DNA of 62,908 nt, filler included, from Reclinomonas americana ATCC 50394 (Eukaryota), in assembly GCA_048213135.1 (NCBI GenBank). It is 9 parts of 8 records of this genome, joined end to end, with 100 filler letters (N's around TTAATTAATTAA, not from the genome) between each part and the next. Parts side by side here need not be neighbours in the genome. Positions count along the whole stretch, not along the records: positions 1 to 19,134 come from PS015948.1; 8 more parts are not named here. One strand, 5' to 3'. The position numbers and the translations under genes were made by a program. Under the pieces are notes generated by a model, which was given only the letters and a program-made list of their open reading frames with translations, was not told the DNA's origin and made no database searches. This document shows, piece by piece, positions 1 through 62,908 of this stretch. The stretch's first letter is position 1; every line of letters starts with the position of its first letter.

Positions 1-127
1 TTGAACAGCTCGGCCAGCGTGGCCAGCACGAGGCGCGCCACGGCAATGGCCTTGGACTCCGAGCTGGGTGTCAGCACCTGTTTGCAGTGCAGGCCGGCGA
101 AAATGTCCAGCAGGTGGCGGTAGACGC
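1..127 (-). CDS. Exon fragment of an unknown helical protein (runs off the window start)
   Basis: GC-rich open frame after a TAG acceptor: VYRHLLDIFAGLHCKQVLTPSSESKAIAVARLVLATLAELF. It is separated from the rest of the window by a gap. Confidence 0.4.
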
Positions 128-470
128 CTAACCTGACGAAGAATTTGCGGCCGTGCTGCGAGGGGGGGAGAGAGGGGGAGAGGGGAGAGGGAAGTGGGGA
201 ANNNNNNNNNNNNNNNNNNNNNNNNNNNNNNNNNNNNNNNNNNNNNNNNNNNNNNNNNNNNNNNNNNNNNNNNNNNNNNNNNNNNNNNNNNNNNNNNNNN
301 NNNNNNNNNNNNNNNNNNNNNNNNNNNNNNNNNNNNNNNNNNNNNNNNNNNNNNNNNNNNNNNNNNNNNNNNNNNNNNNNNNNNNNNNNNNNNNNNNNNN
401 NNNNNNNNNNNNNNNNNNNNNNNNNNNNNNNNNNNNNNNNNNNNNNNNNNNNNNNNNNNNNNNNNNNNNN

Positions 471-3400
471 GGACTGGCCGAACCGCGACTCCTTCCTCGA
501 GTGCCCGCTGGCGCCCGTGCTGACCGCCGGCGACAGCGTGGCGGGCACGGGCCGCCTGCCGGCCGATCTGCTGGATCACCTGCTGTGCTGGAACGAGCTG
601 CCGACGGCGACGCGGAGTGAGTTGCGCGAGCTGGCCGCCCGCACCCTCGCCCAGTTTGTCGACTCCACCATGCCCACCGAGTACGGCGCGGAGGTGGTGC
701 GGCGCGACGGTGTGCTGTGTGTGGCGCGCGCACTGCGCATCGATCAGAGTCTCGGGTTGGGGGAGACGAAAGTGGCGGAGCACTACATGCATGTGCTGCG
801 CGGGTTGGCGAGGCACGATGAGGGGAGGCGGCAGGTGGCGGAGCAGAGGATTTTGATTGAGTTGGTGGCGGGGTATCTCGATGTGAGGAATACTCAGGCG
901 GTAAGTAAGGGGGGATTGGGGAAAGGGAGATGGGCGAGGTGATTTAGTGGTGTCGTTGTTTTTTGCTGTTGCTTGCTGTTCTGTGAGTTTGCCTTTGTGC
1001 CTTTGCGTGTGTGTGTTGGTCGTGTTGTATTGCGTTCTTGTCTGTTTGGTAGTGATCTTGTGCCTCTAGCAGTCTGTGCTGTTGTGATTCATGTGTGTGC
1101 AAGTGCGTTTGCGTGTGTGCGACTGTGTGTGTTGGTCGTGTTGCGTTGCTTTCTTGTCTGTTTGATGGTGATCTTGTGCCTCTAGCAGTCTGTGCTGTTG
1201 TGATTCATGTGTGCACAAGTGCGTTTGTGTGTGTGCGACTGTGCGTGTTGGTCGTGTCGTATTGCTTTCTTGTCTGTTTGATGGTGATCTTGTGCCTCTG
1301 GCAGTCTGTGCTATTGTGATTCATGTGTGCACAAGTGCGTTTGTGTGTGTGCGACTGTGTGTGTTGGTCGTGTGATCTTGTGCCTCTGGCAGTCTGCGCT
1401 GTTGTTGTGCATGTGTGCGCGATTGTGTTTGTGTTTGCAAGTGTGCATATCTTGTAAGAATGTGTGTGTGTGTTTGTGTGTGCATGTGTGTTTGTGTGTG
1501 CGTTTGTTTGAGCTTGTGGCTTCGTTTTCATTCAGTCTGTATTGATGTTAACGGTTTCTATCGTTTGTGTGGATTCTGTCACGCTTCCTTGTTTCGAGAG
1601 TTCTATTGCATTCTGTGCGCTTCTTGCATGGTTAGTTCGAGGTCTGTTGCTTCGGCTGTCTCTGTGTTGTCAGCTCGTCATTCTTTTCCCGACGTTTGCA
1701 GAGTGCGTCTCTCTCTATTTCACTGTAGAACTGTAATGTGTCTTCAGCTATCCTTTTGGTTCTGTTTTCATGGTTGCATTCGTTTCTCGACGAGAGCAGT
1801 TGTTCGCACCTCTCTTGCCTTCGCTTGCGGTGTGCAGTTGACTTTGATTCATTCACGTGTGTTGACTGTTCTACTGTTGTGGTGGGTTGAGTTGTTGAGT
1901 GTTGGTTGTGTGTGGCGTGCAGTCGTCTCTCGACTGGTGTAGTTGTGTGCCTTTCTATTTGCATTATCATGTGTGCACGTGCTTGTAGCGCATGTGTATT
2001 GCCTTTGCTCCTCTTGAGTGTTGTTCTTGCGATGATTGCGTTTTCCGTGTGCCGTCTGCGTGCAGTCGTGACTGTGCTATTTGTTGTACTGTTGTCTGTT
2101 GCTGCTTCGGCCGGGGTGTGTTCTTGCGTGGTTTCATTTTTTCTCGACGGGTGCAGTTGTGCTCGTCTCTCTTCATTGTCATGTGTGCAGTCGTGCTTGC
2201 ATCCGTGTTGCTCCCACTGGGTGTTATTCTTGCATGGCTTCCATTCTTTGCTTCAAGTGTGCATTAGTGCGCGTCTCTTTCCTTCCTTCGTCGTGTATCT
2301 GCAGTCGTCCTTGTGATTCAGTTTGTGCCTATCACGCGTGTGTTGTCTGTTGTACTATTGTGGCGGCCTCTGCAGTGATCTTGCATGGCTTTCATTCGCT
2401 TCTCGTCGTGCAGTCGCACTCTTCCTTCAGCTTACCCCGCATCCCTTTTGCCTTATAAATCCCTTTCCCTCCGCAGACCAGGGAGCTCGCCGCCGAGACC
2501 ATCTGCACCTGCGCCCCCGCTTACTCAGCCGACGCTCTCCCCGAACCCGGCTCACCCGACGAATCCGTGTACTCGCGCAGCGTGTGCCTGCTGCTGGAGG
2601 CGGCGGCGCGCGGACAGCGCGAAAAGGCGCGCTCGCTGTCGGCTCTCGTCGAGTCCATGTCGGTGATGCAGATGATTTGCCGCACGGTGCCGCGGGACGA
2701 CATGGCGAACATGATTGAGGCGTTGATTGCGAGTGCGTGGTTTCACAATCATTTCGAGAGTGTGCGCATTTTGGCTTCCATGTGTGAGCATCCCGTGCTG
2801 GCGGCCCTGGTGATTGAACTGGGAGGTGGGTGGAGGGGGAGGGAGAAGGGGGAGAAAGGGAAAGGGGGAGAAAAGGGGAAGGGAGAGAAAGGGGAAAGGG
2901 GGAGAAAGGGGGAAGGAGAGAAAGGAGAAGGGAGGAGAGGAGGAAAGGGGAGTGAGAGAGAAGGCGTGAGACGATGGCATTATGTGAGAGGCAGAAAAGG
3001 AAGAGAAAGAGAGAGAGTGTCTCTCCTTGCCGTCGATGATGCGCGACGTTTATGAGAGGCAAGAGTTAGAGTTTGAAAGGAAGAGAGAAAGAGAGGGATC
3101 TAGGAGAAGATAATAGATGGAGATTGAAGGAGAGAGTACAGAGATAGAGGGTGAGAAGATAAACGATGGAGAGCGAAAAAAGTGTGTGATTGAGTGAAAA
3201 GAAGTGAGAGAACATGAGGTATGACGAAAGGATAAGAGATGGAGAAAGTGAGTGCGAATAAGAGATGGGAAACGGGAGCATGAATACTGTAGACAGAGAG
3301 AGACTCACACAATAAATGGAGAGCGGCAGAGCAAAGATGAGAGGTGGAGAAAGAGCGTATAGGTGAGAGTGAGGGAATAAGAAGAAGGAAGAGACGAGTG

Positions 3401-6400
3401 AGAAAGCAACGCGAAGAAGAGGCTGAGCTGGGTAAAGAGGGAACGTGAATGAAAGTGGGTTCGTTGAGAAGGAGAAGGAGTGTAAGAGGTGGAGAAAATG
3501 AGAGAGTAAACGATGGCACAGAGACGAAAGAGCAGTGAAGACGACGATAGTGATGCGAGGCAGCCAGTGACGAAGAGTCTTTGTTTGGAAAAGAGCGGAC
3601 ACGCGCTGCACTTGCTATCCGCTTACTTTCTCCTTGCTGGGCGTTGACTGTGATTCTCTTTCTCCTTCCTGTCGGCAAATTTCCTGTTTTCTTTCGCTTT
3701 CTCACTTTCCAATTCTTCTCTCTCACACGACCTTCTCCATTTCGCAGGCTTCGACATGTTCATGGACAAGCTGATCACCGCTCCCACACGATCACTCATG
3801 TGGAACGTGATGGACACGGGCATGGAGCTGCTGTCGCGCAATGTGGTGCGCGAGGAGGCGCTGCAGCTGTTGCTGATCAACAAGGCGGCGTTGATGCCGC
3901 TGGTGCGGGTGATGAAGTTGCGAAGGAGGGAGGAAGGGAAAGAGGGGGGAGAGAGAAAAGAGAGGAGAGAGAGACTGCAATGGATTGAGTGCAAGAGAGA
4001 GAGAGGAGAGAAGGTGGCCGCATATGCTGAGTTTGTGCGAGAATGAGAGTGAGCGACTGCAATAAGGTGAGTGAGAGAGACTGCATCTGAATGAGAGAAA
4101 GAGAAAATGCGACAAAGAGAGTGAGAGAGACAACGACAAGGAGAGTGAGAGAGTGACTGCAACAAAGAGAGTGAGAGAGCGACTGCAACAAACTGAGAGA
4201 GAGAGAGACTGTAACAAGGAGAGCGAGTGAGACTGTAACAAGGAGAGTGAGTGAGAGACTGCAACAAAGAGAGAGCGCGACTGGAACAAACTGAGTGAGA
4301 GAGCGACTGCAGCAAAGTGAGAGGGAGGCTGCAGTGAAGTCAGTGAGAGAGCGACTGCAACAAAGTGAGCGAGAGAGACTGCAGTATGGTGAGTGAGGCC
4401 GACCTCAACACACTGCATGAACGAGACTGCAGTAATGTGAGTGAGAGAGATGCGTCAGCAAACTGAGTGAACGAGACTGCAGTAATGTGAGTGAGAGAGC
4501 TATTGCAGCAAAGTGAGTGACAGAGAGACTGAGAGAGAGAGAGCGCGACTGCCACTATCTGAGTGAGAGAGCGACTTCAACAAACTGCGTGAGAGAGACT
4601 GTCGCAAAGTGAATGAGTGAGACTGCAGCAAAATGAGTGAGAGAGACTGCAGCAATGTGAGTGAGAGCTACTGCAACAAAGTGAGTGAGAGAGTGACTGC
4701 AACAAAGAGAATGAGAGATTGCAGCAAAGTGAGTGAGAGATTGCAGCAAAGTGAGTGAGAGCGACTGCAACAAAGAGAGTGAGAGAGACTGCAACAAAGA
4801 GAACGAAATGGACCGCAAAAAATTGAGTGAGAGAGATACGACAATAAGCTGAGTGACAGAGAGAGAGTGCAAGAAACTGATGTGGCAGAGAGAGTGCAAG
4901 AAACTGAGCGCGAGGGAAGGCTTAAATGTAGAGAAAAGAAAGCACAAGCGACTGAAAAGACAACGCGATCTCACTCTCTTCTCCCAATCTCCCCCCTCAC
5001 CCCCTTCCCCCTTTACCCCCCTCTGCGCAGCTGCGGCGACAGCACCCGCGCACTTGCCGCCTACCACGTGGCCGGCGGCCTCCTCCCATCGCTCCTCCCA
5101 CACATGACCGTGCACGACCTGCGCGAGTTCCACCCGCTCCAGCTCGTCGGCCCACTGCTGGCCTTTGTCGGGCAGAAGATCAACATGACGCAGGAGAGCA
5201 TGGCGCGTGAGACGTCGGTGACGAGTCCCGTGTGGATGATTCGGTGCGCTGTCGTCAAAGAGATTCTTGTCTCTTGCACCATCCCTCACCTATTCACGCC
5301 AGCACCGGTGAGCGCTCCCCTGCGGGCGTCAAGGAGATCCAGCAGGCCGTCGACACGGCGCCAGTGTCGAGCAAGAGTGTGTGTCTGGCGTTGCATGCGC
5401 TCCTCGCTTGTTGCAAGCATGGTGAGCGAGGTTGAGATGAGTTTTCTGTGTGTGGATCGCTCACTGAGGTGGCGGTGGTAGATTTTTTGCACAAGGTGCT
5501 CATTACGCAAGAGGCGCTGACGGCGTTTATTGATCACTTGTGCGGTGCGCATGGCGAGGAGGAGCTGCTGTGTTTGGCGTGTCTGAAGGAGTTGGTGGTG
5601 CGAAGTGGTGAGTTGAGACGGGAAAGGGGATAGGGAACGACGAACGGGGGAAGGGGAAGGGGAAGATGGAGGAGGAAAGCTACAGAAGAAGGAGAAGGGA
5701 GAGGTCAACAAAGGAGGAGAGAGAAAGAGGAGGTGGAGACGGAGGAGAAGGAGAAGAAGGAGGAGCAGCAAAAGGAGAAGCAGCAGGAAGAGAAGGGAGA
5801 CGTCAACAGAGGAAAATAGAAGAAGGAAAAAGTAGAGGTGGAGGAGTAGAAGCCGGAGGAGAAGTGAGAGGTCATCGAAGGAGAATAGGGAAAGGTGGAA
5901 TGAGAATTAGTACGACGAGCGAAGAAAAGTGGAGGAAGATGAAGAAAAAAGAAGACTAGGCAAGAGGATACGTCAAAAAGGCGCCGAGACGCGTGTGCGT
6001 TTGTTACCACTTTTCGTTTGCATTACACGCCTCGCACACGCCCACCTGTCGGGCGTTCGCTTGGCCTGAGATCCTTGGCCCGGCACCCTTTAGAAGAAAT
6101 AGGAGGAAGATGTGGAGGAGGAGGACGATGCGTCTGACTGAGAGAGGGACTCGTGTGCCTTGGTTGCTGTTCCTGCATGAAGCAGTCTTCGACCTCTTTT
6201 TGATCTCTTTTCCTGGTACTTCCTTTCACTGCCCTATGCAGAAGAAGAAGCAGGAGGAAGAGGAAGAGAGGCAGCAGGTCTGGTGGAAAGGAAAAGTGAG
6301 ACGTGTCTGCAAAGGCTACTGTACCAGCTAACGATTCGCCCTCCGTATAATTCTTATGTCCTCACCTCTTGTCATTCACTCGATTTTGACCCTTGTCCTT

Positions 6401-6699
6401 CCTCTCGATCGCCCTTGTCCTCTCTCTCTCCCTTACCCCTTCTGTCTCTCACAGACGCCGCTCTGACCTTTGTCGTCACCGACACCACCATGCCACTGTT
6501 GCTCACCTCGTTCCGTTCCTGCCATCCGTCGGCACTGGAATCGCTCTTTCCGATATTCTCGCTTATGGTGGCCAACGAGGACTACAAGTCGGTGTTTGTG
6601 CGGCACAATGGTGTGGCGCTGGTGCATGCGATGGCTGACCGGGGGCCGGAGGAGTACAGGAGGGTGGCGTCGAAGTTGTTGCATCAGTTGGTGAAGTGA
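471..6699 (+). CDS. Multi-exon ARM/HEAT-repeat-like helical protein, 5' end in a gap
   Basis: GC-rich coding islands at about 471-900 (GTAAGT donor at 901), 2477-2825, 3748-3910, 5031-5243, 5300-5608 and 6455-6699 (stop), flanked by polypyrimidine-CAG acceptors. The translations are amphipathic helical repeats (e.g. LRELAARTLAQF...VVRRDGVLCVARAL; FVRHNGVALVHAM). Some exon borders are approximate. Confidence 0.6.
1005..1410. repeat. Intronic tandem repeat, about 118-bp unit, about 3.5 copies
   Basis: The core gtgatcttgtgcctct(a/g)gcagtctgtgct...ttcatgtgtg recurs at regular spacing. Confidence 0.8.
4040..4900. repeat. Intronic degenerate minisatellite (gagagactgca(a/g)caaa-type unit)
   Basis: Many imperfect copies of gactgcaacaaa/gtgagtgagaga. 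Confidence 0.75.
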
Positions 6700-7311
6700 A
6701 TGTGGAAGAGGATGGGGGAAGGGGGAAAAGGAAGGGAAAGAGAGTGGAATGGGCAGAGAGAGGGGCGGGAGAGAGAAAGAGCTGCAGGAAGGAAGGAAGT
6801 AGATACGCCAACTTGCAGGAAGGTCGAGAAAACTTGGAGAGAAGAGAGTTGCGCAGGAGACAACTGCATCAGGGTGATAATTTGTATGCTGTGATGCGAC
6901 AATGCAGACGTTCCTGTTCTGCTACTGAGAGTTCTCTCGAAAAGAGACATGCAAATGTGTCGACCCCGTCGTCGTCACACTTGCAACTGTAACCGAATGC
7001 GCAGCCAGTGATAACAGCAGCCAGCCGTCGAAGTATATTCAAAACGGCAGGCTGCAAGATATACTCTCTCTCTCTCACTTTCCTTCTCTCTTCGCTCTCT
7101 TCCTCATTCCTCTCCAAATGCACCTCCTCTTTCGTCGCCCACTTTAAATTTGTACAAGATCAAGGCAAGTGCATCTGGGGTTTATTGATGCCAAACTCAC
7201 AAGTATTGAGAGGTTCACACCAAACAGCAAACAGCTGCACGATGATCTCCATCGTGTCAATCAGTAACACTCGCGTCGTCGACTTCATTGCCAGCAGAGC
7301 TCCAATCATCG

Positions 7312-10300
7312 TCATCGACCTGAGACTCTTTCTTCCTCCTCTTCCTCTTCGTCGCCCACGTCGGTCACTTCCTGTTGGCTGACGCCACCCACAGCATCAA
7401 GCGCGTTGGAGAAATCGGGCAAGACGCTGCCGATGATGCGTTCCACAAGCCCACGAGCGTTTCGACGCATCAGTTGGATCGCCCGGCCAGACACACGGGC
7501 GGTGCACGCAGAACCGAATGCCATGCAGCGAAGAAAAGTCACACAATCCGCTGTAGGTGTCACTAGATCTGCCTGCTCATCAAGAGGCACTTCTTCACCA
7601 GTCGACAGTGACCACACTCGAACTTCTCCGTGACCACTGACGCTCACGATGTACTGACCATCGGGAGTGACATCGACAGCCCCCACCCCGCCCGTGAGTC
7701 CCTCCAGTCGTAGCAGTTGCTCTCCACTCGCCAGTGACCACACTCGTACTGTATTGTCCCCACTCCCACTTACGACGTGCAGACCATCGGGAGTGACGGC
7801 GACAGACTCTACACTGCCTGTGTGTCCCTTCAGTCGGCGCACCCCCTCGCCGCTAGCCAGTGACCACACTCGCACTGAGTCGTCCAGACTACCGCTAACG
7901 ATGTGCTGACCATCAGGAGTGACGACGGCAGAGTTCACCCAGTAAGCATGTCCCCGCAGCAGCCGCACTTCTTGTCCACTCACCAATGACCACACGCGCA
8001 CCGTCCCGTCCCCAAAGCCACCGCCACTTACAATCTGCTGCCCATCAGGACTGACAACGACACACATAACACCACTCGTGTGACCTTCCACGGCGCAACT
8101 CTTCTCCACTCGCCAATGACCACACTCGCACTGTCTTGTCACTCCCTCCGCTCACAATGTATTGACCATTGGTAGTGACGGCGACACACGTTACACAATC
8201 ATTGTGCCCCTCAAATCGACGCACTTCTTCTCCACGATCCAAAGACCACACCAGAATAGACCCATTCTCACCACCACTCACAGCGAATTGACCAACTGGA
8301 GAAACAGTAAATGCGGAGGACTGTCCTGCCACCTGCCACAGTTCCTCGCCTGTTGACACAGACCACATCCTCACCGTCCCGTCATCACCGGCACTCACAG
8401 CATGCTGACAATCGTGGGTGAGCACAACTGAATGCACCAATCCGGTGTGCCCACCCAACCGACGTACTTCTTCATCACCTTTCACAGGCCACATTCGTAC
8501 TGTCATATCTCCACTCCCACTCACGACATACTGACTATCAGGAGTAACTGTAACTGAACGCAGTTGACCAGTGTGTCCCTCCAACCGTCGCACCTCTACG
8601 CCACTCGCCAGTGACCAAACCCGCACAGTCGAGTCCCCACTCCCGCTAACGACGTGCTGTCCATCGGGAGTGACGGTAACTGTCGACACTGCATCGGTGT
8701 GTACCTCGAACCGTTGCATTTCATCCCCATTCGCCAGTGACCACACTCGCACAGTCTTATCATCACTCCCACTAACAAGAAGCTGGCCATCCGGAGTGAC
8801 AGCGATGGAATTCACCCCACCTGTGTGGCCTTCCAGTCGGCGCACCTGCTCGCCACTTGCCACTGACCACACCCGTACAGTCGTGTCATCACTGCCACTC
8901 ACAATGTGCTGGCCATCGGGCGTAATTGCCACTGCATTCACCCAATCCGTGTGACCTTCCAGTCGCCGCACCTCCTCGCCACTTGCAAACGACCACATCC
9001 GTATAGTTTTGTCCTCACTGCCACTCACAATGTGCTGACCATCGGGTGTCACTGCCACTGCAGAAACCCGATTTGAGTGGCCTTCCAGTCGGCGCACCTC
9101 CTCACCACTTGCCAGCGACCACACCAGCACAGTCTCGTCAAGACTGCCACTCACAATGTGCTGGCCATCGGGTGTCACTGCCACTGCATACACCCAACCA
9201 GTGTGACCTTCCAGTCGCAGTTCCTCCTCTCCACTTGTCACACACCACACCCTTACAGTGCAGTCATCACTTCCACTAACAATGTGCTTACAGTCGGGAG
9301 TGACGGCGACAGCTCTCACCCAGTCAGTGTGCCCCGCCAACGGCTTCCTCGGCCACTGCACATCCGTCACATTCGCCCCCCTGAAATCCGCCTCCCTCGC
9401 ATACGCCATGCACACATTAACCTCTCGCATATCCGCCCCCCTCCACACCGTCCTGTGCATCACCGCATCCCTCAAATCCGCACCCCTCACTCGCACACCT
9501 GACAGGTCTCGTCCACTGAACGACGCTTGCGCCACACACAGCACCGTTGCTGCATTCGCGGCTGCCGTCACCAGTCGCTCCTCATCCATCTCTCGTGACA
9601 ACGCAATCACCTCCCACAATCTCGCTTGCAGTCGAGGAGACCGTCGAACCACCTCGGCCATCTGCTCCACCAACGATGGTCTGTCGTTCAGCAATCGCAC
9701 TGCCAGCACATGCTGCTGCACATCCAGCACCGTCATCTTCCTCCCCTCATCCCACGTCTCCCACGCAAACACATGCCGCGCTACACAGTGCTCCAGCAAC
9801 GACAGATGCACGAATCCCCACTGCGTCGTCCCATATCGTCGCACAATTGGACAGCACATTCGCACATGCTGGTTCTTGTTGCCGAGAAACTTGTCAAGTG
9901 GCCCCTCCTCCACTCGTCGCACGGCGAGTGGCGCACCACCAAAGTCATCCTCCTCTTCCTCTCCGCCATCACCTGACCGAGACTCCATCACAGACACACG
10001 CACCAAGTTCCTCTCATGCATCAACCGTGCCAGTCCCTCGCAGAATGCGAGACACGTTTCCTCACCCGGCACACGCTCCGCACCAAGACGCGTCTGCTTC
10101 TCCTGCTCCCTCACAATCCACTGTCGAATGAATCGATCAAACACATCGCACCGAGTTGGTCGCTGTACTCCACTTGCCACCAACTGCGGCAACACACGAG
10201 CAACAACTGAGAGCATGAACGGATTCGACACCAGTACATCCAGTCCATGTATACTCTTCAGTGCACGAATGTACTCGTCTGCAGTCGACCATCGCACTTC

Positions 10301-12175
10301 ACCGTCATCATCACCACCACCAAATTGCACCAGTCGCTCAAAGTACTCCTCAATCTGCTCCTTGCTGAACGGTGCAATGTGTCGCTCCATCAGCTGCTGC
10401 ATGCACAACTGTCCTCGTACATCTACCGGTGCAAAGTACTGTCGATACTGCGTCACACCACCCAGTGCCGTCAGTGCGTAATCACCTCGGCAGGTGATAA
10501 TCACCTTCACATCGCGACACACATCTAACTGGTTCTTGACAAACAGATTCACACCACGGTACAACTCATCGTACCCGTCAAGCAACACCAGCAGTGGTTC
10601 CTCCTTCAGTCGTCGCACATCCGACTCACTGAATCCCAACTCGGGCGACAGGCGCTCCAATGCCTCCTGCACCAGTCGCTCATCAGCATTGCGCAAAGCT
10701 CCAAGAGGCACACGCACAGGCACTCGTCGACGTCTGCTTGCTCTCGTCTGCCACTGTCGCCACGCTCGCTCAGCCAGCACCGACATGGTGGTGGTCTTGC
10801 CTGCTCCGCTGTTGCCAAAGAGCACCAGAACACGCTGGGTTGTGTTGGTGTCCGAGAGGAAAACATCCAACTCCGTAAGCAGATCAGTCACCTTGTCGCT
10901 TGACGAGACGTCACGCTCACGTGAGCACAGCAGTGGCACATACATCTGCATGTCCTTGTGCACACTCTCGTCGTGCTGGTAGAAGGAGAGCTCACGTACA
11001 GCCAGTCGATGCAGTCGCTCTTCATAGGTGCTGATGATGTGCTGAACGTGACGCGCCTCACGAATCCGCGCCGCAAAACCATCAATCACGTCGCCAGGAA
11101 GCTGCAACTTGCCGAGGAGAGAGAGGAACGTGCCGCAATCACCGAGATACTCATGAACGCTGGCCGCTGTCAATGCCGACGAACCGTGCGCCAACTCGTT
11201 CCGCACTTCCCGCAACTGCTCCAGCGCCTTGCGCTCATCAGCATCGTCCATCACCAGCGCCTTGCGACCGTCGACAGGCACAAAACCGCCGAACAGCAAG
11301 ATGGAAGCCAAGGCCGTCACGTCAAAGGCGTTACACGAGGGAACGGAGGTGGGGTCGGCATCAAAGGCAGACTTCCATTCGACCATGTGCCGCTGCTGCG
11401 GCGCAAACAACTTGACTCGACCAGGGGCGAGTGGTGCATGTTGATCGTACCACTCCCTGATCGTCAACGGATGCCAGAACAACGGTGGTGTCCAGAGATC
11501 GGGAGTCCACGCCCGCACATCAAAGTCGAGATGATCGCGACTGAACTGTGCCAGTGCGCGTTGACAGCGCAGACGCACGGCCTCCTCCACCACCTCAAAG
11601 GCCATGTTGATGCGCTGTGAGTTGATCATGCTGTGCGTGCATACAGAAACACAGTCAGTACAGACTCGCTTCGAGTGAAGAAAAAGGAAAGGGAGAGAAG
11701 AATGACGAGGGCAGGCAAACAAACCGAGTCACTCGCTCCGAGTTGCTGTGCGGAGACATGGAGTGAGATGTATGTTGCACAGAGAGATAATTCACAGACA
11801 CATCCAGGCACACACACCTTCCGCCCTCACTCCCTCCACTCGACTGCAGCGCCACGCCAAGTGTCAGACGGACGACGAGATGAGTGGATGAGTTGATTCC
11901 TAGAATGCGCAGCGGAATGCCACCACCCTCCTCGATATCGAATGCGCTCGGCTTCTCCACTCCCACAATCTCCATCGCCTCATCTCCACTCTTCTTACGC
12001 AGCAAGCGTGTGGCCTCGCGCAGCAAGTCCGCGAGAGTGGACATGCCCGACATGCCCTCCACCACCACCGACAGCGATGAATCATGCGCCGCACTCACGG
12101 TCACAGAGAACTGCGAGAGGAGGACAGTGAGCACACTGATGGAGGGAGAGAAGTCACCCAAACACACACCGACAT
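7312..12175 (-). CDS. NLR-like STAND protein copy 1: Ubl - HEPN - NACHT - pentapeptide - 14xWD40; frameshifted near 8090 (possible pseudogene)
   Basis: Predicted exons 12175-12170 (ATG TCG), 12110-11818 (Ubl), 11745-11725 (21 nt) and 11630 onward; all introns are GT-AG and phase-consistent. HEPN motif RNELAH at 11203-11186, Walker A GNSGAGKTT, Walker B LLVLLDGYDE, NPFML and FVHLSLLEH motifs, pentapeptide stretch GADLRDAVMH...ADFRGANV, and GH..W WD40 repeats. A 2-nt deletion relative to copy 3 at 8090/8091 shifts repeats 11-14 into the 7312..8142 frame. Confidence 0.85.
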
Positions 12176-12290
12176 TGTGTGCGCTGCGTGTTTCTATTCT
12201 CAGTTGCGTTTCTCACAAATTCCTGTCAATGAAGTTGTCGCAAAGCTGGTGGGTTTCTTCTGACAGCAATCCTTGCAAGCCCAACCAAGT
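12176..12290 (-). promoter_or_regulatory. Conserved upstream segment shared with NLR copy 2 (19670-19773)
   Basis: Reverse complement ...aagaaacccaccagctttgcgacaacttcattgacaggaattt...gcacacaATG aligns with ...aagaaacccaccagcattgtgacaacttgattgacgggaattt...gcacaATG. Confidence 0.5.
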
Positions 12291-12588
12291 CGGGATGAGG
12301 GGAGCATGTACAGGAGTGTCATACCCCCTTGCAACTTGCACGTGCGATCATCTGCATTCAACATGAGAAAGTCGACGTCGTTTCTGTCTGCCCAGCACTC
12401 GTACCGCGTACGGTATACGTTCCCCCCTCTTCTTTAATAGTGACCAAGTCCACCAACATAATACTTCCTGATCATTCATTAGTAGGTTCACTTGTTGATA
12501 GTGTTTTTAGACTCTCCCTGCGCGGCCGCGTTCGATCGATCCCTTGGCCGTGGTCAGCAGCAGGTGGTGATGTCCCACATCTGGCACG

Positions 12589-13677
12589 TCACCAATGCAG
12601 ATCGGGATCCGTGTGGCAGCGGAACAGCACCACTTCCGCCTCCTCCACAATGAAACAGCGAAGCACCATCTCCGGCAGGCATCGCGACTCCAGCTCTTCA
12701 TCTTCTTCCTGCTGGTGCTGAACCTCCTGTACAGCCTGCATGGCCAGTCGGGCTTCGTGTAGCTCGCACTGAGCGAGACCACACGGCGAGGACCACACCC
12801 GCACCGTGTTGTCATACGCGCCGCTCACGATGCACTGACCATCGAGAACGGCAGCGACGAAGAACACAGTGTCAGTGTGTCCCTCCAACTTCATTACCTC
12901 GTCTCCGCTCGCCAGCGACCACACTCGCACGGTCCTATATTCGCCGCCGCCCACGACGTGTTGACCGTTGGGAGTGACGGCAATACAAAAGACCCACTCA
13001 AAGCGTCCCAGCACACGCCGCACTTCTTCGCCAGTCTCCATCGACCACACTCGAACCGGGTCGTTATCGCCGCCACTCACGACGTGCCGACCATCGGGAG
13101 TGACAGCAACACCCCTGATGCACTCGGCGCATGCACTCATTCGTCGCACCTCCTCACCAGTCTCCAGCGACCACACGCGAACCGTGTCGTCGCTGCTTCC
13201 ACTCACCACGTACTGTCCATCGGGAGTGACAGCGACACAATGGACTGCCAACATGTGCCCCTCCAGACAGCGTATCTCCTCCCCCGACAGAGACCACACT
13301 CGAATCGTGTTGTCGTGACTTGCACTCACGGCGCGCAGACCATCGGGAGTGACGGCAACAGACCGCACTGCTCCAGTGTGCCCCACGAACTGTCGCACTT
13401 GCTGGCCACTCGCAAAGGACCACACGCACACTGTCTTGTCTGCGCTTCCACTGATAATGTGCTGGCTGTCGGGAGTCACTGCCACCGAATGTACCTCACT
13501 CGTGTGTCCCTCCATTCGGCGCACATGTTCTCCACTCGCCAGTGACCACACCCGCACGGTCTTGTCCACGGAACCAGTCACAAAGTGTCGCAGGTCGGGG
13601 GCGACAGCCACACAGAGCACGAGGTCGGTGTGCCCCAGCAGGCAATTGTGAGAGCGTGAGAAAGTGGTGCGCGACAT
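12589..13677 (-). CDS. Stand-alone 7xWD40 protein with conserved C-terminal helical motif (WD-small A)
   Basis: Intronless ORF from ATG 13677 (MSRTTF...) with 7 repeats of the VAVTPDG..VSGS.D.TVRVWSLASGE type. The tail ...RCLPEMVLRCFIVEEAEVVLFRC is homologous to the tail of 25446..26528. Confidence 0.85.
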   Translation of the reverse strand: MSRTTFSRSHNCLLGHTDLVLCVAVAPDLRHFVTGSVDKTVRVWSLASGEHVRRMEGHTSEVHSVAVTPDSQHIISGSADKTVCVWSFASGQQVRQFVGHTGAVRSVAVTPDGLRAVSASHDNTIRVWSLSGEEIRCLEGHMLAVHCVAVTPDGQYVVSGSSDDTVRVWSLETGEEVRRMSACAECIRGVAVTPDGRHVVSGGDNDPVRVWSMETGEEVRRVLGRFEWVFCIAVTPNGQHVVGGGEYRTVRVWSLASGDEVMKLEGHTDTVFFVAAVLDGQCIVSGAYDNTVRVWSSPCGLAQCELHEARLAMQAVQEVQHQQEEDEELESRCLPEMVLRCFIVEEAEVVLFRCHTDPDLHW

Positions 13678-13934
13678 GCGACAAGGGAGAGGGATGAAGG
13701 GAGAGAGGGAGGGAGGGAGAGGGAGGGAGAGGGAGAAGGGAACGCGAAGGGAAATGCGTGCTTGAGAGTCGCTTGAGAGACAGTGGAAAATGAGATGGGA
13801 CGACACGCGCGCTGTCCGTTTTCGCGACGTCGGCTTATCGCTCGGCTGAGGAAGCCACTGGTTCTGCTGTTGGGTGATAACAGTTACGAACTGGACGCGT
13901 GTGAGACAAGGACAAGACTTTTTACTGAATAAAA

Positions 13935-14380
13935 GCGTGGCTTCGCGCAGCGGAAAGTGTCGAGGCACTCACCGTTGCGTACCCGAAGGACGAGGGAGGC
14001 GTTGCAAAAGGCGTACGACCAAGCTGGCTGTGTACTCGGAGCTGGTGGAGAAGATCCGGGCGCACACTGGAGCGGCTGTTACGTACGTGCCGATTGTTTT
14101 CACTCAAGTTGGCTCGTGTGCGCAAACTACCCGGGCGTCGTTGAAGAAGATGGGCATCGAGAGCGGCCAATTGCGCCGAGTGGTGGACCGGTGCTGCGTG
14201 GAGATCCTGCGGGCGGACTATGCGATGTTCGCTTCCGCTGTGCAGGCGGCAAGCCGGCTCAAGCAAACAATCCACCACCCACAGCAGCTGCGCTGCAGCC
14301 CCAGGGCAACTGAAACCATCGCGTCGCTACTGCAGCACCCAGCTTCAACGAATTCAGCGTCTGCTTTCGAATTCGAATGA
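13935..14380 (+). mobile_element. Degenerate 3' fragment of an REL-endonuclease non-LTR retrotransposon
   Basis: Across three frames it reads VE(A)LTVAYPKDE / EALQKAY / TKLAVYSELVEKIR...VTYVPIVFTQVGS...SLKKMGI. This matches the E-(L)TV...K..KY...P(h)..G pattern of R2/NeSL/CRE-type restriction-like endonucleases. Confidence 0.55.
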
Positions 14381-14482
14381 AGGCAAGGAGGGAGGAATTC
14401 GAGAATCAAGAGTTGTCCTGTGCAAAGAAAACACTTACAAGTTCGAGTAGCAGCAAAGCTTGCGTTCCTTCACTTCCCCCGC

Positions 14483-16088
14483 TCACAACTTGCTCCCCAA
14501 ATCCAGCGTCGCCGCATACTCCTCCTCGGTAAACGACAGCAGTCGCGCGGCCTCCACGTGAATCTTTTGCCGCTTGAGAATGTCGATGAGCTTCAATTGC
14601 TTGCCGAATGCCGAGGTGAGCTCCTGCTTTTGGCGTTGCAGGCGGGTGATCTCCGACTGCATGCGCTCCTTTTGCTTGCGGAATTGAATGGCTTGCTCTT
14701 GTGCCTGGAGTTGGGGAAGGAGGGGTGAGCACGAAAGGGCAACGAGAGAGGCAGGATGAAAGGGTGGCCAGACCTCCTCCTTGGCCTTTCGCGCCTGCTG
14801 CTTACATCTCTCGACCTCCTCCATGGCGCGAGTGAGACGCACGTCCTTGGTGGCGGCCTCGTTGTCGACTTGTCGTTGTGCGCGCTCGAGGGTGTCGAGC
14901 TCGCGGCGCATGGTGGCCATCTTAAGAAGGGGATGGGTGATGTGAGGGAAGGAGAAGGGTGAACGGTGAACGGAGCAGAAGGTTGCAGAAAAGGAGAGAC
15001 AAAGGAGTCAGGCAAAGAGGACAGGGCGAAAGTAGGATAAAGACAGCGAGAGAGAGAGGGAGCGAGGAGAGCAAAAGGCGGGCACTCCCAAGACACGGCA
15101 GTTAGAAACGCATGAATAATCGAGCATGAGGGTGAGAGAGCGAGAGAAGGGAACGATACACAGTCAAAGCGCCAGCAAAAGCACAAGACACAAGAGACAG
15201 AAAGAATGACGAGGAAACAGTGAAAGATCTCAGCGTCGGAGAACACACACGGATTGTGTAATTGTACCGGGAGTAAAAATGTGACACCAAGAGAGGGAGC
15301 GAGGCAGAAACATCGAGAGGGCGAGAGATCACGAGGCAGAAACACGAAGAGAAAACAAGAAAGACAGTGTCAGAGAGAGAGAGAGAGAGGAGAGGAGAGG
15401 AGAGAGAGATGAGAGACATCGTGATGGGAGATGGAGGAACATCGAGAAAGCATAGTGAATAACATTGTGAGGGAGAAAGACACAGAGCAATCAAGAGAGA
15501 ACAGAGATGACAACACAGAAACAGAGACATCGTGAGAGACGATAGAAAGACAGAGAGGGAGTCTGAGAGACAGTGACATCGAAAGAAAGATACAAGTGAT
15601 ATCAAAGGAGAAAAGAAAGCGAGGAAACATAAAACAAAGTTAGAGGGACAGCGAGATGGAAAGAGAGAGAGAAAGACAGTGACATCGAGAGAGAAGAGAT
15701 AGATTGAAAGGGAGGAGGAGAAAGACAGGCAATGAGAGAAAGAAGTCACGGAAGAATCGAGACGCATAGAGCGAGAGGGAGAGAGAGAATAACAGTGACA
15801 GCTAGAGAAAGGAAAGGCGTCGAAAAAGAACACAGAAGCAGAGACAGAGAGATGGAGAGAAGAACAGACAGTGTTACAAGACAGAAAGAAATAAAGCGAG
15901 AAACGAAAAGGGAGAAATAACAGAGAGAGATAGAGAGAGACGGCAAGACAGAAAGCAAGACAGTGACAGCAAGCAGAAAGAAAGACAGAGACAGCAAGAG
16001 AAAAAAAGCATCACAAAGGAACACACAAGCAGAGATAGATGGAGAGAGAAATAGACCGAGTTATCAGACAGAAAGAAAGAAAGTTAAC

Positions 16089-16140
<52 letters not shown>

Positions 16141-19065
16141 ACGAAGAAGAAAGAAAGAAGAAGAAGAGAGAGAGAGAGANNNNNNNNNNNNNNNNNNNNN
16201 NNNNNNNNNNNNNNNNNNNNNNNNNNNNNNNNNNNNNNNNNNNNNNNNNNNNNNNNNNNNNNNNNNNNNNNNNNNNNNNNNNNNNNNNNNNNNNNNNNNN
16301 NNNNNNNNNNNNNNNNNNNNNNNNNNNNNNNNNNNNNNNNNNNNNNNNNNNNNNNNNNNNNNNNNNNNNNNNNNNNNNNNNNNNNNNNNNNNNNNNNNNN
16401 NNNNNNNNNNNNNNNNNNNNNNNNNNNNNNNNNNNNNNNNNNNNNNNNNNNNNNNNNNNNNNNNNNNNNNNNNNNNNNNNNNNNNNNNNNNNNNNNNNNN
16501 NNNNNNNNNNNNNNNNNNNNNNNNNNNNNNNNNNNNNNNNNNNNNNNNNNNNNNNNNNNNNNNNNNNNNNNNNNNNNNNNNNNNNNNNNNNNNNNNNNNN
16601 NNNNNNNNNNNNNNNNNNNNNNNNNNNNNNNNNNNNNNNNNNNNNNNNNNNNNNNNNNNNNNNNNNNNNNNNNNNNNNNNNNNNNNNNNNNNNNNNNNNN
16701 NNNNNNNNNNNNNNNNNNNNNNNNNNNNNNNNNNNNNNNNNNNNNNNNNNNNNNNNNNNNNNNNNNNNNNNNNNNNNNNNNNNNNNNNNNNNNNNNNNNN
16801 NNNNNNNNNNNNNNNNNNNNNNNNNNNNNNNNNNNNNNNNNNNNNNNNNNNNNNNNNNNNNNNNNNNNNNNNNNNNNNNNNNNNNNNNNNNNNNNNNNNN
16901 NNNNNNNNNNNNNNNNNNNNNNNNNNNNNNNNNNNNNNNNNNNNNNNNNNNNNNNNNNNNNNNNNNNNNNNNNNNNNNNNNNNNNNNNNNNNNNNNNNNN
17001 NNNNNNNNNNNNNNNNNNNNNNNNNNNNNNNNNNNNNNNNNNNNNNNNNNNNNNNNNNNNNNNNNNNNNNNNNNNNNNNNNNNNNNNNNNNNNNNNNNNN
17101 NNNNNNNNNNNNNNNNNNNNNNNNNNNNNNNNNNNNNNNNNNNNNNAGAGAGAGAGAGAGCGTGACAACAGAGAAAGAAAGAGAACAGTGACAGTGAGAG
17201 AGAGGAGAGGGATCAAGAGGGAGGAAGAGAAACAGAAAGACAGTGACATCGAGAGAGAAAAGACACATATCTAGAGGGAGATAAGAAAGCTAAGAATCTA
17301 CGAAGACAGCTTGAGAGAGGAATCGAGAAGAAAATGGTGCCCACAAATATCATCTCCACGAGAGTCAGAGACCATCCTCCAAGCCTTCCCTTCTCCGCCC
17401 TCCCCCTTCTCCGCCCTCTCCCTTCTCCACTCTTCCCCTTCTCCGCCCTCCCCCTTCTCCACCCTTCCCCTTTCAACCCTTCCCCTTCTCCGCCCTCCCC
17501 CTTCTCCACCCTTCCCCTTCCCCACCCTCCCCCTTCTCCACCCTTTCCCTTTCAACCCTTCCCCTTTTCCTTTCCCCATCTCCCACTCACCGCCGCCCTC
17601 ACATCCTCCACCTCCCTCTCCGCATCCACGCGCTTCTGCCTCTCCTTCTCGATCTTGCCCTCCAGCGACTGCGCGGCCTTGGCGTGCTTCGTGACCTCCT
17701 CCTGCAGCTCGCGAATCAGCTGCTTCTGCTCGTTCACGGCGTCCTCGCGCTCCTGCAGCTGCGTCAGCGCCAGGTGAATCTCCTCCTCCAGGGCGGCGAC
17801 GCGAGCACGCTGGACGCGGAGTTCCACGGGCGTGGTGAGGTCGCTGCCGGTCGCCACCGTGGTGGCCGGGGACGGCAAGTAGGACGACGAGGGTGGCTGG
17901 TCGATGAGGGGCGTGCTGGCCGTCATTGTGGTCGCCGAGGAGCCGTACTGTGACGGGGTCAGGGGTGGGGGGCCGAAAGAGGAGGATGAGGAGGAGCCGC
18001 CGCCGGTGGTGGTGGTGGTTGTTGTTGTGAGGGTGGCGTTGCTGGCGGGTGGGGTGGTGAGGCGGGTGCCGGAGGAGCTGCCGGAGCGGGTGGCGGAGGC
18101 CATGGAGGAGAGGCTGGCCACGGAGTCCTGCTGTTGGGGGGGAGGAGGACGGAAAGTGAGGTGAAGAGAAGGGGGAGGGGGGAGAGACGGAATGGATGGA
18201 GAGACGAAAGAGAGGATACCGACAGAGCAGAGACAAAACAGAAAGTGAGAGGAAGAGAGGAAGGAATGAAGAAAGGAGACGAAAGAGACGAAAACGACAG
18301 AGCAGAGACAACACAAAATGTGACAGGCGGGATGAAAAAAGGAAACGAAGAGGAAAGAATAATGAGAGAGGACACAGAAAAGACGAACAACGAGAGATGA
18401 GCAGACAGGGAGAAGGGCTTGAGGCACCGACGGGAGAGAGCGACAGAGATTCAAAAGGTATTAAACCTGGAGGACAATTGCTTCAAAAATAAGGGGGCGA
18501 GTGCGTGAGTGAGAGAGTGAGAGGATAGAAATGGCGGAAAGTGAATGCGTCGCGAAAGGTAGCGACATGGAGAATGAGGGAACAGCGAAGAGATGGAGAT
18601 AACAAGAGGTGAGGTCGACAAACAGGCCAGCAGAACAGCAGACACAGAGAGAGGGCAATTTCTCTCTCGCTTGCTCTTTTCCATACTCAACTTCACGTGG
18701 TCCACCTCGCGACCCACTGCGCGACGATCCTCGCGATGCCGAGTATCCCGACGCGGTGCCGCTTGACGACTCCTGTTCCCGCTGGGAGACAAGAACAAGA
18801 GATTCAGCAACAGAGGCGACAAGAGCGACCAATGGGACGAAAGTGGAGAGGAAAATGATGTCGAGCTTCCCAGAGAGTATGATGGATTGCGACGATAGCG
18901 ACGACTTCTTCATCGCCTGAATCACGCACACACGCTCAAGAATAGAGAGAGCAAGAGAGAGGGATAGGGATAGACAGAGAGAGAGAGACAGAGAGCGAGA
19001 GAGAACGAGAGAGACAGAGAGCGAGAGAGAACGAGAGAGACAGAGAGCGAGAGAGAACGAGAGAG

Positions 19066-19103
<38 letters not shown>

Positions 19104-19336
19104 GAGACGAGGAAGTAGGAAGACGACGAAGAGANNNNNNNNNNNNNNNNNNNNNNNNNNNNNNNNNNNNNNNNNNNNTTAATTAATTAANNNNNNNNNN
19201 NNNNNNNNNNNNNNNNNNNNNNNNNNNNNNNNNNCGTAATAGTGTACCGACGAAGGAAACGAAACGAAAGACCGTCGTCGTCGTACGGTCCGAACGGACG
19301 GGACGAGTACGGTACGTACGACGAGACCCACCTACT

Positions 19337-19380
<44 letters not shown>

Positions 19381-19517
19381 CACACACCCACTCTCTCCTT
19401 GTCTCTCTCACACAACAGAGAAATCGAATGAGAATGAGGCATACCTCCTCGCGATGGGAGTCGCGCAACAGGAGATGATTCCATGAGGCTTTCGTCGATG
19501 CTATCGCCACTGCTCAT
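14483..19517 (-). CDS. TEX9: TEX9-like coiled-coil (centriolar/ciliary) protein, multi-exon
   Basis: The C-terminus KQELTSAFGKQLKLIDILKRQKIHVEAARLLSFTEEEY matches the TEX9 signature as I recall it. DVRLTRAMEEVERCK and ELRVQRARVAALEEE also fit. Exons at about 14483-14707, 14773-14925, 17590-18130 and 18670-18920; probable first exon 19517-19445 (MSSGDSID...|GTATG). Confidence 0.8.
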
Positions 19518-19773
19518 TGTTTGTTGGAGAGAGAAGGGATAAGAGATGATGAGGAAATTTCCCGCGTGAACTAGCCGTTGGATAGTTTTTGCATGCAACG
19601 AAGAGATGTGTTGGTGCAAGTAAAGTTGTCACAGAAACATTTGCTGTCCCCTCTTCCCGGATTGCCGTGGCTTGCAACGGTCGCTGTCACTCAAGAAACC
19701 CACCAGCATTGTGACAACTTGATTGACGGGAATTTCTTGTGAAACGCGACTGACAACAGAACACGCGCGCACA

Positions 19774-22700
19774 ATGTCGGTGTGTGCTTGCCTTCTCTCT
19801 TTTTCCTTCCTCCCTGCGCTCACTGTTCCTTGTTTGTGCGACAGTTCTCTGTTCCAGTGAGTGCGGCGCATGATTCATCGCTGTCGGTGGTGGTGGTGGG
19901 CATGTCGGCCATGTCCACTCTCGCGGAGTTGCTGCGCGAGGCCACCCGCTTGCTGCGTGAGAAGAGTGGAGACGAGGGAGTGGAGATTGTGGGGGTGGAG
20001 AAGCCGATGGCATTCGACTTGGAGGATGCGAGTGTGACGAAGTTGAGGACTCTGGGCATTGACGCATCCACTCATCTTGCCGTTCGTGTGGAACGTGGCG
20101 TGGCGCTGCCGAGTACGCGGTGCGTGTGTGAGTTGGGAGGAGACAGAGATAATGTACTCAACTGTGTGTCATATGTGCAGAAAACACAAGCGCGTGGCAT
20201 TGCTCATTGGCAACTCATGCGACGGTGATGGAGAGTATGGGCTGCTGAGGAACCCGCCGCATGATGTTGGTGCGTTCGTAGGTGCCCGTGAGCAAGTTTC
20301 CAAGCTTATACTCTGTTGTCTCCTCGCTCGCACTCACGCACTCGCCCCTCTCTGCCGCCCTCCGTCCACGCACAGCTCTCTTGCAGCCAGTGCTTGAAAA
20401 CGTTGAATTCCACGTCTGCGTGTTTGTCAATGTGAAAGGCGATCACATGAACTCGGTTCTTGATGACTTCGTGCGAGGCGAGGTGAACGAGCAGTGCGAG
20501 TGCGTGCTGTTGTTCTTCTCTGGTCACGGGCTGGCAATTGACGAAGACATGTTGCTCCTCCCGAGCGATGCTAACCACGTCTCCGGGGCTCGTCTGGTTA
20601 GTATTGCCATCGCGCTGTTTGCTTCTGGCAGTAATGTTTACCAGCGATATTTTGTGCAGGAGAGCGGTGAGAAATCAGTGACACTCGTCGGGTATTGCAT
20701 GAACCAACTGCGGCGAAAGACGTCGAGGCGCACGGTGTTGATCTTGCTGATGAACTGCTGCCGTTCCATCGCCAGGTGCGTACGCGAGTGTTGTCAGCTA
20801 GGCGCATGCCTATTTAGTCTCACTCTCTTCTGCGCTCGAATACAGTTCACAACCGCGGACTGTCGCTCCGATTGATGAAAGAGTATTAGCGGAGAACGTG
20901 TTCGTTGGATTCGCGTGTTACCACGGCTGGCAAGCACACGAGGGTGGTGAGTGGCGTGTAATGTGGTCTATCTGTTGATTGCTGCTCTCACGAAACCCCT
21001 TGTCGGATTTCCAGAGATGACATCGCCATATGTGCGGGCTCTAATTGAAGGAATCCAGAAGCACGGTTACTTGCCACTTCCTGCTTGGCACGAGCAAGTT
21101 AAGCTTTTGTTACCAGATATGCGACAGGAAGAACAAGAGCAGGAAGCCCTACATCGATATCGCCTGTTAGCACAGGAACTCGATGAGTTCCGTTTGAGCT
21201 TACGTCCAGGTAAGCCACTGTGCGGTCTTTTCTGTTACACTTACATCGGAGATGACTGCTGACTGCCACGTGTCACAGGCATTCACGCTTTGTGTCACCG
21301 TGAGCTCTCGTTCTACCAGCACGACGAGAGTGTGTGCAAGGACATGCAGATGTACGTGCCACTGCTGTGCTCACGTGATCGTGACGTCTCCTCGAGTGAC
21401 AAGATGATGGATCTGTTGATGGAGGTGGATGCTTTCCTCTCCGACGTCAACACCACCCAGCGCGTGCTGGTGCTCTTTGGCAACAGCGGCGCCGGTAAGA
21501 CCACCACTATGTCAGTGCTGGCCGAGCGAGCATGGCGACAGTGGCAAACGAGGGAGAGCAGACGAGTGCCTGTGCGTGTCCCACTCGGTGCTCTGCGCAA
21601 TGCCGATGAGCGATTGTTGGAGGAGGCACTGGAGCGACTGTCGCCCGAGTTGGGTTTGGAGTCGGACGTGCGACGGCTGAAGGAGGAGTCACTGCTGTTA
21701 TTGCTCGACGGGTACGATGAGCTGTACCGCGGTGTGAATCTGTTTGTCAAAAACCAGCTGGATGTGTGCCGCGATGTAAAGGTGATTATCACCTGTCGAA
21801 CTGATTACGCACTGACGGCACTGGGAGGCGTGACGCAGTATCGACGGTACTTTGCACCAGTGGATGCACGGGGACAGTTAAGTATGCATCAGCTGATGGA
21901 GCAATACATTGCACCGTTCAACAAGAAGCAGATTGCGGAGTACTTTGAGCGACTGGTGCGAGTAGGTGATGATGTTGATGATGAGGTGCGATGGTCGACA
22001 GCCGAGGAGTACATTCGTGCACTGAAGAGTGTGCATGGACTGGATGCACTGGTGTCGAATCCGTTCCTGTTGGCAGTTGTGGCTCGCGTGTTGCCGCGAT
22101 TGGTGGCGAGTGGCGTGCAACGACCGACTCGGTGTGATGTGTTTGACCGGTTCATTCGACAGTGGATTGGGAGGGAGCAGGAGAGGCAGACGCGTCTTGG
22201 TGCAGAACGTGTGCCGAGTGAAGAGAAATGTCTAGCATTCTGTGAGGGACTGGCACGGTTGATGCACGAGGGGAATGTGGTGCGTGTGTCTGTGTCGGAG
22301 AGTCGATCAGGTGATGATGGGGAGGAGGATGACTTTGGTGGTGCGCCTCTCCCCTTGCGACGAGTGGAGGAGGGACCGTATGGCAAGTTCCTTGGTCACA
22401 AGAACCAGCATGTGCGAGTGTGCTGTCCGATTGTGCGACGGTATGGGACGACGCAGTGGGGATTTGTGCACCTGTCGTTGCTGGAGCACTGTATGGCACG
22501 GCATGTGTTTGCATGGGAGACATGGGATGACGACAGGAAGATGACAGTGCAGGATGTGCAGCAGCATGTGTTGGCTGTGCGATTGCTGAACGACAGACCA
22601 TCGTTGGTGGAGCAGATGGCCGAGGTGGTGAGGCGGTCTCCTGCACTGCAAGCGAGACTGTGGGAGGTGATTGAGATGTCACGAGAGGTGGATGAGGAGC

Positions 22701-62908: not shown

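What the first reader, a model, noticed from the sequence alone, without database searches (positions are those of the whole stretch)
11020..11630. HEPN effector core is a sharply bounded divergent cassette between copies 1 and 3
Seen: copies 1 and 3 are almost identical up to FDVRAW and again from EERLHRLAVRELSFY. The roughly 160 aa in between (about 11505-11020 versus 50900-50420) are by eye only about half identical, yet keep FDxTALxSI and RNxLxH without stops. Inference: either ancient HEPN variants swapped as cassettes while the flanks are homogenised by gene conversion, or diversifying selection to escape pathogen inhibitors. Retention of the motif suggests active RNases.
Basis: partly seen in the sequence, partly recalled or inferred. 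Interest (0 to 1): 0.7.

Follow-up and report, generated by a model that had tools for sequence, protein, structure and literature searches.

The report
Old HEPN core in young NLR paralogues
Two neighbouring copies of an immune-receptor-like gene in a protist are about 90% alike, except for a sharply bounded 486-base block inside their putative RNA-cutting head domain that is about three times older, a recombination pattern already known from such gene families.

Summary
Copies 1 and 3 (NACHT-pentapeptide-WD40 genes on the minus strand, 39.4 kb apart) differ at 10.8% of sites outside window 11506-11021 and at 39.4% inside it. The two-breakpoint maximum chi-square is 217, and 0 of 200 permutations reached 30.

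Synonymous divergence is also higher inside the block. At four-fold sites it is 18/34 against 64/252, and pS for residues 76-195 is 0.67 (0.56-0.79) against 0.28 (0.24-0.32). dN/dS in the core is about 0.27, and both copies keep RNxLxH. The core is therefore older than its flanks, not just fast-evolving at the protein level.

Copy 2 shares the same N-terminal exon and chassis, and all three copies are equally distant from each other. Copy 2 carries an intron-split caspase-like head in the same slot, and its homology to the others resumes 25 nt from the cassette's 3' breakpoint.

The HEPN label is probable but unproven. Pfam HEPN_Swt1 scores below its cut-off. hhalign against bacterial Swt1-like HEPNs gives 46-64% probability with a score far above shuffled controls. 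The fold models are of low confidence.

The scan had already noted this family with swapped heads on another piece of this genome (e1-7448605). This is a new member of a known kind (NLR effector reassortment, partial gene conversion) and is of moderate interest.

The parts
11021..11506 (-). Divergent cassette of copy 1 (aa 34-195 of the ORF read from the ATG at 11605). It is the core of the HEPN-like head.
   Evidence: Maximum chi-square breakpoints: 39.4% divergence inside against 10.8% outside. pS 0.60 against 0.28.
50422..50901 (-). Counterpart cassette of copy 3 (aa 34-193), 6 nt shorter.
   Evidence: Alignments.
11186..11203 (-). R135-N-E-L-A-H140, an Rx4H motif of HEPN type, in copy 1. 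Copy 3 has R133-N-K-L-K-H138 at 50587-50604.
   Evidence: Translations. All weak HEPN model hits centre here. hhalign pairs it with RNRWAH of bacterial Swt1-like HEPNs.
11507..11630 (-). Conserved 5' part of the large exon of copy 1 (inferred acceptor at 11631|11630; leader aa 1-33 is 11605-11507). It is about 94% identical to copy 3 (50902-51025).
   Evidence: That it forms the first HEPN helix is only suggested by a low-confidence global hhalign.
11725..11745 (-). Inferred 21-nt microexon, 20/21 identical to copy 3 (51116-51136). It joins the N-terminal exon to the large exon in frame.
   Evidence: Read; coordinates. There is no RNA evidence.
11818..12110 (-). Conserved N-terminal exon (about 95 aa, no known family), shared by all three copies (c2 19845-20119, c3 51198-51484).
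   Evidence: Amino-acid identity of copy 1 to copies 2 and 3 is 74% and 78%. Nucleotide identity is 82.2/85.0/83.3%. No Pfam match and no database relatives.
9350..11020 (-). Copy 1 chassis: linker ERLHRLAVRELSFY, NACHT (Walker A GNSGAGKT), helical region and pentapeptide repeats.
   Evidence: PF05729 at 34.7 bits (cut-off 26.7) and PF00805 at 26.4 bits (cut-off 20.2). 11.1% nucleotide divergence from copy 3.
7312..9349 (-). Copy 1 WD40 array and C-terminal tail. The frame is broken by a 2-nt deletion near 8092; the ORF continues in another frame at 8142-7312.
46795..51025 (-). Copy 3 large exon: HEPN-like head, NACHT, pentapeptide repeats and WD40 repeats, 1401 aa from the ATG at 51000.
20181..21209 (+). 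Copy 2 head: a caspase-like (Peptidase_C14) module in four inferred exons (20181-20269, 20376-20775, 20846-20946, 21015-21209). It occupies the slot that holds the HEPN-like module in copies 1 and 3.
   Evidence: PF00656 E=1.1e-9, 38.7 bits (cut-off 21.4). The in-frame splice model was read by eye; there is no RNA evidence.
21279..25003 (+). Copy 2 chassis exon (NACHT, pentapeptide repeats, WD40). Homology to copies 1 and 3 begins at about 21299 (RELSFY), which corresponds to c1 10996.

Best explanation
The window holds three paralogues of an NLR-like STAND gene. Each has a conserved N-terminal exon, then an effector slot, then a NACHT, pentapeptide and WD40 chassis.

In copies 1 and 3 the slot holds two versions of a HEPN-like (Swt1-like) putative RNase head. 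These two versions separated about three times earlier than the sequences on either side of them. In copy 2 the slot holds a caspase-like head.

The mosaic arose by homologous recombination within the family. Either a short ectopic gene conversion or double crossover of about 0.5 kb put an older, diverged HEPN core into a younger gene copy, or recombination overwrote both flanks while the core escaped. The conserved leader and the ERLHRLAVRELSFY linker served as the homologous anchors. Both HEPN versions have since been kept under purifying selection with the catalytic R and H intact.

By inference from other NLR and HEPN systems, ligand binding by the WD40 array would oligomerise the NACHT module. 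That would bring HEPN heads together and switch on RNA cleavage, a suicide or dormancy response. Two heads would give two substrate or inhibitor-resistance profiles.

Shown here: the breakpoints, the age difference, the purifying selection and the shared slot. Inferred: the direction and donor of the exchange, RNase activity and any immune role.
For: - Sharp breakpoints at 11506 and 11021: chi-square 217, 0 of 200 permutations reached or exceeded it. blastn breaks at the same places.
- Among codons with the same amino acid, 35/74 differ in the block against 101/486 in the chassis (Fisher P=3.6e-6).
- Four-fold sites: 18/34 against 64/252 differ (P=0.002). The Jukes-Cantor distances are 0.92 against 0.31.
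- Bootstrap pS for aa 76-195 is 0.67 (0.56-0.79), against 0.28 (0.24-0.32) for the chassis.
- ts/tv is 0.83 in the block against 1.86 outside. GC3 is alike, so the block is not of foreign origin.
- dN/dS is 0.27 for aa 76-150. There are no stops, and RNxLxH is kept.
- All three copies are equidistant in the chassis (87.4-88.4% nt; private sites 85/85/82) and in the N-terminal exon (82-85%).
- Copy 2 has a Peptidase_C14 head. Its homology to copies 1 and 3 resumes at c1 10996, 25 nt from the cassette's 3' breakpoint.
- Another note of this scan reports HEPN and caspase heads on the same chassis elsewhere in this genome (e1-7448605, unchecked), so donors may exist.
- Precedents:
  - Fungal NLRs with 80-99% identical NODs and different N-terminal domains (PMC4986451, passages read).
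  - Domain-limited gene conversion in zebrafish NLRs (10.1101/027151, passages read).
Against: - No donor copy was seen, because the genome is not held. The direction of the exchange (core replaced, or flanks overwritten) is therefore open.
- The chassis shows no patchy conversion tracts (runs test P=0.28), so recombination in this family is not shown independently outside the WD40 repeats.
- The first part of the block (aa 34-75) has pS 0.38 (0.21-0.55), overlapping the flanks, and dN/dS 1.19. This part could be the same age as the flanks and simply unconstrained or positively selected. The true 5' breakpoint may then lie further in.
- Pairwise NG86 estimates near saturation are rough.
- HEPN membership is below Pfam's cut-off and the fold is unconfirmed.
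- Copy 1 has a frame-breaking 2-nt deletion in its WD40 array, so it may no longer be functional.
Confidence: 0.65

Rival explanations
1. In-place rapid evolution. The two heads are the same age as their flanks, and diversifying selection (for example escape from pathogen inhibitors) drove the amino-acid divergence without any recombination.
For: Effector and sensor parts of immune-type genes often evolve fast. In aa 34-75, dN/dS is 1.19 and pS is not clearly above the flanks. The protein-level contrast is large: 46% identity against 89%.
Against: - Selection on protein sequence does not raise synonymous divergence, yet pS for aa 76-195 is 0.67 against 0.28 with non-overlapping bootstrap intervals. 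Same-amino-acid codons differ twice as often in the block.
- dN/dS in the core is 0.27.
- The edges are steps within a few bases, not gradients.
- ts/tv falls as expected from saturation.
Confidence: 0.15
2. Decay. One copy (copy 1, which has a frameshift in its WD40 array) is a pseudogene, and its head has drifted freely.
For: A 2-nt deletion near 8092 breaks the copy 1 frame.
Against: - Drift would affect the whole gene, but chassis dN/dS is 0.17 and the leader is 94% identical.
- The 160-codon block has no stop in either copy and keeps the R and H residues.
- The frame downstream of the deletion stays open for 276 codons, so the break is recent or an assembly error.
- Relaxed constraint does not raise dS.
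Confidence: 0.07
3. Local hypermutation or an assembly chimera produced the block.
For: The block is short and sharply bounded. The window contains many masked stretches.
Against: - The substitution spectrum is not one-sided: ts 86, tv 103.
- There are no boundary repeats or signals.
- Both versions are clean ORFs with conserved motifs, GC3 like their surroundings, and purifying selection.
- No N lies within 7000-14000 or 46000-52000.
Confidence: 0.04

Closest known systems
Fungal NLRs with reassorted N-terminal effector domains (Dyrka et al. 2014, PMC4986451; passages read)
   Same: NACHT-WD40 genes in which highly similar NOD domains (80-99% identity) sit behind different N-terminal heads within one genome. 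This is explained there by recent swaps of the head. The highly conserved 42-aa WD40 repeats are also alike.
   Different: Here the host is an intron-rich protist, not a fungus. The head slot is internal, preceded by a conserved N-terminal exon. One of the contrasts is between two homologous but old versions of the same head, with a 5' breakpoint 33 codons into the large exon.
Domain-limited gene conversion in the zebrafish NLR-B30.2 family (10.1101/027151; passages read)
   Same: Different parts of paralogous NLR genes show different synonymous divergence. This is read there as recombination acting on some parts of a gene and sparing others.
   Different: In zebrafish it is an ongoing process across hundreds of genes. 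Here there are three copies, star-like divergence and no sign of patchy tracts in the chassis.
Animal HEPN-NACHT proteins (DZIP3/hRUL138-like HEPN, PF18738) of bivalves and cnidarians (PMC9646362 and PMC8260672; passages read)
   Same: A HEPN head with Rx4H (asparagine after R) at the N-terminus of a NACHT protein, sometimes with WD40 repeats, in expanded and rearranging gene families. Language-model look-alikes of both heads are clusters from Cnidaria and Mollusca, some carrying PF18738.
   Different: PF18738 was not listed for either head at E up to 10. The only profile similarity is to Swt1-like HEPN. The lineage and the chassis (with pentapeptide repeats) differ.
Bacterial Swt1-like HEPN domains (PF18731)
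   Same: Shared motifs with similar spacing: [LF]D..AL..I, then about 40 aa, then ER....L..[VI]RN..AH. They also sit N-terminal to an NTPase (SNF2-type helicase or DUF499 in 5 of 5 loci examined, out of 12 fetched).
   Different: The score is below Pfam's cut-off (16.8 and 16.6 against 27.5 bits). hhalign probability is only 46-64%. The partner NTPase is a NACHT.
NACHT-pentapeptide-WD40 proteins of Mortierellomycota fungi and Mycoavidus endobacteria
   Same: The closest chassis relatives found, at 26-32% identity over 89-100% of the 550-aa query (the 13 fungal or Mycoavidus hits listed), with the same domain order.
   Different: Their N-terminal regions show no similarity to the HEPN-like head (hmmsearch of the A1 profile against 20 N-termini; best E 0.11).

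Membership tests
HEPN superfamily (Swt1-like, PF18731) | Rx4-6H motif with a polar residue (usually N) after R | tested here: met
   c1 R135-N-E-L-A-H140 and c3 R133-N-K-L-K-H138. R and H align with the nearly invariant R and the invariant H of 12 bacterial members.
HEPN superfamily (Swt1-like, PF18731) | Score above the curated Pfam cut-off (27.5 bits) | tested here: not met
   16.8 bits (E 0.0085) and 16.6 bits (E 0.0097). Only profile positions 73-115 of 115 are matched.
HEPN superfamily (Swt1-like, PF18731) | Profile-to-profile similarity to confirmed members | tested here: inconclusive
   - hhalign of A1 against 12 bacterial domains gives probability 45.6%, E 2e-4.
- The trimmed query gives 64%, score 30.9. 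For 150 column shuffles the mean was 11.2, sd 2.3, max 19.4; the reversed query scored 13.4.
- PADLOC RTasHEPN E 7e-4 and CARF_HEPN E 1.7e-3 for copy 1 only; copy 3 had no hit.
- Language-model look-alikes include HEPN_DZIP3 and HEPN_Swt1 clusters at 0.90-0.95.
HEPN superfamily (Swt1-like, PF18731) | All-alpha HEPN fold | tested here: inconclusive
   - AF2 models: pLDDT 34.8 with 2 sequences and 57.1, pTM 0.42, with 14 sequences. All-helical apart from one short hairpin.
- Foldseek found no match at E<=0.001. Three Csm6 chains appear at ranks 2, 9 and 18 with E 0.85-2.3.
- VIA-align found only generic helical bundles, Z up to 8.0.
HEPN superfamily (Swt1-like, PF18731) | Metal-independent RNase activity | not testable with these tools
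   Needs an enzyme or toxicity assay.
NACHT STAND NTPase / NLR-like receptor | NACHT domain with Walker A, above the Pfam cut-off | tested here: met
   PF05729 at 34.7 bits (cut-off 26.7), E 2e-8. GNSGAGKT is present in all three copies.
NACHT STAND NTPase / NLR-like receptor | Three-part build: N-terminal effector, NOD, C-terminal repeat sensor | tested here: met
   WD40 PF00400 E 1.5e-104 to 1.6e-150. Pentapeptide PF00805. Heads: HEPN-like or Peptidase_C14.
Recombinant (mosaic) paralogue made by ectopic gene conversion or cassette exchange | Statistically supported breakpoints | tested here: met
   Two-breakpoint maximum chi-square 217; 0 of 200 permutations reached or exceeded it.
Recombinant (mosaic) paralogue made by ectopic gene conversion or cassette exchange | Different neutral divergence (age) on the two sides of the breakpoints | tested here: met
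   Four-fold sites 18/34 against 64/252 (P=0.002). Same-amino-acid codons 35/74 against 101/486 (P=3.6e-6). Bootstrap pS intervals do not overlap for aa 76-195.
Recombinant (mosaic) paralogue made by ectopic gene conversion or cassette exchange | An identifiable donor, or incongruent trees among more family members | not testable with these tools
   No genome is held. No sequencing runs were listed. Sequence look-ups in the scan's notes found nothing, and neither did the chassis used as a control.

The most novel reading that the evidence does not exclude
The family has a built-in effector slot. A conserved N-terminal exon and leader on one side, and the ERLHRLAVRELSFY linker on the other, act as fixed homology anchors. 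Heads (several HEPN versions, caspase) are repeatedly exchanged between family members through these anchors by short conversion events. This would give the protist a germline mix-and-match system for death effectors on one sensor chassis.
Probability: 0.2. Interest if true: 0.6.

Novelty: new member of a known kind. Interest (0 to 1): 0.35.

Why it matters
It is a clean, small example of how NLR-type receptor families are assembled. One sensor-and-switch chassis carries three heads, and the recombination edges can be mapped almost to the base.

Two points go beyond the usual picture. First, the exchange involves two old versions of the same head, not only unrelated heads. Second, the slot is bracketed on both sides by conserved sequence, which would make repeated exchange easy.

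If the heads are active RNases, the pair offers a natural experiment on why a cell keeps two versions, for example different RNA targets or different sensitivity to pathogen inhibitors. It also extends HEPN-NACHT receptors from animals to an intron-rich protist. None of this changes current concepts, because the mechanisms are already described in fungi and fish.

Tried and rejected
- Whole-genome search: no genome is held for this window.
- Relatives of the head:
  - A word-index search of the 5.8-billion-cluster protein set, restricted to 770-2452 aa, found none.
  - A full HMMER profile search of 1.84 billion representatives gave one hit. It is a tandem-repeat protein matched in 11 stretches, judged spurious.
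  - PDB sequence searches gave nothing relevant.
  - NCBIfam gave nothing relevant.
  - The N-termini of 20 chassis relatives showed no similarity.
- Relatives of the N-terminal exon: none at E<=0.001 among the 8000 candidates of 171-2000 aa that were scored; no Pfam match.
- Sequencing runs: none was listed and no RNA holder was listed. The splice models and expression are therefore untested, and read laying was not used.
- Fold: the first AF2 model was unusable (pLDDT 34.8). The second was weak (57.1). Foldseek and VIA-align gave no specific fold.
- Homodimer prediction of the head: no verdict (score 0.00, own fold uncertain).
- Recombination signals: no direct or inverted repeats at the cassette edges.
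- Patchy conversion in the chassis: not found (runs test P=0.28).
- Leader as the first HEPN helix: the leader alone gives hhalign probability 1.4%.
- Scan-note look-ups by sequence: nothing, including the chassis control, so they are uninformative. By place, the 'near' and 'relatives' scopes gave nothing.
- Literature: a full-text search for HEPN + NACHT + protists returned one irrelevant Cas13 review.
- Considered and dropped: foreign origin of the block (GC and GC3 match the chassis) and RIP-like or DGR-like mutagenesis (mixed substitution spectrum).
Full report
**What is in the window**

The window carries three long ORFs of one family:
- Copy 1 at 8045-11605 (minus strand).
- Copy 2 at 21263-25003 (plus strand).
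- Copy 3 at 46795-51000 (minus strand).

Each has a NACHT domain (PF05729, 34.7 bits against a cut-off of 26.7), pentapeptide repeats (PF00805) and a long array of 42-aa WD40 repeats. The 126-nt WD40 units are up to 90% identical within and between copies.

No whole genome is held for the window. Earlier notes of this scan describe the source as an unidentified, intron-dense eukaryote with GTGCGT-type splice donors. They also report a five-member cluster of the same chassis with HEPN or caspase heads on another piece of the genome (e1-7448605). I could not check those notes directly.

**Check of the observation**

BLASTP gives 79% identity between copies 1 and 3 overall (932/1183).

At the DNA level the homology falls into two blastn pieces: c1 12182-11507 at 81.3% and c1 11060-7017 at 85.4%. 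Nothing aligns between them.

A 60-nt sliding window shows 0.88-0.95 identity on both sides and 0.47-0.77 between about 11517 and 11040.

A two-breakpoint maximum chi-square scan over 2223 aligned coding sites puts the segment at c1 11506..11021. Divergence is 39.4% inside and 10.8% outside, with chi-square 217. The largest value in 200 permutations was 29.4.

Amino-acid identity is 31/33 in the leader, 74/160 in the block and 486/547 in the next 557 residues. Both blocks are open and keep FDxTALxSI and RNxLxH.

**Age or selection?**

Several measures show that the core is older, not merely faster-evolving at the protein level:
- Among codons that encode the same amino acid in both copies, 35/74 differ in the block against 101/486 in the chassis (Fisher P=3.6e-6).
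- At four-fold sites, 18/34 differ against 64/252 (P=0.002). The Jukes-Cantor distances are 0.92 and 0.31, a ratio of about 3.
- Nei-Gojobori estimates for the block are pS 0.60, pN 0.33 and dN/dS 0.36. For the chassis they are pS 0.28, pN 0.06 and dN/dS 0.17.
- Bootstrapping over codons gives pS 0.67 (0.56-0.79) for aa 76-195 against 0.28 (0.24-0.32) for the chassis.
- ts/tv falls from 1.86 to 0.83 in the block, as expected near saturation. GC and GC3 do not differ.

The core of the block is therefore older than its flanks and is under purifying selection (dN/dS 0.27 for aa 76-150).

The first part, aa 34-75, is different. Its pS is 0.38 (0.21-0.55), which overlaps the flanks, and its dN/dS is 1.19. 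It rests on only 27 synonymous sites and a poor alignment. It may be an unconstrained or positively selected linker of the same age as the flanks. In that case the true 5' recombination point lies further in than 11506.

**The wider gene structure**

Upstream of each large ORF lies a conserved exon of about 95 codons: c1 12110-11818, c2 19845-20119 and c3 51484-51198. Copy 1 is 74% and 78% identical at the protein level to copies 2 and 3, and the pairwise nucleotide identities are 82-85%.

In copies 1 and 3 this exon can be joined in frame to the large exon through a 21-nt microexon (c1 11745-11725, c3 51136-51116, 20/21 identical). The inferred introns begin with GT (GTGTGT or GTTTGT) and end in CAG. 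This exon has no Pfam match and no database relatives.

In copy 2 the same exon is followed by four further inferred exons that encode a caspase-like domain (PF00656, E 1.1e-9). The domain has SGHG and NCCRS motifs. Three of copy 2's six inferred donors are GTGCGT; the others are GTGTGT, GTGAGT and GTAAGC. All exons read in frame into the chassis exon, which starts at 21279.

These splice models are read by eye and have no RNA support, because no sequencing run was listed.

**Three heads on one chassis**

From RELSFY to the end of the pentapeptide region the three copies are 87.4%, 88.4% and 87.7% identical. Private differences number 85, 85 and 82, and their order along the gene is random (164 runs observed, 168.9 expected, P=0.28). 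The chassis therefore looks like a clean, simultaneous three-way split. There is no sign of later patchy conversion.

The homology of copy 2 to the other two begins at c1 10996. That is 25 nt downstream of the cassette's 3' breakpoint at 11021 and 20 nt inside copy 2's last acceptor.

Both kinds of head difference therefore end at the same linker (ERLHRLAV|RELSFY): HEPN-like against HEPN-like, and HEPN-like against caspase. On the 5' side, copy 2 diverges right after the shared exon. Copies 1 and 3 stay alike through the microexon and 33 codons of leader.

The simplest reading is a younger gene family whose head slot has been refilled by recombination, with conserved sequence on both sides serving as anchors. 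For copies 1 and 3 there are two possible routes. One is a single exchange of about 0.5 kb with a more distant HEPN-bearing relative. The other is two separate overwriting events on the flanks. I cannot tell them apart without the rest of the family. No repeats or other signals mark the edges.

**Is the head a HEPN domain?**

The evidence is consistent but weak, and it all centres on one helix:
- Pfam HEPN_Swt1 is the top hit for both heads (E 0.0085 and 0.0097; 16.8 and 16.6 bits; cut-off 27.5). RiboL-PSP-HEPN is second for copy 1.
- PADLOC gives RTasHEPN (E 7e-4) and CARF_HEPN (E 1.7e-3) for copy 1 and nothing for copy 3.
- Language-model look-alikes of both heads are clusters from Cnidaria and Mollusca, some carrying HEPN_DZIP3 (11-38% of members). 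Bacterial clusters carrying HEPN_Swt1 (92% and 20% of members) score 0.90.

I fetched 12 bacterial Swt1-like HEPN domains from 12 of 401 genomes searched. The profile comparisons gave these results:
- hhalign of the two-sequence head profile against them gives probability 45.6% (E 2e-4).
- The query trimmed to aa 80-200 gives 64%, with score 30.9.
- 150 column-shuffled queries scored 11.2 ± 2.3 (maximum 19.4), and the reversed query scored 13.4.
- With a relaxed alignment threshold, and independently in MAFFT, FDxTALxSI pairs with LDLAALLRIL, and ERKALEQLREVRNELAH pairs with ERSLVSELREVRNRWAH.

The fold could not be confirmed:
- AF2 gave pLDDT 34.8 with two sequences.
- It gave 57.1 when the bacterial domains were added to the alignment, which also biases the model towards HEPN.
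- Foldseek found nothing at E<=0.001. Three Csm6 chains appear among weak rows.
- VIA-align found only generic helical bundles.

No sequence relatives of the head exist in the two large protein collections. I rate HEPN superfamily membership as probable (about 0.75) and RNase activity as inferred only.

**Comparison with what is known**

- The chassis is closest to NACHT-pentapeptide-WD40 proteins of Mortierellomycota fungi and their Mycoavidus endobacteria (26-32% identity). Their heads are unrelated to this one.
- Reassortment of heads on nearly identical NODs is documented in fungi (PMC4986451).
- Recombination that homogenises some domains of NLR paralogues and spares others is documented in zebrafish (10.1101/027151).
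- HEPN heads on NACHT proteins with Rx4H are abundant in bivalves and cnidarians (PMC9646362, PMC8260672).
- Of the 12 bacterial Swt1-like HEPN domains fetched, I examined the downstream sequence of five; all five sit N-terminal to NTPases, SNF2-type helicases or DUF499.

For all papers I read search listings and the quoted passages only.

**Verdict**

The 'ancient variant between younger flanks' reading is supported. 'Diversifying selection' may hold at most for aa 34-75. Ongoing homogenisation of the flanks is not shown.

This is a new member of a known kind. Interest is moderate (0.35), because every mechanism invoked has clear precedents and the scan has already noted the family.

The most novel reading still open is a dedicated two-anchor effector slot that allows repeated head exchange (probability about 0.2).

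Noticed in passing
window 20181-21209 (+), with 19845-20119 and 21279-25003: Copy 2 can be read as a seven-exon gene: the shared N-terminal exon, a caspase-like Peptidase_C14 domain (SGHG and NCCRS motifs), then NACHT, pentapeptide repeats and WD40. All joins are in frame, and three of its six inferred donors are GTGCGT. Another note of the scan (e1-7385622) mentions the same NCCR motif elsewhere in this genome.
   Followed up: partly
window 11818-12110 (-), 19845-20119 (+), 51198-51484 (-): A conserved exon of about 95 aa precedes the head in all three copies (copy 1 is 74% and 78% identical to copies 2 and 3). It has no Pfam match and no relatives found in the protein collection. By eye it looks like a small alpha/beta domain, but its fold was not tested.
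   Followed up: partly
window 11725-11745 (-) and 51116-51136 (-): An inferred 21-nt microexon, 20/21 identical between copies 1 and 3, lies between introns that differ at about a third of sites. It links the N-terminal exon to the large exon in frame.
   Followed up: partly
window about 8092 (-): Copy 1 lacks 2 nt relative to copy 3 inside a WD40 repeat, which breaks the frame. The next frame stays open for 276 codons and encodes further WD40 repeats and the conserved C-terminal tail. This is either a very recent pseudogene or an assembly error.
   Followed up: partly
window 8045-11630 and 46795-51025 (-): In a genome that other notes describe as intron-dense, the HEPN-like head, NACHT, pentapeptide repeats and WD40 array lie in one uninterrupted exon of 3.6-4.2 kb. 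The caspase head of copy 2, by contrast, is split by introns.
   Followed up: no
window 7568-9374, 12793-13675, 22938-24740, 26110-26409, 46997-48799: The 126-nt WD40 units are highly conserved within and between genes (up to 90% between copies 1 and 3). The number of units differs between copies. This is the 'high internal conservation' pattern known from fungal NLRs.
   Followed up: no
window 12589-13968 (-) and 25212-26528 (+): Stand-alone WD40-only ORFs of the same repeat type lie next to copy 1 (upstream) and copy 2 (downstream). They could be separate genes or remnants of further family members.
   Followed up: no
L001-L008 (Mycoavidus MAG records): A query with a Mycoavidus NACHT-pentapeptide-WD40 protein returned eight full-length loci at 54-80% identity from three Mycoavidus MAGs, five of them from a single MAG (BRE-AD073). 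The same architecture is found in the Mortierellomycota host fungi. This is compatible with transfer between host and endobacterium.
   Followed up: no
L012-L014, L018, L019: In all five loci examined, bacterial Swt1-like HEPN domains sit at the N-terminus of SNF2-type helicases (3 loci) or DUF499 proteins (2 loci).
   Followed up: partly
window, 22 runs of N (4962 bases in total): There are repeated pairs of 44-N runs separated by 12 bases, and longer N runs of 269-967 bases. They lower the apparent GC content in several 2-kb bins. None lies in the regions analysed.
   Followed up: no
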